NCBI RefSeq assembly: GCF_003334315.1
Contig: NZ_QOWR01000046.1
DNA length: 38,030 bases
Direction: 5' to 3' (one strand)
Source of the DNA: Escherichia coli
Lineage (GTDB): Bacteria > Pseudomonadota > Gammaproteobacteria > Enterobacterales > Enterobacteriaceae
In this document: in pieces, positions 1 through 38,030 of the stretch
Layout of the letters: every line of letters starts with the position of its first letter
Position numbering within the stretch: the first letter of the stretch is position 1
Translations under genes and position numbers: made by a program
The notes under the pieces: generated by a model
Database searches by the model: none
Told to the model about the DNA's origin: nothing
Seen by the model: only the letters and a program-made list of their open reading frames with translations

Positions 1-375
1 GACGAACAGTGGGGCTACGTCGGTGCTAAATCACGTCAGCGCTGGCTGTTTTACGCGTATGACAGGATACGGAGGACAGTTGTGGCGCACGTTTTCGGTG
101 AACGCACTATGGCGACGCTGGGGCGTCTTATGAGCCTGCTGTCACCCTTTGACGTGGTGATATGGATGACGGATGGCTGGCCGCTGTATGAATCCCGCCT
201 GAAGGGAAAGCTGCACGTAATCAGCAAGCGATATACGCAGCGAATTGAGCGGCATAACCTGAATCTGAGGCAGCACCTGGCACGGCTGGGACGGAAGTCG
301 CTGTCGTTCTCAAAATCGGTGGAGCTGCATGACAAAGTCATCGGGCATTATCTGAACATAAAACACTATCAATAA
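1..375 (+). CDS. insB: IS1 transposase InsB, C-terminal part (5' truncated by window edge)
   Basis: Open frame from base 1 to stop at 373-375; recognised InsB sequence; ORF track 82..375 is the same frame. Confidence 0.88.
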
Positions 376-390
376 GTTGGAGTCATTACC
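1..390 (+). mobile_element. IS1 insertion sequence, 3' portion (element begins upstream of the window); right terminal inverted repeat ends ...GGAGTCATTACC at 390
   Basis: Frame-1 translation from base 1 ([21 protein letters not shown]...HYLNIKHYQ*) is the C-terminal part of IS1 InsB; 379-390 is the characteristic IS1 end; flanking sequence switches abruptly to elaB. Confidence 0.9.
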
Positions 391-588
391 GTTGAGCTGA
401 AAGCGCGTGCAGAAAAAGCGCTGGATGATGTGAAAAAACGGGTTAGCCAGGCTTCAGACAGTTATTACTATCGGGCGAAGCAGGCAGTTTATCGTGCTGA
501 TGACTACGTCCACGAAAAACCCTGGCAAGGAATTGGTGTGGGCGCGGCCGTTGGGCTGGTACTAGGACTGTTGCTGGCACGCCGTTAA
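391..588 (+). pseudogene. elaB: elaB 3' fragment (ribosome-associated tail-anchored inner membrane protein), interrupted by IS1
   Basis: In-frame translation from 391 gives VELKARAEKALDDVKKRVSQASDSYYYRAKQAVYRADDYVHEKPWQGIGVGAAVGLVLGLLLARR*, the C-terminal ~65 residues of ElaB including its transmembrane anchor; no start codon or N-terminus. Confidence 0.8.
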
Positions 589-601
589 AACCTCCCTACA
601 C

Positions 602-632
602 CGGGGTACTGCATTTTTTTTGTAGTACCCCG
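602..632 (+). terminator. 12-bp stem hairpin with a T7 loop (cggggtactgca-ttttttt-tgtagtaccccg) downstream of elaB
   Basis: Inverted repeat read directly from the sequence, one G-U wobble; no U-tract after the stem, so intrinsic terminator function is uncertain. Confidence 0.35.
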
Positions 633-638
633 TATAAT
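633..638 (+). promoter_or_regulatory. Candidate -10 hexamer TATAAT upstream of menF
   Basis: Perfect TATAAT 29 nt upstream of the menF GTG start; -35 not confidently identified. Confidence 0.3.
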
Positions 639-666
639 GTGAGGCTTTTAACAGGGAGAGGTCCGC

Positions 667-1962
667 GTGCAATCACTTACTACGGCGCTGGAAAATCTAC
701 TGCGCCATTTGTCGCAAGAGATTCCGGCGACACCCGGCATTCGGGTTATCGATATTCCTTTCCCTCTCAAAGACGCTTTTGATGCCTTGAGCTGGCTGGC
801 CAGTCAGCAAACATACCCGCAATTCTACTGGCAACAACGTAATGGTGATGAAGAAGCTGTCGTCCTGGGCGCGATTACCCGTTTTACGTCGTTGGACCAG
901 GCACAACGTTTTCTTCGCCAGCACCCGGAACACGCCGACTTACGCATTTGGGGGCTGAATGCTTTTGACCCGTCGCAGGGCAATTTACTTTTACCCCGCC
1001 TGGAATGGCGACGCTGTGGCGGTAAAGCCACGCTGCGGCTGACGCTATTCAGCGAAAGCTCCCTTCAGCACGATGCGATTCAGGCAAAAGAATTTATCGC
1101 CACACTGGTGAGTATCAAGCCCTTGCCTGGGTTACATTTAACCACCACGCGAGAACAACACTGGCCGGACAAAACGGGCTGGACGCAATTAATCGAACTG
1201 GCAACGAAAACCATCGCCGAAGGTGAGCTCGACAAAGTGGTGCTCGCTCGGGCAACTGACCTGCATTTCGCAAGTCCGGTCAACGCGGCGGCGATGATGG
1301 CTGCCAGTCGTCGACTGAATCTGAATTGCTACCATTTTTACATGGCCTTTGATGGCGAAAATGCTTTTCTTGGCTCTTCACCGGAACGGTTATGGCGGCG
1401 GCGTGACAAAGCGCTGCGTACTGAAGCGCTGGCGGGAACAGTAGCAAATAATCCTGATGATAAGCAGGCGCAGCAGTTAGGAGAGTGGCTGATGGCGGAT
1501 GATAAAAACCAGCGCGAGAACATGCTGGTGGTGGAAGATATCTGTCAACGATTACAGGCCGATACCCAGACGCTGGATGTTTTACCGCCGCAGGTACTGC
1601 GTCTGCGTAAAGTGCAGCATCTTCGCCGCTGTATCTGGACTTCACTCAACAAAGCGGATGATGTGATCTGTTTACATCAGTTGCAGCCAACGGCAGCAGT
1701 TGCTGGCTTACCGCGCGATCTGGCGCGACAGTTTATCGCCCGTCACGAACCGTTCACCCGAGAATGGTACGCCGGTTCTGCGGGCTATCTCTCATTACAA
1801 CAAAGCGAATTCTGCGTTTCCCTGCGCTCAGCAAAAATTAGCGGCAATGTCGTGCGATTATATGCTGGCGCGGGCATTGTCCGTGGTTCCGACCCCGAGC
1901 AAGAGTGGCAGGAAATCGACAACAAAGCGGCAGGGCTGCGTACTTTATTACAAATGGAATAG
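667..1962 (+). CDS. menF: Isochorismate synthase (menaquinone-specific)
   Basis: 431-aa ORF, GTG start preceded by GGGAGAGG; chorismate-binding family sequence recognised as MenF. Confidence 0.93.
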
Positions 1963-2050
1963 TAATGAGTCGCATCATTACCGATTCATATCAATAATCT
2001 ATTTTTGTAGCTCCTTATACTTAGCCGCAATATTGATACCGGACAAACTC

Positions 2051-3721
2051 ATGTCAGTAAGCGCATTTAACCGACGCTGGGCGGCGGTCATTCTGGAAGC
2101 ATTAACGCGTCACGGCGTCAGACACATCTGTATCGCCCCAGGCTCGCGTTCTACACCGTTAACGTTAGCGGCGGCGGAGAATTCCGCATTCATTCACCAC
2201 ACCCATTTCGATGAGCGTGGGTTGGGGCATCTGGCGCTGGGGCTGGCGAAAGTCAGCAAGCAGCCGGTGGCGGTGATTGTGACCTCCGGCACGGCGGTGG
2301 CAAATCTCTATCCGGCACTGATTGAAGCCGGGTTAACCGGAGAAAAACTGATTCTCTTAACCGCCGATCGCCCGCCGGAGCTAATTGACTGCGGCGCGAA
2401 TCAGGCAATTCGCCAGCCGGGAATGTTCGCCTCTCACCCCACGCACAGTATTTCATTGCCGCGCCCGACCCAGGATATCCCCGCACGTTGGCTGGTTTCT
2501 ACCATCGACCACGCTCTCGGTACGCTTCATGCGGGGGGAGTCCATATCAACTGCCCGTTTGCTGAACCGCTGTATGGCGAAATGGACGATACCGGGCTTA
2601 GCTGGCAACAGCGTCTGGGTGACTGGTGGCAGGACGACAAACCGTGGCTGCGTGAAGCGCCTCGTCTGGAAAGTGAAAAACAGCGCGACTGGTTCTTCTG
2701 GCGACAAAAGCGCGGCGTGGTGGTTGCCGGGCGCATGAGTGCGGAAGAGGGCAAAAAAGTTGCCCTGTGGGCGCAAACTCTTGGCTGGCCGCTGATTGGC
2801 GATGTGCTGTCACAAACCGGGCAGCCGCTGCCGTGTGCCGATCTTTGGTTAGGCAATGCCAAAGCGACCAGCGAGCTGCAGCAGGCGCAAATTGTGGTGC
2901 AACTGGGAAGCAGCCTGACGGGGAAACGGCTCCTGCAATGGCAGGCAAGCTGTGAACCAGAAGAGTACTGGATTGTTGATGACATTGAAGGGCGACTTGA
3001 TCCGGCACACCATCGCGGACGTCGCTTAATTGCCAATATTGCCGACTGGCTGGAGCTGCATCCGGCAGAAAAACGCCAGCCCTGGTGCGTTGAAATCCCG
3101 CGCCTGGCGGAACAGGCAATGCAGGCGGTTATTGCCCGCCGTGATGCGTTTGGCGAAGCGCAACTGGCGCATCGCATCAGCGACTATCTGCCTGAACAGG
3201 GGCAATTGTTTGTTGGTAACAGCCTGGTGGTACGTCTGATTGATGCGCTTTCGCAACTTCCGGCAGGTTACCCGGTGTACAGCAACCGTGGGGCCAGCGG
3301 TATCGACGGGCTGCTTTCGACCGCCGCCGGCGTTCAGCGGGCAAGCGGCAAACCGACGCTGGCGATTGTGGGCGATCTCTCCGCACTTTACGACCTCAAT
3401 GCGCTGGCGTTATTGCGCCAGGTTTCCGCGCCGCTGGTATTAATTGTGGTGAACAACAACGGCGGGCAAATTTTCTCGCTGCTGCCAACGCCGAAAAGCG
3501 AGCGTGAGCGTTTCTATCTGATGCCGCAAAACGTCCATTTTGAGCACGCCGCCGCGATGTTCGAGCTGAAATATCATCGTCCGCAAAACTGGCAGGAACT
3601 TGAAACGGCATTTGCCGACGCCTGGCGCACGCCAACCACCACGGTGATTGAAATGGTGGTTAACGACACCGATGGTGCGCAAACGCTCCAGCAACTTCTG
3701 GCGCAGGTAAGCCATTTATGA
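2051..3721 (+). CDS. menD: 2-succinyl-5-enolpyruvyl-6-hydroxy-3-cyclohexene-1-carboxylate synthase (ThDP-dependent)
   Basis: 556 aa from ATG at 2051 ([13 protein letters not shown]...); the track ORF 1700..3721 is an upstream in-frame extension overlapping menF. Confidence 0.92.
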
Positions 3722-4476
3722 TCCTGCACGCGCAGGCAAAACACGGAAAACCAGGTTTACCCTGGCTGGTGTTTTTGCACGGTTTTTCCGGCGATTGCCA
3801 CGAATGGCAAGAAGTGGGCGAGGCGTTTGCCGACTACTCACGGTTGTATGTTGATCTCCCAGGTCATGGTGGTTCGGCGGCGATTAGCGTCGATGGATTT
3901 GATGATGTCACCGACTTACTGCGTAAAACCTTGGTTAGTTACAACATCCTTGACTTCTGGCTGGTGGGGTACTCGCTTGGCGGACGGGTGGCGATGATGG
4001 CGGCTTGCCAGGGGCTGACGGGGCTTTGTGGGGTTATTGTCGAAGGCGGGCATCCGGGGCTGCAAAATGCTGAACAACGTGCGGAACGTCAGCGTTCCGA
4101 TCGCCAATGGGCGCAGCGTTTTTGCACAGAACCGTTAACGGCGGTATTTGCCGACTGGTATCAACAGCCTGTTTTTGCCTCGCTCAATGACGATCAACGC
4201 CGGGAGCTGGTGGTGCTGCGCAGCAACAATAATGGCGCAACCCTTGCCGCCATGCTGGAGGCGACTTCTCTCGCCGTCCAGCCTGATTTACGTGCTAACC
4301 TTAGCGCCCGCACATTTGCGTTTTATTATTTATGTGGTGAACGTGACAGCAAATTCCGCGCCCTGGCGGCGGAACTGGCTGCCGACTGCCATGTCATTCC
4401 TCGCGCCGGACATAACGCGCATCGGGAAAATCCCGCTGGCGTAATCGCAAGTCTGGCGCAGATCTTGCGTTTCTGA
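3718..4476 (+). CDS. menH: 2-succinyl-6-hydroxy-2,4-cyclohexadiene-1-carboxylate synthase (alpha/beta hydrolase)
   Basis: 252-aa ORF, start overlaps menD stop by 4 nt (ATGA); GYSLGG nucleophile elbow. Confidence 0.9.
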
Positions 4477-4490
4477 CTAAAGGACACAAT

Positions 4491-5348
4491 ATGATTTATC
4501 CTGATGAAGCAATGCTTTACGCACCGGTTGAATGGCACGACTGCTCCGAAGGTTTCGAGGACATTCGTTATGAAAAATCCACCGACGGTATCGCAAAAAT
4601 CACCATTAATCGTCCGCAGGTGCGCAATGCCTTCCGTCCTCTGACGGTAAAAGAGATGATCCAGGCACTGGCAGATGCGCGTTATGACGACAATATCGGC
4701 GTGATCATTCTGACTGGCGCAGGCGATAAAGCGTTCTGCTCCGGTGGTGACCAGAAAGTGCGTGGTGATTACGGCGGCTATAAAGATGATTCCGGCGTAC
4801 ATCACTTGAACGTGCTGGACTTCCAGCGTCAGATCCGTACCTGTCCGAAACCGGTTGTCGCGATGGTGGCTGGCTACTCCATCGGCGGTGGTCACGTTCT
4901 GCACATGATGTGCGACCTGACTATCGCAGCAGATAATGCCATCTTCGGTCAGACTGGCCCGAAAGTCGGTTCCTTCGACGGCGGCTGGGGCGCTTCCTAC
5001 ATGGCTCGTATCGTCGGGCAGAAAAAAGCGCGAGAAATCTGGTTCCTGTGCCGTCAGTACGACGCAAAACAGGCGCTGGATATGGGCCTTGTCAACACCG
5101 TGGTACCGCTGGCGGATCTGGAAAAAGAAACCGTCCGTTGGTGCCGCGAAATGCTGCAAAACAGCCCGATGGCGCTGCGCTGCCTGAAAGCTGCGCTGAA
5201 CGCCGACTGTGACGGTCAGGCAGGTCTGCAGGAACTGGCGGGTAACGCCACCATGCTGTTCTACATGACGGAAGAAGGTCAGGAAGGTCGCAACGCCTTC
5301 AACCAGAAACGTCAGCCTGATTTCAGCAAATTTAAACGGAATCCGTAA
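4491..5348 (+). CDS. menB: 1,4-dihydroxy-2-naphthoyl-CoA synthase (crotonase fold)
   Basis: 285-aa ORF, recognised MenB sequence. Confidence 0.93.
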
Positions 5349-6310
5349 TGCGTAGCGCGCAGGTATACCGCTGGCAGATCCCCATGGACGCGGGGGTGGT
5401 TCTGCGCGACAGGCGGTTAAAAACCCGCGACGGGCTGTATGTTTGCCTGCGTGAAGGCGAGCGCGAAGGGTGGGGGGAGATCTCCCCACTGCCGGGCTTC
5501 AGTCAGGAAACCTGGGAAGAGGCGCAAAGTGTGCTGCTTGCCTGGGTAAATAACTGGCTGGCAGGCGATTGCGAATTACCGCAGCTGCCTTCCGTCGCCT
5601 TTGGCGTAAGCTGTGCATTGGCAGAACTGACAGATACGTTGCCGCAAGCAGCCAACTACCGTGCGGCACCGCTGTGTAATGGCGATCCGGACGATCTGAT
5701 CCTCAAACTTGCAGATATGCCAGGCGAGAAAGTGGCGAAGGTCAAAGTGGGATTGTACGAAGCGGTGCGCGACGGCATGGTGGTGAATCTGTTGCTGGAG
5801 GCAATTCCGGATCTGCATTTGCGTCTTGACGCAAATCGCGCCTGGACACCGCTGAAAGGTCAGCAGTTTGCCAAATACGTTAACCCGGATTATCGCGACC
5901 GCATCGCGTTTCTCGAAGAGCCGTGCAAAACCCGCGATGATTCGCGAGCGTTTGCCCGTGAAACCGGCATTGCCATTGCCTGGGATGAAAGCCTGCGCGA
6001 GCCGGATTTTGCCTTTGTGGCTGAAGAGGGCGTGCGCGCGGTAGTTATCAAACCCACGCTCACGGGCAGTCTGGAAAAAGTACGCGAGCAGGTACAGGCG
6101 GCGCACGCGCTGGGGCTGACGGCGGTGATCAGTTCTTCCATTGAATCGAGCTTAGGCTTAACGCAACTGGCGCGGATTGCCGCCTGGTTAACGCCGGACA
6201 CCATTCCAGGGCTGGACACGCTGGATCTGATGCAGGCGCAGCAGGTACGTCGCTGGCCGGGTAGCACGCTGCCTGTCGTGGAAGTTGATGCACTGGAGCG
6301 GTTGTTATGA
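5348..6310 (+). CDS. menC: o-succinylbenzoate synthase (enolase superfamily)
   Basis: 320-aa ORF, start shares one base with menB stop. Confidence 0.92.
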
Positions 6311-7662
6311 TCTTCTCTGACTGGCCGTGGCGTCACTGGCGGCAAGTGCGGGGAGAAACCATCGCCTTACGTCTTAATGACGAGCAACTCAACTGGCGCG
6401 AGCTTTGTGCTCGCGTCGATGAATTAGCCTCCGGATTTGCGGTGCAGGGGGTGGTTGAGGGCAGCGGCGTGATGTTGCGGGCGTGGAATACGCCGCAAAC
6501 GCTGCTCGCCTGGCTGGCGTTACTGCAATGCGGGGCGCGGGTGTTGCCCGTGAACCCTCAGCTGCCGCAACCGTTGCTTGAAGAATTGCTGCCCAATCTG
6601 ACGCTGCAATTTGCGCTGGTGCCGGATGGGGAAAACACGTTTCCGGCATTAACGTCGCTGCACATTCAGCGGGTTGAAGGCGCACATGCCGCTACGTGGC
6701 AGCCGACGCGTCTGTGCTCAATGACGTTGACCTCGGGTTCTACCGGGTTGCCGAAAGCCGCTGTCCATACTTATCAGGCCCATCTTGCCAGTGCCGAAGG
6801 GGTGTTATCGTTGATTCCGTTTGGCGATCACGATGACTGGTTGCTCTCTTTACCGCTGTTTCACGTCTCCGGTCAGGGAATTATGTGGCGCTGGTTATAC
6901 GCTGGTGCGCGGGTGACGGTGCGTGATAAACAGCCATTGGAGCAAATGCTGGCAGGCTGTACTCACGCTTCACTGGTGCCAACACAACTCTGGCGTTTGC
7001 TGGTTAACCGCAGTTCCGTTTCCCTGAAAGCGGTGTTACTTGGCGGCGCGGCTATCCCGGTCGAGTTGACGGAACAGGCGCGCGAGCAGGGGATTCGTTG
7101 CTTTTGCGGCTATGGTCTGACCGAGTTTGCCTCCACGGTGTGTGCGAAAGAAGCCGACGGCCTGGCAGACGTTGGTTCGCCGCTGCCGGGTCGGGAAGTG
7201 AAAATCGTTAATAATGAAGTGTGGCTGCGGGCTGCCAGTATGGCAGAAGGTTACTGGCGTAACGGGCAACTGGTTTCACTGGTTAATGACGAAGGCTGGT
7301 ACGCTACGCGCGATCGCGGTGAGATGCATAATGGCAAGCTGACCATTGTCGGACGTTTAGACAATCTATTCTTCAGTGGCGGAGAGGGTATTCAGCCGGA
7401 AGAAGTCGAGCGCGTAATTGCTGCACATCCTGCGGTTTTGCAGGTGTTTATCGTCCCCGTTGCCGACAAGGAGTTTGGTCATCGACCGGTGGCGGTGATG
7501 GAGTATGACCACGAGAGCGTTGATCTTAGTGAATGGGTGAAAGATAAGCTGGCCCGTTTTCAGCAACCGGTGCGTTGGTTAACGTTGCCGCCTGAACTGA
7601 AAAACGGCGGTATTAAAATTTCACGTCAGGCGCTAAAAGAGTGGGTGCAACGTCAGCAATAA
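6307..7662 (+). CDS. menE: o-succinylbenzoate-CoA ligase (adenylate-forming enzyme)
   Basis: 451-aa ORF, 4-nt overlap with menC; [12 protein letters not shown]-binding motif. Confidence 0.92.
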
Positions 7663-7771
7663 TTAACCCTCCGTTTCACTTCTCATTTCAGCCATTCCAT
7701 TGCCGTTGATAAAGAGTTTATCTGTTAATCTGTAAATTGATGTGAAAACTCTTAGCAAACAGGATAATGCA

Positions 7772-8038
7772 ATGGAATGGCTGGTCAAAAAATCGTGCTG
7801 CAATAAACAAGATAACAGACATGTACTTATGCTCTGCGATGCTGGCGGCGCGATAAAAATGATCGCCGAAGTGAAGAGTGACTTCGCCGTGAAAGTGGGG
7901 GATTTACTCTCGCCTTTGCAGAATGCGCTTTATTGTATTAATCGTGAAAAGCTGCATACGGTGAAAGTCCTCTCGGCAAGCAGTTATAGCCCCGATGAGT
8001 GGGAACGGCAGTGTAAAGTGGCAGGGAAAACTCAGTAA
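7772..8038 (+). CDS. pmrD: Signal transduction connector protein PmrD (polymyxin resistance)
   Basis: 88 aa from ATG at 7772 ([18 protein letters not shown]...); the track ORF starts further upstream at 7742 in the same frame. Confidence 0.85.
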
Positions 8039-8418
8039 CGTTGTTTTGTCATGGGCAGGAAAATCAGCATCAACCCGCTCATAATACAGGCTACTCCCAG
8101 TAGTGCTTTCAGCGAAAAAGTCCCTTCCCAGCCGGGAAGTACCATTGAAGCAATCCATACCAGCACATAACTCATACTGAGCAAGGCATAGGCTTTGCTT
8201 AGCGCAAGTTTATGAAGCGTTTTATACCAACAAAAAACGGAAAGCAGATAACCCAGCAGCCCGAGTAACAGTATCCGGGCATCCAGGCCAAAAGCTAACA
8301 GAGCCGCGATAAAATCCCATAAGTGCGTCATCGGCGGCAGATGACTTGCCGCAAAACCCAGGCTTAATTGCGCAACTGAGGCAATAATGACGCTGAATAA
8401 TCCCCATATCAGGCCCAT
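8032..8418 (-). CDS. arnF: Undecaprenyl-phosphate-L-Ara4N flippase subunit ArnF
   Basis: 128 aa from ATG at 8418 ([12 protein letters not shown]...), hydrophobic 4-TM profile; start overlaps arnE stop (TAATG); 3' end overlaps the pmrD 3' end by 7 bp. Confidence 0.85.
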
Positions 8419-8753
8419 TACACCGTACTCCCGAGGATCACAATGCCACCAATAATGAACGCCACCCCACACCAGTGACGCGGCGATACCGGTTCGTGCC
8501 ACAGTTTTACTGCAGCCAGCGTCACCCAGACAAAATTCAGACTTAACATCGGGTAGGCAATGCCTACCGGTACGTTCTGCAAGACCAGCAGCCAGAGCAC
8601 CATGGCAAGACCAAGACAAGCCAGCGCCAGTCCCAGCCACAGCACGATATGTTTGCGCCGTTTGTTTATCGCCACAAAGCAGGTTGCCTGTTTCTGACAC
8701 AACTGCCCGGCAACGCTAAGCAAGCTGGCAAAGACTAATGTTAGCCAGATCAT
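8418..8753 (-). CDS. arnE: Undecaprenyl-phosphate-L-Ara4N flippase subunit ArnE
   Basis: 111-aa hydrophobic ORF, recognised sequence. Confidence 0.88.
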
Positions 8754-10402
8754 TTGGGACGATACTGAATCAGCACCAGACGCTCCTGACGATCGATGGC
8801 ATCTGCGGGCGGAATGGCGAGACTGTTGATATCTTCATCGCGGTCAACCGAAAGCACGAGAGTAATAATCCCCTCCTGACGATGTTGATTAAGCCAGTTT
8901 GCGAACTCATCACCGCTGACAAATCTCCCTTTCGCATCCGGATAATTAAGGCCGTATTTCAACTCACCTGTCTGGCGATACATGATGATGTCATCGCGTT
9001 GCAGGCTCCATGCCAGACCTGCGGCAACACCGACGCTATCAGTAAGAATATAGCGGCTTGGCTGAAGTGATTCTTGTGTCATCTCGACAAAAAATTGCGG
9101 ATGTTTTCCTTCCATAACTCTGTCAGGAATTGAAAATCCTACCAGCAACGCCAGCCCCAGCGGGCAAAGCGCGGCAAAAGGCCAGGTCTTTTCGACGTTT
9201 GTTAAGGTGTACCAGCCGAAAAATGCCCATAGCGAAAAAATCGACCAGGCACAAAAGACTTTATAGCTCTCGAAGGTTTGCCACACCGGCGTGTTCATTG
9301 GTCCCCACGGGGAGACCACAAATGTGGCAATAATGCCAGTGACGCCAAAAGCGATGTTAATCCAGCCATTAATCCGCAGCGCCAGAGGATTATTTTTTGC
9401 TGCCAGCAAAGCGTAATGCGCCATCAGCATTGCCAGAGATGCAAAGCAGGAAAGAATATAGGTGGGCAATTTACCTTTAGCGACGGAGAAAAACAGCAGC
9501 GGCATTATCGTCCAGCTCAACAAATAGACGGTTGCGGAATGCTTGCGGTTTTTCCAGCCTGTGTACAGTGCACCGGGGAGTAATCCCAGCCACGGCAGGC
9601 TACCGGCAATGATGACCGGCACGTAGTACCAGAACGGAGCTCTATGTTGGGCATCATCCAGTGCAAAGCGTTGAATATGCTCAACCCAGAAAAAATAGTG
9701 CCAGAAGTTAGGCTCCCGCTGCGCTATCGCCAGTCCCCAAGGGAGAACCGTCAGTACGCAACTGATAACCGCCAGCCAGCCGTAAATAAAGAGATCTTTC
9801 CAGCGTTTTTGCGTCGCTACCCATGGCAGCACGCTTAATACCGGCACGGCAAGGGCGAGAAAACCTTTGGTCATCACCCCCATGCCGCAGGTGATTCCCA
9901 GCAGTAAAAATCCTGCGCTTTTGCCTTTCCACGTCTGTGCCTGCATTGCCAGCCAGAAGCTGCACATTCCCGCCACCAGCCAGAATGCAATAAACGGATC
10001 GAGCACGGCATAAGTGCCGATGGCATAGACAATAAACAATGAGAGATAAATTACTGTGGCGAGTAGAGCCAGACGTTTATCGCGCCATAAGCGCAGAGTA
10101 AACCAGGTCACCAGCGCGGCAGTTAACAGGGTCGCAAAGATAACGCCTGCCCGCACACCAAAGTTATTCGCGCCAAATAGCCATTGCCCAATGCTGTTAA
10201 TCCAGTATCCGGCAATGGGTTTTTCGAAATAACGTAGCCCTAACAGATGGGGCACAATCCAGTCGCCGGATGCCAGCATTTCTCGACTGATTTCCGCATA
10301 ACGCGTTTCATCGGGTTGCCAGAGCAGACGCGTGCTGATCGGTAACAGGTAATAGCAGGCAATAAACGCGAAGAGGCCGATAAGGTAACGTACCGATTTC
10401 AT
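8750..10402 (-). CDS. arnT: Undecaprenyl-phosphate-L-Ara4N:lipid A arabinosyltransferase
   Basis: 550-aa polytopic membrane ORF; 4-nt overlap with arnE. Confidence 0.92.
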
Positions 10403-11292
10403 CAGCGACTACCCGCAATTTGTTGGCAACCCAGCCAGCCTTCACGTCCGGCAATATTTCCGCGAACAACTTGTCCGAGCGGCAACGTCTCTGATAACAG
10501 TTCGCTTAAAGGGCAAAATGTCACGCCTTCCTGAGCTGCGCGTTTGAGGAGATCCACAAAATTATGCTGATAAGCGCAGCCTTCAACTTCTGCATGAATG
10601 GTATAAACCGGCGTGCCTTTATCTCGCAGGATGCGGTTGAGTAACCAACCGTTAAAATCTTCTGCTTTCACATCCCGACCAATCACTTCATCCCAGGTGG
10701 GTAAGGTCACCGGAATTTGCGCAGTGCCAGGGTTTCCTGATTCGAGCAATGGACGGAACGGCATGGCCCCACGACAATCGCTGTTGTAGCGCAAATGGAA
10801 CGCTTCTTTTGCTTCGATCACCTTCTGGTCGGCACGCCAGCCCGCAGCGGCAGAACAGGTTACCGGTTGACCGATAATCTCTTCCAGAGTGCGAAGACCG
10901 CGTGCAATATCGTCGATCATTGTTTGCCGATCCCAGTTACCGCTACGGGCTTGCCAGGCATGGTGATCCCAGGCGTGCAGGCCGACTTCGTGATGTTTAG
11001 CCGCTTCACGAATGATATCGGCATTGGCATGACCAATCTCTTTACCTGGCCAGGCCGTACCTGCCAGTAAAATATCCCAGCCATAAAGCGATGCCGCGTT
11101 TGAGCGCAGCATCTTCCACAAAAACTGTGGCTTCACCAGTCGCCAGAGATGGCGGCCCATATTGTCCGGGCCGACGCTGAAAAAAATGCTGGCCTGAATA
11201 TTATGCTTACTCAAGATTTCCAGCAGACGCGGCACGCCTTCACGGGTGCCACGAAAGGTATCGACATCAATGCGTAAGCCTACTTTGGTCAT
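10402..11292 (-). CDS. arnD: 4-deoxy-4-formamido-L-arabinose-phosphoundecaprenol deformylase
   Basis: 296-aa ORF, polysaccharide deacetylase-like; overlaps arnT and arnA. Confidence 0.9.
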
Positions 11293-13270
11293 GATGGTTT
11301 ATCCGTAAGATCAACGGTGCGCAGGAAGAAATCCAGCGTTTCGTCGATGGTTTCCTGCATATCAATTTTCGGCTCCCAGTCCAGGCAGCGGTGGGCATTG
11401 CGGATGCTCGGTTTACGATGCTCTACGTCCTGATATCCTTTGCCGTAGTAGCTGCTACTTTCGACAACGCGAAAGCCCGCAAACGGTGGGAAATGATGGC
11501 GCAGCGGATGTTTTTCGAAGCTCGCCAGCAGCATCTCGCCCAGTTCCTCAATGCTCGCTTCGTTCTCAGGATTGCCAATGTTGATAATTTCACCGTCGCA
11601 GCGATTTCCCGCATTTTCGATAATGCGGTATAACGCCTCGATACCATCGCGAATATCAGTAAAGCAGCGTTTTTGTTTTCCGCCATCAATCAGCTTAATC
11701 GGTGAACCTTCTACCAGATTGAGAATGAGTTGCGTAATAGCGCGGGAGCTGCCGATTCGTGCCGCATTAAGGTTATCCAGTCGCGGTCCCATCCAGTTAA
11801 ACGGGCGGAAGAGGGTGAACTGTAAACCCTCTTTTTCGCCATAGGCCCAGATCACCCGATCAAGTAATTGTTTTGATACCGAATAAATCCAGCGTGGTTT
11901 ATTCACCGGGCCGACGATTAAATTAGAATGGTCCTCATCGAAGTATTTATCGCTACACATCCCATAAACTTCTGAAGTTGACGGGAAGATGATTCGCTTA
12001 CGGTACTTCACGCAGTAGCGGATAATGCGCAGATTCTCTTCAAAATCGAGTTCAAATACGCGCAGCGGGTTGCGGGTATATTCAATCGGCGTGGCTATCG
12101 CCACCAGCGGCAAGACGACATCACATTTTTTGACGTGATACTCAATCCATTCGGAATGAATACTGATATCGCCTTCAACAAAGTGAAAATGCGGATGATT
12201 CAGAAAACGGCTTATCGCATCACTGCCAATATCCAGACCGTAAACTTCATAATGATCTTCGCGCAGCAGGCGTTCTGTCAGATGGTTGCCAATAAAGCCA
12301 TTCACCCCGAGGATGAGTACCCGGGTACGGCGTCGGGCGGTGCAGGCAGGCTGGCTATTCAAGCGTGAACCTTGCACCAGGCCCAGCGTCTGCGCTAATT
12401 GCGAGCCCTGCATAGTAATGCCGTCGCCCGCCTGTCCGGTGACGATTTCCAGCGCGCCATCGCCACAGGCAATCAGCAGTGGCGCAACAGAAATCACGCT
12501 CCCCGGCTGTGCTTTGCTGGCATGAGGATGAACACGCGACGACCAGACGGTGAATTTCTGATTGCCAACATAGCTGAAGGCACCCGGCCACGGATCGGCA
12601 ACGGCACGTACCATGTTGTGCAGTACGGATGCCGGTTTATGCCATTCAAGGAAACTGTCATCCGGCGTTCTGCGACCAAAACAGGTGGCTTCGTTTTCGC
12701 GCTGGGCGATTTCCAGAATATTACCGTGTTTAATGGCGGGTAATGTCTGTTCCAGTAGCTGGCGCGCGGCATGGCACAATTTATGATGCAGCGTAATAGC
12801 GATATCGTCTGGCGCAATGGCAATGCGCAGTTGCGCCACAATGGCCCCGGCATCGGCACGTTTCACCATTCGGTGCAATGTAACGCCAGTTTCCGTTTCA
12901 CCGTTGACCAGCACCCAGTTCAGCGGCGCGCGACCACGATATTTTGGTAACAGCGAACCATGCAGATTAAATGCACCTGCGGGAGCGAGCTGCAAAATTT
13001 CGTCGCAAATAAGATGGCGATAATAAAAAGAGAAAATCACATCTGGCGACAGTTGGGCAATGCGTTCCACCCACAGCGGATGATTAACGTCATCCGGCGC
13101 ATAAACCGGAATGCCTCTTTCCGCTGCCAGACGAGCCACCGAACCATAAAAGGCTTTTTCACCGGGATTATCGGTATGGGTAAAAATGGCGCTAATTTCG
13201 TAACCGGCAGCCAGCAGAGCTTCAATACCGAGGCATCCCATATCGTGGTAGGCAAAAACGACGGTTTTCA

Positions 13271-13271
<1 letters not shown>
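11289..13271 (-). CDS. arnA: Bifunctional UDP-glucuronic acid decarboxylase / UDP-Ara4N formyltransferase
   Basis: 660-aa ORF with N-terminal formyltransferase and C-terminal NAD-dependent epimerase/dehydratase ([10 protein letters not shown] Rossmann motif). Confidence 0.93.
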
Positions 13272-14242
<971 letters not shown>

Positions 14243-15400
14243 TTATTGTCCTGCGAGTTGCTGAAGGGCTGTGATGACATGGTCGGCATCGGCGGTAGTC
14301 ATATCCGGGAACAGCGGCAAAGAACAGATGCGTTCGCTATTCCATTCGGTATTCGGTAACGACAGCGTGGGAAAACGCTCGCGATAATATTTTTGTGTGT
14401 GAGCGGCGCGGAAATGTAACCCGGTACCAATGCCTCTTTCTTTTAACGCTTCCATCAACGCATCGCGACTGATACCACAACGTTGTTCATCGACACGAAT
14501 AATAAACAGATGCCAGGCGTGAACGTGCGGCCAGGCGGGAAGGCTTAATGGCTGAAAGGGGAGAGCTGCCAGTGCTTGCTGATATTGCTGGGCAATTTCG
14601 CGCCGACGGGTGTTGAGGTGCTCTAATTTGACTAACTGTGTCAGGGCAATCGCGGCGTTAATATCGGTCAGATTGTACTTATAGCCCGGTGTTAAGACTT
14701 CAGCCTGCGGTGCACGGCCCCAGGTTTGTCTGTCATAGGCATCGACACCCAGACCGTGAAATTTCAGCATCCGTAGCTGGCGGGCAAGGTTTTCATTATC
14801 AGTTACAATCAGGCCACCTTCAGCACAGGTAATATTTTTAATGGCATGAAATGAAAAAATAGCGGTACCTTTTGCGCCAATATGTCGCCCTTTGTAATAC
14901 GTACCGACGGCATGGGCAGCATCTTCGATAACTGCGATGCCGTAACGTTCGCCAATGGCGCGAATGGCGTCAATATCTGCTGGCGCACCGGCATAATGCA
15001 CCGGAATGATGGCTTTAGTGCGTGGCGTAATGGCTGACTCGATAGCTTCAGGCGTGACCATCAGCGTATCGCGGTCGACATCCACCATTACCGGCGTTGC
15101 ACCCAACAAGGAAATCATATTGAGGGTTGAAACCCAGGTCAGGGAAGGCGTAATCACTTCATCGCCCTTGCCAATTTTCAACGCCATTAGCGTGATATGC
15201 ATTCCGGCGGTGGCTGAACTGACCGCGATGGCATGCTGATTTCCCGTCAACTGGCAAAAAGCTTGCTCAAGCGCCTGATTCTTCGGACCGGTTGTGATCC
15301 AACCGGATTCGAGAACCTCTTTAACTGCAGCGAGTTCCTCCACGCCCATTGCTGGTCGCGAAAAAGGCAAAAATTCTGACATTGCTTTTCCTTCCGCCAT
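14243..15400 (-). CDS. arnB: UDP-4-amino-4-deoxy-L-arabinose--oxoglutarate aminotransferase (PLP-dependent)
   Basis: ORF 14243..15415; start chosen at the [13 protein letters not shown] (15400, 385 aa); alternative ATGs at 15415 and 15382, the latter with the best Shine-Dalgarno (GGAAGGA). Confidence 0.85.
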
Positions 15401-15480
15401 TGAATACCTGTCCACTTATATTTGCTATAAAGAGTGTTGTGTATATTTTGCCATTTGGAGCGAAATTTTAAGGATAGAAT

Positions 15481-15497
15481 ATTAACTTAACCTTAAG
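15481..15497 (-). promoter_or_regulatory. Candidate PmrA (BasR) box upstream of arnB: CTTAAG-N5-GTTAAT direct repeat on the minus strand
   Basis: Minus-strand sequence CTTAAGGTTAAGTTAAT about 80-95 bp upstream of the arnB start; matches the YTTAAK-N5-YTTAAK consensus except for one position in the second half-site. Confidence 0.5.
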
Positions 15498-15689
15498 AAA
15501 CTAATATTAGACGTAAATATTGAAATTTTTATATTTTTTCTTATTTAGGCTTTGCATTTGGCAAAATTTTGAGGCATTTTGCCGACATCGTAGGATTTTT
15601 AATATTACACCAACTGCGAATTATCGCCAGAAATGTAGCTCAATTTCACGGTAATTGTCTGGTTGCGCTTGTCTATAGGTGGAGTTTAC

Positions 15690-16292
15690 GTGTTAGCTTT
15701 TTGCCGCTCTTCGTTGAAGTCAAAAAAATATATCATCATTTTACTGGCGCTCGCTGCAATTGCCGGACTGGGTACTCATGCCGCCTGGAGTAGCAATGGT
15801 TTGCCACGTATCGACAATAAAACACTGGCCAGACTGGCACAGCAGCACCCGGTTGTCGTTTTGTTTCGTCATGCTGAACGTTGCGACCGTTCAACCAATC
15901 AATGCTTGTCAGATAAAACAGGTATTACGGTTAAAGGTACCCAGGATGCCCGTGAACTGGGCAACGCTTTTAGTGCTGATATCCCTGATTTCGATCTTTA
16001 TTCCAGTAATACCGTCCGGACCATTCAGTCGGCTACCTGGTTTTCAGCGGGTAAAAAATTGACGGTAGATAAACGACTTCTTCAGTGCGGTAATGAGATT
16101 TATAGTGCAATTAAGGACTTACAAAGCAAAGCGCCTGATAAAAATATCGTTATTTTCACCCATAATCATTGCCTGACATATATTGCTAAAGATAAGCGTG
16201 ACGCGACATTTAAACCTGATTATCTGGATGGTTTAGTCATGCATGTAGAAAAAGGCAAAGTTTATCTGGATGGGGAATTCGTTAACCACTAA
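15690..16292 (+). CDS. ais: Ais protein (PmrG-like, putative lipopolysaccharide core heptose(II)-phosphate phosphatase; histidine phosphatase fold)
   Basis: 200 aa from GTG at 15690 preceded by TAGGTGGAG; signal peptide-like N-terminus; RHAER motif. Confidence 0.85.
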
Positions 16293-16303
16293 ATTTTCAA
16301 TCT

Positions 16304-16323
16304 GACAGCCAGTAATGGCTGTC
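16304..16323. terminator. Hairpin gacagcca-gtaa-tggctgtc between the convergent ais and nudI genes
   Basis: 8-bp perfect inverted repeat with a 4-nt loop; weak flanking U-tracts. Confidence 0.35.
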
Positions 16324-16330
16324 ATCATTG

Positions 16331-16756
16331 TTACAGAAGACCTTTCAAACGTAACGTTTTTCGGGTGGCGACATTCAAATCATAATGCACCAGATCTTCA
16401 GGTTTTACCCACGCGTAGTCCTGAAACTCTTCGTTTATTTTCACTTCTCGGTTGGCAGAAACGCAGTCAAAAATCAGGTAAATCATATAAATCTCTTCCT
16501 TGCGACCATCTGCATACGTCTTGGTGCGAATATCATCGCTGAAGGTCCACGGCGTGATTTCTGTCAAAAGCAGCTGTTCTCCCAGTTCTTCGCGAATTTC
16601 GCGGCGTAGTGCCTCTTCAATTCGTTCGCCAGGCTCCACGCCGCCACCCGAAATCGCCCATTGACCGGGGAAAACGCCGCGATCGTCGGCCATTTTGCAC
16701 AGCAAATAAGCACCATCATTTTGAATCAAAGGGCATACAATAGTCCGTTGTCGCAC
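16331..16756 (-). CDS. nudI: Nudix hydrolase (nucleoside triphosphatase NudI)
   Basis: 141 aa from GTG at 16756; Nudix box [23 protein letters not shown]. Confidence 0.88.
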
Positions 16757-17035
16757 AGGAGTATTCCTTATAAATAAAAAAGAAACCATGAGAATACGGT
16801 AACTCAGAAATATGTGAAAGTGACAGTAATCTCTTTTGCGATGATAACTGCACTTATTATTATTTTTGTGTGTATCGATAAAGTGTGTTTATTTTTTCGG
16901 CGTTTAATTATTTAAGAAGTATTTAGTTACAATAAGTGACTAGATCCCTTTTTTCGCTCATTGAATCCTCTGTGCCAGGCAGTACAATCCCGCAGCTTTG
17001 GGAATTTTGATTAATTGCTTGTGGGAAAGGGGATA

Positions 17036-17578
17036 ATGAAAAAAATTGCGCTAGCAGGTCTGGCCGGAATGCTGTTGGTTTCTGCATCGGTCAATGCAAT
17101 GAGCATCAGCGGCCAGGCGGGTAAAGAATACACCAATATTGGTGTCGGTTTTGGGACTGAAACGACGGGCCTGGCGTTAAGCGGTAACTGGACACATAAC
17201 GACGACGACGGTGATGTCGCTGGCGTGGGGCTGGGGTTGAATCTGCCTCTCGGGCCGTTAATGGCGACCGTTGGCGGAAAAGGCGTTTACACCAACCCGA
17301 ATTACGGCGATGAAGGTTATGCCGCAGCGGTAGGAGGTGGTTTGCAGTGGAAAATTGGCAACAGCTTCCGTTTGTTTGGCGAGTATTACTACTCTCCGGA
17401 TTCGCTCTCCAGCGGTATTCAAAGTTATGAAGAAGCGAATGCTGGCGCGCGTTACACCATTATGCGTCCAGTCAGTATTGAGGCGGGTTATCGCTACCTG
17501 AATCTGTCGGGTAAAGACGGTAACCGCGACAACGCCGTGGCTGACGGCCCGTATGTTGGGGTTAACGCCAGTTTCTGA
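17036..17578 (+). CDS. yfaZ: Outer membrane protein YfaZ (predicted beta-barrel, signal peptide)
   Basis: 180 aa from ATG at 17036 (MKKIALAGLAGMLLVSASVNA...), preceded by GGAAAGGGG; C-terminal aromatic residue. Confidence 0.85.
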   Translation: MKKIALAGLAGMLLVSASVNAMSISGQAGKEYTNIGVGFGTETTGLALSGNWTHNDDDGDVAGVGLGLNLPLGPLMATVGGKGVYTNPNYGDEGYAAAVGGGLQWKIGNSFRLFGEYYYSPDSLSSGIQSYEEANAGARYTIMRPVSIEAGYRYLNLSGKDGNRDNAVADGPYVGVNASF

Positions 17579-17612
17579 TCCCTTCCGGCGCGGCATTCTG
17601 TCGCGCCATTCA
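17579..17612 (+). terminator. Candidate hairpin (ggcgcg...cgcgcc) after yfaZ
   Basis: 6-bp GC stem with 9-nt loop followed by a T-containing stretch; weak. Confidence 0.3.
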
Positions 17613-17677
17613 GTTTCTTACTACGCCTTATCTCCCTTTGCGTTATAGTGATTCGATAACAAAAGCAGGAGATAACC

Positions 17678-18880
17678 ATGTTAAAAGTGGAAATGTTATC
17701 CACCGGGGATGAAGTGTTACACGGGCAAATCGTTGACACTAACGCTGCCTGGCTGGCCGATTTTTTCTTTCATCAGGGGTTGCCATTATCTCGCCGCAAT
17801 ACGGTGGGGGATAACCTTGATGACTTAGTCACCATTCTTCGCGAACGTAGTCAGCACGCCGATGTGCTGATCGTTAACGGCGGGCTGGGACCGACCAGCG
17901 ATGATTTAAGCGCACTCGCCGCTGCGACAGCAAAAGGTGAAGGCCTGGTGCTGCATGAAGCCTGGCTCAAAGAGATGGAACGCTATTTCCACGAACGTGG
18001 ACGAGTAATGGCACCGAGCAACCGTAAACAAGCGGAGCTGCCTGCCAGTGCTGAATTTATCAATAACCCGGTAGGCACCGCCTGTGGTTTTGCCGTGCAG
18101 CTTAATCGTTGCCTGATGTTCTTTACTCCCGGCGTACCGTCAGAATTTAAGGTGATGGTCGAGTACGAAATCCTGCCGCGCCTGCGCGAGCGTTTTTCTT
18201 TACCGCAGCCGCCGGTTTGTCTGCGTTTGACTACTTTTGGTCGTTCGGAAAGCGATCTGGCACAAAGCCTGGACACTCTACAACTGCCGCCGGGCGTAAC
18301 AATGGGCTATCGCTCCTCAATGCCTATCATCGAACTGAAACTCACCGGACCGGCAAGCGAGCAACAGGCGATGGAAAAACTGTGGCTGGATGTTAAACGT
18401 GTTGCCGGACAGAGCGTGATTTTCGAAGGCACTGAAGGACTGCCCGCGCAGATCAGTCGCGAATTGCAAAACCGCCAGTTCAGCCTGACGTTGAGCGAGC
18501 AATTCACCGGTGGTTTATTGGCTTTGCAACTTTCTCGCGCAGGTGCTCCATTGCTGGCGTGTGAAGTGGTTCCTTCACAGGAGGAAACCCTGGCGCAAAC
18601 TGCGCACTGGATTACAGAACGGCGGGCCAACCATTTTGCCGGGCTGGCACTGGCTGTTTCGGGTTTCGAGAACGAGCATCTCAACTTTGCGCTAGCCACG
18701 CCAGACGGCACTTTCGCTCTGCGTGTGCGTTTCAGCACTACGCGCTACAGCCTGGCTATCCGTCAGGAAGTGTGCGCAATGATGGCACTGAATATGCTGC
18801 GCCGTTGGTTAAACGGCCAGGATATCGCCAGTGAGCATGGCTGGATTGAGGTTGTTGAGTCCATGACCTTATCTGTCTGA
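17678..18880 (+). CDS. yfaY: CinA-like protein YfaY (competence/damage-inducible protein A family, molybdopterin-binding-like domain)
   Basis: 400-aa ORF, recognised CinA N-terminal domain sequence. Confidence 0.88.
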   Translation: MLKVEMLSTGDEVLHGQIVDTNAAWLADFFFHQGLPLSRRNTVGDNLDDLVTILRERSQHADVLIVNGGLGPTSDDLSALAAATAKGEGLVLHEAWLKEMERYFHERGRVMAPSNRKQAELPASAEFINNPVGTACGFAVQLNRCLMFFTPGVPSEFKVMVEYEILPRLRERFSLPQPPVCLRLTTFGRSESDLAQSLDTLQLPPGVTMGYRSSMPIIELKLTGPASEQQAMEKLWLDVKRVAGQSVIFEGTEGLPAQISRELQNRQFSLTLSEQFTGGLLALQLSRAGAPLLACEVVPSQEETLAQTAHWITERRANHFAGLALAVSGFENEHLNFALATPDGTFALRVRFSTTRYSLAIRQEVCAMMALNMLRRWLNGQDIASEHGWIEVVESMTLSV

Positions 18881-19099
18881 TTCCGCCACTCTGTGCCGGT
18901 TTACTGCACCGGCACATTCCCCCTCCGGCAAAATTTGTCCAACCTGTTGTACTCAATAAGAAAAAATCCGTGCGCTGATTCACAAATTTGTGCGTAATTT
19001 CTCCAGTCTGCTGGACGAGGAGCGGGATTTGATGCGCTTCACAATTTTACTCCCCCTGAGCAACGAGACTGATTCCAGTATCTAAGACTGGAGTCCAGT

Positions 19100-19882
19100 A
19101 TGTTGGAATCAAGCAAAGTTCCCGCCCTGACACGGGCTATTGATATTCTCAATTTGATTGCCCGCATTGGCCCCTGTAGTGCTGCGACGATCATTGACAC
19201 ATTGGGAATCCCTAAAAGCACGGCCTATTTGCTGCTTAATGAACTCAGGCGTCAGCGTTTTCTTAGCCTTGATCACCAGGAAAATTTTTGTTTGTGGACC
19301 AGGCTGGTGGAGCTTTCCGGTCATGCGTTAAGCAAGATGGATCTCCGGGAACTGGCTCGACCGCGTTTGACGCAACTGATGGATACCACCGGGCTGTTAT
19401 GTCACCTGGGGATTATTGATAACGGCAGCGCTTATTACATTTTGAAAGTGGAGTCATCAGCCACTATCAGCGTGCGTTCCCATGAAGGAAAAAGCCTTTC
19501 GCTTTATCGCTCCGGAATAGGTAAATGCCTGCTTGCCTGGCAACCTGCAGCGGTACAGCAAAGTATTATCGAAGGGCTGGTCTGGGAGCAGGCGACACCC
19601 ACAACGATTACTCATCCACAGCAACTTCACGAAGAACTGGCGCGTATTCGCCGTCAGGGCTGGAGCTATGACAACGGCGAAGATTACGCCGATGTCCGTT
19701 GTGTCGCTGCGCCGGTGTTTAACGCCAATAACGAGCTTACCGCTGCGATCTCGGTGGTCGGTACCCGCTTACAAATCAATGAAGAATACCGTGATTATCT
19801 GGCGGGCAAGGCCATTGCCTGCGCCAGGGATATTTCACGTCTGTTGGGATGGAAAAGTCCCTTTGACTTACAAGCCTCATAA
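19100..19882 (+). CDS. rhmR: IclR-family transcriptional regulator of the L-rhamnonate operon
   Basis: 260-aa ORF with N-terminal HTH ([12 protein letters not shown]) and C-terminal IclR effector domain. Confidence 0.88.
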
Positions 19883-19896
19883 CAATGGAGAACATC

Positions 19897-21102
19897 ATGA
19901 CCCTACCAAAAATTAAACAGGTTCGCGCCTGGTTTACTGGCGGTGCGACAGCAGAAAAAGGCGCTGGCGGCGGTGATTATCACGACCAGGGGGCGAATCA
20001 CTGGATAGACGATCATATTGCCACCCCGATGAGTAAATACCGCGATTACGAGCAGTCACGCCAGTCATTTGGCATTAACGTTCTTGGCACGTTGGTTGTT
20101 GAAGTCGAAGCAGAAAACGGCCAGACCGGATTCGCCGTTTCGACAGCCGGTGAAATGGGCTGTTTTATTGTCGAAAAACATCTTAACCGTTTCATTGAGG
20201 GTAAATGTGTCAGTGATATCAAACTGATCCACGATCAAATGCTCAGTGCCACCCTGTATTACTCCGGCTCTGGTGGCCTGGTGATGAATACGATTTCCTG
20301 TGTCGATCTGGCTCTGTGGGATCTGTTCGGCAAAGTGGTCGGGCTTCCGGTTTATAAACTTTTAGGCGGCGCTGTTCGTGATGAGATTCAGTTCTACGCC
20401 ACAGGTGCGCGTCCGGATCTGGCAAAAGAGATGGGCTTTATCGGTGGCAAAATGCCGACGCACTGGGGGCCACATGATGGCGATGCGGGGATCCGCAAAG
20501 ATGCCGCTATGGTCGCGGATATGCGTGAAAAATGCGGTGAGGATTTCTGGTTAATGCTCGACTGCTGGATGAGTCAGGACGTGAACTATGCGACCAAACT
20601 GGCCCACGCTTGCGCGCCCTATAACCTGAAATGGATCGAAGAGTGCCTGCCGCCACAGCAGTATGAAAGTTATCGCGAACTGAAACGCAACGCGCCAGTC
20701 GGAATGATGGTCACCAGCGGTGAGCACCACGGCACACTGCAATCTTTTCGTACGCTTTCAGAAACCGGTATCGACATTATGCAGCCGGATGTTGGCTGGT
20801 GCGGTGGTTTAACCACGCTGGTGGAAATTGCCGCAATCGCCAAATCCAGGGGGCAACTGGTGGTGCCGCACGGTTCGTCTGTTTACTCTCACCATGCGGT
20901 GATCACCTTCACCAATACGCCATTCAGCGAATTCCTGATGACCAGCCCGGATTGTTCAACGATGCGTCCGCAGTTTGACCCGATTCTGCTCAATGAGCCG
21001 GTTCCGGTGAATGGTCGTATTCATAAATCAGTGCTTGATAAACCCGGTTTTGGCGTCGAACTCAATCGTGACTGCAATTTGAAACGCCCCTACAGCCACT
21101 AA
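19897..21102 (+). CDS. rhmD: L-rhamnonate dehydratase (enolase superfamily)
   Basis: Start at ATG 19897 (MTLPKIKQ...) with GGAGA Shine-Dalgarno 5 nt upstream; track ORF begins at 19885 (MENIM...) without an SD. Confidence 0.9.
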
Positions 21103-21158
21103 TCACTCCGGGCGTTGCTGTGACAACGGTAACGCCCACATATTCTAAGGAGCTTTTT

Positions 21159-22448
21159 ATGAGCACCGCTTTGCTTGACGCCGTGGTGAAGAAAAACCGT
21201 GTGCGTTTAATTCCGTTTATGTTGGCGCTGTATGTGCTGGCGTTTCTCGACCGTTCGAATATCGGTTTTGCCAAACAGACCTACCAGATTGATACCGGGT
21301 TGAGTAATGAAGCTTATGCGCTGGGAGCAGGCATTTTCTTTGTGGTATATGCGTTTCTGGGTGTTCCGGCGAATCTTTTGATGCGCAAACTGGGGGCCAG
21401 AACCTGGATTGGTACGACAACACTGCTGTGGGGATTTCTTTCGGCAGCCATGGCATGGGCCGATACTGAAGCGAAATTTCTGATAGTTCGCACTCTGCTT
21501 GGTGCTGCGGAGGCCGGATTTTTCCCTGGTATGATTTATCTCACCTCGCAATGGTTTCCGCAGCGTAATCGCGCCAGCATTATGGGGCTGTTCTATATGG
21601 GCGCACCGCTGGCGTTAACACTGGGATCACCGCTTTCCGGCGCGCTGTTGGAGATGCATGGATTTATGGGGCATCCCGGCTGGTTCTGGATGTTTGTGAT
21701 TGAAGGATTGTTGGCAGTCGGTGCTGGGGTATTCACATTCTTTTGGCTTGATGACACACCGGAGCAGGCACGTTTTCTGAGTAAACAAGAAAAAACGTTG
21801 CTTATCAATCAACTGGCAAGTGAAGAACAACAGAAAGTGACTTCTCGGCTGAGCGATGCGCTGCGTAATGGCCGAGTCTGGCAACTAGCGATTATCTACC
21901 TGACCATTCAGGTGGCGGTTTACGGATTAATTTTCTTCCTGCCGACCCAGGTTGCGGCATTGCTGGGAACAAAAGTGGGCTTTACAGCGTCGGTGGTCAC
22001 CGCCATTCCGTGGGTTGCGGCCTTGTTTGGGACCTGGCTTATTCCGCGCTATTCCGATAAAACCGGCGAACGGCGTAATGTCGCAGCGCTGACATTACTG
22101 GCGGCGGGCATTGGTATTGGTCTGTCCGGGCTGCTTTCTCCAGTAATGGCGATCGTAGCGCTGTGTGTTGCAGCTATCGGGTTTATTGCCGTGCAGCCAG
22201 TGTTCTGGACGATGCCGACACAACTGCTTTCCGGTACGGCGCTGGCTGCGGGAATTGGTTTTGTAAACCTGTTTGGTGCAGTGGGCGGGTTTATTGCCCC
22301 GATCCTGCGCGTGAAAGCAGAAACGTTATTTGCCAGCGATGCGGCGGGATTACTGACGCTGGCAGCGGTGGCGGTCATCGGTTCGCTGATTATTTTCACT
22401 CTGCGTGTAAATCGCACTGTTGCGCAGACCGACGTGGCACATCATTAA
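21159..22448 (+). CDS. rhmT: MFS transporter, inner membrane L-rhamnonate transporter
   Basis: 429 aa from ATG 21159 preceded by TAAGGAG; 12-TM-like hydrophobic profile. Confidence 0.9.
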
Positions 22449-22465
22449 ATAGGTTAAGGAACACG

Positions 22466-23269
22466 ATGAACGCATTATTAAGCAATCCCTTTAAAGAACG
22501 TTTACGCAAGGGCGAAGTGCAAATTGGTCTGTGGTTAAGCTCAACGACTGCCTATATGGCAGAAATTGCCGCCACTTCTGGTTATGACTGGTTGCTGATT
22601 GACGGGGAGCACGCGCCAAACACCATTCAGGATCTTTATCATCAGCTACAGGCGGTAGCGCCCTATGCCAGCCAACCCGTGATCCGTCCGGTGGAAGGCA
22701 GTCAACCGCTGATTAAACAAGTCCTGGATATTGGCGCGCAAACTCTACTGATCCCGATGGTCGATACTGCCGAACAGGCACGTCAGGTGGTGTCTGCCAC
22801 GCGCTATCCTCCCTACGGTGAGCGTGGTGTCGGGGCCAGTGTGGCACGGGCTGCGCGCTGGGGACGCATTGAGAATTACATGGCGCAAGTTAACGATTCG
22901 CTTTGTCTGTTGGTGCAGGTGGAAAGTAAAACGGCACTGGATAACCTGGACGAAATCCTCGACGTCGAAGGGATTGATGGCGTGTTTATTGGACCTGCGG
23001 ATCTTTCTGCGTCGTTGGGCTACCCGGATAACGCCGGGCACCCGGAAGTGCAGCGAATTATTGAAACCAGTATTCGGCGGATCCGTGCTGCGGGTAAAGC
23101 GGCTGGTTTTCTGGCTGTGGCTCCTGATATGGCGCAGCAATGTCTGGCGTGGGGAGCGAACTTTGTCGCTGTTGGCGTTGACACGATGCTCTACAGCGAT
23201 GCCCTGGATCAACGACTGGCGATGTTTAAATCAGGCAAAAATGGGCCACGCATAAAAGGTAGTTATTGA
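22466..23269 (+). CDS. rhmA: 2-keto-3-deoxy-L-rhamnonate aldolase (HpcH/HpaI aldolase family)
   Basis: 267 aa from ATG 22466 preceded by TAAGGAACACG. Confidence 0.9.
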
Positions 23270-23309
23270 TATCAAAGGCCCATGGGGATCGGCTGTGGGC
23301 CTGTGTTAA

Positions 23310-23495
23310 TTAGTGGTTATTCGCTGCCAGATCGGCTTCGCTTAGCTGGGTGGCCGCGAGCACCTGGTCACGATCAAAGCCCTGTTCCAGCATGCGCAAA
23401 GCAATTTTAATGGCTTGTTCATGCAAACCTTCTAATTTACCTTCCTGCCAGCCAATTTGATGTCCTTCCTGCCGCAGCCGTTCAGCAATAGTCAT
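23310..23495 (-). CDS. ypaA: Small protein YpaA: free-standing duplicate of the RpnB C-terminal tail (RpnS-like small protein)
   Basis: 61-aa ORF; AAGGAGAG Shine-Dalgarno directly after the rpnB stop codon; protein [19 protein letters not shown]...[16 protein letters not shown] nearly identical to the last 56 residues of RpnB. Confidence 0.75.
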   Translation of the reverse strand: MTIAERLRQEGHQIGWQEGKLEGLHEQAIKIALRMLEQGFDRDQVLAATQLSEADLAANNH

Positions 23496-23691
23496 TAATC
23501 TCTCCTTTTAATGACAGTTCGGAATATCAGCATCAGTGAGTTGGGTTGTCGCCAGCACAATCTCACGTTCAAAGCCCTGCTCCAGCATGCGCAAAGCAAT
23601 TTTAATGGCTTGTTCATGCATACCTTCCTGCCAGCCAATTTGATGCCCTTCCTGCCGTAGCCGTTCAGCAATAGTCATTAATCTCTCCTTT
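23313..23691. repeat. Tandem direct duplication (about 180-195 bp unit) of the rpnB 3' end including its internal SD and ATG; copies at about 23313-23509 and 23511-23691 with a 12-bp indel
   Basis: Long identical runs in both copies, e.g. ccagcatgcgcaaagcaattttaatggcttgttcatgca and ttcagcaatagtcattaatctctcctttt. Confidence 0.85.
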
Positions 23692-24407
23692 TGTAGTGGT
23701 GAACGTTCGGCAATCTCCTCAATAAAACGGGTGAAACGGGAGGTATCGCCGCATTGCAGCAGATAATTAAACAGTGTTTGTAGCTGGCTGTCATTAGTGA
23801 AGCCTCTAACCAAAAGCGTGGTGATCCTGTCGACCATGCCGATTAAATCGCGGTCGCGAATATGCTTTTGAATCAGTTCCAGCAGAGCTATACGCCGATG
23901 TTGCATGATCTCATCGTCAGGTACGATGGTGATATCCACCAACGGAAAAGCTTCGGTGTACAACTGCCGGGCAAGTTGCGGATCGTCAAACTCATCCAGC
24001 CAGTTGAGTGAGTACGGGTAAGGCGAGGTTTCGCCATGATAAAACAGCAACGGCACCACCAGCGGGACTCTGTCATAGCCTTTGTCCAAGTGACGCTGCA
24101 TGGCGGCAGTGGCATAGCGCATTAGCCGAAAAGCCATATTCTTTTCTGCAGAGCTTTGATGTTCAATCACGCAGTAGATATAGCCGTCACCGTCGCTGGT
24201 TTCCACGGACCACAAAACATCCGAGTAGTAAGCGCGTAAACTTTTTTCAATAAAACTAGTGGGTTCCAGGCGTAAGGTTTGCAGGTTGCAAAGCTTGCGC
24301 AGTGGTTCTGGTAAATGTATTTCGAGAAAATCCCGTGCGGTTTCGGGTGTGAACATAAAGGTTTTAAATACCGCATCATGCGGGGAGGAGGTTGTTGATT
24401 CGGTCAT
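23508..24407 (-). CDS. rpnB: Recombination-promoting nuclease RpnB (YhgA-like, Transposase_31 / PD-(D/E)XK family)
   Basis: 299-aa ORF, recognised YfaD/RpnB sequence; internal AAGGAGAGattaATG at 23676-23690 in frame with the C-terminal tail. Confidence 0.88.
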
Positions 24408-24552
24408 GGTTATCCGTCACCTGATATTTATGATGACGCGACATTACGGTTATCCCAGGCCTTTGACATCTGCCAGTTTCAGCCTTTGCGAGACGTTTTC
24501 AGAGGAATTTTCACTGCGTTGCAACGCATACATTGGGCACGGAATCGTGTAC

Positions 24553-24588
24553 GCAAAAATGCCCGGTAACCACATGCTTACCGGGCAT
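24553..24588 (-). terminator. Rho-independent terminator of glpABC (minus strand: atgcccggtaa-gcatgtgg-ttaccgggcat-TTTTT)
   Basis: 11-bp perfect stem, 8-nt loop, followed by five T on the transcribed strand, 12 nt after the glpC stop. Confidence 0.7.
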
Positions 24589-24599
24589 CAGAAAGGAGT

Positions 24600-28664
<4,065 letters not shown>

Positions 28665-28707
28665 TGTTATCCCTCTGAAGTTCGTTTTTTACCATTTAGC
28701 CATAGTA

Positions 28708-28790
28708 AAAACATGAATTGTTTGATTTCGCGCATATTCGCTCATAATTCGAAAGTGAAACGTGATTTCATGCGTCATTTTGAACATTTT
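28708..28790. promoter_or_regulatory. Tandem array of GlpR operator half-site-like repeats in the glpACB/glpTQ divergent control region
   Basis: Consecutive ~10-bp units sharing TTCGnnCAT / TTTGAACAT (atttcgcgcat, attcgctcat, aattcgaaag, tgaaacgtgat, ttcatgcgtcat, tttgaacat). Confidence 0.5.
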
Positions 28791-28807
28791 GTAAATCTTA
28801 TTTAATA

Positions 28808-28829
28808 ATGTGTGCGGCAATTCACATTT
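28808..28829. promoter_or_regulatory. Candidate CRP binding site TGTGC-N6-TCACA in the glp divergent region
   Basis: aatgTGTGCggcaatTCACAttta; 9/10 match to the TGTGA-N6-TCACA core. Confidence 0.5.
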
Positions 28830-28936
28830 AATTTATGAATGTTTTCTTAACATCGCGGCAACTCAAGAAACGGCAGGTTCTCTCACTGAATCAGGCTGTT
28901 AATCATAAATAAGACCACGGGCCACGGAGGCTATCA

Positions 28937-30295
28937 ATGTTGAGTATTTTTAAACCAGCGCCACACAAAGCGCGCTTACCTGCCGCGGAGATCGATCCGA
29001 CTTATCGTCGATTGCGCTGGCAAATTTTCCTGGGGATATTCTTTGGCTATGCGGCTTACTATTTGGTTCGTAAGAACTTTGCGCTTGCTATGCCTTATCT
29101 GGTTGAGCAGGGATTCTCACGCGGTGATTTAGGTTTTGCCCTTTCGGGGATCTCGATTGCTTATGGATTTTCGAAATTCATCATGGGTTCGGTATCGGAT
29201 CGCTCGAATCCGCGCGTTTTCCTGCCCGCAGGTTTGATTCTGGCGGCGGCAGTGATGTTGTTTATGGGCTTTGTGCCATGGGCGACGTCGAGCATTGCGG
29301 TGATGTTTGTACTGTTGTTCCTCTGCGGTTGGTTCCAGGGGATGGGGTGGCCGCCGTGTGGTCGTACTATGGTGCACTGGTGGTCGCAGAAAGAACGTGG
29401 CGGCATTGTGTCAGTGTGGAACTGTGCGCACAACGTCGGTGGTGGTATTCCGCCGCTGCTGTTCCTGCTGGGGATGGCCTGGTTCAATGACTGGCATGCG
29501 GCGCTCTATATGCCTGCTTTCTGCGCCATTCTGGTGGCATTATTCGCCTTTGCGATGATGCGCGATACCCCGCAATCCTGTGGCTTGCCGCCGATCGAAG
29601 AGTACAAAAATGATTATCCGGACGACTATAACGAAAAAGCGGAACAGGAGCTGACGGCGAAGCAAATCTTCATGCAGTATGTACTGCCGAACAAACTGCT
29701 GTGGTATATCGCCATCGCCAACGTGTTCGTTTATCTGCTGCGTTACGGCATCCTCGACTGGTCACCGACTTATCTGAAAGAGGTTAAGCATTTCGCGCTG
29801 GATAAATCCTCCTGGGCCTACTTCCTTTATGAATATGCAGGTATTCCGGGCACTCTGCTGTGCGGCTGGATGTCGGATAAAGTCTTCCGTGGCAACCGTG
29901 GGGCAACCGGCGTTTTCTTTATGACACTGGTGACCATCGCGACTATCGTTTACTGGATGAACCCGGCAGGTAACCCAACCGTCGATATGATTTGTATGAT
30001 TGTTATCGGCTTCCTGATCTACGGTCCTGTGATGCTGATCGGTCTGCATGCGCTGGAACTGGCACCGAAAAAAGCGGCAGGTACGGCAGCGGGCTTTACC
30101 GGGCTGTTTGGTTACCTGGGCGGTTCGGTGGCGGCGAGCGCGATTGTTGGCTACACCGTGGACTTCTTCGGCTGGGATGGCGGCTTTATGGTAATGATTG
30201 GCGGCAGCATTCTGGCGGTTATCTTGTTGATTGTTGTGATGATTGGCGAAAAACGTCGCCATGAACAATTACTGCAAAAACGCAACGGAGGCTAA
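28937..30295 (+). CDS. glpT: Glycerol-3-phosphate:phosphate antiporter (MFS)
   Basis: 452-aa ORF, recognised GlpT sequence, SD GGAGG upstream. Confidence 0.93.
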
Positions 30296-30299
30296 TGGC

Positions 30300-31376
30300 A
30301 TGAAATTGACGCTGAAAAACCTTAGCATGGCGATCATGATGAGCACTATAGTCATGGGAAGCAGTGCAATGGCGGCGGACAGCAACGAAAAAATAGTCAT
30401 CGCCCATCGCGGTGCCAGTGGATATTTGCCGGAGCATACGCTGCCAGCAAAAGCGATGGCGTATGCGCAGGGAGCGGATTATCTGGAACAGGATTTGGTG
30501 ATGACCAAAGACGACAATCTGGTTGTTCTGCATGACCATTACCTCGATCGTGTTACTGATGTTGCCGATCGTTTCCCGGATCGGGCGCGCAAAGACGGTC
30601 GTTACTACGCGATAGATTTCACGCTGGATGAAATTAAGTCGTTGAAATTTACCGAAGGTTTCGATATTGAAAACGGTAAAAAAGTGCAGACTTATCCGGG
30701 GCGTTTCCCAATGGGTAAGTCCGACTTCCGGGTGCACACCTTTGAAGAAGAGATTGAATTTGTTCAGGGGTTAAATCACTCTACCGGGAAAAATATCGGT
30801 ATTTATCCAGAAATCAAAGCGCCGTGGTTCCATCATCAGGAAGGGAAGGATATTGCGGCAAAAACGCTGGAAGTGCTGAAGAAATATGGTTACACCGGTA
30901 AAGACGATAAAGTTTATTTGCAATGTTTTGATGCTGATGAGCTGAAGCGTATTAAGAATGAGCTGGAACCCAAAATGGGCATGGAGCTCAATCTGGTACA
31001 GCTGATTGCCTATACCGACTGGAATGAAACGCAGCAGAAACAGCCGGATGGAAGCTGGGTTAATTACAACTACGACTGGATGTTTAAGCCGGGTGCCATG
31101 AAACAGGTGGCGGAATATGCAGATGGTATTGGTCCGGATTACCATATGTTGATTGAGGAGACATCGCAGCCGGGTAATATCAAACTCACTGGCATGGTGC
31201 AAGATGCTCAGCAAAATAAACTGGTAGTGCATCCTTATACCGTGCGGTCAGATAAACTGCCTGAATACACTCCTGATGTGAATCAGTTATATGATGCTCT
31301 GTATAACAAAGCGGGTGTAAATGGGCTGTTTACTGATTTCCCTGATAAGGCAGTAAAATTTCTTAATAAAGAGTAA
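30300..31376 (+). CDS. glpQ: Periplasmic glycerophosphodiester phosphodiesterase
   Basis: 358 aa from ATG 30300 (MKLTLKNLSMAIMMSTIVMGSSAMA signal peptide) with GGAGG SD; track ORF starts upstream inside glpT. Confidence 0.92.
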   Translation: MKLTLKNLSMAIMMSTIVMGSSAMAADSNEKIVIAHRGASGYLPEHTLPAKAMAYAQGADYLEQDLVMTKDDNLVVLHDHYLDRVTDVADRFPDRARKDGRYYAIDFTLDEIKSLKFTEGFDIENGKKVQTYPGRFPMGKSDFRVHTFEEEIEFVQGLNHSTGKNIGIYPEIKAPWFHHQEGKDIAAKTLEVLKKYGYTGKDDKVYLQCFDADELKRIKNELEPKMGMELNLVQLIAYTDWNETQQKQPDGSWVNYNYDWMFKPGAMKQVAEYADGIGPDYHMLIEETSQPGNIKLTGMVQDAQQNKLVVHPYTVRSDKLPEYTPDVNQLYDALYNKAGVNGLFTDFPDKAVKFLNKE

Positions 31377-31384
31377 TGTTACTG

Positions 31385-31425
31385 CAGGATGGCGTTCATG
31401 CGCCATCCTGTCTCATATCAAATTT
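31385..31425 (+). terminator. Candidate glpTQ terminator hairpin caggatggcg-ttcatg-cgccatcctg with downstream T5
   Basis: 10-bp perfect stem 9 nt after the glpQ stop; T-run is displaced about 10 nt from the stem. Confidence 0.5.
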
Positions 31426-31624
31426 TTCCAATCGCCACTAATTGTTCCATGCACATTTGTAGTAAAAACAGTGGACTGCCTTCTACCGGCTTTTCTTTAG
31501 CCAGCAACGAAATCTGTCGATAGAAAGTTGGTTCGAGAGGAACGGAACACAATTCACCTGCAATGCTTTTCAGCGTTAACTCTGGTTGTAAGGCGATGCC
31601 TAATCCCTGTCGAATAAAATTCAT
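31418..31624 (-). pseudogene. yfaH: LysR-family regulator remnant (C-terminal substrate-binding fragment only)
   Basis: 68-aa ORF (MNFIRQGLGIALQPELTLKS...) resembling a LysR C-terminal domain; no HTH N-terminus. Confidence 0.6.
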
Positions 31625-31838
31625 CGCTGTATCCGCCTGATTAAATTCACATTTTATCTGCTGGGCGCACTATTAGTGGTAGTGGCTGGTGGAATCTATG
31701 CGCTGCAAATGAAGGGTAAAAGCGGTGTCAAGCTAGTAGTGGCAAAAGAAATTCATTAATACGACACGTTTCATTAAGATTTTCCTCAGGTAACCACCTA
31801 TAGTCATTGTCGTTAATAAAAATGACAGGCGATAGGGT

Positions 31839-32489
31839 ATGGCAGTTTCAGCAAAGTACGACGAATTTAATCACTGGTGGGCAACAGAGGGCGACTGGGT
31901 TGAAGAGCCTAACTATCGCCGTAATGGTATGAGCGGGGTGCAATGCGTCGAGCGCAACGGCAAAAAGCTGTATGTAAAGCGCATGACGCATCATCTGTTT
32001 CATTCCGTACGTTATCCGTTCGGCCGACCAACGATTGTCCGTGAGGTTGCGGTAATTAAAGAACTGGAACGGGCCGGTGTCATCGTGCCGAAGATCGTTT
32101 TTGGTGAAGCGGTGAAAATTGAGGGTGAATGGCGAGCGTTGCTGGTGACTGAAGATATGGCGGGGTTCATCAGCATTGCTGACTGGTATGCCCAGCATGC
32201 AGTATCGCCTTATTCTGACGAAGTACGGCAAGCCATGTTGAAAGCAGTGGCGCTGGCGTTTAAGAAAATGCATAGCATTAATCGTCAGCATGGCTGTTGT
32301 TATGTTCGCCATATCTATGTGAAAACAGAAGGTAATGCAGAAGCTGGTTTTCTTGACCTGGAGAAAAGTCGTCGCCGCTTGCGTCGCGATAAAGCGATTA
32401 ATCATGACTTCCGCCAGCTGGAAAAATATCTGGAGCCAATCCCCAAAGCGGACTGGGAGCAGGTGAAAGCGTATTACTACGCCATGTAA
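31839..32489 (+). CDS. inaA: Acid-inducible putative lipopolysaccharide/Kdo kinase family protein InaA
   Basis: 216-aa ORF, recognised InaA sequence. Confidence 0.88.
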   Translation: MAVSAKYDEFNHWWATEGDWVEEPNYRRNGMSGVQCVERNGKKLYVKRMTHHLFHSVRYPFGRPTIVREVAVIKELERAGVIVPKIVFGEAVKIEGEWRALLVTEDMAGFISIADWYAQHAVSPYSDEVRQAMLKAVALAFKKMHSINRQHGCCYVRHIYVKTEGNAEAGFLDLEKSRRRLRRDKAINHDFRQLEKYLEPIPKADWEQVKAYYYAM

Positions 32490-32491
32490 TC

Positions 32492-32537
32492 GTTGTAGGC
32501 CAGATAAGACGCATAAGCGTTGTATCTGGCACTACAA
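32492..32537. repeat. Imperfect ~21-bp-arm inverted repeat (REP-like palindrome / bidirectional terminator) between the convergent inaA and yfaE
   Basis: gttgtaggccagataagacgc ... gcgttgtatctggcactacaac are near reverse complements. Confidence 0.45.
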
Positions 32538-32542
32538 CCAAT

Positions 32543-32797
32543 TCACATCTCGATTTCAATATCGCCTTTTGCCCGGCAACAACAGGGCAAAATTTCCCCC
32601 GGCTGAATAAAGGCTAACGGTTCGGCAATCCAGTCAACTTGACCTGCAACCAGGCGTGTGCGACAGGAGCCGCAGTAACCTTCGCGACACTGGTACTCAA
32701 CCGCCACATTGTGGGATTCCAGCGCCGCCAGAAGGGAAGGGTGTTCATCCTGGCACAGCAGTTGTGTGCCAGTGATGCGCAGGGTAACGCGGGCCAT
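32543..32797 (-). CDS. yfaE: 2Fe-2S ferredoxin involved in ribonucleotide reductase diferric-tyrosyl radical cofactor maintenance
   Basis: 84-aa ORF with ferredoxin Cys pattern (CREGYCGSCRT ... CCC). Confidence 0.88.
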   Translation of the reverse strand: MARVTLRITGTQLLCQDEHPSLLAALESHNVAVEYQCREGYCGSCRTRLVAGQVDWIAEPLAFIQPGEILPCCCRAKGDIEIEM

Positions 32798-33927
32798 CAG
32801 AGCTGGAAGTTACTCAAATCGTCGGTGTCCACTTCCGAGTCAATCTGCCCGACCAGATAAGAACTGACTTCCACTTCCTGCGGAGCAACCTGCACGTTAT
32901 CAGACACCAGCCAAGTGTTGATCCACGGGATCGGGTTGGAGCGCGTCTGGAACGGCAGATCCAAACCGACTGCCTGCATACGGATATTGGTGATGTATTC
33001 AACGTACTGGCAGAGAATGTCTTTATTCAGACCAATCATCGAACCGTCGCGGAACAGATAATCCGCCCAGTCTTTCTCCTGTTGAGCTGCCTGAACAAAC
33101 AGGTCATAGCACTCCTGCTTACACTCTTCGGCAATTTCCGCCATCTCAGGATCGTCCGCGCCGCTGCGCAGCAGATTCAGCATATGCTGGGTGCCGGTCA
33201 GGTGCAGGGCTTCGTCGCGGGCAATCAGGCGAATAATTTTGGCGTTGCCTTCCATCAATTCGCGTTCTGCAAATGCGAAGGAACAAGCAAAGCTGACGTA
33301 GAAACGAATCGCTTCCAGCGCGTTAACGCTCATCAGGCAGAGATACAGTTTTTTCTTCAGCTCGCGCAGGCTAACGGTCACAGTTTTACCGTTAACGGTG
33401 TGGGTACCTTCGCCCAGCAGATGCCAGTAGCTGGTCATTTCGATCAGCTCATCGTAATAGCTGGAGATCCCTTCCGCACGTTTCTGGATCTGCTCGTTGG
33501 TGACGATATCGTCAAACACAACAGACGGATCGTTAACGATATTACGAATGATATGAGTATAGGAACGGGAATGAATCGTTTCTGAGAACGCCCAGGTTTC
33601 GACCCAGGTTTCCAGTTCCGGAATAGAAATAAGCGGCAATAGCGCCACGTTCGGGCTACGACCCTGAATGGAATCCAGCAGCGTCTGATATTTCAGGTTG
33701 CTGATAAAGATGTGTTTTTCGTGCTCCGGCAGCGCCTGGTAATCTATACGGTCGCGGGAGACGTCAACTTCTTCCGGACGCCAGAAGAAAGAGAGCTGCT
33801 TTTCGATCAGCTTTTCGAAGATGTCATATTTTTGCTGATCGTAGCGAGCCACGTTGACCGGCTGACCAAAGAACATCGGTTCTTTGAGCTGATCATTTTT
33901 CGTCTGTGAAAAGGTGGTATATGCCAT
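32797..33927 (-). CDS. nrdB: Ribonucleoside-diphosphate reductase 1 beta subunit (class Ia R2)
   Basis: 376 aa from ATG 33927 ([17 protein letters not shown]...); the track ORF to 34158 is an artefactual extension through REP sequences. Confidence 0.93.
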
Positions 33928-33950
33928 GAGTGTGTCCTGTTGGGAGTTTA

Positions 33951-34152
<202 letters not shown>

Positions 34153-34160
34153 TCTCAATA

Positions 34161-36446
34161 TCAGATCTTACATGCGCCGCTTTCGCAGCCATCGTCCTGG
34201 ATTGACGGCACCAGATCGTCTTGTGCGTCTTCAGCGCCGTCACGGGTGTTCTGATAATACAGTGTTTTGACCCCGAATTTGTAGGCGGTGAGCAGGTCTT
34301 TCAGCAACTGCTGCATCGGCACTTTTCCTGACGGGAAGCGTGACGGATCGTAGTTGGTGTTGGCAGAGATCGACTGATCGATAAATTTCTGCATGATACC
34401 CACCAGTTGCAGATAACCATCGTTACCCGGCATTTCCCACAGCAGCTCATAGGCGTCGTGCAGGTGCTCGTAGTCCGGCACCACCTGGCGCAAAATACCG
34501 TCTTTCGACGCTTTGATGCTGACGTAACCGCGCGGCGGTTCAATACCGTTAGTGGCGTTAGAGATCTGCGAAGAAGTCTCGGACGGCATCAGAGCAGAAA
34601 GCGTGGAGTTACGCAGACCGTGCGTTTTGATTGACTCACGCAGAGCTTCCCAGTCGTAATGCAGCGGCTCATTAGCGATGGTATCCAGATCTTTCTTATA
34701 GGTATCGATCGGCAGGATCCCTTTCGCGTAAGTGGTTTCGTTAAACCACGGGCACGCGCCTTGCTCTTTCGCCAGCTCATTAGAGGCTTTCAGCAGGTAA
34801 TACTGAATGGCTTCGAAGGTTTTATGCGTCAGGTTGTTGGCGCTGCCGTCGGAGTAGCGTTTACCGTGCTTCGCCAGGTAGTAAGCGAAGTTGATCACAC
34901 CAATACCCAGCGTACGACGACCCATCGCTCCACGTTTGGCGGCCGGGATCGGGTAATCCTGATAATCCAGCAGCGCGTCAAGTGCACGAACCGCCAGAAT
35001 TGCCAGCTCTTCCAGTTCATCCAGGTTATTAATTGCGCCCAGGTTGAAAGCAGACAGCGTACACAGCGCGATTTCACCGTTCTCGTCGTTGACGTCGTTC
35101 AGCGGTTTGGTCGGCAGGGCTATCTCCAGGCACAGGTTAGACTGACGCACTGGCGCGATGGCCGGATCAAACGGGCTATGGGTATTGCAGTGGTCAACGT
35201 TCTGAATATAGATACGACCGGTAGACGCACGTTCCTGCATCATCAGCGAGAACAGCTCAACGGCTTTCACACGCTGCTTGCGGATGCTGTCGTCTTTCTC
35301 ATATTTGGTATACAGACGTTCAAACTCTTCCTGATCGGCGAAGAACGCGTCGTACAGCCCCGGTACGTCGGACGGGCTGAACAGGGTGATATCTTCACCT
35401 TTCAGCAGACGGGTATACATCAGTTTGTTGATTTGTACCCCGTAGTCCATATGACGCACGCGGTTGCCTTCCACACCACGGTTGTTTTTCAACACCAGCA
35501 GGCTTTCCACTTCCAGATGCCACATCGGGTAGAACAGCGTTGCCGCACCGCCGCGCACACCGCCCTGAGAGCAGGATTTCACCGCTGTCTGGAAATGTTT
35601 GTAGAACGGAATGCAGCCGGTATGGAACGCTTCACCACCGCGAATCGGGCTACCCAGCGCACGAATACGCCCGGCGTTGATGCCGATCCCGGCACGCTGG
35701 GAAACGTATTTAACAATCGCGCTGGAGGTGGCGTTGATGGAATCCAGGCTGTCACCGCACTCGATCAGTACGCAGGAGCTGAACTGACGAGTCGGGGTAC
35801 GCACGCCGGACATGATTGGCGTCGGCAGCGAAATTTTAAATGTGGAAACCGCGTCGTAAAAACGCTTCACATATTGCAGGCGCGTTTCACGCGGGTAGTT
35901 CGAGAACAAGCACGCGGCAACTAGAATATAAAGGAACTGGGCGCTCTCATAGATTTCGCCGGTCACGCGGTTCTGTACCAGATATTTGCCTTCCAGCTGC
36001 TTAACGGCAGCATAAGAGAAGGTCATATCACGGTCGTGATCGATAAAGGTGTCCATCTGCTTGAACTCTTCTTCCGTGTAGTCTTCCAGCAGATGATTAT
36101 CGTATTTGCCCATCTCGACCATTTTCACCACGTGGTCGTACAGCGCAGGCGGCTCAAACTGGCCGTAGGCTTTTTTACGCAGGTGGAAGATCGCCAGGCG
36201 CGCGGCGAGATACTGATAATCCGGCGCATCACGGGAGATCAGGTCTGCGGCAGCCTTGATAATGGTTTCGTGGATGTCAGAGGTCTTGATACCGTCATAA
36301 AACTGAATGTGGGAGCGCAGCTCGACCTGGGAAATCGAAACGTTATGCAGTCCTTCTGCCGCCCAATCCAGAACGCGATGGATTTTGTCGAGATTGATGC
36401 GCTCTGTGCTACCGTCGCGCTTTGTCACCAGCAGATTCTGATTCAT
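34161..36446 (-). CDS. nrdA: Ribonucleoside-diphosphate reductase 1 alpha subunit (class Ia R1)
   Basis: 761-aa ORF with N-terminal ATP-cone, recognised NrdA sequence. Confidence 0.95.
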
Positions 36447-36523
36447 GTATGTCGTACCTGTTTTTGGAATTCTTTCCGCAATAGTTTCATGCAGACTACC
36501 TGTAGTACGGGAAGCTGCTTAGA

Positions 36524-36570
36524 ACACTATATATAGGGGGTATGTTTGGGATTCACTGCAAGATAGTGTG
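36524..36570 (-). promoter_or_regulatory. nrdAB promoter region with two NrdR-box-like palindromes
   Basis: acactatatataggg (36524-36538) and cactgcaagatagtgtg (36554-36570), about 80-125 bp upstream of the nrdA ATG. Confidence 0.5.
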
Positions 36571-36599
36571 AAAATGACCCTCTTGCAAGTGCATAACTT

Positions 36600-36608
36600 T
36601 GTGGATAA
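36600..36608 (-). promoter_or_regulatory. DnaA box (TTATCCACA on the minus strand)
   Basis: Exact 9-mer tgtggataa on the plus strand upstream of the nrdA promoter. Confidence 0.55.
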
Positions 36609-37141
36609 CTCAGGAAGGAAAAAGTGGCTTTCGCGCACCTTAGGTCAGACAAGGTGTCCGGGAAAGTCAATGGGAAGAGAAAAATTTGTTAAAAATAACT
36701 GTTCGGCGATTTCTTGAACGGCATAATAGGTTAGATAAATTGATATAGATGGTTTATTAATCTTTTTGCTAATGATTGCAAAAATTGATCTAAGCACGAG
36801 TCATCACATAATCTGATGTATCAGTTGTGGTCAATATATAAGCGAATGTAAGAGATTGTTGATGGCGAAATGGTTGTTTTCTATTCGGTTATTGTTAAAT
36901 GCTAAGCCATTTTGTTAATTTACCTTATATTATAAGAAAATTATTCATGACTTTAATTTAGTTTAAATATAACTGATATCCCTGAAGGTTATTAACTTGA
37001 ATTATGACGCACTGATATTATTCATCAAATAATAACAAAATAGCCATTGCACCGGGTTGAACAATTTACAAAAGAAAGATATTCCATATCGTATAATGCG
37101 ATTAAATACGCCGTCTTATAGAAAATGATGGTTAGATTAAT

Positions 37142-37953
37142 ATGCGGATTATCTTTCTACGCAAGGAGTATTTATCTTTACTCCCGTCAATGATTGCATC
37201 TCTTTTCTCTGCTAACGGTGTCGCGGCGGTCACTGATTCATGCCAGGGATATGATGTCAAAGCGAGTTGTCAGGCCAGCAGGCAAAGCCTTTCAGGCATT
37301 ACGCAGGACTGGAGTATCGCTGATGGGCAATGGCTGGTTTTTTCGGATATGACCAATAACGCCAGCGGTGGGGCCGTATTTTTGCAACAAGGAGCAGAAT
37401 TTTCACTATTACCAGAAAATGAAACTGGAATGACTCTGTTTGCCAATAACACCGTTACAGGAGAATATAATAACGGCGGGGCCATATTTGCTAAAGAAAA
37501 CTCAACGCTGAATCTTACTGATGTTATTTTTTCCGGTAACGTCGCAGGCGGCTATGGTGGCGCAATTTATTCTTCTGGTACTAACGATACTGGTGCCGTC
37601 GATTTACGTGTCACTAACGCCATGTTTCGCAATAACATCGCTAATGATGGCAAAGGTGGCGCAATTTATACCATTAATAATGACGTTTATTTAAGTGATG
37701 TTATTTTTGATAACAACCAGGCATATACATCAACAAGTTACAGTGATGGCGATGGCGGGGCAATCGATGTTACCGATAATAATAGCGACAGCAAGCATCC
37801 TTCAGGTTATACGATAGTAAATAACACTGCCTTTACAAATAACACTGCCGAAGGTTATGGCGGGGCGATATATACCAATAGCGTGACGGCTCCCTATCTT
37901 ATTGATATTTCTGTTGATGACAGCTACAGCCAGAACGGAGGCGTGTTAGTCGA
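37142..37953 (+). pseudogene. yfaL: Autotransporter adhesin YfaL/EhaC-like, N-terminal passenger fragment, interrupted at about codon 270 by an IS element
   Basis: Open frame from ATG 37142 (MRIIFLRKEYLSLLPSMIASLFSANG...) with repeated GGAIY/NNTA beta-helix motifs; the frame is not in the ORF track because it has no stop in the window; character changes abruptly at 37954. Confidence 0.7.
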
Positions 37954-38030
37954 TGGATTGGCCCCTATATTTCCATACACTTTTTATCACTTAACCCATT
38001 ACTGGTTCGCCGCCGCAGATATTCCCGTGG
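37954..38030 (-). mobile_element. Terminal inverted repeat and transposase 3' end of an IS2-group (IS3 family) insertion sequence, extending beyond the window
   Basis: tggattggcccctatatttcca...ttatcacttaacccattac...gccgcagatattcccgtgg resembles the IS2 end as I recall it (TGGATTTGCCCCTATATTTCCAGACA...); similar but not identical. Confidence 0.6.
37965..38030 (-). CDS. IS2-like transposase (OrfB / InsD-like) C-terminal end, 5' truncated by window edge
   Basis: Minus-strand translation ...PREYLRRRTSNGLSDKKCMEI* versus IS2 InsD C-terminus ...[21 protein letters not shown] (from memory). Confidence 0.55.
   Translation of the reverse strand, partial: PREYLRRRTSNGLSDKKCMEI

Follow-up and report, generated by a model that had tools for sequence, protein, structure and literature searches.

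ElaB is a C-tail-anchored member of the YqjD/ElaB/YgaM (DUF883) family. The protein resides in the inner membrane, and its gene is transcribed from an RpoS- and OxyR-dependent promoter with a start point 26 bp upstream of the ATG; deletion of elaB lowers both oxidative-stress resistance and long-term fitness (PMC6389858). For the paralogue YqjD, two elements are required for ribosome inactivation: the N-terminal part, whose truncation abolishes the activity; and the transmembrane segment, which is needed for dimerisation and without which inactivation is lost too (bioRxiv 10.1101/2024.08.16.608256).

Published hallmarks of the insertion sequence IS1 include a length of 768 bp and target duplications of 8-9 bp (PMC12428005). 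The features used here to assign an element to the IS1 family are an inverted repeat (about 23-30 bp) that terminates the element; an InsAB' transposase; a length of 768 bp with insA, insB', and an A6C -1 frameshift site; and a direct target-site duplication of 8-9 bp. IS1 can also act on its surroundings: its ends can make fusion promoters where the flanking DNA supplies a -10 element at the right distance (Prentki et al. 1986, as cited in PMC9330008).

These two subjects meet in a stretch of Escherichia coli DNA of 38,030 nucleotides (the window), which opens inside an IS1 element and passes at base 391 into elaB. The features that bear on the argument, all on the plus strand, are as follows.

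1-390, plus strand: IS1 3' half (element positions 379-768), by 390/390 identity to the 768-bp IS1 of strain W5-6.
1-375, plus strand: C-terminal coding part of the insB / InsAB' transposase, with stop codon TAA at 373-375, by NF033558 match and translation.
368-390, plus strand: IS1 right inverted repeat (IRR), 23 bp, ATCAATAAGTTGGAGTCATTACC, read directly and equal to the terminal bases of a full IS1 copy.
391-399, plus strand: duplicated 9-bp target site GTTGAGCTG, right-hand copy, in elaB codons 37-39; on public contig L012 this 9-mer stands directly before the IS1 left end.
391-588, plus strand: elaB' remnant, codons 37-101 plus stop, comprising the DUF883_C part and the C-terminal membrane anchor, by 100% identity to K-12 elaB and a match to positions 37-101 of 101 in NF007709.
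430-588, plus strand: putative, the sole conventional in-frame open reading frame (ORF) of the remnant, GTG start, 52 aa, from the ORF list.
602-632, plus strand: strong hairpin in the spacer between elaB and menF, with a stem of 12 bp and a U7 loop (580-670 folds at -36.2 kcal/mol, z = -4.05).
633-638, plus strand: perfect TATAAT, likely the -10 element of menF's own promoter, from a relaxed scan; the same in K-12.
667-1962, plus strand: menF, intact, encoding isochorismate synthase and leading the men operon, by NCBIfam NF011588 (positions 1-431 of 431, 935.7 bits) and the K-12 annotation.

Very probably, this arrangement reflects a simple transposition of IS1 into elaB, which yields an elaB null allele and leaves menF little affected. 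In the proposed event, an IS1 of 768 bp, belonging to a minority isoform that is present in multiple copies in this phylogroup-A-like lineage, would have transposed into elaB in the orientation shared by elaB and menF. The staggered cut would have spanned elaB nucleotides 109-117 (codons 37-39), and its repair would have placed a copy of GTTGAGCTG on both sides of the element.

The element is identified by its right-hand portion, since the window begins inside IS1 and shows nothing upstream. All 390 bases of window 1-390 match the complete IS1 of 768 bp found in E. coli W5-6 (L002:1123-1890), at its positions 379-768, and the IS1 part stops exactly at the right inverted repeat, ...GGAGTCATTACC, at base 390. 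This repeat contains an outward-facing -35-like hexamer, TTGGAG, at 377-382. Translation of window 1-372 matches the NCBIfam profile NF033558, 'IS1 family transposase', over positions 101-199 of 199 (E=2.9e-36; 125.3 bits against a cut-off of 100), so the window carries an above-threshold match to the C-terminal half of the InsAB' transposase only. Terminal inverted repeats of the kind expected for the family are seen at 368-390 and as a 28-nt left end on contig L012. The W5-6 copy of the identical isoform, 768 bp long, is annotated as 'IS1-like element IS1B family transposase, programmed frameshift'.

Compared with IS1 as described (IS1 family; K-12 copies IS1A-F), the element shares the terminal inverted repeat, the InsB/InsAB' C-terminal sequence, and the 9-bp target duplication. 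It differs in being a minority sequence isoform, for which relatives use the annotation 'IS1-like element IS1B family': of about 9,500 matching records, 289 have a copy with 99% identity or more over the 390 bp, and the best match is only 95-99% identical in 7,701 records. Among the closest relatives of the window this isoform is multi-copy, and IS1 copies number in the tens in the lineage (25-40 places are matched in the record of a relative, for example). As an aside, the insB stop codon (TAA, 373-375) is in frame with the elaB' remnant, with five codons (VGVIT) between them (window 373-399), so that stop-codon readthrough of InsB/InsAB' would add the ElaB membrane anchor to the transposase end. 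The shared frame, expected one time in three by chance, is probably a coincidence.

Beyond the inverted repeat, window 391-1000 is 100% identical to the elaB-menF region of K-12 MG1655. The sequence enters elaB at nucleotide 109 (base 391), where codon 37 (V37) begins, and 391-585 comprise exactly 65 codons (V37-R101), with the stop at 586-588. Relative to K-12 elaB (b2266), there is no difference in codons 37-101 or in the spacer that follows (100% identity), whereas codons 1-36, the ribosome-binding site, and the promoter have been cut off by IS1, making the gene a pseudogene here. Against the NCBIfam ElaB model, NF007709, the remnant aligns to positions 37-101 of 101 and scores 131.9 bits, short of the curated cut-off of 139; full-length ElaB, of about 101 aa with its N-terminal region, is thus not found in the window. 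What is kept is the C-terminal DUF883_C portion with the transmembrane anchor, ending in RR (...PWQGIGVGAAVGLVLGLLLARR).

These observations bear on the original prediction, which had IS1 ending at base 390 and truncating elaB to its 65 C-terminal codons at 391-588. Both statements are borne out, the first by 390/390 identity to IS1 followed by 100% identity to K-12 elaB, the second by the codon count; the comparison it proposed with elaB in reference genomes finds the K-12 gene intact and identical from codon 37 onward. Its junction is likewise right, but the boundary codon, put at about 38, is 37. It also described the remnant as lacking a promoter or start. The elaB promoter, ribosome-binding site, and ATG are indeed gone, but an in-frame GTG at 430 opens the 52-aa ORF, on which Pfam PF19029 was recorded. 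This GTG is preceded by a poor Shine-Dalgarno-like sequence, TGGATG, at a spacing of 2 nt. Expression of the 52-aa ORF is unlikely, and the predicted peptide would be without the ribosome-binding part.

Exact matches to the 52-aa sequence were also found on nine public contigs (L003-L011), on which elaB is called as two overlapping pieces, one N-terminal (48-52 aa) and one C-terminal (52 aa), with no insertion sequence between them. Many adjacent genes are fragmented too on two of them, L003 and L004. The split genes on all nine look like frameshift errors of noisy assemblies, not true alleles.

The left junction lies outside the window. Its product was predicted from a simple insertion with a 9-bp duplication, and was then looked up exactly. 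With GTTGAGCTG as the duplicated sequence, the prediction is 39 ElaB residues, eight residues (GDAANLLI) from the IS1 left end, and a stop, or 47 aa in all. Exactly this 47-aa product is on record, in two public read-assembly contigs; the corresponding products of an 8-bp or a 10-bp duplication, looked up in the same exact way, are absent from the record. The one contig that was read, L012 (Logan SRR3951468_146, 33 kb), ends ...AAATAT-GTTGAGCTG-GGTGATGCTGCC..., the last part being the IS1 left end. More fully, elaB sequence ...CAGAAATAT is followed by the 9 bp GTTGAGCTG and then by GGTGATGCTGCCAACTTACTGATTTAGT, with 28 of 28 bases matching the IS1 left end. K-12 has GTTGAGCTG once, at the empty site ...AAATATGTTGAGCTGAAAGCG....

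Over 10 kb, the flank on L012 shows 100% identity to the window's best-matching strains (cM2a, W5-6, Combat13F7, 1223, and WP3-S18-ESBL-07), which places the left junction in the same sublineage. A reciprocal junction with the same 9 bp indicates plain IS1 transposition with a 9-bp target duplication. The original prediction had named two things to look for, the far end of IS1 and a target-site duplication of 8-9 bp expected to match gttgagctg or adjacent bases. Both have now been located indirectly, the left junction with its copy of the duplication coming from another public sample of the same sublineage. We infer that the window's own genome carries the same left junction, and that IS1 positions 29-378 are ordinary, the element being complete.

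The same evidence weighs on a different reading, in which the window shows only one boundary of a larger IS1-associated structure: either IS1 mediated a deletion or inversion next to itself, following a simple insertion or in place of one, or the element is a composite transposon flanked by IS1. The 5' part of elaB and elaA would then not be found 768 bp upstream. Several circumstances lend it plausibility: the window starts inside IS1, with everything upstream unseen; IS1 makes adjacent deletions and inversions (Turlan and Chandler 1995, as cited in PMC9330008); tens of IS1 copies reside in this lineage; and the other end of the window also lies within an insertion sequence. However, the left junction with its identical 9-bp duplication, seen in two public samples of the same sublineage, is what an unrearranged simple insertion leaves behind, and the larger structure is improbable.

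The insertion is recent and lineage-restricted. This elaB insertion site is occupied in none of 5,426 complete RefSeq E. coli genomes: a search with the junction (window 330-450) gave no genuine match. Only one place reached a coverage of 80% or more, and there the alignment runs on by chance, at 89% identity, from a different IS1 site. An exact scan of JGI metagenome contigs with a 31-nt junction sequence gave no matches, and literature searches found neither a report of IS1 insertion in elaB nor anything relevant on run accession SRR3951468. The left junction, as noted, is present in two public read sets. This rarity could make the insertion a useful lineage marker.

A further alternative is an assembly artefact, through chimeric joining of an IS1 repeat read to an intact elaB locus. 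The junction is in no complete genome, and both ends of the window fall in repeated insertion sequences, as is typical for contig ends. Against this, the break coincides exactly with the last base of the IS1 right inverted repeat, and an independent assembly contains the reciprocal junction with the expected 9-bp duplication. A chimera would not mimic transposition chemistry, and an artefact is extremely unlikely.

With simple transposition as the preferred reading, the consequences for ElaB can be considered. The elaB reading frame is split, and the distal 65 codons are severed from the ATG and the ribosome-binding site as well as from the elaB promoter, which is under RpoS/OxyR control. The promoter-proximal part would encode the 47-aa product, predicted to have no membrane anchor. 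Because the anchor and the N-terminal part are separated, neither fragment should work, and the allele should be null, as the original prediction held. This conclusion draws on knowledge of the family; in particular, the requirement for the N-terminus is a YqjD result carried over to ElaB. Given the published ΔelaB phenotypes (PMC6389858), this strain is probably at a mild disadvantage in stationary phase and under stress, for which the paralogues YqjD and YgaM would partly make up. For annotation, elaB in this genome is a pseudogene split by IS1, and neither the 52-aa nor the 47-aa ORF is to be called a protein. The insertion is an ordinary strain-specific IS1 polymorphism, already known in kind, and it leaves knowledge of IS1, ElaB, and menaquinone synthesis unchanged.

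A second consequence might concern menF, which lies downstream in the direction in which IS1 reads; the original prediction had suggested that outward activity of IS1 could affect it. The 276 bp between the IS1 end and the menF start codon, a GTG, include the 78-bp elaB-menF spacer, which is the same as in K-12. menF retains its TATAAT box, ribosome-binding site (SD), and coding sequence. The hairpin at 602-632 directly adjoins the TATAAT (602-638), and the putative menF promoter would have its -35 position within the stem-loop; the hairpin could couple elaB transcription or termination to use of the menF promoter. It was rejected as a terminator, and as part of the insertion event: it has no U-tail, no canonical terminator was called, and the K-12 sequence is identical. 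Since the hairpin is not a canonical terminator, readthrough from elaB into menF is possible in the wild type.

An IS-borne fusion promoter would comprise a -35 in the IS end and a -10 in the flank at a spacing of 16-18 bp. For TTGGAG at 377-382, the hexamers at spacings of 15-19 bp match TATAAT at no more than three of six positions, and a consensus promoter scan of window 1-900 found no promoter-like site. The hybrid-promoter idea was rejected on these two grounds, lack of a spaced -10 and the empty scan. In comparison with the described IS1 fusion promoters of bla TEM-1 and acrEF (Prentki et al. 1986; Olliver et al. 2005; both as cited in PMC9330008), the same outward -35-like hexamer is present in the IS1 end, whereas the elaB flank lacks a correctly spaced -10, and the menF start is 276 bp away with signals of its own.

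It is conceivable, though very unlikely, that the insertion is regulatory all the same, with transcription from the IS1 right end, or reading through from the elaB promoter, altering expression of the elaB' tail (as the 52-aa peptide), of menF and the men operon, or of both. IS1 does read toward elaB' and menF; the hairpin between them is not a canonical terminator; the in-frame GTG ORF exists; and IS1 fusion promoters are documented elsewhere, as in the work of Prentki and colleagues just cited through PMC9330008. Yet TTGGAG has no partner at any of the spacings inspected, and nothing promoter-like was seen in 1-900. The GTG at 430 has a poor and badly spaced Shine-Dalgarno sequence, and menF has its own TATAAT and SD. 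IS1 insertions, moreover, are strongly polar, as known from the classical gal and lac work. Finally, native IS1 transcription is reported to be extremely low, issuing from a very weak promoter repressed by InsA (PMC12903888).

In view of the missing hybrid promoter, the very weak IS1 promoter, and the unchanged menF signals, the suggested effect on menF is not supported. Nor is a known upstream operator displaced, because SdiA, reported to control menFDHBCE in Salmonella and Enterobacter, did not regulate the E. coli reporter (PMC11619404). menF is probably little affected by the simple insertion; at most, judging from the arrangement of signals, readthrough from the elaB promoter would be lost or damped across IS1.

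The orientation of the element invites one further idea. IS1 lies in the sense direction 117 bp into elaB, and the ElaB'-IRL ORF stops about 28 nt before the insA start. Upstream readthrough raises IS1 transcription and transposition at other loci (PMC12428005). For a sense IS1 within an RpoS/OxyR-activated gene, readthrough transposase could thus be stress-responsive, and this copy might serve as a transposase source induced in stationary phase or under oxidative stress. The idea is doubtful. If true, it would tie IS1 bursts to stress in this IS-rich lineage, a modest extension of published work.

Other observations concern the remainder of the window. Its last 76-77 bases (37955-38030) match at 100% the terminus of an IS3-family element that other genomes annotate as ISEc36/ISEc27-like and that resembles IS2. 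This element has inserted into yfaL/ehaC, an autotransporter adhesin gene of 3,753 nt, at about nucleotide 814, and the yfaL/ehaC-IS junction is in no complete E. coli genome. That both ends of the window lie in lineage-specific IS insertions suggests a repeat-bounded contig, or a strain with recent IS expansion.

A related observation comes from several relatives (among H100-H110; for example, NZ_CP103694.1, 1514436-1538822). Compared with window 391-24000, these are about 777 bp longer over 23.6 kb and match in two pieces, while being otherwise 100% identical. The extra length is consistent with another IS1-sized insertion in the men-arn region, absent from the window, and points to IS activity at several sites of this neighbourhood.

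The window's sole Rfam match at the gathering threshold is naRNA4 (CssrE; 76.4 bits), in the nrdA-nrdB spacer at 34034-34104; it is presumably a REP/BIME-type repeat and not a specific gene.

Follow-up and report, generated by a model that had tools for sequence, protein, structure and literature searches.

The spacer between elaB and menF of Escherichia coli carries a 31-nt hairpin that runs directly into the hexamer TATAAT, and we find it probable that these 37 bp hold two transcription signals at once: a leaky, U-tract-poor intrinsic terminator of elaB and, in the A/U tail of that terminator, the −10 box of a −10-only sigma-70-type menF promoter. The element was analyzed in a 38,030-nucleotide stretch of E. 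coli DNA (hereafter the window), in whose numbering positions are given unless stated otherwise. Both ends, that of the elaB RNA and the start of the menF RNA, are already present in published supplementary tables; we found no paper that describes their shared architecture.

Direct reading and a repeat finder agree on the hairpin, in which the arms CGGGGTACTGCA and TGTAGTACCCCG form 12 pairs, six of them G-C and one a G-U pair (G611-T623). A preliminary description of this DNA had reported just this arrangement, a 12-bp stem with one G-U pair, a seven-T loop and a 3′ arm running into TATAAT, and had placed it between elaB and menF, where it lies: the elaB stop codon (TAA) occupies 586–588, the stem begins 14 nt 3′ of it, and the menF GTG start is at 667. 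The whole T-run is eight long (614–621) and the loop seven, because T621 pairs with A613, and TATAAT starts immediately after G632, the last paired base of the hairpin. Coordinates of all features are collected in Table 1.

Table 1. Features of the elaB-menF region in window coordinates.
Feature	Position	Strand	Remarks
IS1 right part (end of insB; terminal inverted repeat 376–390)	1..390	+	ORF 82–375
elaB 3′ remnant, codons 38–101	391..588	+	translation matches ElaB WP_000070621
Outer repeat, left arm GTTAAAACCTC	584..594	+	MFE fold of 560–700 and per-species folds
Weak upstream alternative hairpin	590..607	+	5 pairs, loop of 8 (terminator scan); shares GGGG of main 5′ arm
5′ arm CGGGGTACTGCA	602..613	+	menF promoter −44 to −33; core GGGTACTG invariant or nearly so in 50 relatives
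T7 loop	614..620	+	menF promoter −32 to −26; T615–T617 invariant or nearly invariant
3′ arm TGTAGTACCCCG	621..632	+	doubles as menF promoter spacer, −25 to −14
TATAAT	633..638	+	probable menF −10 hexamer and A/U-only tail of the elaB terminator
elaB transcript 3′ end	636	+	Term-seq (PMC7815308) and SMRT-Cappable-seq (PMC6131387)
Outer repeat, right arm GAGGCTTTTAAC	641..652	+	C645 bulged; spans menF start site
menF-menD / menF-menD-menH start site	646	+	SMRT-Cappable-seq (PMC6131387)
menF Shine-Dalgarno region AGGGAGAGG	653..661	+	6–14 nt before GTG 667; conserved
menF (isochorismate synthase), GTG start	667..1962	+	

The folding energy, a calculation which the preliminary description had proposed, bears out the stem. 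RNA of the + strand (596–645) folds at −22.8 kcal/mol, dinucleotide shuffles of it at −10.1 ± 2.5 kcal/mol (z = −5.15; 0/200 shuffles fold as well), and the fold of the hairpin is −21 to −23 kcal/mol overall. The − strand RNA folds less stably (−17.9 kcal/mol) because the G-U pair becomes a C-A mismatch. When the 38-kb window was scanned for 12-pair stems (at most one G-U, loop of 3–10), the elaB-menF hairpin was the sole case on the + strand, the number expected from shuffled windows being 0.15 per strand. The sole other 12-pair hairpin in the window lies on the − strand (24558–24589, GCCCGGTAAGC...GGTTACCGGGC followed by ATTTTTG) and is a canonical terminator after glpC, adjoining rpnE, in contrast to the U-less hairpin of elaB. 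An outer inverted repeat encloses both hairpin and TATAAT in Escherichia spacers only, with one arm across the elaB stop codon and the other across the menF start site; it forms in the minimum free energy fold of 560–700, representing read-through RNA, and in folds made species by species.

An intrinsic terminator is expected to carry at least about five U in the 8 nt after its stem. The tail here, UAUAAUGU, has four U and is A/U at seven of its eight positions, and a consensus terminator scan did not call the hairpin; the preliminary description was thus correct that the T-run sits in the loop and not after the stem. We then estimated the stability of the RNA:DNA hybrid that the tail would form, using the nearest-neighbor RNA:DNA values reported by Sugimoto et al. 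1995. At −6.7 kcal/mol it falls in the weakest 7% of the window's 8-mers, whose mean is −10.4 kcal/mol; eight U would give −1.4 kcal/mol.

Since the window is identical to K-12 MG1655 over 581–680, published K-12 maps can be transferred to it (window position equals 2381310 minus the K-12 coordinate, a rule checked against the annotation). Term-seq places a 'primary' elaB 3′ end at K-12 2380674 on the − strand, which is window 636 (Adams et al. 2021, PMC7815308). This end is entered three times in the 3′-end table, apparently once per growth condition, with two scores (54111.6 and 221851) (PMC7815308). RNA ending at this base terminates in ...GUAGUACCCCGUAUA, within the TATAAT hexamer and 4 nt beyond the stem, so that the in vivo end lies within a few nucleotides of the stem, as it should for an intrinsic terminator. 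The same coordinate was found by SMRT-Cappable-seq as a 'novelTTS' for transcripts from the elaA start site at 2381565 (Yan et al. 2018, PMC6131387). Among 30 reads from that start site in M9, 10 end at the 2380674 TTS and 16 pass through it (16/26 full-length reads; median extension 199 nt), and the operon table accordingly lists elaA-elaB-menF as a read-through variant (PMC6131387). The intermediate hybrid energy of the tail fits this intermediate efficiency of 10 stops against 16 read-throughs, and the weak tail fits the remark of the SMRT-Cappable-seq authors that a poorly defined polyU goes with higher read-through (PMC6131387). Coordinate conventions agree across the data sets, the elaA start of the Kim et al. 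2012 survey being the same base once shifted by the version offset.

We also looked for the region elsewhere in the literature. Text searches for elaB and menF together returned no paper discussing the elaB-menF intergenic region, and the ROSE supplement had no match for it. In the Cappable-seq supplement, searched with K-12 version 3 coordinates, there was no match among the entries listed.

The menF start site was then located relative to the hexamer. In the SMRT-Cappable-seq operon table, menF-menD and menF-menD-menH transcripts start at K-12 2380664 on the − strand, which is window 646 (PMC6131387). This is 8 nt after T638, the last T of the hexamer, within the 6–9 nt past a −10 box at which a sigma-70 primary 5′ end is expected, and leaves a leader of 21 nt. 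The −10 match is complete (TATAAT, 6/6), whereas a −35 (TTGACA, 16–18 bp upstream) is matched at best in 2/6 positions, by TGCATT at 17 bp and CTGCAT at 18 bp. The triplet before TATAAT is CCG, so that a TG extension is absent, and a promoter scan did not flag the site. With the start at 646, the hairpin DNA occupies −44 to −14 of the promoter and the T-run −32 to −25. The mapped start base is a T, which is unusual. The site is supported by one data set (PMC6131387); in an older and sparser survey the only 5′ ends assigned to menF lie within elaB, at 553 and 502, and 646 is not listed (Kim et al. 2012, PMC3415461). Those two ends would give menF leaders of 114 and 165 nt (PMC3415461). No obvious −10 box was seen upstream of 553, and both ends may be processing sites. 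Around the mapped start, GG(T/C)TTTT (643–649) is conserved in nearly all of 72 elaB-menF spacers compared, hairpin-less genera included. A T-run at a transcript start is reminiscent of reiterative initiation sensitive to UTP, or of a translation enhancer rich in U.

These maps support the proposal of the preliminary description that an elaB terminator abuts the menF −10 box: the dominant 3′ end falls 4 nt after the stem and the menF-menD start 8 nt after TATAAT. The combination that it had named as contrary evidence, a menF start mapping far from the hexamer together with no 3′ ends near the hairpin, is not what the published K-12 data show.

On the reading we prefer, the 31-nt hairpin would be the 3′-end structure of elaB transcripts, acting as a leaky intrinsic terminator, and the TATAAT after it would be the −10 box of a menF promoter that has no usable −35, both signals lying on the same DNA. 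We infer that the 3′ end arises without a factor and that the A/U-only −10 hexamer supplies, in place of a U-tract, the weak RNA:DNA hybrid. Part of the polymerases arriving from elaA or elaB would stop on the −10 box, leaving RNA whose 3′ end is 4 nt beyond the stem, and the others, about 60% in M9, would read through into menF, which would also be transcribed from its own start site 8 nt past the hexamer. The T-run of the loop would play no part in the elaB terminator. Several observations weigh against this reading, namely the four U in an 8-nt tail, the end at +4, stem mismatches (A624C, A627C) in some E. coli lineages and the absence of 646 from the older survey (PMC3415461); the T start base and the 2/6 match at −35 weigh against the promoter part in particular. 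The preliminary description had further raised a coupling of elaB termination to menF promoter occlusion. From the geometry this is plausible: terminating polymerases would sit on the menF promoter because the hairpin DNA covers −44 to −14.

To place the element in a wider context, we carried out a MenF scan with one genome per species, which gave 80 loci, and compared 72 distinct elaB-menF spacers. In almost all Enterobacteriaceae among the 80 loci elaB lies directly upstream of menF, with spacers mostly of 78–123 nt. The hexamer stands 25–32 nt upstream of the menF start codon in every one of the 72 spacers except that of locus L074 (43 nt), and it reads TATAAT in most of them, TATACT in four and TATAGT in three. 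The hairpin is kept in 50 spacers, from Escherichia, Citrobacter, Salmonella, Enterobacter, Lelliottia, Kosakonia, Trabulsiella, Intestinirhabdus, Huaxiibacter and Silvania. Its core, GGGTACTG and CAGTACCC, is invariant or nearly so, and core pairing therefore receives no support from covariation. The upper stem and loop are variable, and the upper stem shows compensatory changes; one of its pairs is U-G in 16 cases, A-U in 7, U-A in 5 and C-G in 2. The distance from GGGTAC to GTACCC of the invariant core ranges from 13 to 15 nt among relatives. The + strand folds more stably than the − strand in 45/72 spacers (Wilcoxon p = 4e-4, relatedness ignored), an advantage that comes from G-U pairs.

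Genera without the E. coli-type hairpin have other structures in its place. Buttiauxella, Cedecea and Shimwellia carry a canonical stem followed by T8–T9, 15 nt before the hexamer, and Atlantibacter and Franconibacter carry other upstream stems without a long T-run. The motif ACC(C/A)CG just before the hexamer is conserved with or without the hairpin, a pattern that suggests a constraint from the promoter on the hexamer-proximal portion of the 3′ arm. Judged from sequence comparison, an elaB stem-loop beside the menF −10 box is the conserved design in nearly all genera compared. Within E. coli, the elaB-menF spacer is present in 5422/5426 complete genomes, and the 44-nt hairpin stretch differs from that of the window in about a quarter of E. 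coli genomes. Common variants with one stem mismatch each are A624C in UTI89 and A627C in HNSQ2209, with folds of about −18 kcal/mol as against −22.8; SCU-115 is listed with these two among the stem-mismatch lineages (window 624/627). Some Enterobacter and Buttiauxella spacers have an extra, highly structured insert of 45–125 nt upstream of the terminator (2289–2501 in locus L052, 2267–2501 in L055 and L075, and 2335–2501 in L056) that leaves the terminator and −10 module untouched and is possibly a small mobile repeat.

Intrinsic release usually occurs 7–9 nt after the stem, and an end at +4 suggests either trimming after release or another origin. The main rival to the terminator reading takes up the second of these. 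It holds that the hairpin is a 3′-end protector and that read-through RNA is cut or trimmed back to the stem, giving the end at 636, by RNase E cleaving for example in the A/U-rich GUAUA/AUGU or by 3′-to-5′ trimming by PNPase or RNase II; TATAAT would still be the menF −10 box. We regard this as a genuine but lesser possibility. The hairpin has no U-tract; the end at 636 is closer to the stem than typical release sites, and many polymerases evidently continue, 16/26 full-length reads passing 636 with a median extension of 199 nt (PMC6131387). Neither Term-seq nor SMRT-Cappable-seq separates termination from processing, and the Term-seq authors themselves remark, for Rho-dependent ends, that their method cannot tell the two apart (PMC7815308). 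Yet a GC-rich stem of −21 kcal/mol with a 7/8 A/U tail would not be out of place among weak intrinsic terminators, and the tail hybrid belongs to the weakest 7% of 8-mers. The hairpin-less genera, moreover, have a canonical terminator at the same place, which argues that termination before menF is itself a selected function. A word search of the four supplementary files of the Term-seq paper, which should include its Rho-termination table, found elaB in the 3′-end table only and menF nowhere, and thus no Rho-termination entry for either gene (PMC7815308).

The preliminary description had offered a protein-binding site as a further option, and this we consider improbable. In its most definite form, the GGGTACTG-N-CAGTACCC palindrome would act chiefly as a DNA operator bound by a dimeric menF regulator, with the LuxR-solo SdiA as the candidate and the RNA hairpin incidental; a protein bound at −44 to −14 would repress. 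Conservation of both arms as sequence, and not just as pairing, across genera whose MenF proteins are only about 65% identical would suit an operator, as would CTG...CAG dyads, which are typical of lux-type boxes. Part of that sequence constraint is explained without an operator by ACC(C/A)CG, which is kept in hairpin-less genera. The core spacing of 13 to 15 nt is not fixed, DNA symmetry is broken by G-U pairs (G611-T623 in the window; CCCT in Trabulsiella), and the element is single-copy in the genome. Lux-type and LexA boxes consist of a CTG-N10-CAG dyad with a fixed N10, and the TrpR operator is GTACT-N8-AGTAC. The window has CTG-N11-TAG (N9 to N11 in relatives) and GTACT-N13-AGTAC (N11 to N13 in relatives), and against these consensuses the hairpin was rejected both as a LexA or lux-type box and as a TrpR operator. 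As for SdiA, PmenFDHBCE fusions respond to sdiA in Salmonella, where they are activated 1.8–2.7x, and in E. cloacae, where they are repressed 105-fold, but the E. coli fusion is not sdiA-regulated and its palindrome is nearly the same as that of E. cloacae (PMC11619404). The binding motif of SdiA is described as unresolved (PMC12086679). That a single 31-bp palindrome is both the RNA terminator of elaB and an SdiA quorum-sensing operator for menaquinone synthesis appears to us slightly less probable again; if true, it would join elaB termination with quorum-sensing control of menaquinone synthesis in one 31-bp element.

Least credible of all is a chance inverted repeat beside a chance TATAAT without function. 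Stems of 12 pairs are not extremely uncommon, about 0.15 per strand being expected over a length of 38 kb. None of the shuffles, however, reaches the same folding energy, some 50 genomes at species level keep the hairpin, and an RNA 3′ end and a start site map exactly here, so that the idea is already contradicted by mapped ends and conservation (PMC7815308; PMC6131387).

Other identities were tried and rejected. A dispersed palindromic repeat (REP/BIME, ERIC) was set aside since a search of 5422 E. coli genomes, with an E-value limit as permissive as 10, gave a median of one site of the hairpin element in each. No relevant Rfam family matched at the hairpin, either in window 1–3000 at E <= 10 or in the whole window at gathering threshold. 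A third candidate was CTCCCT (592–597), which is complementary to the menF Shine-Dalgarno sequence, as an anti-Shine-Dalgarno element. A count over the CTCCCT-SD helix gave a hint of covariation, two-sided changes being found in 18 cells where shuffles had 10.6 ± 2.5. The pairing probabilities led us to reject it as a conserved mechanism. The menF SD has an unpaired probability of 0.27 in read-through RNA against 0.32 with the upstream part shuffled (mean rank 0.40), and in Escherichia it is more open than in shuffles.

The T-run enclosed in the loop can be considered through its counterparts in other genera. In the Citrobacter freundii complex, GGGGGTACTG is able to pair either with the downstream arm, giving the T-loop hairpin, or with an upstream copy of its partner, CAGTACTCCC, and the two hairpins compete for the same central arm. 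The upstream one, CAGTACTCCC-TAAAC-GGGGGTACTG (2421–2455 in L011), has 8–10 pairs (−13.6 to −16.3 kcal/mol) and is separated from the T-run by 0–3 nt, so that it has the form of a canonical terminator; in one homologue 10 pairs are followed by CTTTTTCT. E. coli has at this place the weak upstream hairpin of Table 1, which ends 6 nt before the T-run and contains CTCCCT (592–597), a nearly invariant motif. The motif and its weak hairpin may be a remnant of the Citrobacter-type upstream terminator hairpin of 8–10 bp. For E. coli itself we rejected the loop T-run as U-tract of the upstream hairpin, given the five pairs, the 6-nt gap and a Term-seq elaB end only at 636; such a role works in the Citrobacter freundii complex and not in E. 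coli. The loop T-run of E. coli has the same position as the terminator U-tract of other genera, and it is perhaps most readily understood as a U-tract, now enclosed by a second hairpin, that belonged to an older terminator or belongs to an alternative one. It may also be kept by the promoter, in which it lies at −32 to −25.

Compared with known systems, the elaB hairpin shares with Rho-independent terminators, including the canonical one between elaB and menF in Buttiauxella and Cedecea, a GC-rich coding-strand stem-loop soon after the stop codon, a mapped 3′ end just past the stem and partial read-through. It differs from them in having no U-tract, its tail being UAUAAUGU and its sole T-run lying in the loop, and in a read-through of about 60% in M9. 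Among the leaky 'novel TTS' sites of SMRT-Cappable-seq the elaB site is itself a member (novelTTS 2380674, with the read-through variant elaA-elaB-menF), and neither its structure nor its overlap with the menF promoter is described there (PMC6131387).

A precedent for overlapping signals is the E. coli frd terminator, which reportedly overlaps the ampC promoter/attenuator, an arrangement attributed to Grundstrom and Jaurin (1982). There, as would be the case here, the signals that end one transcription unit and begin the next in the same direction occupy a common short piece of DNA. The difference is that the last frd gene contains the ampC promoter and that one hairpin, downstream of this promoter, is both frd terminator and ampC attenuator, whereas the elaB hairpin is upstream of the start site, in the −35/spacer region, and its tail would be the −10 box. 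Transcriptional interference has been modeled as 'sitting duck' interference and as occlusion. As in models of promoter occlusion, upstream co-directional polymerases cross a weak downstream promoter, and at menF the geometry suggests that they would also stop on it; the elaB terminator, however, should lessen such interference rather than create it.

If the preferred reading is right, the spacer shows neatly, and in conserved form, how 37 bp can hold two transcription signals. It would account for the presence of menF on two kinds of transcript, its own and the elaA-elaB-menF read-through RNA, and it would offer a natural system for asking whether initiation suffers from polymerases stopped on a −10 box. 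It also shows why a 3′ end that is real and abundant escapes terminator predictors that require a U-tract. The current understanding of termination or of initiation is unchanged by it.

In the strain analyzed the upstream context is altered by IS1, whose 390-nt right part is 100% identical to IS1A/IS1B copies. IS1 interrupts elaB after codon 37, and the elaB promoter and N-terminus are gone; the IS1-elaB junction was seen in 0/5426 complete E. coli genomes, so that the DNA probably derives from a Shigella or from an unusual strain. The hairpin of this IS1-bearing strain would act on transcripts reading out of IS1. Elsewhere in the window, the Rfam family naRNA4 (nucleoid-associated RNA, REP-derived) matches at 34034–34104 on the + strand with 76.4 bits, against a gathering score of 59.5.

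Follow-up and report, generated by a model that had tools for sequence, protein, structure and literature searches.

Where do the mRNAs of two convergent genes end if no DNA is left between the genes, and could the shared end couple their expression? This question is raised by pmrD and arnF, which meet tail to tail in a contig of Escherichia coli (NZ_QOWR01000046.1, assembly GCF_003334315.1), of which 38,030 nucleotides were analyzed (the "window" in the following). PmrD connects the PhoP/PhoQ system with PmrA/PmrB, and arnF is the final gene of arnBCADTEF. In low Mg2+ the PhoP-PmrD-PmrA pathway is expected to induce pmrD and the arn operon together. To approach the question in silico we consider the geometry of the junction, its conservation among relatives, the terminators that could act there and the potential regulatory consequences.

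Geometry and annotation of the junction

The 3' ends of pmrD and arnF lie on opposite strands and have 7 bp in common, with both stop codons included (Table 1). The convergent overlap given in the preliminary description is therefore confirmed, as its coordinates are correct and the open reading frames and RefSeq agree on it. RefSeq annotates the identical 7-bp overlap in strain 214-4, which shows 100% identity across positions 7600-8500, and the same overlap is found in MG1655 (arnF 2372892..2373278, pmrD 2373272..2373538 complement) as well as in JJ1886 and UPEC_U013, which belong to divergent lineages. The 901-bp region from 7600 to 8500 was found in 5420 out of 5426 complete E. coli genomes, and the window is E. 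coli chromosome. A probe of 41 nt placed on the junction matched in 5308 genomes, and in all rows sampled the match carried the annotation of both pmrD and arnF.

Table 1. Positions and properties of the features discussed in the text (window coordinates; z-scores relative to shuffled sequences).
Feature	Position	Strand	Properties	Basis
pmrD coding sequence	7772-8038	+	88 aa, 267 bp; protein ends ...GKTQ; ends CAG TAA, stop TAA at 8036-8038	ORF listing and RefSeq
arnF coding sequence	8418-8032	-	128 aa; protein ends ...KQRY; ends TAC TGA, TGA being the reverse complement of 8032-8034	ORF listing and RefSeq
arnE	8418-8753	-	upstream of arnF in the arn operon, whose transcript enters pmrD	annotation
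Shared segment with both stops	8032-8038	none	TCAGTAA in the window, MG1655, JJ1886, UPEC_U013 and Escherichia sp. MOD1; TCAGTAG in E. albertii	
pmrD transcription start	7745 (MG1655 2373565)	+	monocistronic unit b2259	SMRT-Cappable-seq supplement (PMC6131387), placed via the pmrD ATG
Predicted hairpin (about 97 nt) round the whole pmrD promoter	7688-7784	+	arms 7689-7703/7769-7783; inner arms 7712-7719/7746-7753	
arn 3' extension, first 78 nt past the arnF stop	7954-8031	-	C 33%, G 21%, C/G 1.62; antisense to pmrD 3' end; candidate Rho loading region	
C-rich stretch in the pmrD 3' extension	8059-8136	+	C/G 1.67; antisense to arnF 3' end; candidate Rho loading region	
Two small hairpins	8090-8104, 8124-8139	+	could shield the pmrD 3' end after trimming; no conservation beyond Escherichia	folding (z -2.5), sequence comparison
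Control junction ais/nudI			convergent junction hairpin, z -3.3	
Control junction yfaU/rpnE			convergent junction hairpin, z -2.5	
Control junction glpQ/LysR-pseudogene			convergent junction hairpin, z -5.6	
Control junction inaA/yfaE			convergent junction hairpin, z -6.8	

As the positions of the stops are fixed by the reading frames, the overlap is not an issue of start-codon annotation. One could still suspect an artefact, with one of the genes being shorter or spurious, and the general frequency of misannotated overlaps is the only point that speaks for it. This suspicion is refuted by the frames and by the conserved full-length homologues of both proteins, so that we attach practically no probability to it. 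E. albertii retains the C-terminus of ArnF and Citrobacter has a similar one, PmrD is a member of a family with a length of 85-88 aa, and the Pfam domain PF11183 PmrD is present in the pmrD homologues. Both genes are real, and their tail-to-tail overlap is ordinary and has long been visible in public annotation.

Two further observations were made at this site. A mechanical open reading frame of 84 aa (7904-8158, - strand) spans the junction out of the arnF frame, with no evidence of being a gene. In some E. coli genomes pmrD is frameshifted (proteins P0016, P0017, P0003), giving alleles of 103 or 109 aa with altered C-terminal frames that extend further into the antisense strand of arnF.

Overlaps of this kind have been counted for E. 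coli before, leading to 75 convergent overlapping pairs among 4131 adjacent pairs (Huvet & Stumpf 2014, PMC4161906) or to 58 such pairs (Lillo & Krakauer 2007, PMC2174442). The genes pmrD and arnF belong to this group, as they are two real genes on opposite strands which share 3' nucleotides including the stops, and the overlap is likewise restricted to the short stop region. Convergent overlapping genes must site their terminators within coding sequence, and a Rho-independent terminator was predicted in only about 20% of them (PMC2174442). Termination in coding sequence or by Rho is also what we propose for pmrD/arnF. We see no essential difference from the other pairs. Within the window pmrD/arnF is 1 out of 5 convergent junctions. 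The overlap is statistically unremarkable and a normal feature of compact bacterial genomes.

Conservation of the junction

The loci of relatives were gathered through PmrD homologues, and the distance from stop to stop was measured. An overlap of 7 bp occurs in 7 Escherichia lineages, including E. coli, Escherichia sp., E. albertii and three further ones. In Salmonella enterica and its subsp. diarizonae the overlap comprises 6 bp (TCATGA), and in Citrobacter amalonaticus and a Citrobacter-like contig the stops are separated by gaps of 3, 8 or 9 bp. Room for an intergenic terminator between pmrD and arnF was found in none of the relatives examined (Escherichia, Salmonella, Citrobacter), which argues that the gene order men operon - pmrD - arnF(-) is ancestral to these three genera. 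Judging from the compared loci, the tight junction is inherited from their common ancestor, with pmrD being located between the men operon and the end of arn.

We also considered the linkage to arnF as a general feature of PmrD and rejected it, as the linkage is limited to Escherichia, Salmonella and Citrobacter and represents a clade-specific synteny. No arnF was found near distant genes of the PmrD family (39-42% identity, loci L016-L019), downstream of which amn (AMP nucleosidase) or a wzz-like gene lies on the same strand. Since these distant homologues are located elsewhere, coupling to arn is not intrinsic to the PmrD connector.

Search for terminators

On the + strand a consensus scan revealed no terminator-like sites between 8038 and 8900, and the - strand was equally free of them from 8031 to 7300. 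If the scan was relaxed, the - strand yielded only weak hairpin-plus-T sites inside pmrD, at 7983-7952 (dG -7.2) and 7889-7864 (dG -9.3), and the first candidate on the + strand occurred at 8502 (dG -6.7). Altogether 5 terminator-like sites were found in the region compared to 2.1 +/- 1.4 in shuffled sequences, a number that lies within about two standard deviations. The 67 nt round the junction fold no better than their shuffles (z +0.3 on the + strand, z +1.8 on the - strand), and a search of 7300-8900 against Rfam (E<=1) revealed no known RNA family. The remaining four convergent junctions of the window were used as positive controls, and each of them contains a strong hairpin between the stops (z -2.5 to -6.8, Table 1). 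The preliminary description had stated that no room is left for a terminator, and this statement holds: there is no intergenic DNA at all, and neither strand has an intrinsic terminator at the junction or close to it, while all four control junctions have their hairpins.

A bidirectional intrinsic terminator would consist of a G+C-rich hairpin flanked by A/U tracts between the stops, and pmrD/arnF possesses no such element. Terminators of this type, located between convergent genes with transcripts sharing their 3' ends, were reportedly described by Ju, Li and Liu (Nat Microbiol, 2019). Their pairs are convergent as is the pair analyzed here, but the hairpin is absent at pmrD/arnF.

In the regions of the window around two of the control junctions additional features were noticed. 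The 3' part of rpnE contains a tandem duplication of roughly 183-195 nt (23331-23509 and 23526-23692) with copies that are 84-97% identical. This duplication is missing in strain 214-4, which is otherwise the closest strain, and colinearity between the window and this strain is lost after about 20.5 kb (around 20536-20580). A strongly structured segment was observed inside the coding sequence of inaA (32225-32303, + strand, dG -31.4, z -4.3).

Transcript ends

With no intergenic DNA and no intrinsic terminator nearby, each mRNA must end inside the partner gene. A terminating ribosome furthermore needs mRNA past the stop, and functional pmrD and arn mRNAs therefore overlap by more than 7 bp. 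This has consequences for the earlier proposal that read-through from either operon produces RNA antisense to the other. The antisense RNA itself is retained, as every complete pmrD or arn mRNA has a tail antisense to its partner. The term "read-through" is misleading, since overlapping coding sequences oblige the transcripts to overlap, and what matters is the length of this transcript overlap, which is set by the point of termination in the partner.

Rho-dependent termination is most likely the route taken by both mRNAs. The overlap, its conservation and the missing terminator hairpin are shown by the analysis; the role of Rho, the tail lengths and any effect on expression discussed below are inferred. 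Both extensions contain more C than G (Table 1), and the arn extension is unusually unstructured compared to shuffled sequences (z +1.6 and +1.8), which favors the Rho route. One must keep in mind that an excess of C over G is a general property of RNAs that are antisense to coding sequence and hence no proof of Rho action. The Term-seq supplement of Adams et al. 2021 contains no entry for pmrD or arnF, and pmrD occurs in none of the 20 top-ranked papers of a literature search bearing on Rho inhibition by bicyclomycin.

In mechanistic terms the ribosome would leave the mRNA at each stop, and the untranslated C-rich RNA that follows would most likely be a substrate of Rho. After Rho termination the 3' ends would be cut back by exonucleases, leaving the two mRNAs with 3' tails that are complementary to each other and between tens and a few hundred nucleotides long. 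The distance between the start site of pmrD and the stop of arnF is 287 nt. As pmrD itself has only 267 bp, an arn tail of ordinary length for Rho termination could span, and be antisense to, much of pmrD. We consider it likely that the overlap and the lack of a nearby terminator cause both mRNAs to end inside the partner gene, presumably with the help of Rho, and that any regulatory effect is a by-product of this arrangement. If there is such an effect, it would damp pmrD during PmrA-driven transcription of arn, agree in direction with the feedback at the promoter and probably be modest.

The 3' ends might instead be set by weak intrinsic terminators or stable hairpins within the coding sequence of the partner, leading to a short and fixed overlap of about 80-170 nt. 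In this case arn would end at about 7952 or 7864, where the relaxed scan indeed places hairpin-plus-T sites on the - strand, and the end of pmrD would depend on the hairpins at 8090-8139. The segment 8090-8160 of the + strand folds better than its shuffles (z -2.5), and for 146 out of 165 convergent excludons of E. coli a predicted terminator within the transcript of the neighbor was reported (ExcludonFinder, PMC12288877). The hairpins are however weak (dG -7 to -9) with U tracts that are poor or displaced, the number of sites is within about two standard deviations of the shuffled sequences, and the hairpin inside arnF is not conserved in Citrobacter or Salmonella. The T tract at 7864 is accounted for by the conserved IKMI codons of PmrD. 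We thus regard embedded terminators as quite unlikely to set the ends, compared to termination by Rho inside the partner.

Two individual sites were tested as terminators and rejected. The T tract at 7855-7863 with its hairpin was considered for arn, but the tract arises as the complement of the conserved IKMI codons, and Salmonella lacks the hairpin. By prediction, the sites on the - strand that end at 7952 and 7864 are weak terminators at best. The other site is the palindrome CTTCCCGGCTGGGAAG with a T run (8124-8139, - strand), which looks like a terminator and is situated inside arnF, 85 nt ahead of its stop. As a terminator of pmrD it was discarded; it is probably a chance match, because the sequence encodes LPGWEG and is not conserved outside Escherichia.

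A hairpin around the pmrD promoter

The opposite boundary of pmrD is also of interest, as the whole promoter is predicted to be enclosed by a hairpin (Table 1). Its calculated stability is dG -36.4 on the + strand (z -5.9) and dG -34.0 on the - strand (z -7.0), and 0 out of 200 shuffled sequences were as stable. The outer helix comprises 15 perfect base pairs formed by CAGCCATTCCATTGC (7689-7703) and GCAATGGAATGGCTG (7769-7783), the latter arm covering the ATG of pmrD together with its first four codons. For E. albertii, three other Escherichia lineages, Salmonella and two Citrobacter lineages, folding predicts hairpins of a similar kind (z -2.6 to -5.8), and the hairpin is lost in one lineage of C. 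amalonaticus.

In an alignment of 15 sequences the outer helix was paired in 86.7% of the cells, compared to 21-43% if the partner columns were slid. Three of its pairs have changed on both sides, and in 17 cells a C-G pair has changed to U-G, which is a valid pair only in RNA of the + strand. Besides a function in RNA, the hairpin could be explained as a quasipalindrome maintained by template switching or as a protein-binding site at the level of DNA. A literature search found no description of a hairpin at the pmrD promoter.

The upstream arm is located upstream of the PhoP-dependent start site, and the hairpin can therefore form only in RNA that comes from menE. Between menE (stop at 7662) and pmrD no terminator-like site was found in the intergenic region 7663-7771. 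According to SMRT-Cappable-seq, men units end with menE, and pmrD is a separate unit from window position 7745 (PMC6131387). From the predicted structure, the hairpin may mask the start codon of pmrD in men read-through RNA and thereby insulate pmrD, and this masking together with Rho polarity may keep men transcription short of arnF. One could regard pmrD as a short gene that lacks conventional insulation of its transcription on both sides and combine its two boundaries into one functional model, in which the sweep of PmrA-driven arn transcription through pmrD from the 3' end acts as a second negative feedback, the 5' hairpin masks the start codon in men RNA, PmrD is made only from the PhoP-dependent start, and Rho stops men transcription before arnF. 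We regard this combined model as improbable.

Possible regulatory coupling

Since the coding sequences overlap, an overlap between the transcripts of pmrD and arn is a logical necessity. The pair arnF-pmrD would thus enter a list of excludons almost automatically, and ExcludonFinder reports it among the 165 convergent excludons of MG1655 (Nucleic Acids Res 2025, PMC12288877). The coverage of the transcript overlap is taken from this literature, where at least 50% of 58 MG1655 RNA-seq sets showed it, and the pair was singled out as acting in one pathway, a functionally related excludon. The convergent-overlap idea for arnF-pmrD is accordingly already in print at catalogue level. The entry concerns the same locus and the same convergent overlap of transcripts but offers no locus-specific analysis, 3' ends or test of regulation, and the overlap of the coding sequences itself is not discussed. 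A literature search revealed no study in which antisense or interference effects had been examined at pmrD/arnF. The p19 dsRNA study (Huang 2020) names neither pmrD nor arnF in the searchable parts of its supplements, but its media allow only poor expression of arn.

A second convergent overlap in the PmrA regulon is pmrR-basS (pmrB), which is also on the ExcludonFinder list (PMC12288877). Its 25-bp overlap resembles arnF-pmrD in arrangement and regulon. It differs in being a separate locus outside the window and in that one of the partners is a regulatory peptide of 29 aa.

A regulatory coupling of pmrD and arn through their overlap can be hypothesized from this arrangement, and we consider it doubtful. 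Kato, Latifi and Groisman (2003, PNAS 100:4706) reportedly found for Salmonella that activated PmrA represses pmrD by binding to the pmrD promoter. This feedback is negative and has the direction in which arn-derived antisense RNA would act, but it takes place at the promoter and has no need of a 3' overlap.

If the overlap were a selected excludon, arn transcription driven by PmrA would cross pmrD, possibly up to the promoter, and lower its expression. Polymerase collision, promoter occlusion or duplex cleavage by RNase III could provide the means for such a second negative feedback in the PhoP-PmrD-PmrA loop, and in the reverse direction PhoP-driven transcription of pmrD would damp arnE/arnF. 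The dimensions are suitable, with pmrD being only 267 bp long and its start site 287 nt away from the arnF stop, and the direction of the effect agrees with the known repression of pmrD by PmrA. That repression, reportedly shown by Kato et al. 2003 at the level of the promoter, already accounts for the feedback. The junction without a terminator has been retained in three genera, but a neutral deletion bias predicts the retention of a tight junction as well. The pair is catalogued as functionally related and has a companion in pmrR-basS, while the distant PmrD homologues do not adjoin arnF and the p19 supplements are without a dsRNA entry for either gene. Furthermore, pmrD and arn must be expressed together in low Mg2+, which is at odds with mutual exclusion. 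We therefore judge selection for an excludon to be unlikely and favor obligatory 3' tails with, at most, a regulatory by-product.

Implications

PmrA/PmrB and PhoP/PhoQ govern lipid A modification and the resistance to polymyxin and colistin, and PmrD joins both systems. The overlap as it stands is annotated everywhere and the overlap of the transcripts is already catalogued, so that it raises no new question on its own. If transcription of arn fed back on pmrD via the shared 3' end, this would represent an extra layer in a textbook circuit, with a possible effect on the kinetics of resistance.

Follow-up and report, generated by a model that had tools for sequence, protein, structure and literature searches.

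L-Ara4N modification of lipid A makes Escherichia coli tolerant to polymyxin and colistin, and the PmrA/BasR box of the arnB promoter is where the signals Fe3+, low pH, and low Mg2+ (the last via PmrD) switch this modification on. Activators of the PhoB/OmpR family recruit RNA polymerase from sites overlapping the -35 region. In promoters of the PhoB/PhoP type, a direct repeat bound by an OmpR-family protein replaces the -35 hexamer, its half-sites being 11 bp apart from centre to centre and its end lying ~10 to 12 bp before the -10 hexamer.

The closest described systems are the pbgP promoters of Salmonella enterica (pmrH/arnB/yfbE) and Klebsiella pneumoniae. The Salmonella PmrA box has been defined as CTTAAG-N5-XTTAAT, where X is any base, and the half-sites are bound head to tail by K. 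pneumoniae PmrA, as seen by NMR (PMC3973317). Footprinting in K. pneumoniae revealed the box TCTTAATATTATCCTAAGC (PMC3973317), and the PmrA footprint on pbgP reaches from -91 to a downstream edge at -22, counted from the start that depends on PmrA (PMC2565834). PmrA footprints are on record for Salmonella too. Two dRNA-seq data sets of Salmonella SL1344 place the primary yfbE/arnB start at 2401611, with the upstream sequence CACCTTAATTTCTTAATGTTAATTTAATCTTCATCCAGTAGGGTTCAGCTA, and the start of the divergent ais gene at 2401492, with the printed sequence ...TGCTTTGCTTTCGCCGAAAGTTTAAGGCATTTTATGCATG (PMC4643027, PMC3963941).

The E. coli locus resembles both systems. The Salmonella pbgP box, CTTAATGTTAATTTAAT as compared with CTTAAGGTTAAGTTAAT in E. 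coli, is orthologous, lies 99 nt from the arnB ATG, and has the same orientation. The two species also have in common a 10-nt gap between box and -10 hexamer and a 5' UTR of 76 nt, and in both the divergent ais/pmrG promoter has the form TTGCnT-17-CATTTT. They differ in that the distance from the box to the ais promoter is 10 nt shorter in Salmonella, where the divergent starts are 119 nt apart as opposed to ~129 nt on opposite strands, as predicted, in E. coli. Box1 of K. pneumoniae pbgP (CTTAAT-N5-CCTAAG) consists, like the E. coli box, of direct repeats that are arranged head to tail and separated by 5 bp; its second half-site is CCTAAG rather than GTTAAT. Klebsiella pbgP differs further in carrying an extra PhoP box along with another promoter that depends on PhoP, and it lacks a divergent ais gene. 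Close relatives of K. pneumoniae pbgP (L045, L049, and L059) show the arrangement found in E. coli, a box followed after 10 nt by TAnnnT. The same holds for the Raoultella site, whose core is identical to that of TCTTAATATTATCCTAAGC. As in promoters of the PhoB/PhoP type, tandem hexamers take the place of the -35 element in E. coli, while the half-site itself is different and has a TTAA core.

The box is the already known PmrA/BasR site of arnB and has been pointed out in the E. coli promoter in print (PMC10729948). Its role is textbook regulation, and confirming it adds little. The comparative additions are modest: the geometry of box, 10 nt, and TAnnnT is nearly universal in Enterobacterales, and the G that begins the second half-site appears to be neutral. 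In addition, an ais promoter without a box of its own can be defined, which raises a testable question, namely how one box relates to two divergent promoters. A further by-product, for specialists, is that the box and the core promoter in the arnB direction are kept where arnB is not the neighbor of ais.

The stretch of DNA analyzed here (the window) comprises 38,030 nt of E. coli chromosome. Positions 15300 to 15800 are annotated as arnB and ais and match 5,419 of 5,426 complete E. coli genomes. A RefSeq record that is 100% identical to the window starts arnB at 15382 on the minus strand and ais at 15690 on the plus strand. An alternative upstream ATG at 15400 is the older arnB start and is still used in the K-12 record; the left boundary at 15401 in the first-pass annotation corresponds to this older start. 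The spacer measures 307 bp with the RefSeq start and 289 bp with the older one, and it contains 33% G+C as compared with 52% in the window, as well as phased T-tracts; its earlier description as an AT-rich divergent spacer of ~290 bp is accurate. RefSeq annotation and translation of the open reading frames likewise bear out the identities proposed for arnB, ais, and pmrD and the position given for pmrD. An Rfam search of positions 15300 to 15800 returned no match. The features of the region are collected in Table 1.

Table 1. Window coordinates of genes, the PmrA/BasR box, and observed or predicted promoter elements
Feature	Coordinates	Strand	Basis
pmrD, PhoPQ-to-PmrAB connector	7772..8038	+	ORF translation
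arnB coding sequence, 379-aa form	14243..15382	-	RefSeq ATG at 15382
Predicted arnB P1 start, ~15458	15456..15460	-	Homology with Salmonella SL1344 yfbE start 2401611
arnB P1 -10 hexamer TAAAAT	15465..15470	-	10 nt downstream of box; conserved TAnnnT
PmrA/BasR box CTTAAG-GTTAA-GTTAAT	15481..15497	-	Sequence, weight matrix, invariant alignment columns, Salmonella start site
ais -35 hexamer TTGCAT (predicted)	15552..15557	+	Conserved TTTGC block; Salmonella TTGCTT at -35..-30
Possible weak second arnB-direction -10 CAAAAT	15566..15571	-	Homologue of Salmonella secondary yfbE start 2401520
ais -10 hexamer CATTTT (predicted)	15575..15580	+	GCATTTT invariant in 12-genome alignment
Predicted ais start A15587 and 103-nt 5' UTR	15587..15689	+	Salmonella start-site homology
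ais (pmrG) coding sequence	15690..16292	+	GTG start at 15690

The reverse complement of positions 15481 to 15497 reads CTTAAGGTTAAGTTAAT, with half-site 1 (CTTAAG) at 15497 to 15492, the spacer GTTAA, and half-site 2 (GTTAAT) at 15486 to 15481; the repeat had been given exactly, in sequence, coordinates, and strand, in the first-pass annotation. Compared with the loose consensus YTTAAK-N5-YTTAAK, the box has a single mismatch, in the G that opens half-site 2. With up to one mismatch allowed, this consensus occurs 3 times in the window, where 1.89 matches are expected, and 17% of the sequences obtained by dinucleotide shuffling of the spacer contain a match; a match to it is by itself no better than chance. 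The box also fits the Salmonella form CTTAAG-N5-XTTAAT exactly, a pattern that arises in only 0.12% of the spacer shuffles (0.0012), and the combination of box, 10 nt, and TAnnnT arises in 0.7%. We further used a weight matrix trained on 38 distinct orthologous sites, all from arnB promoters outside Escherichia, in the scan of both strands that had been suggested for this locus. The box scored 22.8 bits, which equals the training median, while the runner-up in the 38-kb window reached 13.4 bits; read on the ais strand, the box itself scored 11.3 bits. The box is far beyond chance, as becomes visible only once position and conservation are counted.

Another one-mismatch match to the loose consensus, TTTAAGAAGTATTTAGT, is found at 16911 to 16927 on the plus strand, where it abuts the TACAAT -10 hexamer of a mapped promoter, that of yfaZ. 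Because it lies directly against this hexamer, without the 10-nt gap, it has probably arisen by chance.

The position of the box relative to a core promoter was assessed in a comparative set of 81 loci, comprising 80 arnB loci across Enterobacterales and the window. In 69 of the 81, TAnnnT is found exactly 10 nt after the best box-like 17-mer upstream of arnB, against a background of 3% per position for this pattern, and there is no peak at any of the other offsets. These loci contain 47 distinct combinations of box and -10 hexamer. The latter varies (TAAAAT, TAGCAT, TAACCT, TACTTT, TAAATT, and others) while its T, A, and last T are kept, which is the mark of a -10 element under selection. In alignments of Escherichia, Citrobacter, and Salmonella, the chief island of conservation in the part of the spacer close to arnB consists of the box and the -10 hexamer, and the intergenic alignments have invariant columns at the TTAA cores of the box and their flanks as well as at the T, A, and final T of the -10. 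Of 5,426 complete E. coli genomes, 5,228 carry the same 38 nt across the -10 and the box, and strains that are ~3% divergent over the region have no substitution in the box or in the hexamers of either promoter.

The G at the first position of half-site 2 had been proposed to be a deviation that tunes affinity. This is unsupported, as the position varies freely among orthologues: A, C, G, and T occur 10, 31, 16, and 8 times, respectively, in 65 distinct orthologous sites. The G occupies a naturally variable and most likely neutral position.

The arnB and ais promoters were both assigned from conservation, and the Salmonella start tables then confirmed the two assignments. Relative to the Salmonella yfbE/arnB start at 2401611, the box CTTAATGTTAATTTAAT occupies -39 to -23 and TAGGGT occupies -12 to -7. 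The 5' UTR measures 76 nt to the MSDF ATG, and it is also 76 nt long in the MSEF/MSDF counterpart of E. coli, whose predicted 5' UTR (15383 to 15458) follows from this homology. The predicted arnB promoter P1 has no -35 hexamer, and the box, at -39 to -23, occupies that region. The first-pass annotation had held that a functional box should overlap the -35 region or sit just upstream of it; the overlap is what we found, with the box ending 10 nt before the conserved TAnnnT and the Salmonella orthologue placed at -39 to -23. The footprint edge at -22 in K. pneumoniae also fits a box that ends at -23.

In position and architecture, the box matches both the Salmonella site and the sites related to the one footprinted in K. 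pneumoniae. It shows every property by which a PmrA box is recognized in sequence, and binding of BasR~P to the exact E. coli DNA is predicted. We consider it highly probable that phosphorylated PmrA (BasR) uses the 17-mer as its operator in the main arnB promoter, in line with the earlier proposal of a PmrA/BasR site controlling arnB and as suggested by the weight matrix, the conserved geometry, and the Salmonella start; the part played by ais is treated below. In the proposed mechanism, a PmrA~P dimer would place its two DNA-binding domains head to tail on CTTAAG and GTTAAT. From ~-39 to -23, the box would stand in for the -35 hexamer of P1, and PmrA would presumably recruit the sigma-70 holoenzyme to TAAAAT (15470 to 15465), a polymerase contact suggested by knowledge of the family. 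Transcription of arnBCADTEF would then begin near 15458.

Two other explanations of the box have to be weighed at this point. It could be a functionless TTAA-rich match that arose by chance in A/T-rich DNA, as the 17% of spacer shuffles with a loose-consensus match and the lack of enrichment in the window might suggest. However, this reading is contradicted by the weight matrix, the conservation, the promoter geometry, the Salmonella starts, and the near-invariance within E. coli; the comparative data refute it, and its probability is negligible. Alternatively, the box could mainly be a target of QseB, with bound PmrA blocking RNA polymerase, as in a repressor model put forward for EPEC (PMC10729948). 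QseB~P indeed gel-shifts a 60-mer that contains the exact box and the -10 hexamer, the only gel shift that we found for an oligo with this box, and a pmrA qseC double mutant has elevated arnB and a 16-fold higher colistin MIC (PMC10729948). On the other hand, E. coli arnB-lacZ is raised 31- to 72-fold by constitutive basS/basR alleles (PMC8151780), and an E. coli gfp reporter driven by the arnB promoter requires pmrA (bioRxiv 2020.05.05.080051). PmrA also activates the orthologous promoters of Salmonella and Klebsiella (PMC2565834, PMC3973317), and a box at -39 to -23 that is followed by a 10-nt gap in the absence of a -35 hexamer, as in the 69 of 81 loci, is the architecture of an activated promoter. 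The QseB model is accordingly regarded as very unlikely for this site, and activation of arnB by PmrA is retained as the preferred reading.

The E. coli start-site data sets were also searched. The Cappable-seq files yielded no match for an arnB or ais start site, and the table of Kim et al. 2012 contains no induced start for either gene. The only arnB start in that table is located 691 nt upstream, at 2363241 in NC_000913.2, corresponding to ~16091 on the minus strand of the window. It is antisense and lies inside the ais coding region.

The ais gene is restricted to Escherichia, Salmonella, some Citrobacter, and Intestinirhabdus, and 14 ais-bearing spacers were collected. Besides the box, the sole conserved block on the ais side of these spacers is TTTGC-N17-GGCATTTT, with a constant gap of 17 nt in 12 of the 14 genomes. 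The exceptions are L087, which has the variant GCGCATTTT, and L095, in which the pattern is unmatched. In Salmonella, the ais start at 2401492 has CATTTT at -12 to -7, TTGCTT at -35 to -30, and a UTR of 104 nt. By homology, E. coli ais is predicted to have its own weak sigma-70 promoter, TTGCAT-17-CATTTT, with +1 at ~15587. When the ais-side block was compared by eye with the sigma-54 (GG-N10-GC) and sigma-28 (TAAAGTTT-N11-GCCGATAA) patterns, no conserved match was seen; the block proved to coincide with the sigma-70 -35/-10 pair of the mapped Salmonella ais start.

Facing the ais promoter is a possible second -10 in the arnB direction, CAAAAT, whose Salmonella counterpart is TAAACT; without the first T, the E. 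coli version may be inactive. We also observed a direct repeat, GCGAAATTTTAAGG / GCAAAATTTTGAGG, at 15460 to 15473 and 15561 to 15574. The copies are 101 nt apart; the first contains the -10 of the main arnB promoter, and the second is aligned with the TAAACT -10 of the secondary Salmonella start at 2401520. The pair of arnB-direction -10s may explain this repeat. A tandem duplication of ~100 bp as the origin of the two collinear short repeats was rejected, as the intervening sequence displays no similarity by eye.

No PmrA box was found at or near the ais promoter in E. coli or in the 13 other ais-bearing genomes. The earlier failure to identify a second box oriented for ais is therefore confirmed by the 14 genomes and by the ais-strand weight-matrix score of 11.3 bits. 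A TTTAAT half-site at 15598 was discarded as a candidate ais box: it is solitary, unconserved, and downstream of the predicted ais start. For E. coli, the literature treats pmrG as a gene that PmrA activates. Relative to the predicted ais start, the arnB box extends from -106 to -90 in E. coli, with its centre (15489) at -98, and from -96 to -80 in Salmonella. In all 14 genomes, the box has the same orientation and lies 10 nt from TAnnnT.

Six of the ais-bearing genomes have no arnB beside ais. In five of these (L084, L085, L086, L088, and L095, namely Intestinirhabdus alba, C. rodentium, a record labelled C. freundii, and two further assemblies), menE or pmrD takes the place of arnB. In the sixth (L087, labelled Citrobacter tructae; positions 1 to 1500), ais is divergent from a PMT-family gene (ArnT-like, PF02366). 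All six retain the orientation of the box, its distance class, the 10-nt gap, and TAnnnT, while the surroundings have diverged, which means that the box is kept with ais independently of the arnB neighbor. In L087, the box, 10 nt, and TACTCT form a promoter that faces the PMT-family gene. In the menE and pmrD genomes, the same arrangement with TAnnnT points away from ais, and nothing downstream is conserved; we also considered whether, in the loci in which arnB is absent beside ais, the arnB-direction promoter might lead into an ORF or a small RNA, and rejected this, there being no conservation past the -10. Measured from the box centre, the ais -10 lies 65, 73, 76 (in five genomes), 78, or 86 nt (in five genomes) away. 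These spacings mostly step by one helical turn, and 2 of the 13 (73 and 78) are off phase.

CRP activates transcription from -61.5, -72.5, -82.5, and -92.5, in a manner that depends on the face of the helix. On the ais side, the box centres at ~-77, -88, and -98 are likewise about one turn apart, and two genomes are off phase; the resemblance to the CRP model is an analogy only, and we know of no contact between PmrA and the alpha subunit of the polymerase. Shared control of ais is plausible, since the box stays with ais whatever the neighbor and since the spacing steps by about one turn. The same bound PmrA might thus also activate ais from ~-98, dependent on the helical face and across a spacer rich in A/T-tracts. 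The distance of -98 is far for a direct contact with polymerase and counts against activation of ais, and retention of the box without a neighboring arnB could have another cause. On balance, comparison of these sequences leaves control of both arnB and ais through the single box about evenly poised between true and false.

Two competing accounts concern ais. In one, the box serves arnB only, and ais responds to PmrA indirectly or via an unrecognized, noncanonical site. The box does lie 90 to 106 bp upstream of the predicted ais start and is oriented toward arnB (22.8 as opposed to 11.3 bits), and a half-site-like TTTAAG occurs directly upstream of the ais -10 in several relatives, though not in E. 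coli. Yet in E. coli this half-site reads TTTGAG, and other genomes lack it; none of the 14 genomes has a full box on the ais side. Moreover, the box is kept by ais where arnB is not the neighbor, and the spacing between box and ais shifts mostly by ~10 to 11 nt. We regard a box for arnB only as possible and less probable than shared control. PmrA could also relieve H-NS-type silencing of the A/T-rich spacer without contacting polymerase at the ais promoter, which would be compatible with the mechanism proposed for arnB. The low G+C content of the spacer relative to the window and its phased T-tracts speak for such a role, as do the distal and flexible positions of the activator, which are typical of anti-silencing. 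However, spacing by whole helical turns fits a geometric requirement better than displacement of a silencer, and relief of silencing is considered unlikely.

Within the reading of shared control, one detail deserves mention. Where arnB is not the neighbor, the arnB-direction -10 is retained along with the box, and simple distal activation of ais does not require it. It is tempting to assume that the box and this -10 form one conserved bidirectional module needed by ais, although on the sequences compared this is doubtful, somewhat more so than a box for arnB only. If it were true, activation of ais would need more than PmrA binding, i.e., a PmrA-polymerase complex at the divergent promoter or transcription-driven supercoiling.

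Elsewhere in the window, no PmrA weight-matrix site above 8 bits was found upstream of pmrD (7600 to 7770), and the sequence of that interval hence gives no indication that PmrA feeds back on pmrD; such feedback has been described for Salmonella (PMC2565834).

Several loci of the collection are rearranged. In E. coli strain 720632 (L093, NZ_CP025842.1), an IS1A element abuts ais in the order menE - IS1 - ais, and neither pmrD nor any part of the arn operon or the spacer is present, from which it follows that this strain is without the L-Ara4N pathway and the ais promoter. E. coli strain 2452 (L092, NZ_CP031833.1) carries an 817-bp tandem duplication of the 5' part of arnB and its promoter. The duplication junction coincides with base 1 of the box; in the intact arnB copy, half-site 1 is therefore ATTAAG in place of CTTAAG, and the upstream DNA is different. 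In Citrobacter amalonaticus (L007, ~2190 to 2400), an insertion of ~210 bp in the arnB 5' UTR has displaced the box, which lies at -327 relative to the ATG. The insertion contains ...GAGTACGTGACTGGGGTGAGCG... and resembles an enterobacterial repetitive intergenic consensus (ERIC) element. Finally, two Phytobacter loci (L014 and L020) have the box-like sites CTTAAGTGAACGTTAAT and CTTAAGGTTGAGTTAAT 32 nt apart upstream of arnB, and the 10-nt/TAnnnT geometry is seen in the proximal site only.

Follow-up and report, generated by a model that had tools for sequence, protein, structure and literature searches.

The short repeats that surround the start codon of rhmR (yfaX) in Escherichia coli probably form the operator core of the L-rhamnonate operon rhmRDTA, and are predicted to be recognized by the IclR-type repressor RhmR. 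The evidence is comparative. Two copies of a box, here termed D and C, lie across the rhmR leader with its ribosome-binding site and start codon and are retained at an invariant spacing wherever the gene was found, and two further copies, A and B, lie upstream. RhmR is named as the binding protein from the adjacency of its gene to the boxes. The element is an ordinary kind of regulatory site and presents no new type of mechanism; what is new is the prediction at base resolution, since the operator of RhmR apparently had not been mapped before.

All coordinates refer to the window, the whole 38-kb stretch of E. coli DNA that was analysed. Here rhmR is a 260-amino-acid open reading frame on the plus strand (19100-19882), annotated by RefSeq in E. 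coli genomes as yfaX of the IclR family, with yfaY upstream (ORF 17678-18880) and rhmD downstream (ORF 19885-21102); its product and the orthologues carry the Pfam domains PF09339 (HTH_IclR) and PF01614 (IclR_C). It is the first gene of rhmR-rhmD-rhmT-rhmA, only 2 nt separate its stop codon from the ATG of rhmD, and the order IclR regulator, MR_MLE dehydratase, MFS transporter and HpcH aldolase is kept in distant taxa. The narrow gap and the conserved order suggest that a site at the start of rhmR serves as the operator of the whole rhmRDTA operon, and the position of rhmR as first gene means that RhmR would also control itself. The first-pass annotation had proposed an autoregulatory RhmR operator at the ribosome-binding site and start codon; phylogenetic footprinting supports the idea of an operator well, while the restriction to autoregulation is too narrow for a site predicted to cover the whole operon.

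RhmR (YfaX) is termed putative or predicted in the searchable literature, in which we found no RhmR binding site, footprint, transcription start site or promoter, and it is apparently among those E. coli transcription factors that lack a determined binding site, promoter and effector. No structure of RhmR is deposited and the nearest solved homologues (1mkm, KdgR and BlcR) are distant, with E = 1e-29 and weaker. The predicted recognition helix PKS(T/S)xY(L/I)(L/I)LxE is conserved across RhmR orthologues. The present prediction provides a box consensus with four box positions, and it proposes a transcription start within a promoter that is likely of the class II CRP type. It could be used for regulon annotation, for the design of a biosensor for L-rhamnonate or 2-keto-3-deoxy-L-rhamnonate, and for interpreting the frequent loss of the rhm locus in E. 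coli lineages.

Conservation of the repeats at the rhmR start

In E. coli the hexamer TCCAGT occupies 19074-79 and again 19094-99, ACTGGA lies between the two copies at 19087-92, and the ATG of rhmR follows at 19100-02 with the Shine-Dalgarno sequence GGAG placed 6 nt ahead of it. The bases are as first described: the first-pass annotation had pointed to an inverted repeat CCAGT-N7-ACTGG (CCAGT 19075-79, atctaag, ACTGG 19087-91) and to a direct repeat TCCAGTA running into the rhmR ATG (copies at 19074-80 and 19094-19100), and had speculatively proposed the two as an operator or as a structure hiding the start codon. The arms of the palindrome are actually 6 nt long (TCCAGT/ACTGGA), and a repeat finder added a second, everted palindrome ACTGGA-g-TCCAGT (19087-99), an extension of the direct repeat to GAkTCCAGTAT, an 8-bp inverted repeat of TGATTCCA (19070-77) with TGGAATCA (19104-11), and a 14-mer TCCAGTCTGCTGGA (19002-15) that matches TCCAGTATGTTGGA (19094-19107). 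The 86-bp region occurs once in E. coli, on the chromosome, and a repeated or mobile element was rejected.

Judged from E. coli alone, the repeats at the rhmR start are no more than chance would supply. We counted 44 perfect 5-N7-5 inverted repeats across the window (1.2 per kb), together with 37 cases of an 8-nt direct repeat within 30 nt, and four copies of one hexamer on either strand fall within 100 bp at about seven places. As the statistics of the palindromes, the repeats and the CRP matches are all near or at chance in E. coli, the argument rests on comparative data, and it is their conservation that makes the repeats significant.

A scan of one genome per species yielded 38 orthologous loci of about 5.7 kb each, from genera that include Escherichia, Citrobacter, Klebsiella, Raoultella, Kluyvera, Trabulsiella, Kosakonia, Phytobacter, Mixta, Atlantibacter, Cedecea, Pantoea and Prodigiosinella, among others. 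Seven extra loci were reached via protein homologues (Tolumonas auensis, Vibrio mangrovi, Sodalis and four metagenomic or other contigs), with regulators 56-75% identical (56-72% for Tolumonas, V. mangrovi and the four contigs), so that identity spans 56-100% across all 45 loci. In each of the seven an IclR regulator, an MR_MLE dehydratase and an MFS transporter follow one another in that order, and the HpcH aldolase gene comes next in the four loci that reach that far. The upstream regions of the 38 loci align without gaps and present sharply bounded conserved blocks amid divergent DNA. Scored as the mean top-base frequency over 35 sequences from about a dozen genera, Box A, the left half of Box D and Box C reach 0.92-0.97, compared with 0.59 for the remaining intergenic positions. 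The conservation continues into the gene, where the third positions of codons 2-4 are invariant as against 0.43-0.89 for codons 5-14.

The consensus half-site of the boxes is (G/T)TCCARY and the full box (G/T)TCCARY-AT-RYTGGAA. The search pattern GTCCARYNNRYTGGAC was derived from Boxes A-C themselves, and its recovery in the window is therefore circular taken alone: at up to one mismatch it matches three times in 38 kb, all of them confined to the 172 bp that precede or span the rhmR ATG. Applied to the 38 loci at up to two mismatches, the pattern gave 101 matches, every one of them at -163 to -165, -99 or -7 from the ATG, and none was found elsewhere in the approximately 210 kb of these loci.

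Box C (GTCCAGT-AT-GTTGGAA, 19093-19108) is a 7-2-7 palindrome centred on the rhmR ATG, with one mismatch to the pattern, and is the best conserved element. Its matrix, built like that of Box D from the 37 distinct contexts among the 45 loci, reads G36 T37 C37 C36 A37 R36 Y37 A36 T37 n W36 T37 G37 G37 A37 A37; the TCCA and TGGA cores are 10 bp apart, and the third-codon positions inside it are invariant. Box C is kept in Vibrio and in locus L046 even though the ATG has become ATT and translation starts at the next codon, TTG, and it is likewise kept in Cedecea, Pantoea, Sodalis and loci L041 and L045, where the ATG lies 3 nt further downstream. Because the box outlasts a shift of the start codon and holds synonymous sites fixed, the constraint acts on the DNA itself rather than on initiator codon or peptide.

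Box D (TTCCAGT-AT-CTAAGAC, 19073-19088) is strongly conserved in its left half and at the central AT, and its right half, poor in E. coli, is conserved only as rGAy (matrix T37 T37 C36 C35 A37 R34 Y36 A35 T33 ... G37 A37). Boxes D and C are found at an invariant 20-bp spacing in 45/45 loci, from Enterobacterales, Tolumonas, Vibrio and metagenomes, and the left half of Box D together with Box C is kept at that spacing in each of the seven extra loci. The left halves of the two boxes also co-vary, with G/G or A/A at position 6.

The first TCCAGTA copy is thus the left half of Box D with its central AT and the second is the left half of Box C, and the units that evolution has kept are the TCCARYAT direct repeat with its 20-bp spacing and the ATG-centred palindrome GTCCAGT-AT-GTTGGAA. 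The CCAGT-N7-ACTGG palindrome does not stand as a conserved unit. Its right arm ACTGGAG (plus strand, 19087-19093) is composed of the GAC that ends Box D (19086-88) and the Shine-Dalgarno GGAG (19090-93), and it occurs elsewhere as ATTGGAG, ACCGGAG, ACAGGAG, ATATGAG, ATATTAG or AAAGAGG, while the left arm shows no compensation. That the repeats are functionless, and that the conservation reflects only the ribosome-binding site and the N-terminal codons, is a reading to which the ordinary frequency of such palindromes, repeats and hexamer clusters in E. coli lends something, but which we consider very improbable given that the conservation reaches 27 nt upstream of the ATG (TTCCARYAT), past the needs of a ribosome-binding site, that synonymous sites are held and Box C outlives a moved start codon, and that every locus repeats the box at set distances.

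Upstream boxes and the predicted promoter

Box A (GTCCAAC-CT-GTTGTAC, 18937-18952) is a 7-2-7 palindrome, or 8-2-8 if taken as 18936-53, that departs from the pattern at one position. In 38/38 enterobacterial loci it is placed at -163 to -165 from the ATG, with a mean conservation of 0.92, and it is restricted to Enterobacterales, being absent from the Tolumonas, Vibrio and metagenomic loci. Its right half is always TGTAC, one core position off TGGAC, and in Prodigiosinella, Cedecea, Pantoea and Sodalis the box becomes a perfect GTACA..TGTAC palindrome. It is uncertain whether Box A is bound by RhmR, and the TGTAC core makes another factor possible. Its resemblance to a FadR-type or GntR-type consensus is partial and out of register with the conserved block 18937-53, and such a site was rejected.

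Box B (CTCCAGT-CT-GCTGGAC, 19001-19016), again a 7-2-7 palindrome with one mismatch, lies between two CRP-like sites and, where present, is always 92 bp upstream of Box C. Its halves are conserved at 0.80 and its centre is variable (0.68). Box B is also present in Tolumonas (TTCCAGTCCTTTGGAA), in Vibrio (CTCCAACACTCTGGAA) and in L046.

The consensus for the two CRP-like sites is TGTGA-N6-TCACA. Site 1 (cGTGc-N6-TCACA, 18969-18984) matches the consensus at 8/10 positions with half-sites conserved at 0.87, and site 2 (TTTGA-N6-TCACA, 19028-19043) at 9/10 with half-sites at 0.96. At the stringency used, CRP-like matches occur in the window at chance frequency (15 found against 15.7 expected), and the support for these sites therefore comes from their conservation and from the literature: yfaX and its paralogue yjhI are among the new CRP targets predicted from genomic SELEX, which does not place the site at base resolution (PMC3105977).

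A weak -10 hexamer, GAGACT, is proposed at 19065-19070 on the plus strand, replaced by CACACT or AACACT in other enterics, and would imply that transcription starts near 19077, a position inside Box D. With Box D as reference, AATAAT stands in Tolumonas, Vibrio and L046 at or within a few nucleotides of the position of E. coli GAGACT, and L041 has a promoter-like TTGCAA-17-TATACT with TATACT at or near the equivalent position; in several orthologues these AATAAT and TATACT hexamers, which are good -10 matches, end 2-3 nt ahead of Box D, and in L045 a promoter sequence TTGACA-17-TAAATT ends 9 nt ahead of it. E. coli, Tolumonas and Vibrio share a 21-nt distance between TCACA and the -10 position. 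Given a start at 19077, CRP-like site 2, centred at 19035.5, would be at -41.5, the class II position, and only with that start; site 1, centred at 18976.5, would fall at about -100.5, Box D would extend from about -4 to +12 and Box C from about +17 to +32. No sigma-70 promoter in the E. coli upstream region passes a consensus scan, as would be expected of an activator-dependent promoter. The supplements of the Cappable-seq and SMRT-Cappable-seq studies hold no entry for yfaX/rhmR, the start-site table used covering positions below 2.36 Mb.

Other assignments in the region were considered. By eye there is no TGGCAC-N5-TTGC-like sequence with the correct spacing, and a sigma-54 promoter was set aside; an RpoN genomic SELEX peak at 2,360,468 falls at about 18865 in the window, at the 3' end of yfaY, when calibrated by a published LexA site. 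A degenerate LexA site has been reported inside rhmD (19999-20018) and is unrelated to the repeats at the rhmR start.

A model of repression and its alternatives

We propose that each of Boxes D and C would bind one RhmR dimer, the two lying two helical turns apart on the same face of the helix, and that RhmR on the pair is probably a dimer of dimers (a tetramer), as in other IclR-family proteins. The two boxes begin 2 nt past the weak -10, and protein bound to them would cover the predicted start near 19077 and the whole 23-nt leader to about +32, blocking RNA polymerase at a promoter that would rely on the class II CRP site at 19028-43. Boxes B and A would be auxiliary in Enterobacterales, probably strengthening repression through cooperative binding or looping. 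Release of RhmR would be brought about by L-rhamnonate or by its dehydration product 2-keto-3-deoxy-L-rhamnonate. The arrangement resembles that of an IclR operator at several levels: a regulator with a winged helix-turn-helix and an IclR_C domain is encoded adjacent to the site and its gene starts inside Box C, Boxes A, B and C are 16-bp palindromes, within the approximately 15-18 bp of IclR-type sites, whose half-site cores are separated by one helical turn, and the boxes are conserved alongside the regulator in 45 loci while the surrounding non-coding DNA diverges.

An alternative is that the element acts as RNA, a hairpin in transcripts containing 19066-19099 burying the Shine-Dalgarno and limiting rhmR translation. 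The hairpin would pair UGAUUCCAGU with ACUGGAGUC and, in other species, the left half of Box D with the right half of Box C, and could serve, for example, in silencing read-through from yfaY or as a leader switch. The segment 19066-19125 indeed folds at -18.2 kcal/mol (z = -3.45) into a 12-bp hairpin with the Shine-Dalgarno within the stem, the unpaired probability of which is 0.00-0.03 for 5' ends between 19040 and 19066, and several orthologues also have strong folds (z = -4.45 in Kosakonia, -4.61 in Tolumonas, -4.01 in L042 and -3.11 in Vibrio). However, a transcript starting at the predicted 19077 would leave the 5' arm untranscribed; its fold falls to -8.9 kcal/mol (z = -0.74) with the Shine-Dalgarno about half open. 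The preferred fold also differs by species, with the stem between Box D left and Box C right often favoured outside E. coli, and some orthologues have no structure to speak of (z = -0.29 in L045, -0.80 in Cedecea and -0.82 in Pantoea).

In the outer stem, formed by the left half of Box D and the right half of Box C, five pairs show double-sided changes compared with 1.6 in shuffles, a value reached in 1/500 shuffles, yet this small excess would also arise from inverted half-sites that co-evolve with their regulator, and any two inverted protein half-sites will also pair as RNA. For the CCAGT-N7-ACTGG hairpin, pair counts equal those of shuffled controls on two alignments and the varying positions mostly break pairs. 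The co-variation of the direct-repeat halves, D left with C left, is inexplicable by RNA pairing, and Boxes A and B repeat the same 7-2-7 geometry far upstream of any leader. Rfam returned no match at E <= 1 in 18700-19400. The mRNA structure occluding the start that was initially suggested would thus be confined to transcripts with 5' ends at or upstream of about 19066, the only ones in which the Shine-Dalgarno is fully paired, and its hairpin lacks covariation. We regard RNA as the principal level of action as unlikely.

A secondary role for the RNA is compatible with the operator model. The terminator-like hairpin that follows yfaY (18892-18916) has no T-run, which makes read-through from yfaY plausible, and silencing of such read-through could be a function of the rhmR hairpin. 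In its fullest form, the 42-bp symmetric element (19070-19111) would be dual, being RhmR operator DNA within a four-box assembly interleaved with two CRP dimers and, in yfaY read-through RNA, a hairpin that hides the ribosome-binding site; we give this combined reading little probability, and were it true only transcripts from the regulated promoter would get translated.

Alternatively, a different protein, for example a second regulator or a nucleoid protein, might bind the boxes, with RhmR acting elsewhere or having no role at the promoter. RhmR is assigned by adjacency only; in some genera the core of Box A is GTACA..TGTAC while Box C in the same genomes keeps TCCA..TGGA; and the RpoN holoenzyme and CRP genomic SELEX peaks indicate that other proteins bind the spacer in vitro. 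Against this, Boxes C and D accompany rhmR across Enterobacterales, Aeromonadales, Vibrionales and unassigned metagenomic lineages whose upstream contexts are otherwise unrelated, the recognition helix of RhmR is conserved in parallel with the boxes, the 10-bp separation of core centres within a 16-bp palindrome fits a winged-helix dimer, and the approximately 210 kb of flanking DNA contain no other box. A different binding protein appears improbable.

Relation to known regulators

IclR-family tetramers use multi-repeat operators, such as the 42-bp operator of TtgV, the paired inverted repeats of BlcR and the palindrome plus direct repeat of PcaU and PobR. The predicted RhmR operator is of this kind, with several short repeats within about 36-42 bp (19070-19111), a palindrome and a direct copy on the same helix face, adjoining the operon that it would regulate and accompanied by a regulator with HTH_IclR and IclR_C domains. 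It differs from these operators in the 7-2-7 format of the boxes with a conserved central AT, and in extending across leader, ribosome-binding site and start codon. The pentamers of its half-site core, TTCCA/TGGAA, are also those of the IclR and AllR boxes. The IclR box is TGGAAAT-N-ATTTCCA, however, and relative to it the half-sites at rhmR are reversed, TTCCA...TGGAA in place of TGGAA...TTCCA.

The upstream region also recalls the CytR promoters deoP2, cdd and tsx, where the repressor sits between tandem CRP sites. Box B (centre 19008.5) likewise lies between two conserved CRP-like sites whose centres (18976.5 and 19035.5) are separated by 59 bp. RhmR, unlike CytR, belongs to the IclR and not the LacI family, we know of no protein-protein contact of RhmR with CRP, and the main rhmR boxes are downstream of the -10, which would favour steric repression over anti-activation.

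The closest functional parallels are XynR (YagI), YjhI and SL1344_3500, IclR-type repressors of sugar-acid operons in E. coli and Salmonella that encode a transporter, a dehydratase and an aldolase (PMC12445098, PMC5934670, PMC13279387). The rhm operon follows the same logic of transporter, dehydratase and aldolase under a local IclR-type regulator with a single nearby target. The effector in the xylonate systems is reported to be the 2-keto-3-deoxy acid (PMC13279387), which suggests an analogous effector for RhmR; by analogy with these regulators, 2-keto-3-deoxy-L-rhamnonate rather than L-rhamnonate itself may be the ligand. The paralogues provide no box that can be transferred: none of the publications on XynR, YjhI and SL1344_3500 reports a motif, and the palindrome at yagE, the likely XynR site (TGTTCTATAATGTAGAACA, 3237-55 in locus L043), differs from the rhmR boxes in both sequence and geometry. 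The helix-turn-helix of RhmR is not close to that of XynR. Whereas xynR is transcribed separately, rhmR leads its own operon, and, like yjhI, yfaX is also a CRP genomic SELEX target.

Box C and the rhmR start codon

The position of Box C (19093-19108), the predicted RhmR operator box centred on the rhmR ATG, is kept in several lineages in which the rhmR start codon has itself shifted, as seen in the comparison loci L028, L033, L040 (box at 2991-3006), L041, L045, L046 (2446-2461) and L047. The shift takes two forms: in some of these lineages the ATG has become ATT and rhmR starts at the next TTG, in others the rhmR ATG has moved 3 nt downstream. For L046 the gene caller set the rhmR start too far downstream, by 48 nt, and for L047 it chose ATA.

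Elements of the yfaY-rhmR spacer

A perfect 9-bp stem, TGTGCCGGT / ACCGGCACA, is found at 18892-18916, 12 nt past the stop codon of yfaY. No T-run follows this stem, which may for that reason act as a leaky terminator, a point that matters for whether any read-through transcripts extend into the rhmR leader. The same spot is occupied in other genera by different GC-rich hairpins. A published genomic SELEX peak of the RpoN holoenzyme at 2,360,468, attributed to the yfaY-yfaX (rhmR) spacer, maps to approximately 18865 in the window when calibrated via the LexA site discussed below, placing it at the 3' end of yfaY; no sigma-54 consensus was seen by eye around this position.

Directly upstream of CRP-like site 1 (18969-18984) is a conserved A-tract, AAAAAATC (18961-18968), noted together with the stretch 18929-18936. 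The right half of this site is overlapped in E. coli by a 12-bp palindrome, CACAAATTTGTG (18981-18992), which comparison of orthologous upstream regions showed to be unconserved beyond Escherichia.

Proposed LexA and likely XynR sites

The degenerate LexA site ATATGATCGTCTATCCAGTG, proposed from ChIP-chip data (PMC3542263), lies on the minus strand at 19999-20018, a position inside rhmD and outside the rhmR promoter. The yagE promoter of MG1655 (locus L043) presents a perfect 7-5-7 palindrome, TGTTCTATAATGTAGAACA (3237-3255), centred on a TATAAT, that is likely to be an operator of the IclR-type repressor XynR. This candidate site is unrelated in sequence to the RhmR boxes.

Loss and possible decay of the rhm locus

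The operator region is present in 3979 of the 5426 complete E. coli genomes and hence absent from approximately 27%. Its absence from an O103:H2 strain (L044) was caused by a 3.86-kb deletion, corresponding to window positions 18945-22807 (junction at L044 2845), that extends from the centre of Box A (18937-18952) to the inside of rhmA, leaving the strain without rhmR, rhmD and rhmT and with an rhmA that lacks its 5' part. Among the RhmR homologues P0025, P0055 and P0065, Shigella entries are N-terminally truncated proteins of 215-217 aa missing the HTH domain, and in one entry from Escherichia marmotae the IclR domains are joined to an enolase C-terminal-like domain in a protein of 380 aa. 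These forms suggest that the locus has decayed or become fused in some lineages. The junction of the O103:H2 deletion carries a CC microhomology.

Follow-up and report, generated by a model that had tools for sequence, protein, structure and literature searches.

The rpnE–ypaA locus of Escherichia coli: a maintained, duplicated Rpn tail gene that may be an alternative tail module rather than a matched antitoxin

What might a nuclease gene gain from carrying its own C-terminal domain twice, once at the end of its reading frame behind an internal translation start, and once more as a free-standing gene directly after the stop codon? This question is raised by a locus in a 38,030-nt stretch of Escherichia coli DNA (contig NZ_QOWR01000046.1; hereafter the window), the features of which are collected in Table 1. 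The locus is very probably E. coli rpnE (yfaD)–ypaA, and as such a member of the published Rpn-LS toxin/intragenic-antitoxin family.

Table 1. Features of the rpnE–ypaA locus, in window coordinates
Feature	Position	Strand	Basis
rpnE (yfaD) CDS, full-length RpnE-L, 299 aa + stop	23508..24407	-	ORF list, RefSeq rpnE, NF007418
YhgA-like / Transposase_31 domain, residues 8-209, holding the PD-(D/E)XK nuclease core	23781..24386	-	Pfam PF04754
Internal Shine-Dalgarno (SD) sequence AAGGAGAG, 4 nt 5' of the internal ATG	23683..23690	-	sequence; in every sampled allele
rpnE-S, in-frame internal ORF, 56 aa + stop (C-terminal domain of RpnE-L)	23508..23678	-	sequence; published K-12 translation
Four-residue repeat region of the RpnE tail, one unit (WQEG)	23622..23633	-	parsed sequence
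Tandem unit 1, 183 nt, SD to stop of the RpnE tail	23508..23690	-	direct repeats D1 + D2, alignment
Tandem unit 2, 198 nt, SD to stop of ypaA	23310..23507	-	direct repeats, alignment
ypaA SD AAGGAGAG, directly 3' of the rpnE stop TAA (23510..23508)	23500..23507	-	sequence
ypaA (published as rpnE-Ss), free-standing 61-aa tail copy, 82% identical to RpnE-S	23310..23495	-	ORF list, alignment, PF27070
Four-residue repeat region of YpaA, two units (WQEG KLEG), one above the resident RpnE tail	23427..23450	-	alignment, parsed sequence
GC-rich hairpin between convergent ypaA and yfaU, possible shared terminator	23276..23302		terminator-like site, RNA fold

The large gene had been called rpnB in an earlier note on this DNA, a label that needs to be changed to rpnE. 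Thousands of E. coli genomes in RefSeq carry the gene under the name rpnE, between glpC and yfaU, which are also its flanks here, and the protein passes the NCBIfam equivalog NF007418 with 699.5 bits against a cut-off of 583. The locus is present in 5,421 E. coli genomes. In the nomenclature of Kingston et al. (2017) RpnB is YfcI and RpnE is YfaD. The K-12 rpnB gene (yfcI, b2305) lies elsewhere, at 2422649-2423539 and adjoining hisP, and is not syntenic with the gene in the window; its product is 66% identical to the window protein. The DNA of the locus is 99.7% identical to that of K-12, RpnE-S and YpaA do not differ from their K-12 counterparts in protein sequence, and the RpnE tail of K-12 W3110 is likewise identical to the tail in the window.

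The description of the large ORF as an Rpn/YhgA-like PD-(D/E)XK protein holds. Pfam PF04754 matches residues 8-209 with E = 7e-88, and the protein scores 173.5 bits against the TIGR01784 Rpn family, whose cut-off is 52.1. Residues D11, D63, E82 and Q84 are required for RpnA activity, as are R94 and D165 (Kingston 2017; RpnA numbering), and all six of these catalytic positions (6/6) are kept at the same places in RpnE. The in-frame internal start is equally clear: a Shine-Dalgarno sequence AAGGAGAG (23690..23683) is separated by ATTA from an ATG (23678..23676) that lies 56 codons ahead of the TAA stop codon (23510..23508, minus strand). In RpnA, RpnB and RpnC the aligned position is the MTIAE start, and RpnE has the internal ribosome binding site and start of an Rpn-LS gene. 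A scan of positions 23150-24650 for sigma-70 promoters found none, including none specific to ypaA; an internal promoter has been reported from published dRNA-seq, and the window scan did not locate that promoter.

Directly behind the rpnE stop codon the same unit of Shine-Dalgarno sequence, ATG and tail is repeated, as had been claimed: a second AAGGAGAGATTAATG (23507..23493) introduces an ORF of 61 aa, which extends to 23310. The 38-kb window contains this 15-mer two times and no more, against an expectation of zero (100 shuffles, one mismatch allowed). The two units are direct repeats, each beginning with the first base of its Shine-Dalgarno sequence and closing with the last base of its stop codon, which bears out the placing of the duplication junction at the ribosome binding site, with an uncertainty at the unit boundary of 2 nt of AA microhomology (CAA/AAGG versus TAA/AAGG, the slash marking the boundary). 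Identity is 97% over their 5' 72 nt (23438-23509 versus 23621-23692) and 84% over the 102 nt that follow, with one 12-nt indel (KLEG) and one 3-nt indel between the units. The first 19 residues of YpaA are those of RpnE-S, and the YpaA ATG has the same Shine-Dalgarno sequence at the same spacing as the internal RpnE-S start. With its own ribosome binding site just downstream of rpnE, and with no more than 53% identity to the other K-12 tails, ypaA has the attributes of a free-standing RpnSs gene. It starts 12 nt past the rpnE stop and no promoter was duplicated with it; the 12-nt spacing suggests that ypaA is probably co-transcribed with rpnE.

The relationship of the tail to known structures is best seen at the level of the fold. 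In a phmmer search of RpnE against PDB sequences, RpnA-S (7TH0) was only a weak match (E = 0.72); confirmation of the relationship had to come from comparing folds. For YpaA the AlphaFold2 model (mean pLDDT 76) consists of three helices, residues 3-37, 42-49 and 53-58, and its best Foldseek match in the PDB is 7TH0 (probability 1.00, E = 0.046, target-normalised TM 0.72). PF27070 (HTH_Rpn_C) is recorded among precomputed Pfam matches for RpnE and for the exact YpaA protein. Together, the family record, the model and the 7TH0 match assign YpaA, as modelled, the RpnS fold. Our own Pfam scan of YpaA returned no family at E <= 0.001, with a library that is seemingly older than PF27070; DUF4351 (PF14261), the annotation given for separate RpnS genes in some species (Zhong et al. 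2023, PMC10400941), was absent. No PADLOC model matched RpnE or YpaA.

This architecture has already been described. Publications of 2019 and 2023 cover the locus, its internal start, the duplicated small gene and the expression of both: Meydan et al. 2019 (bioRxiv 10.1101/520783) pointed to the internal-start product of rpnE and its resemblance to YpaA, and RpnE-S and YpaA (“RpnE-Ss”) were detected in K-12 by start-site Ribo-seq (Onc112, retapamulin) and by immunoblots of SPA-tagged proteins (Zhong 2023 Fig. 2E, 2H, PMC10400941). Initiation at the internal ATG and at ypaA is therefore established for K-12, and the start-site mapping that the earlier note had proposed as a check has been done, under the names rpnE-ypaA and rpnE-Ss. 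The K-12 locus described in these two papers has the same flanks, internal start and second copy as the window, with no structural difference. The earlier note's view of small C-terminal Rpn proteins as inhibitors with a part in phage defence likewise agrees with an established toxin/intragenic-antitoxin and antiphage family, and, that class being accepted, the result of the scan adds nothing to the literature. A search for work after 2023 on RpnE, YpaA, RpnS and RpnL found nothing relevant.

What is known of the family frames the possible roles of YpaA. Rpn proteins combine a toxin with an intragenic antitoxin, in that the toxicity, SOS induction and DNA cleavage of RpnL are blocked by RpnS, and only by the cognate protein (Zhong et al. 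2023, PNAS, PMC10400941). Toxicity and its neutralisation by the small protein were demonstrated for RpnA, RpnB and RpnP2; RpnA-S and RpnB-S, which are 47% identical, give no cross-protection; and specificity depends on repeat number, one extra repeat having abolished the activity of RpnC-S against RpnC-LS (Zhong 2023, PMC10400941). The rule on repeat mismatch is known from RpnC alone, and RpnE might tolerate a mismatch. Phage protection has been demonstrated only for the plasmid-borne RpnP2-LS, against T-even phages, with pH 8.5 as the condition of that defence. Overexpressed RpnE caused no toxicity, SOS induction or recombination, and it was the sole K-12 paralogue to behave in this way (Kingston et al. 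2017). Because it was inactive in all of these assays, RpnE may be a weak toxin, or no toxin, under laboratory conditions.

In our reading, RpnE-L joins an N-terminal YhgA-like PD-(D/E)XK nuclease domain to a C-terminal three-helix domain, and the strong internal Shine-Dalgarno sequence and ATG (23678) yield the 56-aa RpnE-S, which consists of the latter domain alone. On the model of RpnA, RpnB, RpnC and RpnP2, RpnE-S is expected to bind the matching domain of RpnE-L through its long first helix and so hold the nuclease inactive. The gene ypaA is a tandem duplicate of the exact unit from Shine-Dalgarno sequence to stop codon.

Comparison with related systems places rpnE–ypaA among close relatives. 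RpnA-LS, RpnB-LS and the plasmid RpnP2-LS share with RpnE the PF04754 domain, the same catalytic residues, a three-helix tail with hypervariable four-residue repeats, and an internal Shine-Dalgarno sequence and ATG at the equivalent position (residue 244). They differ in that toxicity, inhibition by RpnS, complex formation and phage defence have been demonstrated for these proteins, whereas RpnE was inactive when overexpressed, and in that, unlike rpnE, they have no second tail copy in K-12. The published rpnC arrangement is built in the same way, with an internal start and, downstream, a free-standing duplicate of the tail, but it involves another paralogue at another locus (rpnC lies between panD and panC) and is absent from K-12. 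In the published phylogeny each downstream copy groups with its own upstream tail, implying independent origins (Zhong 2023, PMC10400941). In mcrB / mcrB-S, too, an in-frame internal start gives rise to a shorter C-terminal isoform, but here the likeness is one of analogy only, since the proteins are unrelated and there is no duplicated free-standing copy. In K-12, mcrB-S is annotated near rpnD.

Variation among strains bears directly on what the second copy might do. We sampled 60 two-copy loci from other E. coli strains, reached through five YpaA alleles and two ‘spread’ listings; the sample is stratified and deduplicated, neither random nor corrected for phylogeny, and 17 of the loci (12 DNA alleles) were inspected in detail, the other 43 being further loci. 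Across about 70 loci the RpnE tail carries 1 to 9 of the four-residue units and YpaA 1 to 7, the hypervariability that marks Rpn-LS genes. The two tails of one locus seldom agree. Repeat numbers are unequal in 59/60 two-copy loci, with unit pairs (RpnE tail, YpaA) of (1,2), (2,5), (4,2), (6,1), (6,2), (6,3), (9,5) and (9,7), and the sole matched locus, L022, is (5,5). This mismatch rate is about that expected from independent variation. If a cognate antitoxin has the repeat number of its toxin's tail, as for RpnC, then YpaA in the window, with two units against one, is not such an antitoxin. The helix 2-3 region is divided just as sharply: in two-copy loci the RpnE tail is always of the type EREIV..DIPN and YpaA always of the type DRD(Q/L)V..LAANNH. 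In the 3' third of the two units the nominal dS is ~1.8, a value that comes from only ~14 synonymous sites. Many alleles fall short of the one in the window by 195 nt, roughly the length of a single tandem unit. Among nine single-copy loci sampled, eight end in DRD(Q/L)V..LAANNH, two of these eight with a broken nuclease domain; the ninth, from a divergent strain (L023), has the DRD core but ends in LAPLSLQ.

The obvious guess, and the one made in the earlier note, is that YpaA, translated independently, is one more cognate antitoxin and works alongside RpnE-S to buffer the resident nuclease. The high identity of the two small proteins, with the same first 19 residues, the identical Shine-Dalgarno sequence at identical spacing and the presence of YpaA protein in K-12 all favor it, as does the suggestion in Koonin's commentary that a second copy adds regulatory flexibility. 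Among the K-12 paralogues RpnE alone has a second small copy, and RpnE alone was not toxic on overexpression; this fits over-buffering without demonstrating it. The population data argue against this guess, however: repeat numbers differ in all but one of the two-copy loci, and helices 2-3 of YpaA are always of the other sequence type from those of the RpnE tail. A mismatch of one repeat abolished RpnC-S function. On the evidence of sequence, cognate buffering looks doubtful, and we regard the extra antitoxin as a somewhat unlikely role for YpaA. That YpaA might instead act in trans on another paralogue, RpnA, RpnB, RpnC or RpnD, is very improbable. Although all Rpn tails have a common N-terminal start and a common fold, YpaA shares 53% identity with RpnA-S and with RpnB-S and 34% with RpnC-S, RpnA-S and RpnB-S do not cross-protect at 47% identity, and a sensitive blastn search of E. 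coli chromosomes with ypaA matched only the rpnE locus (in K-12, the two places being ypaA and the RpnE tail). Least credible of all is the idea that ypaA is a non-functional remnant of the duplication, for which one might cite the partial-pseudogene flag (‘incomplete; missing N-terminus’) that it bears in every PGAP-annotated RefSeq record inspected. Against that flag, the ORF, its Shine-Dalgarno sequence and its ATG are intact in 17/17 two-copy loci checked in detail, the ORF is readable in 43/43 further loci, and the length changes among YpaA alleles are all multiples of 12 nt. Between ypaA and the RpnE tail dN is 0.11 and dS 0.46 (dN/dS ~0.24). Moreover, ribosome initiation and a tagged protein have been seen in K-12, and ypaA is a named gene (b4543) in the literature. 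Judged by these alleles, ypaA is a maintained gene, not debris.

We favor, at a probability of about 0.5, the reading that YpaA is an alternative tail module and not a matched inhibitor of the resident RpnE-L, and that the resident tail can be replaced by recombination. Recombination across the near-identical first 72 nt of the two units would put the YpaA module in place of the resident tail, and such replacement would account for the alleles with a single copy, whose nuclease domain runs into a ypaA-type tail. Zhong et al. 2023 (PMC10400941) mention that fusion has removed the small gene; the main text of that paper contains no comment on repeat matching between YpaA and the RpnE tail, nor on a switching function. 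It is tempting to go further and to see the two-copy locus not as a toxin with two antitoxins but as a device for switching tails, with YpaA as an expressed but non-cognate C-terminal module, though this stronger form is speculative and we consider it unlikely. Recombination would then give the nuclease another tail, altering the specificity of toxin and antitoxin in a single step, and the single-copy alleles with a nuclease domain plus ypaA-type tail, present in many strains, would be its products. If some phage factor is directed against Rpn tails, free YpaA might also serve as its decoy. Whichever role YpaA has, its mismatch with the resident tail offers a cheap and well-defined test of Rpn specificity and of the purpose of a decoupled second copy.

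Searches beyond the chromosome were of two kinds. A tblastn search for a phage-encoded mimic of YpaA among 50,697 phage records matched 8 records and no genuine coliphage homologue, and the candidate was dropped except for a hint from phrog_5416. The best matches in these records were mislabelled Salmonella chromosome contigs, which carry the tail of an rpnA orthologue between feoC and bioH. A plasmid search returned many Rpn tails at <60% identity and nothing bearing on the rpnE–ypaA locus.

The hairpin downstream of ypaA has a minus-strand RNA fold of -12.1 kcal/mol (z = -2.5). Wherever a sampled allele still has yfaU as its neighbour, this hairpin follows the last tail; in one such allele (L008) a single base of it differs.

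The gene that the earlier note called rpnB is clearly rpnE (yfaD), as its annotation, its flanking genes and its NCBIfam equivalog agree. RpnB is by definition YfcI, and RpnE is YfaD (Kingston et al. 2017); K-12 rpnB adjoins hisP, while the window gene lies between glpC and yfaU. By megablast, the locus is present in 5,421 of 5,426 complete E. coli genomes, annotated rpnE, with glpC on one side and yfaU on the other. The window locus is 99.7% identical to that of K-12 W3110 across 1,231 nt, with identical RpnE tail and YpaA proteins, and passes the equivalog cut-off of the rpnE orthologue group (699.5 bits against 583). The feature belongs to the Rpn-LS family. RpnE carries the PF04754 domain (Pfam, E = 7e-88) and, aligned to RpnA, retains D11, D63, E82, Q84, R94 and D165, the residues mutated in RpnA by Kingston et al. 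(2017). A Pfam scan of YpaA gave no match, nor a DUF4351 assignment; PF27070 (HTH_Rpn_C), a newer family, has precomputed matches to the RpnE C-terminus and YpaA alike. The AlphaFold2 model of YpaA (mean pLDDT 76) has a long helix at residues 3-37 and two short helices, and its best PDB match is 7TH0, RpnA-S. No PADLOC model covers RpnE or YpaA.

The earlier note described the sequence itself accurately: an internal Shine-Dalgarno sequence and ATG, a 56-codon tail, and a repeat after the stop that encodes the 61-aa YpaA. The 15-mer spanning the Shine-Dalgarno sequence and ATG occurs at only two sites in the 38 kb, where shuffled sequence predicts none. The two units, each running from Shine-Dalgarno sequence to stop, are tandem direct repeats, 97% identical over the first 72 nt and 84% over the following 102 nt, and their alignment holds one 12-nt indel (KLEG) and one 3-nt indel. 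From the sizes and edges of these units, the duplicated segment therefore begins with the opening base of the Shine-Dalgarno sequence and finishes with the third base of the stop codon, to within an AA microhomology of 2 nt.

Features of the rpnE-ypaA locus, in window coordinates
Feature	Position	Strand	Remarks
rpnE ORF	24407 to 23508	minus	299 codons; ORF list
Internal in-frame start within rpnE, AAGGAGAGATTAATG	ATG 23678..23676	minus	56 codons ahead of the TAA stop
Second copy of the 15-mer	23507..23493	minus	immediately 3' of the rpnE stop; opens ypaA
ypaA ORF	end at 23310	minus	61 codons; ORF list
Unit 1 (tail of rpnE)	23690..23508	minus	183 nt
Unit 2 (ypaA)	23507..23310	minus	198 nt

The annotated rpnE start (window 24408-24430) has only a weak Shine-Dalgarno-like AGGTGA about 11 nt 5' of the ATG, whereas a near-perfect AAGGAGAG stands 4 nt from the ATG at both the internal start (Shine-Dalgarno sequence at 23683-23690) and the start of ypaA. 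This difference agrees with the published greater abundance of the small proteins over the full-length protein.

The locus is already known in exactly the form that the earlier note gave it. With retapamulin Ribo-seq, Meydan et al. (2019) saw peaks at internal, in-frame starts in each of the five rpn genes, and they noted a close likeness between the rpnE internal product and the independent gene ypaA. The 98% identity stated for this pair (bioRxiv 10.1101/520783) was not reproduced: when the K-12-identical sequences are aligned directly, 46 of 56 residues agree (82%), with one 4-residue and one 1-residue indel. For "rpnE-ypaA/rpnE-Ss", Zhong et al. (2023, PNAS) present profiles with Onc112 and with retapamulin (Fig. 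2E), RpnE-S and YpaA on SPA-tag immunoblots (Fig. 2H), and a drawing of the insertion of the second tail copy (Fig. 2I); the start-site mapping that the earlier note proposed has therefore been done. In their phylogeny the downstream copy groups with its own upstream tail; they add that deletion, or fusion to the N-terminal domain, can eliminate the small gene. They define the family as a toxin (RpnL) with an intragenic antitoxin (RpnS), whose inhibition is cognate-specific and tuned by four-residue repeats, and they provide a crystal structure of RpnA-S and evidence of phage defence by the plasmid member RpnP2. Koonin's commentary also mentions a second RpnS copy.

In every PGAP-annotated record inspected, ypaA is flagged as a partial pseudogene. 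The feature (3974-4171 in L001, a locus fetched from another record, with equivalents in other RefSeq records) is marked 'missing N-terminus'; it begins one base past the rpnE stop, so takes in the Shine-Dalgarno sequence, and is not the expressed 61-aa gene. PGAP names RpnE an 'ISNCY family transposase', and PHROGs likewise places it in a "transposase" family; Zhong et al. argued that Rpn proteins are not transposases. Pseudogene status is opposed by the state of the gene. The ORF, Shine-Dalgarno sequence and ATG are kept in 17/17 two-copy loci examined in detail (12 DNA alleles), and the ORF is readable in 43 more. YpaA alleles differ in length always by multiples of 12 nt, dN between the units (0.11) is below dS (0.46), and tagged YpaA was detected in K-12 (Zhong et al. 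2023).

The population structure of rpnE-ypaA goes beyond what the parts of the published accounts at hand describe. Sensitive blastn of E. coli chromosomes with ypaA matched the rpnE locus alone, with 3,151 more places than genomes over 5,421 genomes; if this surplus is made up of second copies, about 58% of the genomes would have two. By megablast, many alleles in complete E. coli genomes lack 195 nt relative to the window, about one repeat unit. Two "spread" listings supplied 24 of the loci that we read, and five YpaA alleles led to 46 more. Repeat counts in the RpnE tail and YpaA are unequal in 59 of 60 two-copy loci and in eight of the nine different combinations. This is about the frequency expected under independent variation, and the two copies therefore show no matching.

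Four-residue repeat units in the two tails of two-copy loci
RpnE tail	YpaA	Loci
1	2	13
2	5	6
4	2	1
5	5	1
6	1	12
6	2	10
6	3	11
9	5	5
9	7	1

Two fixed types of C-terminal helices occur. In two-copy loci RpnE always has the EREIV..DIPN(C/G)(H/Y) type and YpaA always the DRD(Q/L)V..LAANNH type; eight of nine single-copy loci have the full DRD..LAANNH ending. The ninth, in strain CUWW06 (L023:472-1425, a fetched locus), has the DRD core and ends in LAPLSLQ. This divergent rpnE allele, whose tail has 75.7% DNA identity to ypaA, may represent a state near the single-copy ancestor; the strain is without the rhamnonate genes and has yfaY as downstream neighbour. Over their 5' two-thirds the two units hardly differ (dS 0.15), whereas the 3' third is strongly divergent, with a nominal dS of ~1.8 from only ~14 synonymous sites. 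This difference suggests old tail types with homogenised or recombined 5' parts.

RpnE-L, RpnE-S and YpaA are all made. RpnE-L and RpnE-S would be related as toxin and antitoxin, as in the sister systems, where RpnS binds the identical domain of RpnL and blocks the nuclease; in RpnC, a mismatch of one repeat abolishes inhibition. The earlier note took YpaA for a buffering antitoxin, a reading that would fit the observation that RpnE is the only K-12 paralogue without toxicity when overexpressed. However, that non-toxicity has other explanations, and the overexpression construct expressed RpnE-S too. YpaA is probably not a matched inhibitor of the resident RpnE because its repeat number and helix 2-3 type differ from those of the resident tail and the two copies do not co-vary, and we regard buffering as doubtful. 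Action on another Rpn paralogue is unlikely: YpaA is 82% identical to RpnE-S, only 53% to RpnA-S and RpnB-S and 34% to RpnC-S, its gene finds no second locus by blastn in E. coli chromosomes, and RpnS proteins inhibit only their cognate RpnL (Zhong et al. 2023, PNAS). More plausibly, YpaA would be an alternative tail module that could take the place of the resident tail, possibly through recombination over the common 5' 72 nt of both units.

In several degenerate rpnE alleles among the fetched loci the nuclease portion decays while the small tail ORF survives. L036 and L037 (both 472-1374) are single-copy with a broken nuclease domain and an intact 57-aa tail ORF, L039:229-1374 has rpnE in two pieces, and L013:1574-3446 has an IS2 insertion within rpnE. 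At L065:993-1422, codon 9 in the RpnE tail is a stop codon, which leaves a tail-less RpnE and no RpnE-S, with YpaA intact. The K-12 rpnD pseudogene (b4584, L028:13999-14919) has an in-frame stop within the nuclease domain (..AVM*RHIE..) and an intact tail beginning MTIAERIHNDG, and the RpnD small protein has been detected (Zhong et al.). The mcrBC genes lie within a few kb of it, and mcrB-S, also an internal-start product, is annotated there.

Over nearly its full length (window 23313-23495), YpaA matches phrog_5416, a 66-position phage/prophage family of unknown function (E = 3e-9), which hints at free-standing RpnS-like small proteins in phage or prophage genomes. With YpaA as query, tblastn against a phage collection found no convincing coliphage copy. 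The best 'phage' matches were chromosomal contigs of Salmonella wrongly filed among the phages, such as L029:1772-2686 from Salmonella Infantis, the tail of an rpnA orthologue between feoC and bioH. At 62% identity, this tail is closer to YpaA than is E. coli RpnA-S. Elsewhere in the window, the sole match at the Rfam gathering score is naRNA4 (CssrE, RF02564; 34034-34104, plus strand, 76.4 bits), apparently situated between nrdA and nrdB and probably one of the REP-type repeat elements.

Follow-up and report, generated by a model that had tools for sequence, protein, structure and literature searches.

Probable tandem duplication of the RpnS antitoxin module at the 3' end of rpnE in Escherichia coli, with a derived in-gene end and signs of continuing exchange between the copies

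We suggest that the 3' end of the rpnE gene carries a tandem duplication of its RpnS module, that the two copies differ by one unit of a short in-frame repeat, that the end of the in-gene copy is the derived one, and that the copies continue to exchange sequence with each other. The locus was analyzed in a 38,030-nt stretch of an Escherichia coli contig (NZ_QOWR01000046.1, assembly GCF_003334315.1), referred to here as the window, and we hold this composite reading to be probable. Under this proposal, the duplicated unit would be the antitoxin module (RpnS, a three-helix HTH_Rpn_C domain) of a gene within a gene: the upstream copy would form the C-terminal domain of RpnE_L, the long protein, and would also be translated separately, from internal start codon M244, as the small protein RpnE_S, while the downstream copy would be ypaA (RpnE_Ss), with an identical ribosome-binding site of its own. 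By analogy with RpnA, RpnB and RpnC (Zhong et al., 2023), an RpnS protein would bind the C-terminal domain of the matching RpnL via helix 1 and block the nuclease, and, on the RpnC precedent, only partners with equal repeat numbers would pair. The object itself and the nature of its indel are already known, and they represent ordinary behavior for the Rpn family; what is added here beyond the published account is the polarity and the junction of the duplication, an in-gene end that hardly varies between species, and the continuing exchange.

On the minus strand of the window, glpC is followed by an open reading frame of 299 codons (23508-24407), by one of 61 codons (23310-23495) and then by the convergent yfaU. 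Comparison by megablast with 5,426 complete E. coli genomes, and with the record of MG1655, identified the long frame as rpnE (yfaD, b2244) and its short neighbor as ypaA (b4543). The original prediction had called the tail-bearing gene rpnB, and this name is wrong, rpnB (yfcI, b2305) being a separate gene about 65 kb from rpnE in K-12. Its description of the two tails was accurate: both copies lie on the minus strand where it placed them, the 12-bp indel and the diverged distal ends were confirmed, and the peptide strings that it quoted, ...WQEGKLEGLHEQ...DRDQVLAATQLSEADLAANNH for ypaA and ...WQEGMHEQ... for the in-gene tail, are exact in the translation. Only 4 nt separate the window from MG1655 within 23200-24500, and both tail sequences are identical to those of K-12, which makes the two-copy array described here the K-12 array. 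Two tail modules, and no more, are present in the 38-kb window. The ypaA frame begins 10 nt past the rpnE stop codon and is a separate gene that encodes an RpnS domain alone. The features of the locus are as follows.

23508-24407, minus strand: rpnE (yfaD, b2244), encoding RpnE_L, 299 aa, with a PD-(D/E)XK nuclease-family body and a C-terminal RpnS domain; annotated as rpnE in K-12 and other E. coli.
23508-23678, minus strand: G copy, the in-gene tail, encoding the 56-aa RpnE_S from internal start codon M244 (ATG at 23676-23678); contains a single WQEG unit.
23683-23690, minus strand: Shine-Dalgarno sequence AAGGAGAG for RpnE_S, 4 nt upstream of the ATG and inside a 72-nt repeat of 97% identity, as read from the sequence.
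23310-23495, minus strand: ypaA (b4543), or RpnE_Ss (D copy), a free-standing 61-aa RpnS homolog with two units (WQEG KLEG) and a putatively ancestral-type C-terminus.
23500-23507, minus strand: Shine-Dalgarno sequence AAGGAGAG for ypaA, abutting the rpnE stop codon TAA (23508-23510) and conserved in all sampled two-copy loci.
23427-23438, minus strand: 12-bp indel AAATTAGAAGGT, K20-L21-E22-G23 of YpaA, one extra four-residue (dodecamer) repeat unit in the alignments.
23313-23375, minus strand: ypaA distal segment DRDQVLAATQLSEADLAANNH, the putatively ancestral-type rpnE end, covering predicted helices 2 and 3.
23526-23570, minus strand: in-gene distal segment, the putatively derived G-type end, 15 residues; its comparison with ypaA covers the 16 aligned codons at 23523-23570.
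23496-23525, minus strand: probable duplication junction ATT CCG AAC TGT CAT TAA + AAGGAGAGATTA, a shortened leader copy according to the leader alignment.
23276-23302, no strand assigned: terminator-like hairpin between the convergent ypaA and yfaU, from a consensus scan.

The string AAGGAGAG-ATTA-ATG is found at M244 of rpnE and again at M1 of ypaA, so that the two small frames have identical, strong ribosome-binding sites and the long gene contains an in-frame internal start with a ribosome-binding site of its own. The RpnE_S start corresponds by homology to residue 1 of the RpnA_S crystal chain 7TH0. A consensus scan of 23150-24650 found no sigma-70-like promoter, a weak negative, and from the lack of a promoter-like site we infer that ypaA is co-transcribed with rpnE or rpnE_S. 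Internal translation starts have been reported in all rpn genes (Meydan et al., bioRxiv 520783; also PMC10400941), and the former study published start peaks from ribosome profiling and noted that the internal product of rpnE is similar to YpaA.

The RpnE_Ss of Zhong et al. (PNAS 2023, PMC10400941) is the same object as ypaA. In their account it is a second copy of RpnE_S, named rpnE_Ss, that lies downstream, is detectable after SPA tagging, varies in its repeats, and can be lost either through deletion or by becoming fused to the rpn body; RpnC likewise has a free-standing downstream copy of its small protein, RpnC_Ss, in some strains. The same authors demonstrate an antitoxin role for the small C-terminal RpnS proteins, which bind the long nuclease RpnL and block it, and hence the original suggestion that the tail may be an inhibitor is already published biology. 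They present anti-phage defense as demonstrated for the plasmid-borne RpnP2 only, and the accompanying commentary (PMC10400984) sums up their points likewise. The passages of the PMC10400941 main text that were searched contain no description of fixed distal divergence, of an ancestral end in ypaA, or of cross-species identity of the in-gene end.

Assignment of both proteins to the family is straightforward. RpnE_L has an N-terminal PD-(D/E)XK nuclease domain of the YhgA/Transposase_31 family: it scores 699.5 bits against NCBIfam NF007418 (cut-off 583), passing the equivalog cut-off for this Rpn family, and matches TIGR01784 at E = 7.8e-51 over residues 9-295; PF04754 is recorded on its close homologs. 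YpaA matches 7TH0 (RpnA_S) at E = 3.4e-4 over residues 1-59, an end-to-end alignment that includes a common start motif. Its AlphaFold2 model (mean pLDDT 76) has helices at residues 3-37, 42-49 and 53-58, and these three predicted helices match the three-helix bundle described for RpnA_S, whereas the distal helices are only weakly similar and RpnA_S has a 12-residue gap, the sole gap of the alignment, at the repeat site. Helices 2 and 3 of the model fall outside the published dimer interface. PF27070 (HTH_Rpn_C) is precomputed on all of the best 120 YpaA homologs listed; a Pfam-A scan of YpaA with a library that lacks HTH_Rpn_C returned no family at E <= 0.001, DUF4351 (PF14261) included. PADLOC-DB 2.0.0 has no matching model for the locus. 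In classical type II toxin-antitoxin systems, a small helical protein in excess binds and inhibits a toxic enzyme, and orphan or extra antitoxin genes occur. The rpnE arrangement differs from these in that the antitoxin is encoded inside the toxin gene and in the same frame, and in that specificity would be set by the number of repeats in a dimerization helix.

The two tail copies are mosaic in their conservation. A repeat search recovered two direct repeats, one of 72 nt at 97% identity (23438-23509 versus 23621-23692, spacing 183) and one of 102 nt at 84% identity (23331-23432 versus 23526-23627, spacing 195), and the shift of 12 nt in spacing between the two blocks is the 12-bp indel. Tandem Repeats Finder reported no repeats in 23250-23750, the two diverged copies falling below its score. 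Between ypaA and the in-gene tail there are 2 mismatches in the 57 nt of the 5' part, 1 in the 48 nt of the center and 16 in the 48 distal nt, and the contrast between 3/105 and 16/48 is significant (Fisher p = 5e-7); the mosaic pattern of a near-identical center and diverged distal ends, as originally predicted, is therefore real. By Nei-Gojobori estimates, which are rough, as are the invariance statistics given below, given the short segments (48-75 nt), dS is 0.15 and dN 0 over the 5' part and center, compared with a dS of 0.98 and a dN of 0.32 over the 16 distal codons. At the protein level the two copies are 75% identical over 61 columns.

The boundary between the copies bears the mark of tandem duplication in situ. 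The copies cease to be homologous at 23526, and from there the last codons of rpnE, together with AAGGAGAGATTA, form a shortened copy of the leader ATTGCCGAACGTTCACCACTACAAAAGGAGAGATTA (about 23679-23713) that stands before the internal start. From this junction RpnE takes its ending IPNCH* and ypaA its ribosome-binding site; PNCH* is read in another frame because the in-gene end terminates in the duplicated leader. In-situ tandem duplication would thus explain both why the extreme C-termini of the two copies differ and why the ribosome-binding site of ypaA sits right after the rpnE stop codon.

The extra 12 nt of ypaA (23427-23438) encode KLEG, which is one whole unit of a repeat of the form [W/K/L]-x-[E/K/Q]-G that follows HQIG, with units beginning at residue 16. 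Zhong et al. describe RpnS and RpnSs proteins as differing from strain to strain by four-residue repeats within the long helix 1, which is the dimer interface (PMC10400941), and we can state that the indel is this already known hypervariable repeat, the specificity dial of the family. It falls within the predicted helix 1 of YpaA (residues 3-37) and, on the AlphaFold2 model, would lengthen that helix by about one turn. We counted units in 19 two-copy loci, a convenience sample consisting of 16 E. coli strains including the window, one metagenome contig, Escherichia fergusonii and Escherichia sp. E4385, and found 1-9 in the in-gene copies and 1-7 in the ypaA copies; in the window, RpnE_L and RpnE_S have one and YpaA has two. 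A mismatch in unit number between the copies is not universal. That the copies are never equal, which was suspected from the first 13 loci, was refuted by the enteropathogenic strain E2348/69, with 5 and 5 units.

Where it has been mapped, the determinant of RpnS/RpnL pairing is this repeat number and not the distal segment (PMC10400941, Fig. 4D and its text): in RpnC, a single added unit (KGIE) abolishes inhibition unless both partners carry it, in both directions. The original prediction had looked to the divergent segment for a possible change in partner specificity. Extending to RpnE a rule whose experimental basis is RpnC, we predict that YpaA pairs mainly with itself and is a poor inhibitor of the resident RpnE_L, because it has two units and RpnE_L and RpnE_S have one. 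In RpnC the unit was added, whereas at rpnE the difference of one unit (KLEG) occurs naturally and separates two copies within one locus. It is possible, if rather doubtful, that YpaA neutralizes RpnE_L in spite of the mismatch and so raises the dose of antitoxin. Helix 1 outside the repeat is nearly identical in both copies, ypaA abuts the rpnE stop codon in a way that favors coupled expression, and such an activity would also explain why K-12 RpnE looks inactive: when overexpressed, it caused no toxicity, SOS induction or recombination activity (Kingston et al., PMC5350276), and the host strains of those toxicity tests, to judge from the same paper, carried chromosomal ypaA and rpnE_S. Against this stand the RpnC result, in which one extra unit was enough to abolish cross-inhibition both ways, and the K-12 protein itself, in which two positions that are otherwise invariant carry substitutions private to K-12, L107Q and P155L. 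The window allele has neither of them, and they could alone account for the inactivity of RpnE in K-12.

The distal difference, unlike the repeat, is fixed between module positions. Tails aligned from 17 E. coli loci show that in all two-copy strains among them the in-gene copy ends in EREIVLA(T/A)TQL(T/S)DADIPN(C/G)(H/Y) and the downstream copy in DRD(Q/L)VLAATQLSEADLAANNH, a pattern that is neither random decay nor strain noise. In all seven single-copy E. coli that were fetched (BL21, an O157-like strain, 127, SaT040, N12, RM13322 and WR3-3), the full-length gene carries the ypaA-type end. Outside E. coli, a search of species-representative genomes, which with its 120-aa query reaches only close rpnE relatives and returned 21 loci, recovered rpnE orthologs in E. 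albertii, E. whittamii, Escherichia sp. MOD1-EC7003 and E1V33, several Citrobacter and Salmonella enterica diarizonae, all of them single-copy. These genes are syntenic, with glpC upstream in all and yfaU or a remnant of it downstream in 5/5 Escherichia and 3/7 Citrobacter loci. The single-copy rpnE of the four other Escherichia has the ypaA-type end, and the end in Citrobacter and Salmonella belongs to the same family (I-D/E-R-D-L-V...), with 24-26 mismatches in 48 nt to that of E. coli ypaA. Over the distal 48 nt, the distance of E. coli ypaA from the other Escherichia species is 3-9 sites. For the in-gene copy it is 13-17 sites, comparable to the distance that separates this copy from Citrobacter sedlakii. 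From this comparison of orthologs, ypaA appears to keep the ancestral 3' end of rpnE, since the syntenic single-copy genes of other Escherichia have it and Citrobacter and Salmonella have an end of the same family, and the in-gene end appears to be derived. We note that this reverses the earlier framing of the locus: ypaA holds the original end, and the in-gene end is the newer piece.

A 96-nt probe composed of the in-gene end, the junction and the start of ypaA matched 3134 of the 5426 E. coli genomes, in each case on the chromosome and over its full length, and it follows that within this set the in-gene end never occurs without ypaA behind it and that the free-standing ypaA layout downstream of rpnE is present in the same 3134 genomes. 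The array is absent from the other 42% and from several Escherichia species, and is present in E. fergusonii and Escherichia sp. E4385. In these two, the stretch made up of the in-gene distal end and the junction has 1 mismatch to the window in 75 nt (0-1 nt in the distal segment alone), compared with differences of 4% in glpC, 11-13% in the intergenic sequence, 5-11% in the first two thirds of rpnE, and 8-12% in the ypaA distal end plus spacer. At synonymous sites the in-gene distal end is nearly saturated relative to ypaA, yet the same from one species to the next. The history that we infer as the best explanation is that this end arose once, in a diverged rpnE-like lineage, and then spread horizontally by homologous recombination.

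Would an ancient, vertically inherited duplication do as well, the in-gene end having diverged in place under diversifying selection and its identity across species reflecting strong constraint? The junction does indicate that the duplication occurred in situ, the array is found in three Escherichia species, and the distal dN amounts to substantial amino-acid change. We nevertheless consider this account improbable. Synonymous sites of the in-gene end, which stand at a dS of about 1 from ypaA, are identical across species whose flanks have diverged by 4-13%, and constraint on the protein does not freeze synonymous sites; the absence of the array from so many E. coli genomes and from several Escherichia species also speaks against long vertical descent.

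For the single origin followed by horizontal spread, a donor was sought in several places. None was found among the K-12 paralogs, among the 21 loci from species-representative genomes (close rpnE relatives only), or among the best 120 small-protein homologs listed, where the EREIV-type ends all carry the junction-derived PNCH, PNCY or PNGH, or a recombinant or variant thereof. A tblastn search of PLSDB plasmids likewise yielded no donor: the matches of at least 72% identity were all E. coli records, four of the five of megabase size and evidently chromosomal, and true plasmid Rpn tails were at most 53% identical. Standalone small proteins of the in-gene type were considered as possible three-copy arrays and rejected as such, since the one that was checked (P0004) comes from strains with a truncated rpnE body.

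Gene conversion over the center, one of the two explanations originally put forward for the mosaic, fits the data. Among 11 two-copy loci, the 93 non-repeat nucleotides of the 5' part and center have 5 shared polymorphisms and 0 fixed differences. In the distal 48 nt the balance is reversed: 10 differences are fixed and 1 polymorphism is shared. Individual alleles tell the same story: the K-12-type ypaA encodes Phe (EQGF), as the in-gene copy does, at a codon that specifies Ile in most ypaA alleles, and its KLEGLHEQ is also found in the in-gene copy of strain H22. BL21 is the exact fusion expected from a crossover in the center of a K-12-like array, and chimeric ends with breakpoints inside the distal block occur in E. 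coli SCPM-O-B-8794 and in protein P0033. The shared polymorphisms, the single-copy fusions such as BL21 and the chimeric ends indicate that the copies keep recombining over the 5' part and center, and exchange appears to end where sequence divergence removes homology.

It is tempting to go further. Because the 5' part and center keep exchanging with the in-gene tail, ypaA may be a reservoir, and the two-module array could be seen as a recombination cassette in which ypaA, as an expressed reservoir, resets the repeat number and with it the pairing specificity, the horizontally spreading in-gene end having displaced the ancestral tail into the free-standing gene. We regard this extended scenario as unlikely. 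It is also conceivable that the nuclease of the same locus might initiate the recombination events, as Zhong et al. speculated (PMC10400941).

It is very improbable that ypaA is what remains of a transposase-like gene, a pseudogene fragment in decay whose differences are neutral. RefSeq does label it a pseudogene in MG1655 and incomplete, missing the N-terminus, elsewhere, and the inactivity of K-12 RpnE in the overexpression assays (PMC5350276) could be taken in the same sense. However, the open reading frame, the ATG and the Shine-Dalgarno sequence of ypaA are intact in 19/19 two-copy loci, including those of two other species, and its differences from the in-gene tail are confined to one block and conservative, the indel being in frame and a whole repeat unit. 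The notion of a decayed, unexpressed copy fails as well on expression, for the SPA-tagged protein was detected by Zhong et al. (PMC10400941) and the start peaks in ribosome profiling are on record (bioRxiv 520783).

The second explanation originally offered for the mosaic, a tail gained by recombination from another rpn paralog of the same genome (whether that of ypaA or that of rpnE), is scarcely credible, for while all Rpn tails have a common start motif and a similar C-terminal '...LSxxxL...' that make ectopic recombination conceivable, neither distal end resembles the K-12 rpnA-D tails (identity of about 0.6-0.76 at most, over short and noisy stretches), ypaA is identical to none of those tails, the ypaA-type end is orthologous at the glpC-yfaU site in other Escherichia and has a related end in other genera, and RpnE_Ss clusters with RpnE_S in the analysis of Zhong et al. 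(PMC10400941).

The general picture of Rpn systems is unchanged by these results, and we would point to three matters on which they bear. The statement that RpnE is inactive may be a K-12 strain artifact, given the two private substitutions in the K-12 allele. The natural mismatch of one unit between RpnE_S and YpaA in K-12-like strains provides a ready-made case in which the repeat-number rule can be taken beyond RpnC. Lastly, an apparently ancestral end preserved in ypaA, together with an in-gene end shared between species, bears on how defense-like genes diversify.

K-12 MG1655 RpnE carries two private substitutions, L107Q and P155L, which an alignment of rpnE bodies places at the following codons of the long nuclease-family gene in the window:

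24087-24089, minus strand, rpnE codon 107
23943-23945, minus strand, rpnE codon 155

The window has leucine at 107 and proline at 155, as does each of the 22 further Escherichia rpnE bodies in the comparison, which took in four other species; RpnA, RpnB and RpnC also have leucine and proline at the aligned positions. The published result that RpnE is inactive was obtained with the K-12 allele (PMC5350276). Because that assay used an allele with these private substitutions, we suggest that RpnE inactivity may be peculiar to the K-12 MG1655 lineage.

RefSeq labels MG1655 ypaA, the free-standing second copy of the rpnE tail, as a pseudogene, and in most other genomes as a hypothetical protein, incomplete, missing N-terminus. 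Despite these labels, the ypaA ORF is intact at every locus sampled, two of which give its extent:

23310-23495 in the window, ypaA ORF
7817-8002 in comparison locus L001, ypaA ORF

Experimental detection of the YpaA protein has been published (PMC10400941). Meydan et al. state that YpaA and the rpnE internal product are 98% identical (bioRxiv 520783); in the K-12 sequence, the two share ~75% identity over 61 columns (window 23310-23678). We also note that in several strains (L011, L012, L013, L051) ATTGATG replaces ATTAATG at the start of ypaA; the altered base lies 2 nt upstream of the ATG and so directly precedes the start codon region.

Some E. coli assemblies have an rpnE nuclease body shortened to 200 or 238 residues, with both small tail ORFs unbroken and annotated as separate genes:

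L043 1271-2477, truncated rpnE body and two tail ORFs
L044 1272-2477, truncated rpnE body and two tail ORFs

Such a locus is therefore left with two antitoxin-like genes and no intact toxin. In strain UTME-10, the tail region is interrupted by IS2 (L017 761-1989), which sits between the rpnE body and one remaining tail. E. fergusonii, Escherichia sp. E4385 and a number of metagenome contigs (L046-L048; L049-L052) lack most of the rhamnonate cluster (yfaU, yfaV, rhmD) downstream of ypaA and keep at most a fragment of an IclR-type regulator. At L046-L048, the deletion downstream of ypaA has given the protein a new C-terminus (...TEADLAPLSLQ), adjoining yfaY.

Among the sampled two-copy loci, only that of a derivative of EPEC E2348/69 (L058) has equal numbers of four-residue repeat units in its in-gene tail and ypaA (5 and 5), and the unit sequences are nearly alike between the two copies. 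L058 would serve as a naturally occurring control for the published RpnC repeat-number rule, by which only RpnS and RpnL partners with equal unit number pair (PMC10400941).

Follow-up and report, generated by a model that had tools for sequence, protein, structure and literature searches.

The spacer between glpA and glpT, located in a 38,030-nt stretch of Escherichia coli DNA that was analysed as a whole (hereafter the window), is very probably the region from which the divergent operons glpACB and glpTQ are jointly controlled, by GlpR, CRP and FNR. The preliminary description of this DNA had already read it as a glpACB/glpTQ region controlled by GlpR and CRP, a reading supported by the NCBIfam names of the flanking genes, the complete identity with K-12, the match to the GlpR consensus and a published CRP footprint. 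NCBIfam models name the products GlpA (NF008313, 1108.8 bits; b2241 in the K-12 annotation), GlpB, GlpC, GlpT and GlpQ, with scores far over the curated cut-offs; glpA is followed downstream by glpB and glpC, and glpT by glpQ. When positions 28640-28960 were aligned with E. coli K-12 MG1655, 321 of 321 columns were identical (100%); the DNA and the flanking genes are the same, without any sequence difference, and since the spacer is identical the results published for the K-12 glpTQ-glpACB control region apply directly. A window position x corresponds to K-12 position 2352647 + 28664 - x. That region was footprinted and genetically dissected between 1987 and 1997; it is already known, and the present sequence brings nothing new with respect to K-12. 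Of 5426 complete E. coli genomes, 5420 gave a match to an 801-bp query around the spacer, and an Rfam search of the control region returned no RNA family match.

According to a passage of PMC2946308 (citing Larson 1992), the spacer holds four operators to which GlpR binds, a repression loop is formed, and only one of the two operons is induced by CRP; the several GlpR operators, the repression loop and the CRP activation of one operon are, as far as that passage goes, the reported K-12 features that match here. The half-site map obtained by us (Table 1) may nevertheless split the protected DNA otherwise than the published four 20-bp operators.

Table 1. Coordinates of the features in the glpA-glpT spacer and its flanks (positions of the window).
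Feature	Sequence	Position	Strand	Score and remarks
glpA, anaerobic glycerol-3-phosphate dehydrogenase subunit A		27036-28664	-	542-aa ORF; start codon 28664-28662
glpA-glpT spacer		28665-28936		272 bp, between divergent glpA (-) and glpT (+)
GlpR operator-like 20-mer	GAAGTTCGTTTTTTACCATT	28677-28696		15/20, consensus scan; over predicted glpA start and -10
glpA extended -10, predicted	TGgCTAAAT	28694-28702	-	implies a start near 28687
Inverted (L-type) half-site	ATTGTTTGAT	28717-28726	+	score 8; its TTGAT is the left half of the FNR site
Best GlpR-like 20-mer		28717-28736		17/20, top of 38,011 positions; inverted half plus unit 1
FNR site	TTGAT-TTCG-CGCAT	28722-28735		7/10 to TTGAT-N4-ATCAA; overlaps GlpR unit 1
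Unit 1	TTCGCGCATA	28727-28736	+	GlpR half-site score 9/10
Unit 2	TTCGCTCATA	28737-28746	+	GlpR half-site score 8/10
Unit 3	TTCGAAAGTG	28748-28757	+	GlpR half-site score 8/10
Candidate weak second CRP site	AAACGTGATTTCATGCGTCATT	28758-28779		units 4-5; centre 28768.5
Unit 4	AACGTGATTT	28759-28768		GlpR half-site score 8/10
GlpR operator-like 20-mer	CATGCGTCATTTTGAACATT	28769-28788		15/20; contains unit 6
Unit 5	ATGCGTCATT	28770-28779		GlpR half-site score 6/10
Unit 6	TTTGAACATT	28779-28788		GlpR half-site score 9/10
CRP site	AATGTGTGCGGCAATTCACATT	28807-28828		core TGTGCGGCAATTCACA at 28811-28826, TGTGC-N6-TCACA; centre 28818.5
glpT -10, predicted	TAACAT	28848-28853	+	aligns with TACTAT, TACCAT, TACAAT in relatives
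glpT transcription start		28858	+	back-calculated from the -52/-30 and -136/-123 coordinates of PMC5352689; 28860 if CRP is at -41.5
glpT ribosome-binding site	GGAGG	28926-28930	+	start codon 28937-28939; CCACGGAGGC nearly invariant in 26 species
glpT		28937-30295	+	452-aa ORF; NCBIfam NF008433, 977 bits

On the glpA side of the spacer, six consecutive units of about 10 bp sharing a TTCG..CAT core had been described between 28726 and 28790. Six units are indeed present there and form a chain, the best one in the window, with unit-to-unit steps of 10, 11, 11, 11 and 9 bp (mean 10.4); the literal core, however, is not shared by all of them, being found in units 1-2 only and in partial form in units 3-6. 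Tandem Repeats Finder reported only 2.4 copies (28727-28751), the plain autocorrelation at shift 10 was weak (z 1.5), and the mean pairwise identity of the six units was 4.67/10 versus 2.53 +/- 0.38 window-wide, a comparison for which the offsets were picked after seeing the data. Moreover, a chain statistic was calculated for six same-strand half-sites of the form WWCGARMATW with 9-11 bp spacing, on both strands, which amounts to 75,952 starts. The six-unit chain sums to 48/60, the single best score among all of these starts, and it exceeds those of all 200 whole-window shuffles (maximum 45) and of all 2000 spacer shuffles (maximum 46), the latter keeping the dinucleotide content of the AT-rich spacer. 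Single GlpR half-sites showed no window-wide enrichment (44 found versus 56 expected); it is the phased cluster, and not the individual half-sites, which is significant. The array exceeds chance, yet it is looser than the earlier wording implied.

GlpR is a DeoR-family repressor that is inactivated by glycerol-3-phosphate. Its half-site consensus is reportedly WATKYTCGWW (Zhao et al. 1994), the reverse complement being WWCGARMATW, and TTCG..CAT corresponds to this half-site. We checked the consensus on other loci: immediately in front of glpD it finds a palindrome that matches at all positions (20/20), and it also marks the glpFK stretch said in the literature to hold four operators, O1-O4. 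Motif scanning for GlpR and CRP, suggested as a check in the preliminary description, placed the best GlpR-like 20-mer of the window in the array, and scored 28811-28826 at 9/10 core positions of TGTGA-N6-TCACA. The earlier map was nonetheless incomplete, since it lacked the operator-like sequence at 28677-28696, the inverted half-site at 28717-28726 and, overlapping unit 1, the FNR site at 28722-28735.

An independent matrix was also trained, on ten half-sites from glpD and glpFK. With this matrix units 1, 2, 4 and 6 fall within the top 0.3% of positions and unit 3 within the top 0.8%, while unit 5 fails (rank 6715 of 76,042); by simple hit density, another 80-bp stretch ties with the array. 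In each half, the bases critical for GlpR are reportedly T at position 8 and T-C-G at positions 5, 4 and 3, counted from the centre (Zhao 1994). Judged by these bases, the central CG is present in units 1-4, at 28729/30, 28739/40 and 28750/51 in the first three, and the A of CGA only in unit 3; the position-8 base is absent in units 3 and 4, and the inverted half has TTG, unit 5 GC and unit 6 TG. Each GlpR-regulated operon has 4-8 sites, and nine of the 17 curated GlpR sites deviate from the palindromic consensus at 9 or more of 22 positions (PMC7567609). A full-text literature search for the operator sequences recovered only a primer and an unrelated match.

With regard to the operator-like sequence at 28677-28696, its half-site 28677-28686 reaches 8/10 or more in 62% of the 26 Enterobacteriaceae, and two Enterobacter species have a perfect TATGTTCGTT; GlpR may bind here as well. 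Within glpA, a 20-mer at 27744-27763 (CDS nt 902-921) scores 15/20, holds the best single GlpR-type half-site of the window (AACGCGCATT, minus strand, 11.5 bits) and is the most conserved GlpR-like 20-mer of the gene across 52 species (mean 12.8). It could be regarded, weakly, as a candidate for one of the intragenic operators which are said in the literature to loop to the spacer. In a synonymous-site scan of glpA, run without codon-degeneracy normalisation, only the overlap of glpA with glpB stood out convincingly; conservation at synonymous sites peaks (z 5.7) in the last glpA codons, 27039-27059, which is an expected overlap constraint because the glpB start overlaps glpA by 11 nt.

Divergent glpA is kept at 52 of 80 Enterobacterales glpT loci. 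In an alignment of 26 Enterobacteriaceae species the conserved blocks are CATTTAGCCA (28693-28702), which is the most conserved one on the glpA side, 28718-28757, the CRP site and the glpT ribosome-binding site. Conservation of each unit was expressed as the share of these 26 species in which it scores at least 8/10 as a GlpR half-site; the values were 88% for the inverted half, 88%, 77% and 92% for units 1, 2 and 3, and 42%, 4% and 50% for units 4, 5 and 6, respectively, unit 6 being kept mainly in Escherichia, Citrobacter and Superficieibacter. Units 1-3 (28727-28757) are the conserved core of the array, and units 4-6 are without GlpR-site conservation outside close relatives. The six-unit array is best read as a conserved GlpR core, 28717-28757, to which an extension is joined that is more lineage-specific and has CRP/FNR-type DNA interleaved with it.

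The spacers of distant genera (Yersinia, Serratia, Pectobacterium, Dickeya and Providencia; L045, L052, L057, L022, L040 and others) are 300-590 bp long and carry a near-perfect CRP site, e.g. TGTGATCAAAGTCACA, whose distance to the point where the GlpR/FNR array starts is exactly 72 bp, versus ~102 bp in the E. coli group; as both the CRP-array distance and the spacer length differ, glpT promoter architecture differs between lineages. The GlpR array and the CRP site are separated by another element, at 28789-28806, namely a direct repeat (C/T)TGTCATAwwwnTGTAAC with 11-bp phasing that looks like a Pho box; its likeness to an ArcA site is poorer. The repeat is kept in Citrobacter, Klebsiella, Enterobacter, Kosakonia and Raoultella (examples are the L018 and L023 spacers, ~119-141 nt from the glpA start, and the Klebsiella/Citrobacter element CTGTCATAtttCTGTAAC), a related form is found in Yersinia and Serratia, and it is decayed in Escherichia (TTGTAAATCTTATTTAAT, 8/14); a Pho-box core of at least 11/14 occurs in 13 of 53 spacers. 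An ArcA ChIP supplement has no peak entry at glpA-glpT. The only mildly new points of this work are comparative: the inverted-plus-direct GlpR core across Enterobacterales, the half-site held in common with FNR, and the Pho-box/ArcA-like repeat, which most relatives have and which is decayed in Escherichia.

On the glpT side, the TGTGC-N6-TCACA sequence that had been described at 28811-28826 is found at exactly that place, and it lies inside the published CRP footprint. CRP cores with at most one mismatch number 3 in 38 kb versus 0.95 expected, a count reached by 8 of 100 shuffles; the CRP pattern alone is not rare enough as proof. The site is conserved, without a change of place, in the majority of the 26 Enterobacteriaceae spacers that were aligned, and a CRP-like core of at least 8/10 is present somewhere in 47 of 53 Enterobacterales spacers. 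The identical sequence is contained in a 25-bp CRP-cAMP DNase I footprint, -52 to -30 of glpT, and neither crp nor cyaA mutants showed detectable glpT expression (Kurabayashi et al. 2017, PMC5352689); by the numbering of that work the CRP centre is at -39.5. With the footprint and the CRP dependence taken from that work on identical sequence, 28807-28828 is the class II activator site of the glpT promoter. As in class II CRP promoters, e.g. galP1 (Busby & Ebright 1999), a 22-bp CRP site lies over the -35 region at about -40/-41.5, and glpT is wholly crp/cya dependent; unlike in those promoters, the left half of the site is TGTGC and not TGTGA, and FNR, ~90 bp further upstream, also contributes at glpT (PMC5352689).

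A generic sigma-70 scan called neither the glpA nor the glpT promoter, both of which are activator-dependent; its sole calls, at 28780-28809, are probably spurious. The supplements of Kim 2012 and Ettwiller 2016 list no start sites for glpT or glpA. An 11-nt direct repeat was also observed, GCGGCAATTCA at 28814-28824 and GCGGCAACTCA at 28855-28865, with 41 bp from one copy to the other; the CRP site contains the first copy, and the second coincides with the glpT transcription start. This repeat is kept only in close relatives and is probably due to chance.

The FNR site is not distinctive by sequence, as there are 197 equally good sites in the window. Its position corresponds to -136 to -123 of glpT, within the ~70-bp DNase I footprint of FNR(D154A), and FNR binds upstream and enhances glpT expression (PMC5352689); on our coordinates this footprint maps to ~28703-28772, covering units 1-4. 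In Yersinia, Serratia, Pectobacterium and relatives the same place is taken by TTGAT-AAGG-AACAA, a near-consensus FNR box. TTG replaces the critical TCG of GlpR in all aligned sequences but one MAG (L075), and TTGAT is present in all but this one of the 53 arrays; given such an invariant TTG, the inverted half seems constrained by FNR. From the predicted extended -10, glpA would start at ~28687 and the FNR site would be centred at about -41.5, making it a putative class II FNR site at glpA. In one supplementary table of Myers et al. 2013 an FNR ChIP peak, 'glpT/glpa', is listed only for the strain without hns and stpA, which suggests that nucleoid proteins mask the FNR site under the growth conditions used there; FNR occupancy in vivo thus depends on conditions, as far as this table goes.

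Putting the sequence together with established knowledge, we propose that GlpR would bind cooperatively to the helically phased half-sites in 28717-28788, and that the operator-like site over the predicted glpA start would add to GlpR repression. Cooperativity between tandem GlpR operators is reportedly greatest at 20-22 bp centre-to-centre. A phasing of 10.4 bp puts successive half-sites on one helical face, in line with this optimum, and it is consistent with the one-face, cooperative binding that the preliminary description had suggested. Since the core 28717-28757 overlaps the glpA -35 region as well as the FNR site, GlpR, once bound, would keep both FNR and RNA polymerase off glpA. From the glpT start the array is ~70-140 bp away, on the upstream side, clear of the glpT core promoter and of the main CRP site; hence glpT would have to be repressed from a distance, through loops to other operators, as is stated in the titles of Larson, Cantwell & van Loo-Bhattacharya 1992 (J Biol Chem 267:6114) and Yang, Gerhardt & Larson 1997 (Mol Microbiol 24:511). 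CRP-cAMP at 28807-28828, its centre at about -40 or -41.5, is needed for glpT transcription as a class II activator, and FNR around 28722-28735 is so placed that it would activate glpA anaerobically, and it also enhances glpT.

The array could alternatively be a composite of sites for three proteins, to which we give somewhat less than an even chance: GlpR would occupy units 1-3 and 28717-28726, units 4-5 would be a weak second CRP site (centre 28768.5) or FNR/CRP-family DNA, and unit 6 would be part of a separate operator, 28769-28788. Units 4-5 coincide with a CRP-like half-site of the (T/C)GTGA type, TGTGA replaces CGTGA at unit 4 in many relatives, and Raoultella has TGTGA-N8-TCACA (TGTGATTTCATGCTCACA). 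The candidate centre is exactly 50 bp from that of the main CRP site, a separation which fits the tandem CRP sites reportedly found near -41.5 and -91.5 (Larson 1992). The drop in GlpR-site conservation from units 1-3 (88, 77 and 92% of species) to units 4-6 (42, 4 and 50%), the failure of unit 5 with the independent GlpR matrix and the FNR(D154A) footprint over units 1-4 (PMC5352689) all favour a composite. The E. coli candidate, however, has a poor right half and reaches only 5/10 overall; a single CRP-protected region was described (Kurabayashi 2017, PMC5352689); and the independent GlpR matrix gives unit 4 a score of 6.8 bits, as high as those of units 1-2. Overlapping sites would moreover allow competitive binding by both proteins, and the composite is in this sense a refinement, more than a rival, of the conserved GlpR core with its extension.

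It is very improbable that the ~10.4-bp periodicity reflects instead intrinsic curvature, or an architecture laid down by nucleoid proteins (H-NS, Fis, IHF), in an AT-rich divergent promoter region. The AT-rich spacer does contain phased T-tracts, and the FNR peak listed only without hns and stpA in the table of Myers 2013 hints at H-NS occupancy; but conservation falls on the CG cores and on the CA/AT of the GlpR half-site and not on A/T tracts, 0 of the 2000 dinucleotide-preserving spacer shuffles reach the observed chain score, and the same motif architecture appears again at glpD and glpFK. Least probable of all, with hardly any chance of being right, is that the repeat pattern is a fortuitous resemblance picked by eye, as the autocorrelation (z ~1.5), the 2.4 copies of Tandem Repeats Finder and the lack of enrichment of single half-sites in the window might have indicated. 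Nothing else in the window, and none of the 2200 shuffles, equals the chain statistic; the pattern is conserved across the order Enterobacterales, and the sequence is identical to a region given as GlpR-bound in the passage of PMC2946308; the statistic and the conservation together effectively refute a chance resemblance.

GlpR operator clusters have reportedly been described at glpD and glpFK (Ye & Larson 1988; Weissenborn et al. 1992; Zhao et al. 1994), and the conserved GlpR core of the glpA/T spacer can be compared with them. This core reads L-R-R-R, i.e. an inverted pair followed by same-orientation half-sites in 10-11 bp steps, with scores of 8, 9, 8 and 8. The same L-R-R-R order is displayed by the glpD cluster (L082, 962-1001; scores 10, 10, 8 and 8) and by the glpFK cluster (L083, 3170-3209; scores 8, 9, 9 and 9). 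The glpA/T core differs from both in that its inverted half has TTG, not the critical TCG, and doubles as the FNR half TTGAT; its half-site spacing is 10 and 11 bp versus 10 and 10 bp at glpD/glpFK; and, unlike the other two, it serves a pair of divergent promoters, with FNR and CRP sites interleaved. The third half-site scores a mean of 8.27 as R-type versus 5.92 as L-type in the 26 species, 9 versus 5 at glpFK and 8 versus 7 at glpD; the clusters thus do not read as tandem palindromes (L-R-L-R, with a 20-22 bp period), in which this half-site would be L-type. Among 53 Enterobacterales spacers, 45 carry an L-R-R-R chain of at least 32/40, with L always nearest glpA, and the mean score was 33.7 versus 25.7 +/- 1.35 in shuffles. 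A tentative generalization, which we regard as rather unlikely, is that the high-affinity clusters of GlpR consist of an inverted half-site pair plus at least two same-orientation half-sites (CG cores 6, 10 and 10-11 bp apart) and not of tandem 20-bp palindromes, in which case four half-sites on one DNA face would correspond to one tetramer; at glpA/T the inverted half would then have been co-opted as the FNR half-site. If true, the L-R-R-R order would explain the poor palindromic fit of about half of the curated GlpR sites (PMC7567609).

Among the E. coli genomes that matched the region, 14EC001 (L084), a clinical isolate from China, has glpT interrupted by IS1A ~219 nt into the CDS (about window position 29155), and strain 361 shows a similar two-piece match at glpT with IS1A beneath; for IS1A in glpT, loss of GlpT-mediated fosfomycin uptake would be expected. 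The control region studied here governs glycerol-3-phosphate uptake and anaerobic oxidation and, GlpT being an entry route of the antibiotic fosfomycin, its CRP, FNR and GlpR sites bear on fosfomycin susceptibility (PMC5352689).

Follow-up and report, generated by a model that had tools for sequence, protein, structure and literature searches.

Deletions between short direct repeats are a common route of pseudogene formation and genome reduction in bacteria, and a deletion between two 8-bp direct repeats is the expected signature of replication slippage or of microhomology-mediated joining. In the LysR family of transcriptional regulators (LTTR), the classical layout is a regulator gene that lies divergent from its target gene. 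The yfaH gene (b2238) of E. coli K-12 is an ordinary pseudogene that is already known and annotated, and no dedicated study of it was found in the literature. We have analyzed this locus in a stretch of 38,030 nucleotides from E. coli (contig NZ_QOWR01000046.1; hereafter the window). Compared with classical LTTR-target pairs, the intact orthologue carried by other E. coli strains has the same domains and the same head-to-head layout, whereas the K-12 stub has no DNA-binding domain. With the short-direct-repeat deletions described in bacteria the locus shares the single repeat copy at the junction, the precise loss and the collinear flanks; it differs only in a one-sided cluster of substitutions at the junction. 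The spacer between glpQ and inaA very probably records one deletion event, in which 1,879 bp between 8-bp direct repeats were lost and two dead gene stubs remained. Beyond what is on record, our analysis adds a likely deletion mechanism, the identity of the second stub as a remnant of a major facilitator superfamily (MFS) transporter, the polarity of the change, the allele frequencies and the mutational origin of the yfaH ATG.

Over positions 31300-31900 the window does not differ from K-12 derivatives of E. coli such as TG1, DH1 and HB101 (100% identity), and its gene order is K-12-like, with glpT (28937-30295), glpQ (30300-31376, stop codon at 31374-31376), yfaH, inaA (31839-32489), yfaE and nrdB. 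The usual annotation of yfaH is a 68-aa open reading frame on the minus strand at 31418-31624, with its ATG start at 31622-31624, and the inaA start at 31839 follows after a gap of 214 bp. This reading frame, which the first-pass annotation had reported, is present in the list of open reading frames; its exact 68-aa sequence is on record in UniProt as YFAH_ECOLI, 'Putative protein YfaH', and yfaH of E. coli K-12 has the same sequence and position, with no difference in kind. The PGAP/RefSeq annotation gives a LysR family transcriptional regulator pseudogene at 31418-31660 on the minus strand ('incomplete; missing N-terminus') and a partial 'hypothetical protein' pseudogene, its N-terminus missing, at 31655-31759 on the plus strand. 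The NCBIfam model NF007272 scores 164 bits against the yfaH reading frame. This 'equivalog' HMM of 68 positions, named 'hypothetical protein', models the yfaH pseudogene fragment, and it also matches residues 226-291 of intact LysR proteins. Most RefSeq genomes treat the stub as a pseudogene, and some annotate a coding sequence for a 'LysR substrate-binding domain-containing protein'. yfaH is better not handled as a protein-coding gene, as some RefSeq genomes still do, and the 'hypothetical' stub beside it can be named as an MFS transporter remnant. Outside annotation hygiene the finding matters little.

The first-pass annotation had read yfaH as the C-terminal remnant of a LysR-like regulator, and this is borne out. 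In alignments with the intact 292-aa LysR proteins of other E. coli the 68-aa reading frame covers residues 225-292, and the LysR frame extended to 31660 matches Pfam LysR_substrate (PF03466) at model positions 131-189 of 209 (E 2.2e-6), whereas the intact protein matches positions 2-188. In-frame alignment to intact alleles places the regulator remnant at 31418-31660 on the minus strand, corresponding to codons 213-292 of 292 and the stop. It keeps 80 codons, about 27% of the protein, which make up the C-terminal part of the effector-binding domain; it has lost the helix-turn-helix, the linker and the greater part of the substrate domain. HTH_1 (PF00126) is absent from the window, the stub beginning at residue 213 and the domain belonging to the deleted segment. 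Past the 68-aa reading frame the LysR coding sequence runs on for 36 nt, or 12 codons (31625-31660), and ends at the junction. LysR homology outside the reading frame was the point on which the earlier reading had been staked, and these 12 further codons carry it narrowly. LTTR proteins are about 290-330 aa long and have their own start and promoter; the stub has neither the original start nor the 151-bp spacer in front of it. Judged from its sequence, it is LTTR-derived, yet would not be a functional LTTR member. The name yfaH stands for the longest ATG-initiated reading frame within this stub. Its ATG reads ATC (Ile) in every intact allele, and methionine occurs at this position in deletion alleles only; the start codon arose by an Ile-to-Met substitution after the deletion.

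The deletion junction at 31653-31660 consists of one copy of the 8-bp sequence TTTATCTG. Intact alleles have this sequence twice, 1,879 bp apart, in codons 213-215 of the LysR gene and codons 362-364 of the MFS gene (positions 4353 and 6232 of the EC17GD31 locus, 3122 and 5001 of the O157:H7 locus), and a repeat search independently reports a direct repeat of 14 nt, identical at 12 of 14 positions, with a spacing of 1879. In BLAST comparisons with EC17GD31, positions 31300-31665 match the LysR side of the locus and positions 31653-31900 its MFS side at a distance of 1,879 bp; the two matches overlap by 13 nt (31653-31665). The sequence to the right of 31660 is 96-97% identical to, and collinear with, the MFS 3' end and the inaA upstream spacer of intact strains. 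Collinear homology therefore ends at a defined breakpoint, as it does in a deletion remnant, and the translation of each stub is in frame with the C-terminus of its intact counterpart. Gone are codons 1-212 of LysR and 1-362 of MFS, together with the 151-bp spacer between the two divergent genes. The MFS remnant at 31655-31759 lies on the plus strand, opposite to yfaH, and comprises residues 363-396 of 396 and the stop; its translation, YLLGALLVVVAGGIYALQMKGKSGVKLVVAKEIH, matches the C-terminal end of the 396-aa MFS proteins encoded by EC17GD31 and O157. An MFS transporter has twelve transmembrane helices and about 400 aa, and the stub retains the last 34 of 396 residues. The roughly 210 bp up to inaA had been thought long enough to hold further dead coding sequence; they do hold the 36 nt of LysR, the remainder being the MFS 3' end and intergenic DNA, and the divergent MFS tail had not been anticipated. 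A match of the plus-strand stub to the K-12 gene ypaA was considered and dropped, ypaA being a small gene linked to rpnE (PMC10400941).

The ancestral locus consisted of glpQ, a shared hairpin, a gene for a 292-aa LysR protein on the minus strand, divergent from the gene for a 396-aa MFS protein on the plus strand, and inaA. Misalignment of the TTTATCTG copy of the LysR gene with that of the MFS gene would have led to loss of the segment between them; the 8-bp microhomology at the junction points to slippage or microhomology-mediated joining. Two 3' stubs were left tail-to-tail, with LysR codons 213-292 and MFS codons 363-396, and since promoter, start codon and the DNA-binding or transport core are missing from each, both are taken to be dead. 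Since then the LysR stub has drifted almost neutrally. The flanks remained untouched, so that the hairpin next to glpQ and the whole 79-bp spacer upstream of inaA survive, and because the flanking genes were left intact the scar could be tolerated, and it has become the majority allele in E. coli. All ten deletion alleles examined have an identical junction, which argues that the deletion happened once.

Intact E. coli strains (EC17GD31 and O157:H7) and cryptic-clade Escherichia have genes for a 292-aa LysR and a 396-aa MFS protein between glpQ and inaA, arranged head-to-head across the 151-bp spacer. Strains with a full-length gene, against which the first-pass annotation had wanted the stub compared, thus exist. 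The intact LysR protein of O157 has HTH_1 at residues 3-63 and LysR_substrate at residues 88-267, and its best NCBIfam equivalogs (GltC, CidR, AlsR and CynR) all score far below their cut-offs. The intact 396-aa protein matches MFS models in the NCBIfam search; it is a generic MFS transporter and probably an exporter. K-12 accordingly lacks a regulator and putative exporter pair beside the stress-inducible inaA, a pair whose segment is present in about a fifth of E. coli. The MFS protein clusters at an identity of at least 90% with proteins from Salmonella enterica and Citrobacter. Compared with Kluyvera and Pseudocitrobacter, it is 84-86% identical and the partner LysR only 63-68%, so the transporter is far more conserved than its regulator.

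Allelic states were surveyed by megablast of positions 31300-31900 against 5,426 complete E. coli genomes, and representatives of each state were compared. The K-12-type junction, counted with a junction-spanning 125-nt query covered to at least 80%, is found in 3,120 genomes (57.5%). The deleted 1.87-kb segment is present, in terms of DNA coverage rather than verified open genes, in 1,217 (22.4%), about 99 of which carry a divergent allele with 80-90% identity. A B2-type spacer occurs in 1,058 genomes (19.5%), which leaves by subtraction about 31 (0.6%) in other states. The intact order is represented by EC17GD31 (glpQ, LysR of 299 aa on the minus strand, MFS of 396 aa on the plus strand, inaA). 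O157:H7 has the intact order plus an extra gene for a 356-aa protein between the hairpin and the LysR gene, and in TUM9757 this extra gene is followed by K-12-type stubs. In the near-empty B2-type allele of APEC O2-211, glpQ and inaA are 202 bp apart, and two further loci (L006 and L021) have IS1-mediated changes. As a clean polymorphism of three states (intact, K-12-type and B2-type) that can be dated, the locus could serve as a phylogenetic marker.

Polarity was read from a scan for LysR orthologues with one genome per species. E. whittamii and Escherichia sp. E1V33 have the order glpT-glpQ-LysR-MFS-inaA-yfaE; Escherichia sp. MOD1-EC7003 has LysR-MFS-inaA-yfaE on a stretch that ends at the LysR gene, the glpQ side lying outside; and in Kluyvera and Pseudocitrobacter LysR-MFS stands next to (inaA-)yfaE. 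Because the intact pair is present in cryptic-clade Escherichia, Kluyvera and Pseudocitrobacter, the long form is ancestral and the K-12 form derived. The reverse polarity, with the short K-12 arrangement as the ancestral one and the LysR-MFS pair as a later insertion elsewhere, could draw on the majority status of the K-12-type junction (57%) and on the B2 strains, which have almost nothing between glpQ and inaA. However, it leaves unexplained why two in-frame gene tails abut at an 8-bp repeat that is doubled in the long form, it is at odds with the same position of the pair in the outgroup genera and the cryptic clades, and the degraded LysR and MFS ends in the B2 spacer point to a second deletion and not to an empty ancestral site. 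We grant this reading practically no probability. In the B2-type spacer the last ~35 nt of LysR and ~40 nt of MFS can still be recognized in degraded form, and the middle ~45 nt of this spacer have no significant similarity to the LysR-MFS segment; this suggests, less firmly than the evidence on the K-12 junction, a second, larger and independent deletion. The first-pass annotation had proposed local gene decay, with frameshifts and stops to be mapped in the spacer. Its non-functional LysR remnant stands; the mode is deletion and not decay in place, and the spacer holds no such lesions to map, LysR being cut by the one 1,879-bp deletion. A full-length LysR gene decaying through point mutations, frameshifts and stops, with degraded N-terminal sequence filling the 214 bp, would fit the many amino-acid replacements of the stub and the added stops or frameshift of some strains. 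The missing 212 codons are too long for 214 bp, however, and LysR homology stops abruptly at 31660, at the 8-bp repeat, beyond which lie the nearly identical MFS 3' end and inaA spacer. Upstream of 31660 the continued LysR frame runs into stops and has no homology, and the N-terminus of the intact LysR protein finds no match in 31661-31838. Breakpoint mapping has already refuted decay in place, to which we leave next to no weight.

A single deletion is also compatible with a second life of the remnant as an independent functional 68-aa protein whose start codon and Shine-Dalgarno-like sequence were selected afterwards, and here the constraint on the stub has to be considered. Ten deletion alleles spread over the identity range were aligned with seven intact ones. 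Between these two sets (10 + 7 alleles) pN/pS is 0.54 among deletion alleles versus 0.12 among intact alleles, and in the 68-aa reading frame 0.49 versus 0.14 for the same codons of the intact genes; K-12 and O157 differ by a pN of 0.059 and a pS of 0.074. Residues invariant in the intact alleles, the allele of strain 4FM included, are replaced (Y to C, H to Q, P to A or S, I to M, S to N or K, L to Q, T to S). Stop codons occur in the 12 codons upstream of the ATG in four of the ten deletion alleles, and in one allele a 1-nt deletion causes a frameshift within the 68-aa reading frame, which is open in the other nine. In this small sample of ten alleles the stub thus has both relaxed constraint and secondary lesions. 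In favor of a small protein, the changes ATC to ATG and CACCCG to CAGGCG are found in deletion alleles only, K-12 has AGGCGGA 8 nt upstream of the ATG with an anti-Shine-Dalgarno energy of -5.8 versus -3.3 kcal/mol in the intact form, and all four stop codons lie upstream of the ATG. A reading frame open in nine of ten alleles is expected by chance over a short divergence, and it would be compatible with maintenance as well. There is a precedent for proteins made from C-terminal gene parts in RpnS (PMC10400941), and in a qRT-PCR study the yfaH signal was reported to change 7.7-fold when NlpE was over-expressed in a cpxR mutant (PMC9600279), so some RNA over the yfaH region is possible. Against this, the Shine-Dalgarno-like sequence is not conserved in other deletion alleles (-3.3, -4.0 and +0.4 kcal/mol), the reading frame is broken by the frameshift in one of them, its pN/pS is well above that of the intact codons, and a residue of the core motif is replaced, the L-to-Q change turning GLGIALLP into GLGIALQP. 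The native promoter is deleted, and a promoter consensus scan of 31300-31900 gave no promoter-like site and no consensus sigma-70 site. About 42% of E. coli genomes are without this form of the reading frame, and in MG1655 yfaH was replaced by a Tc cassette that served as a neutral linked marker (PMC2714960). An independent protein is in our judgment very unlikely, and yfaH is, with high confidence, a dead deletion remnant that would be without expression or function. In Rfam, positions 31200-32000 gave only sub-threshold chance matches (RmaA, 24 bits against a gathering score of 57) and no known sRNA.

One feature does not sit well with the deletion scar as we describe it. All deletion alleles have eight derived substitutions in common, at 31650, 31637, 31636, 31622, 31620, 31588, 31587 and 31566. 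All eight are nonsynonymous and confined to the LysR side, none of them more than 95 nt from the junction. The density of 8 in 95 nt compares with 0 in 99 nt of the MFS stub (31661-31759; Fisher p = 0.003) and with 0 in the distal 148 nt of the LysR stub (Fisher p = 0.0005). Simple uniform neutral decay does not predict such a cluster, which counts against our best explanation. The cluster might be the footprint of error-prone repair that accompanied the deletion, or of selection for a translatable 68-aa protein, with the new ATG and the K-12 Shine-Dalgarno sequence; we hold this pair of readings to be improbable, if somewhat less so than an independent protein by itself. Variation among deletion alleles in the distal stub matches that of intact alleles, so recombination may have overwritten the distal parts, with the changes linked to the junction hitch-hiking. 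The cluster may alternatively stem from repair-associated mutagenesis or from a LysR gene that was already inactive when the deletion occurred. Four of the eight shared substitutions are C-to-G changes on the minus strand. The LysR allele class of strain 4FM was also tried as the source of the odd K-12 stub residues and rejected; it keeps the conserved residues and has 73% DNA identity to the stub.

On the glpQ side, a GC-rich hairpin with a 12-bp stem is found at 31384-31411 by RNA folding of either strand (-23.7 kcal/mol, z -5.98, on the plus strand; -21 kcal/mol, z -4.2, on the minus strand). It lies within the 41-nt convergent spacer that separates the glpQ stop (31374-31376) from the LysR/yfaH stop (31418-31420). 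The first-pass annotation had described the 3' end of yfaH as overlapping the glpQ terminator. The strong hairpin is there; the overlap is not literal, the yfaH stop lying 6 nt beyond the hairpin foot and no coding sequence in the window overlapping the hairpin. Within 2 nt of the hairpin neither strand has a T-run, and a consensus terminator scan of 31300-31900 made no call. The stem is kept in cryptic-clade Escherichia, and the B2-type allele keeps it with two changes that are apparently compensatory. The hairpin is probably a shared 3'-end element or terminator of both convergent genes. In EC17GD31 a 1-nt deletion near the LysR 3' end (4097-4120) shifts the frame, so that the reading frame runs through the glpQ hairpin and the protein has 299 aa instead of 292 (7 residues more); it is the sole allele to do so.

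On the other side, the 79-bp spacer between the MFS stub and inaA (31760-31838, plus strand) is kept whole and is collinear with intact alleles and outgroups. The sequence TATAGT at 31799-31804 is invariant across the aligned intact alleles and outgroups and is likely the -10 element of inaA. The site at 31761-31779, which may be the inaA marbox, is weakly marbox-like, with 3 mismatches to the consensus, which is no better than chance, and the marbox consensus at two mismatches or fewer has no match in the spacer upstream of inaA. A near-identical 19-nt sequence, TGACAGGCG[G/A]TAGGGTATG, is common to the regions where translation of inaA and of the MFS gene starts, and it ends in each start codon. 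In the EC17GD31 locus the two copies lie at 5132-5150 (MFS) and 6403-6421 (inaA), 1,271 bp apart, and the window has it at 31823-31841 on the plus strand, in the translation-initiation region of inaA. The MFS copy is also found in cryptic-clade Escherichia, and K-12 retains the inaA copy only. This 19-nt repeat may have arisen by a small duplication, or it may serve both genes in translational control.

The locus has been altered in further ways. In O157:H7 an AT-rich island of 1.7 kb (1166-2874; 33.6% GC versus about 46-50% in the neighbours) has its insertion point precisely at the 3' foot of the glpQ hairpin, and it is also present in TUM9757 (L005) and in the loci L007, L019 and L021. Its gene for a 356-aa protein had no match in NCBIfam, PADLOC or PHROGs. 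Since the island occurs with both intact and deleted LysR-MFS, recombination has shuffled the island and deletion polymorphisms. Strain 4FM (1207-2132; about 99 genomes) represents a second LysR allele class with ~76% identical DNA and 84% identical protein. Its hairpin after glpQ differs and carries a T-run, and the MFS protein encoded next to this LysR gene is the same as in O157; either recombination has left a sharp boundary here, or the regulator alone carries an old allelic dimorphism. IS1 is recurrent at the locus. One genome has an IS1 (L006, 3287-3984) that abuts inaA, with nudI-ais-arn genes replacing glpTQ, and in another (L021, 1789-2486) an IS1 has taken the place of LysR and of the MFS gene's 5' half; K-12-type and intact alleles also have IS1 insertions. 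REP/BIME-like palindromic repeats lie downstream of inaA (32490-32545) and upstream of nrdB (about 33940-34160), where they are visible as characteristic 'RLIRPT...'-type translations in spurious open reading frames.

Follow-up and report, generated by a model that had tools for sequence, protein, structure and literature searches.

A probable two-part organization of the divergent nrdA–yfaL intergenic region of Escherichia coli

Introduction

The DNA between nrdA and yfaL in E. coli consists of a well-studied control region, that of the nrdAB operon, and a catalogued promoter island, and nearly all of what it contains is already known. At nrdAB, two non-selective DnaA boxes and one DnaA-ATP box have been described, and DnaA acts there as an activator or a repressor according to its nucleotide state and level. 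Fis and IciA sites have been reported for the same promoter, and H-NS has been reported as a repressor of the operon. According to the titles of papers on nrd, its cell-cycle regulation needs an AT-rich cis element located upstream, together with an inverted repeat of 45 bp; the published repeat has been placed upstream of the DnaA boxes. A further regulator, NrdR, recognizes operators whose 16-bp boxes are defined by conserved C4, A6, A8, T9, T11 and G13 (2026 preprint). In published papers, one of the boxes assigned to nrdAB, here called box 0, lies over the -10 element and the transcription start site. Two boxes for HusR (YnfL) have been listed in a HusR genomic SELEX table, published 2026.

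On the yfaL side, the closest described systems are the promoter islands. Island 2342143_534, 'yfaL/ypaB', is one of the 78 islands of Panyukov and Ozoline (2013); every ChIP-chip study considered scored it as H-NS-positive, and predicted foreign genes are associated with it. In genomic SELEX, both H-NS and RpoD holoenzyme bind the yfaL/nrdA spacer. A relative of the nrdA promoter itself is known from phage P1, whose records annotate an 'nrdA-like promoter' with a DnaA box.

Here, we compare these descriptions with the corresponding DNA in a stretch of 38,030 nucleotides from E. coli (GCF_003334315.1 NZ_QOWR01000046.1), which we call the window. A sequence-only reading of this stretch had proposed NrdR and DnaA control of nrdA on one side of the spacer and H-NS silencing of yfaL on the other. 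That interpretation is partly supported: it is right in outline, with one element superseded and two omissions.

Location and composition of the spacer

The last 8 kb of the window correspond to the inaA–yfaE–nrdB–nrdA / yfaL region of E. coli in its K-12-type form. The nrdA–yfaL spacer occupies exactly positions 36447-37141 (695 bp; Table 1), and differs from that of K-12 MG1655 at a single base. A megablast search with positions 36300-37300 as the query returned matches in all 5426 complete E. coli genomes, many of them at 100% identity, and the RefSeq annotation at the matched loci names nrdA, ypaB and yfaL.

The GC content of the spacer is 0.337, and that of its distal part (36661-37141) is 0.291, compared with a mean of 0.516 (sd 0.050) for 481-bp windows across the whole stretch. 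The distal value is close to the minimum of all such windows (0.287), only 0.06% of which are as low. The long AT-rich divergent region proposed from sequence alone is thus real and its boundaries are exact; the windowed GC check that had been suggested for it places the distal ~480 bp near the lowest value in the window. The accompanying statement that this DNA has many A/T tracts holds in part, since tracts of at least 4 are twice as frequent as elsewhere but show no excess over composition (13, versus 11.1 +/- 3.1 in shuffled sequences); the signal is AT-richness rather than the tracts. A scan of positions 36000-37600 against Rfam gave no match at E <= 1, and hence no evidence of an RNA element. 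A search for terminators found none, and the ORFs of at least 20 aa in the AT-rich tract are short and unremarkable.

Table 1. Features of the nrdA–yfaL spacer and its borders, in window coordinates
Feature	Position	Strand	Sequence or remark
nrdA ORF	34161-36446	minus	ATG at 36446
nrdA 5' untranslated leader (putative)	36447-36553	minus	~107 nt
NrdR box 2	36493-36508	minus	GTACTACAGGTAGTCT, central AG; PWM rank 2 in window
NrdR box 1	36524-36539	minus	CCCCTATATATAGTGT; PWM rank 1/38015; first palindrome of the sequence-only reading
NrdR box 0 (historical)	36556-36571	minus	TCACACTATCTTGCAG; overlaps -10; second palindrome of the sequence-only reading (36554-36570)
nrdAB core promoter (putative)	36560-36588	minus	read from sequence
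-10 element (putative)	36560-36565	minus	TATCTT
-35 element (putative)	36583-36588	minus	TTGCAA; 17-bp spacer to -10
ypaB ORF	36574-36717	plus	47 aa; RefSeq annotation; over nrdA promoter
Second DnaA box	36588-36596	minus	TTATGCACT (8/9); abuts -35
Consensus DnaA box	36600-36608	minus	TTATCCACA; exact; sole exact copy in 38 kb
HusR (YnfL) box	36611-36626	minus	published box sequence located in window
HusR (YnfL) box	36646-36661	plus	published box sequence located in window
Conserved upstream block	36662-36720	minus	CGTTCAAGAAATC...TTTTTCTCTTCCCATTGAC; alignable across both promoter layouts, including genera without yfaL
yfaL-linked AT-rich tract / H-NS-bound 'promoter island'	36721-37141		~29% GC
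Imperfect 37-bp inverted repeat	36757-36793		TTTTTGC-N8-GCAAAAA core; at strongest predicted curvature peak
Predicted yfaL sigma-70 promoter	36785-36812	plus	TTGATC-16-CATAAT; consensus scan, prediction only
yfaL	ATG at 37142	plus

The nrdAB control region

Upstream of nrdA, we read a putative nrdAB promoter that matches the consensus at 8 of 12 positions, which is under the threshold of our promoter scan. From the position of its -10 element, we infer a transcription start at ~36553; a weak sigma-70 promoter, TTGCAA-17-TATCTT, would thereby initiate transcription ~107 nt before the nrdA ATG. The position of the promoter is supported by CRISPRi work, which places the nrdA promoter within ypaB, and by the annotation in P1. 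The leader is interrupted in a UPEC allele by a 13-bp deletion (36466-36478). Farther from nrdA lie the two HusR boxes and the conserved upstream block; the segment that includes most of this DNA (36613-36725) is 83-93% identical among Escherichia and Pseudocitrobacter. The box and promoter sequences in the window are exactly those of published oligonucleotides.

We scanned the whole window with a position weight matrix (PWM) for NrdR built from no sites other than the four boxes of nrdHIEF and nrdDG, and therefore independent of the nrdAB locus. Matches as good as box 1 are expected 0.005 times per shuffled window. This box has 6 of 6 conserved positions, is near-invariant in a 30-genus alignment, and was found in ~75 loci; its mutation abolishes NrdR binding, according to the work cited in a 2025 paper. 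It is the first of two NrdR-like palindromes that had been noticed from sequence alone ('acactatatatag', starting at 36524), and that assignment is confirmed by the top PWM score. The partner of box 1 is the downstream box 2, which the earlier reading missed; box 2 lies beyond a 15-bp linker, has 5 of 6 conserved positions (G9), and has a PWM match of a quality expected 1.7 times by chance. The second palindrome that had been noticed, 'cactgcaagatagtgtg', is indeed present at 36554, but it is box 0, a weak NrdR binder, and its pairing with box 1 is outdated. Box 0 ranks only eighth in the PWM scan, with ~16 such matches expected by chance, and is not significant alone; it has 5 of 6 conserved positions (C6), and what supports it is the 16-bp linker to box 1 together with positional conservation. 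Both box pairs, 1-2 and 0-1, lie immediately upstream of nrdA. Through box 1 and box 2, the nrdAB operon would be shut down when dNTPs accumulate, with box 0 a degenerate ancestral partner of box 1 that would contribute little in E. coli.

The exact DnaA 9-mer that had been placed on the minus strand of the spacer was likewise recovered in a search with the DnaA consensus TTATNCACA. As a count, the 9-mer is marginal, since allowing up to one mismatch gives 6 matches in the whole window versus 7.0 expected. Its conservation is another matter: in 32 related loci, the consensus box stays unchanged at a set distance upstream of box 1 (-79, or -69 in Escherichia and Pseudocitrobacter). A second DnaA box, the other omission of the earlier reading, is a direct repeat of the consensus box 12 bp away. 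On the nrdA strand, the order is TTATCCACA (36608-36600), AAG, TTATGCACT (36596-36588) running into the -35 element TTGCAA (36588-36583), such that both boxes are immediately upstream of the -35. Among 79 promoters that we classified, the tandem arrangement is found only in Escherichia and Pseudocitrobacter. DnaA-ADP, or a low level of DnaA-ATP, would help RNA polymerase at this promoter, and high DnaA-ATP would repress nrdAB, which would tie dNTP synthesis to the initiation of replication. The proposal that the nrdA side of the spacer carries cell-cycle- and dNTP-responsive control agrees with the literature, in which regulation of nrdAB from this spacer by both DnaA and NrdR has been published.

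Weak plasmid matches in the megablast search came from P1-like phage-plasmids. P1, P7 and SJ46 carry, upstream of hot, 115-130 bp that are 82-95% identical to positions 36570-36699 (82% for the P1 copy and 94.6% for the P7 copy). The P1/P7 copy shares with E. coli the -35 TTGCAA, both DnaA boxes and the upstream block; unlike the E. coli locus, it is without the NrdR boxes and the nrdA leader, and it lies between upfN and hot, overlapping upfO. We considered these matches as something new and rejected that idea, because the 'nrdA-like promoter' is already annotated in P1-like phage-plasmids.

Two existing annotations of the nrdA-proximal DNA offer different readings of it. In the accepted annotation of 2005-2007, NrdR represses nrdAB through box 1 and box 0, the latter lying over the -10 element, by directly blocking RNA polymerase. 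The linker between these boxes is exactly 16 bp, a box at the box 0 offset occurs in ~75 Enterobacterales loci (scores of 5-12, and better, ~11, in the layout without a downstream box), and mutation of the upstream box in Salmonella raises nrdAB expression. However, the Kd of E. coli NrdR for box 0+1 is >6000 nM, compared with 96-113 nM for box 1+2, a ~50-fold preference (2025 paper), and gel shifts with a 185-bp fragment are insensitive to mutation of box 0. The failure of box 0 has been attributed to the C at position 6, which must be changed to A for a gain in affinity, in this case tenfold (2026 preprint). Moreover, the PWM score of box 0 is within chance for the window, and its conservation is confounded with that of the -10 element. 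We therefore regard repression through box 0 and box 1 as unlikely in E. coli, and favour box 1 + box 2 as the operator; pipelines and readers that use the 2005-2007 box pair should switch to this one. The positional conservation of box 0 and the Salmonella box mutations may nevertheless leave room for an in vivo role that short-oligonucleotide assays miss. The second annotation is ypaB, which would encode a 47-aa protein divergently from nrdA. K-12 and most RefSeq E. coli genomes carry this ORF in their annotation, it is also open in phage P1, as upfO, and the HusR study quantified a ypaB transcript by RT-qPCR. Yet the UPEC_U013 allele has lost the start codon (A36574C), E. albertii has an in-frame stop, and in four comparisons the substitutions are distributed evenly across the codon, with no third-position bias (4/2/0, 4/1/4 and 9/6/9; 12/15/15 versus P1 upfO). 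The ORF overlaps the DnaA boxes, the -35 element and the HusR boxes, which account for the conservation of its DNA, and the CRISPRi phenotype at ypaB has been attributed to the nrdA promoter. A real YpaB protein is thus very improbable. Judged by its substitution pattern and its broken alleles, ypaB is probably not a real gene, and we suggest that it be treated as regulatory DNA.

The AT-rich tract upstream of yfaL

Promoter-like sites are abundant around the spacer, with 9 in positions 36300-37300 versus 3.9 +/- 1.9 in shuffled sequences. For yfaL itself, the promoter predicted by our scan has the same hexamers that the RpoD holoenzyme genomic SELEX table lists for this gene; we found no mapped yfaL start site. 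GadE and GadX have been reported as regulators of yfaL, and the biofilm phenotypes of YfaL were obtained with a constitutive promoter inserted before the gene; yfaL behaves as a cryptic gene.

The tract resembles the H-NS-bound promoter islands in being AT-rich, dense in promoter-like sites, H-NS-positive and beside a patchily distributed gene. It differs from other islands in that it borders directly on the promoter of an essential housekeeping operon and, at its proximal edge, overlaps the conserved block upstream of nrdA. We take the catalogued island to correspond to approximately 36657-37190 in the window, assuming a genome-version offset of 1978 bp (old nrdA coordinate).

The distal DNA had been described from sequence alone as typical of H-NS-bound, silenced promoters. 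H-NS binding is well documented: the H-NS ChIP data that had been proposed as a check are positive for this tract in all the published ChIP-chip studies considered, and genomic SELEX agrees. Silencing is a step beyond this; we found no measurement of yfaL derepression in an hns mutant in the searchable literature, and we infer that H-NS would bind the tract as a platform and keep yfaL all but switched off in laboratory conditions. The high-affinity H-NS 10-mer TCGATAAATT was tried as additional evidence and set aside, because its 2 near-matches (36732 and 36783) compare with 1.8 expected from composition. Because the tract is <200 bp from the nrdAB promoter, it is probably also the source of the reported H-NS repression of nrdAB. 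The picture of nrd control on one side and silencing on the other is thus sound in that both sides exist in outline, but the two are not cleanly separate, given that H-NS is also a reported nrdAB repressor.

A curvature calculation, the other check proposed with the sequence-only reading, gave a divided result: there is one strong peak, at 36777, which ranks among the window's four highest in a simple, rough wedge model that deserves little weight, but the spacer overall reaches only the 91st percentile. At this peak is an imperfect inverted repeat that holds the spacer's only GATC and is not conserved in L003 or E. albertii. It is the best candidate for the published 45-bp inverted repeat. 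Given the reported cell-cycle elements of nrd, part of the 'yfaL' tract may serve nrdAB directly.

Two other explanations of the tract bear on its link to yfaL. The simplest is that its low GC is the ordinary AT bias of intergenic DNA, with no special explanation needed. E. coli intergenic DNA is generally AT-richer than genes, and neither the A/T tracts nor the H-NS 10-mer are commoner than composition predicts. However, the 481-bp distal stretch, at 29% GC, is 4.5 sd under the window mean and is the sole stretch <0.36 GC in 38 kb, the ancestral part of the same spacer has 44% GC, and the tract has been catalogued independently as an H-NS-bound promoter island; we give the explanation by ordinary bias almost no credence. 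A more serious proposal is that the tract serves chiefly to control nrdAB from upstream, with curved DNA, Fis/IciA sites and the cell-cycle cis element, rather than a platform for silencing of yfaL. The paper titles that describe a required upstream AT-rich sequence and inverted repeat favour this, as do the listing of H-NS as an nrdAB repressor and the coincidence of the strongest predicted curvature with the inverted repeat at the nrdA-proximal edge of the tract. Against it, genera without yfaL have no such tract, and a homologous control region of ~270 bp fills the interval between the post-ubiG REP elements and nrdA. Furthermore, tract identity is 42-49% among yfaL-bearing relatives, compared with 81-96% for the proximal part, and even E. 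albertii lacks a conserved copy of the inverted repeat; such fast drift is unexpected in a control element of an essential operon. We consider this proposal rather doubtful, though less so than ordinary bias, and prefer to regard the tract as DNA linked to yfaL.

Distribution of yfaL and origin of the spacer

We scanned species-representative genomes with the NrdA N-terminus, and obtained 80 Enterobacterales loci, a set without Salmonella, Shigella and E. fergusonii. In ~70 of the 80, ubiG is the gene next upstream of nrdA. In 6 of the ~80, a yfaL homologue intervenes between the two genes (an E. coli-labelled genome, E. albertii, Pseudocitrobacter, Buttiauxella, RIT691 and one Rahnella); in every case it diverges from nrdA, from which it is separated by a spacer of 650-730 bp; the homologues have 52-78% protein identity to K-12 YfaL. 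This patchy distribution at a fixed site supports an accessory or transferred status for yfaL, consistent with the suggestion that the gene was horizontally acquired. Base composition gives that suggestion no support. K-12 yfaL has 51.4% GC overall and 44.9% in its first 1 kb; as a gene it is not atypical, and only the first 1 kb and the upstream tract are AT-rich. Between ubiG and the 3' end of yfaL there is only REP-like sequence, the same as follows ubiG in Citrobacter lacking yfaL, and the annotation of the gyrA–nrdA interval shows no integrase or tRNA.

In a multiple alignment, homology with genera lacking yfaL extends from the nrdA ATG to ~36720. Strict local alignment of the E. coli spacer with the spacers of those genera found only box 1; the wider homology needed the multiple alignment. 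In yfaL-bearing relatives, the proximal 279 bp are 96%, 89% and 81% identical and the distal 416 bp are 49%, 49% and 42% identical. The distal tract is confined to loci with yfaL, and can hardly be aligned from one allele to another. The UPEC allele shows the same change, with ~1% divergence in nrdA that rises to 10-24% per 50 bp past position 36700. The limit of homology and the drop in identity indicate that the spacer consists of ~274 bp of ancestral nrdA control DNA and ~420 bp of fast-evolving, yfaL-linked DNA. We therefore think it very likely that the spacer has two parts, an ancestral nrdAB control region at ~36447-36720 and a yfaL-linked AT-rich tract at ~36721-37141. For this two-part model, the positions, statistics, conservation and boundary are those of the present analysis; protein binding and regulatory effects are taken from the papers.

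Two promoter layouts in Enterobacterales

Our comparative observations are a modest extra, not a discovery, although the sharp boundary between ancestral and yfaL-linked DNA and the existence of two DnaA/NrdR layouts could be of some interest for how essential-gene promoters evolve beside acquired DNA. The 79 promoters were classified relative to box 1. In 32 loci, including E. coli, an exact DnaA box lies upstream of the -35 element. In 43 loci, the upstream DnaA box is degenerate and DnaA boxes, exact ones included, are found at +16, +28 and +46 (inverted) from box 1, where the three occupy the place of E. coli NrdR box 2. The promoters of Citrobacter, Enterobacter and Pantoea illustrate the second layout: they share with E. 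coli box 1, the Shine-Dalgarno region and an upstream block, AAGAAATC...ATTGAC, but differ from it in the downstream DnaA trio, the degenerate upstream DnaA box and a better upstream NrdR box. All promoters have an upstream NrdR-like box at the 16-bp linker, with the highest scores in the 43-locus layout, whereas good scores for a downstream box at the 15-bp linker are confined to Escherichia, Pseudocitrobacter and two other loci. As judged from these alignments, DnaA and NrdR sites have turned over between the two layouts.

The layouts are discordant with the similarity of nrdA itself. In its first 200 bp, the nrdA gene of E. coli shares 91-92% identity with that of Citrobacter, a genus with the other layout, but only 80% with that of Pseudocitrobacter, whose layout is the same; this discordance hints at replacement of the control region by recombination, although repeated turnover of sites would also account for it. 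A search for breakpoints by sliding identity in nrdA placed the discordance at or upstream of the start codon, where transfer and differential retention fit alike. More tentatively, the Escherichia nrdAB control region could be a lineage-specific mosaic, a possibility that we hold to be the less probable one: the arrival or retention of yfaL would have put an H-NS-nucleating tract ~170 bp from an essential promoter, in which case the control of nrdAB by H-NS would be a side effect of a xenogeneic neighbour, and the same lineage would have gained the tandem upstream DnaA boxes and a new box 2.

Two layouts of the nrdA promoter

We compared promoter layouts over approximately 330 bp upstream of nrdA in the Enterobacterales nrdA loci L003-L082, with the nrdA ATG at position 7001 in most of these loci. 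Two layouts were found. One, seen in 32 loci, has a DnaA box upstream of the -35 element; the other, seen in 43 loci, has three DnaA boxes directly downstream of NrdR box 1, occupying the site of E. coli NrdR box 2. Promoter layout does not track similarity of the nrdA coding sequence. In the UPEC-type allele represented by UPEC_U013, the nrdA 5' leader lacks 13 bp (GGAATTCTTTCCG; window 36466-36478) and two substitutions (36507, 36508) affect the outermost positions of NrdR box 2.

The annotated small ORF ypaB overlies the nrdA -35 element together with the DnaA and HusR boxes. A UPEC allele lacks the ypaB start codon, a stop interrupts the ORF in E. albertii, and substitutions within it are not biased towards any codon position. 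ypaB is therefore unlikely to be a real gene.

Coordinates of the nrdA promoter block and its mobile copies, ypaB and REP-like sequences
Feature	Sequence	Coordinates	Strand	Remark
nrdA -35, DnaA-box and upstream block shared with phage	window	36570-36699		
Phage copy of nrdA promoter block	L086	1501-1615		phage P1
Plasmid copy of nrdA promoter block	L085	4001-4115		P1-like plasmid
ypaB, small ORF	window	36574-36717	+	RefSeq annotation
REP-like sequence	L002	2291-2417		K-12 ubiG-yfaL spacer
REP-like sequence	L005	6573-6700		

A copy of the nrdA promoter in phage P1

The block comprising the nrdA -35 element, the DnaA boxes and the sequence upstream of them has a copy, 82-95% identical, in phages P1, P7 and SJ46, and the same copy is carried by many E. 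coli P1-like plasmids. In these phages and plasmids, hot, which encodes a homologue of Pol III theta, lies immediately downstream. Unlike the E. coli nrdA promoter, the phage copy has no NrdR boxes. The copy is known: P1 records already carry the annotation 'nrdA-like promoter'.

Borders and alleles of yfaL

A REP-like sequence (GCCGGATAAGGCG...) follows ubiG in E. coli, ahead of the yfaL 3' end, and likewise follows ubiG in Citrobacter that lack yfaL; thus, on its left side the yfaL segment is bounded within or beside REP elements. Strain SCPM-O-B-8794, labelled E. coli, encodes a YfaL (L003, 2538-6299) just 78% identical to that of K-12. The tract upstream of its yfaL is closer to E. albertii than to K-12, and the nrdA promoter of this strain shares 96% identity with that of the window. 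This allele seems to be missing from nearly all of 5426 complete E. coli genomes.

In strain 23CRST009 (L084), an IS1 has inserted approximately 30-40 bp ahead of the start codon of yfaL, corresponding to window positions ~37104-37111; the annotation of this strain lists yfaL as a pseudogene containing an internal stop. Exact 25-mers are shared between this IS1 and window positions ~37-390; hence, the start of the window appears to lie in or beside an IS1 copy.

Follow-up and report, generated by a model that had tools for sequence, protein, structure and literature searches.

An ISEc36/ISEc27-type insertion sequence end interrupts the chromosomal autotransporter gene yfaL in an Escherichia coli strain

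Introduction

At the right end of a stretch of 38,030 nt from Escherichia coli (assembly GCF_003334315.1, contig NZ_QOWR01000046.1; the whole stretch is called the window hereafter), the reading frame of the autotransporter gene yfaL gives way over the last nucleotides to sequence of another kind. This raises the questions of which element has entered the gene, by which route the two were joined and what remains of the gene product. The sequence-only reading of this locus had proposed an interruption of yfaL at 37954 by a diverged IS2-group element, possibly a distinct member of that group, with loss of the translocator domain of the adhesin. In the interpretation that we favor, with a probability of about 0.85, a copy of ISEc36/ISEc27 transposed into codon 271 of chromosomal yfaL in an otherwise ordinary E. 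coli strain. The identity of the gene and of the element are considered first, followed by their junction, the competing explanations and the consequences for the protein.

The interrupted gene

Direct reading of the window places the yfaL start codon ATG at 37142-37144. The 5' fragment of this gene for the AIDA-I family autotransporter adhesin YfaL/EhaC occupies positions 37142-37953 on the plus strand, that is codons 1-270 and two further nucleotides, and codon 271 (GAT, Asp) receives its last base from the first base of the insertion sequence (IS), which leaves the residue unchanged. All 271 encoded residues are identical to residues 1-271 of the intact 1250-aa YfaL of strain HS30-1 (271/271), and at the nucleotide level the fragment is 99.9% identical to annotated yfaL. 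NCBIfam model NF007285, which describes this adhesin family in 1250 profile positions, aligns with the 271-aa fragment at positions 1-271; the score is 590 bits against a cut-off of 1459 bits and falls short only because the protein is truncated. The gene order at the right end of the window (nrdB, nrdA, ypaB, yfaL) is that of close relatives, where ubiG and gyrA follow. By sequence equivalence and by its position beside nrdAB-ypaB the gene belongs to YfaL/EhaC, and the window is a segment of the E. coli chromosome.

A repeat-rich beta-helix passenger frame had been described from 37142 onward. The repeat search bears this out, with four 21-nt units coding for GG.GGAIY, spaced 99-105 nt apart at 37550-37873 on the plus strand and accompanied by matches to the TIGR01376 POMP_repeat model.

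yfaL is present in 5,426 of the 5,426 complete E. coli genomes, and in 5,415 of them a single stretch accounts for at least 80% of the gene; the near-identical relatives of the window, whose yfaL the sequence-only reading had wished to see compared, carry it intact. Among 60 evenly sampled rows, yfaL is a single uninterrupted full-length piece in 58, while in one of the remaining two the gene is split once without any extra sequence and the other shows 25% coverage only. yfaL is thus a nearly always intact core gene.

The inserted element

The last 77 nt of the window (37954-38030, minus strand) are the right, IRR-side end of an IS of ISEc36/ISEc27 type (IS3 family, IS2 group) lying antisense to yfaL and continuing past the window end. 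In a homology search of the kind that had been suggested, these nucleotides matched copies annotated as ISEc36 and as ISEc27 without a single mismatch (0/77, 100% identity, E = 8e-31); the E. coli records concerned bear the product name 'IS3-like element ISEc36 family transposase' or its ISEc27 counterpart, and the identical 77-nt end occurs in at least 21 records of complete E. coli genomes. Translated on the minus strand, 37954-38030 gives PREYLRRRTSNGLSDKKCMEI followed by a stop, exactly as previously written out, and OrfB of the ISEc36 copy (301 aa) ends in precisely these residues. The 3' end of the transposase gene orfB thus lies at 37965-38030 (minus strand) and comprises the final 21 codons together with the stop codon at 37965-37967. 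The imperfect terminal inverted repeat (IRR), delimited by alignment of both ends of the reference copy, extends from the terminal TG over about 41-42 nt (37954-37995, minus strand). The visible end, beginning with TG, has the sequence of the IRR of the reference copy, whose two ends pair with each other. From the terminal TG through the IRR to the final 21 orfB codons and their stop, the visible part shows no difference from ISEc36/ISEc27.

Three complete elements served for comparison: an ISEc36-labelled copy on an mcr-1 plasmid (L003:2501-3831), an ISEc27-labelled copy of strain BEN2908 (L004:2501-3830) and IS2 of MG1655 (L005). The ISEc36 and ISEc27 reference copies measure 1330-1331 bp. 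The ISEc36 copy (1331 bp) starts with TGGATTGG and ends in ...CCAGTCTA. Its terminal inverted repeats are imperfect in the way that those of IS2 are, and it possesses a AAAAAAAG slippery site (A7G), a 121-aa OrfA and a 301-aa OrfB. It shares with IS2 of K-12 (insC/insD) the length of 1331 bp, the gene layout, the imperfect inverted repeats of about 41 nt and the 5-bp target duplication. Judged by the NCBIfam cut-offs, the reference OrfA qualifies as 'IS2 repressor TnpA' and the reference OrfB as 'IS2 transposase TnpB' (602 bits, cut-off 597); OrfB scores above the threshold of the IS3-family transposase model NF033516 as well (208 bits, cut-off 160).

Isoforms of one IS in ISfinder share roughly 90% DNA identity. 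By such a criterion of about 90% or more the element is of ISEc36/ISEc27 type, as judged on the visible 6% of its length (77 nt). IS2 proper was considered and set aside: the 77 nt differ from IS2 of MG1655 (K-12) at 11 positions (66/77, 85.7% identity), and over whole elements IS2 is 80.9% identical to the ISEc36 copy and 87.3% to the ISEc27 copy, under the criterion of about 90%, whereas ISEc36 and ISEc27 are 93.2% identical to each other. The earlier estimate of roughly 80-85% identity to IS2 was therefore close, and the proposal of a distinct IS2-group member was right in separating the element from IS2 (0/77 versus 11/77 mismatches); the element is ISEc36/ISEc27, an already named and routinely annotated member of the IS2 group and not a new kind. 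That the end belongs to IS2 itself or to an unnamed relative has a negligible probability, in spite of its IS2-like appearance and of a reference OrfB that is 82% identical to IS2 InsD and passes the TnpB cut-off, given the perfect match to the named elements, the E. coli records with the identical end and 201 plasmid records at 99% or more to the reference; a truly unnamed member would presuppose strong divergence in the part past the window end.

Since ISEc36- and ISEc27-labelled copies share this end exactly, the 77 nt cannot tell ISEc36 from ISEc27. The copies bearing the two labels have the same 77-nt right end, differ by 7% overall and also differ around the left end; their sequences suggest that they may be mosaic elements. 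PGAP labels are inconsistent as well, the name ISEc27 being given to plasmid copies that match the ISEc36 reference at 99.5-99.6% identity. In the chromosomes of strains LH85-a and BEN2908 the ISEc27 copy lies inside another integrase-core (IS) gene fragment, beside IS66 accessory genes and IS1, so that several insertion sequences are nested there close to a gene for a LacI-family regulator.

The junction between yfaL and the element

A megablast search with positions 37143-37960 against the 5,426 complete E. coli genomes found a yfaL match in 5,425 of them, and the best alignments all end at query base 813, which is window position 37955. A longer query of 24,925 nt (13031-37955, about 25 kb) aligned at about 100% identity to the closest genomes and ended at the same base. 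At the site, intact yfaL reads ...gtcga|tgagaacaatagc and the window ...gtcga|TGGATTGGCCCC; in longer context, intact genes read ...GGCGTGTTAGTCGA|TGAGAACAATAGC against ...GGCGTGTTAGTCGA|TGGATTGGCCCCTATATTTCC in the window. Comparison with complete IS copies assigns the first IS base to 37954, and the TG common to intact yfaL and to the IS end accounts for the ambiguity between 37953 and 37955 in the stop of homology. The interruption at 37954 that had been read from the letters is thereby confirmed, with the best yfaL alignments stopping and the IS terminus beginning at the same place.

The junction sits exactly at the terminal TG of the right inverted repeat of the element, and such an exact-terminus junction is the signature of real transposition and not of misassembly. 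An assembly chimera, in which the read path of yfaL would have been joined to an IS from elsewhere while the true yfaL remained intact, could draw on two observations. The window stops in a repeat after 77 nt, a typical de Bruijn k-mer overlap, and the junction is unmatched in every collection consulted: a 131-nt query across it reached at least 80% coverage in none of the 5,426 complete E. coli genomes (0/5,426), the exact 32-nt junction is absent from JGI metagenome contigs, and exact-sequence look-ups of the 296-aa contig-end product and of two predicted 329-aa fusion proteins found none on record. Against it stands the position of the join at the first base (TG) of the terminal inverted repeat, which random chance would produce about once in 1,331, and we consider a chimera very improbable. 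The same searches indicate that the insertion is private to the strain, or to a lineage without a complete genome. As relatives whose yfaL is intact match the flanking DNA at about 100% identity, the insertion event is presumably recent.

Insertion or rearrangement

Members of the IS3 family move by a copy-out/paste-in pathway through a circular intermediate, and those of the IS2 group generate a 5-bp target duplication. Both sampled reference copies with clean flanks have such direct repeats, AGAAT at the ISEc36 copy (L003) and GTAAT at IS2 of MG1655 (L005). For the transposition that we favor, the target site is predicted to be GTCGA at 37949-37953 (strand not applicable), with a second copy expected past the far IS end if the insertion was simple. 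The inserted element would then be full length, about 1331 bp, with its transposase antisense to yfaL and with the predicted GTCGA duplication on either side, and the remaining 2.9 kb of yfaL (TGAGAACAATAGC...) would resume after the far IS end, about 1.33 kb from 37954. The far junction of a simple insertion would accordingly be expected to read ...CAGGGGGCCAGTCTA + GTCGA + TGAGAACAATAGCGCAGC; this predicted arrangement (IS left end, GTCGA, yfaL) was absent from JGI metagenome contigs.

One of the two IS ends lies inside the window, and it is from this end that we infer a simple insertion. A rearrangement, either recombination between IS copies or an adjacent deletion or inversion, might instead have detached the 3' part of yfaL or deleted it. 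The location of the far IS end beyond the window leaves room for it, and so does the left end of the window, where an IS1 end is joined to the inside of elaB and elaD-rbn-elaA are not adjacent, which makes it plausible that insertion sequences have mediated rearrangements or deletions in this genome. No finding argues directly against a rearrangement. Simple insertion is, however, the commonest outcome for the IS3 family, and both reference copies with clean flanks show 5-bp duplications; we regard a rearrangement as unlikely though deserving more weight than any other alternative. For yfaL the effect is the same under either scenario, namely a truncated product devoid of its barrel.

Consequences for YfaL

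In intact YfaL the beta-barrel (TIGR01414) comprises residues 807-1250. The yfaL frame is left after residue 271 and a C-terminal beta-barrel translocator in the same frame is absent, which agrees with the loss of the translocator domain announced from the sequence. Provided that the IS agrees with either of the reference copies, the predicted fusion ORF consists of 271 YfaL residues and 58 IS-encoded ones (329 aa). The truncated product would lack residues 272-1250 (78% of the protein), barrel included, and would keep the signal peptide.

A type V autotransporter without its barrel cannot reach the cell surface. Because the barrel is lost and autotransporters of this type need it, a null allele is predicted: yfaL should be a pseudogene here and the adhesin should be non-functional. 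In this respect the locus resembles IS-disrupted adhesin pseudogenes of E. coli and Shigella such as truncated cah/Ag43, in which translocator and surface display are likewise lost; a nonsense-truncated cah allele has been described (PMC4321836). It differs from the truncated cah/Ag43 alleles in that the gene affected is yfaL, disrupted at codon 271 by an IS, and the allele is unmatched among the 5,426 complete E. coli genomes. Over-expression of YfaL promotes biofilm formation and adhesion (summarised in PMC4321836). YfaL is a cryptic, accessory adhesin, and a strong phenotype is not expected from its loss. The case is one of ordinary strain-specific knockout of a non-essential adhesin gene by a known IS, and its value is chiefly for annotation, in that yfaL can be recorded as a pseudogene and the end of the contig as that of an ISEc36/ISEc27 element, with little beyond.

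Distribution of ISEc36/ISEc27 and its arrival in the chromosome

In a plasmid collection, 201 records contain the element at 99% identity or more to the reference copy and 951 at 95-99%, and the genera among the top matches listed are Escherichia, Klebsiella, Enterobacter, Citrobacter, Serratia and Leclercia. ISEc36/ISEc27 is common on Enterobacteriaceae plasmids. Among complete E. coli genomes the element is uncommon, with 28 records at 99% or more, compared with thousands carrying IS2. The two names occur in 62 papers, mostly for plasmid neighbors of mcr-10 or blaIMI, and the first identification of ISEc36 is placed in E. coli W635, a carrier of blaIMI-2 (PMC9769640). The position of the element in a chromosomal core gene suggests that it came from a plasmid and is active in the strain.

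A broader reading would take the locus as a case of IS expansion, in which plasmid-borne, resistance-associated ISEc36/27 would colonise and erode chromosomal core genes; the element, lying antisense to yfaL, could in addition drive read-through transcription towards the divergent nrdAB promoter region. We find this improbable, as the two private IS junctions of the window fully fit ordinary strain-level IS turnover. A promoter and terminator scan of 36400-38030 returned consensus-level matches only, which are uninformative on read-through.

Window ends and other features

Both ends of the window lie in insertion sequences (1-390 and 37954-38030), which fits a contig bounded by repeats, and the right overhang measures exactly 77 nt. 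A k-mer of 77 is a commonly used maximum in assembly. The window probably ends 77 nt into the IS as a short-read contig broken at a multi-copy repeat and, if this is correct, the genome would hold more than one copy of each IS.

At the left end, positions 1-390 are the last 390 nt of IS1, 97.4% identical to IS1B in strain EC590 and ending in ...GTTGGAGTCATTACC. At 391 this IS1 end meets elaB at an internal position some 108 nt from the beginning of the gene, and elaD-rbn-elaA and the start of elaB are not adjacent. This junction occurs in 0 of the 5,426 complete E. coli genomes and could stem from an insertion or from an IS1-mediated deletion.

Over 13031-37955, the alignments to several genomes that are otherwise about 100% identical are split in two and extend over about 777 nt more than the window does; the additional sequence, which has no counterpart in the window, probably represents an insertion the size of IS1. 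Finally, positions 34034-34104 on the plus strand match Rfam naRNA4 (RF02564) at 76.4 bits, above the gathering score of 59.5; the match lies in the REP-rich intergenic region between nrdA and nrdB, where nearby ORF translations are REP-like.
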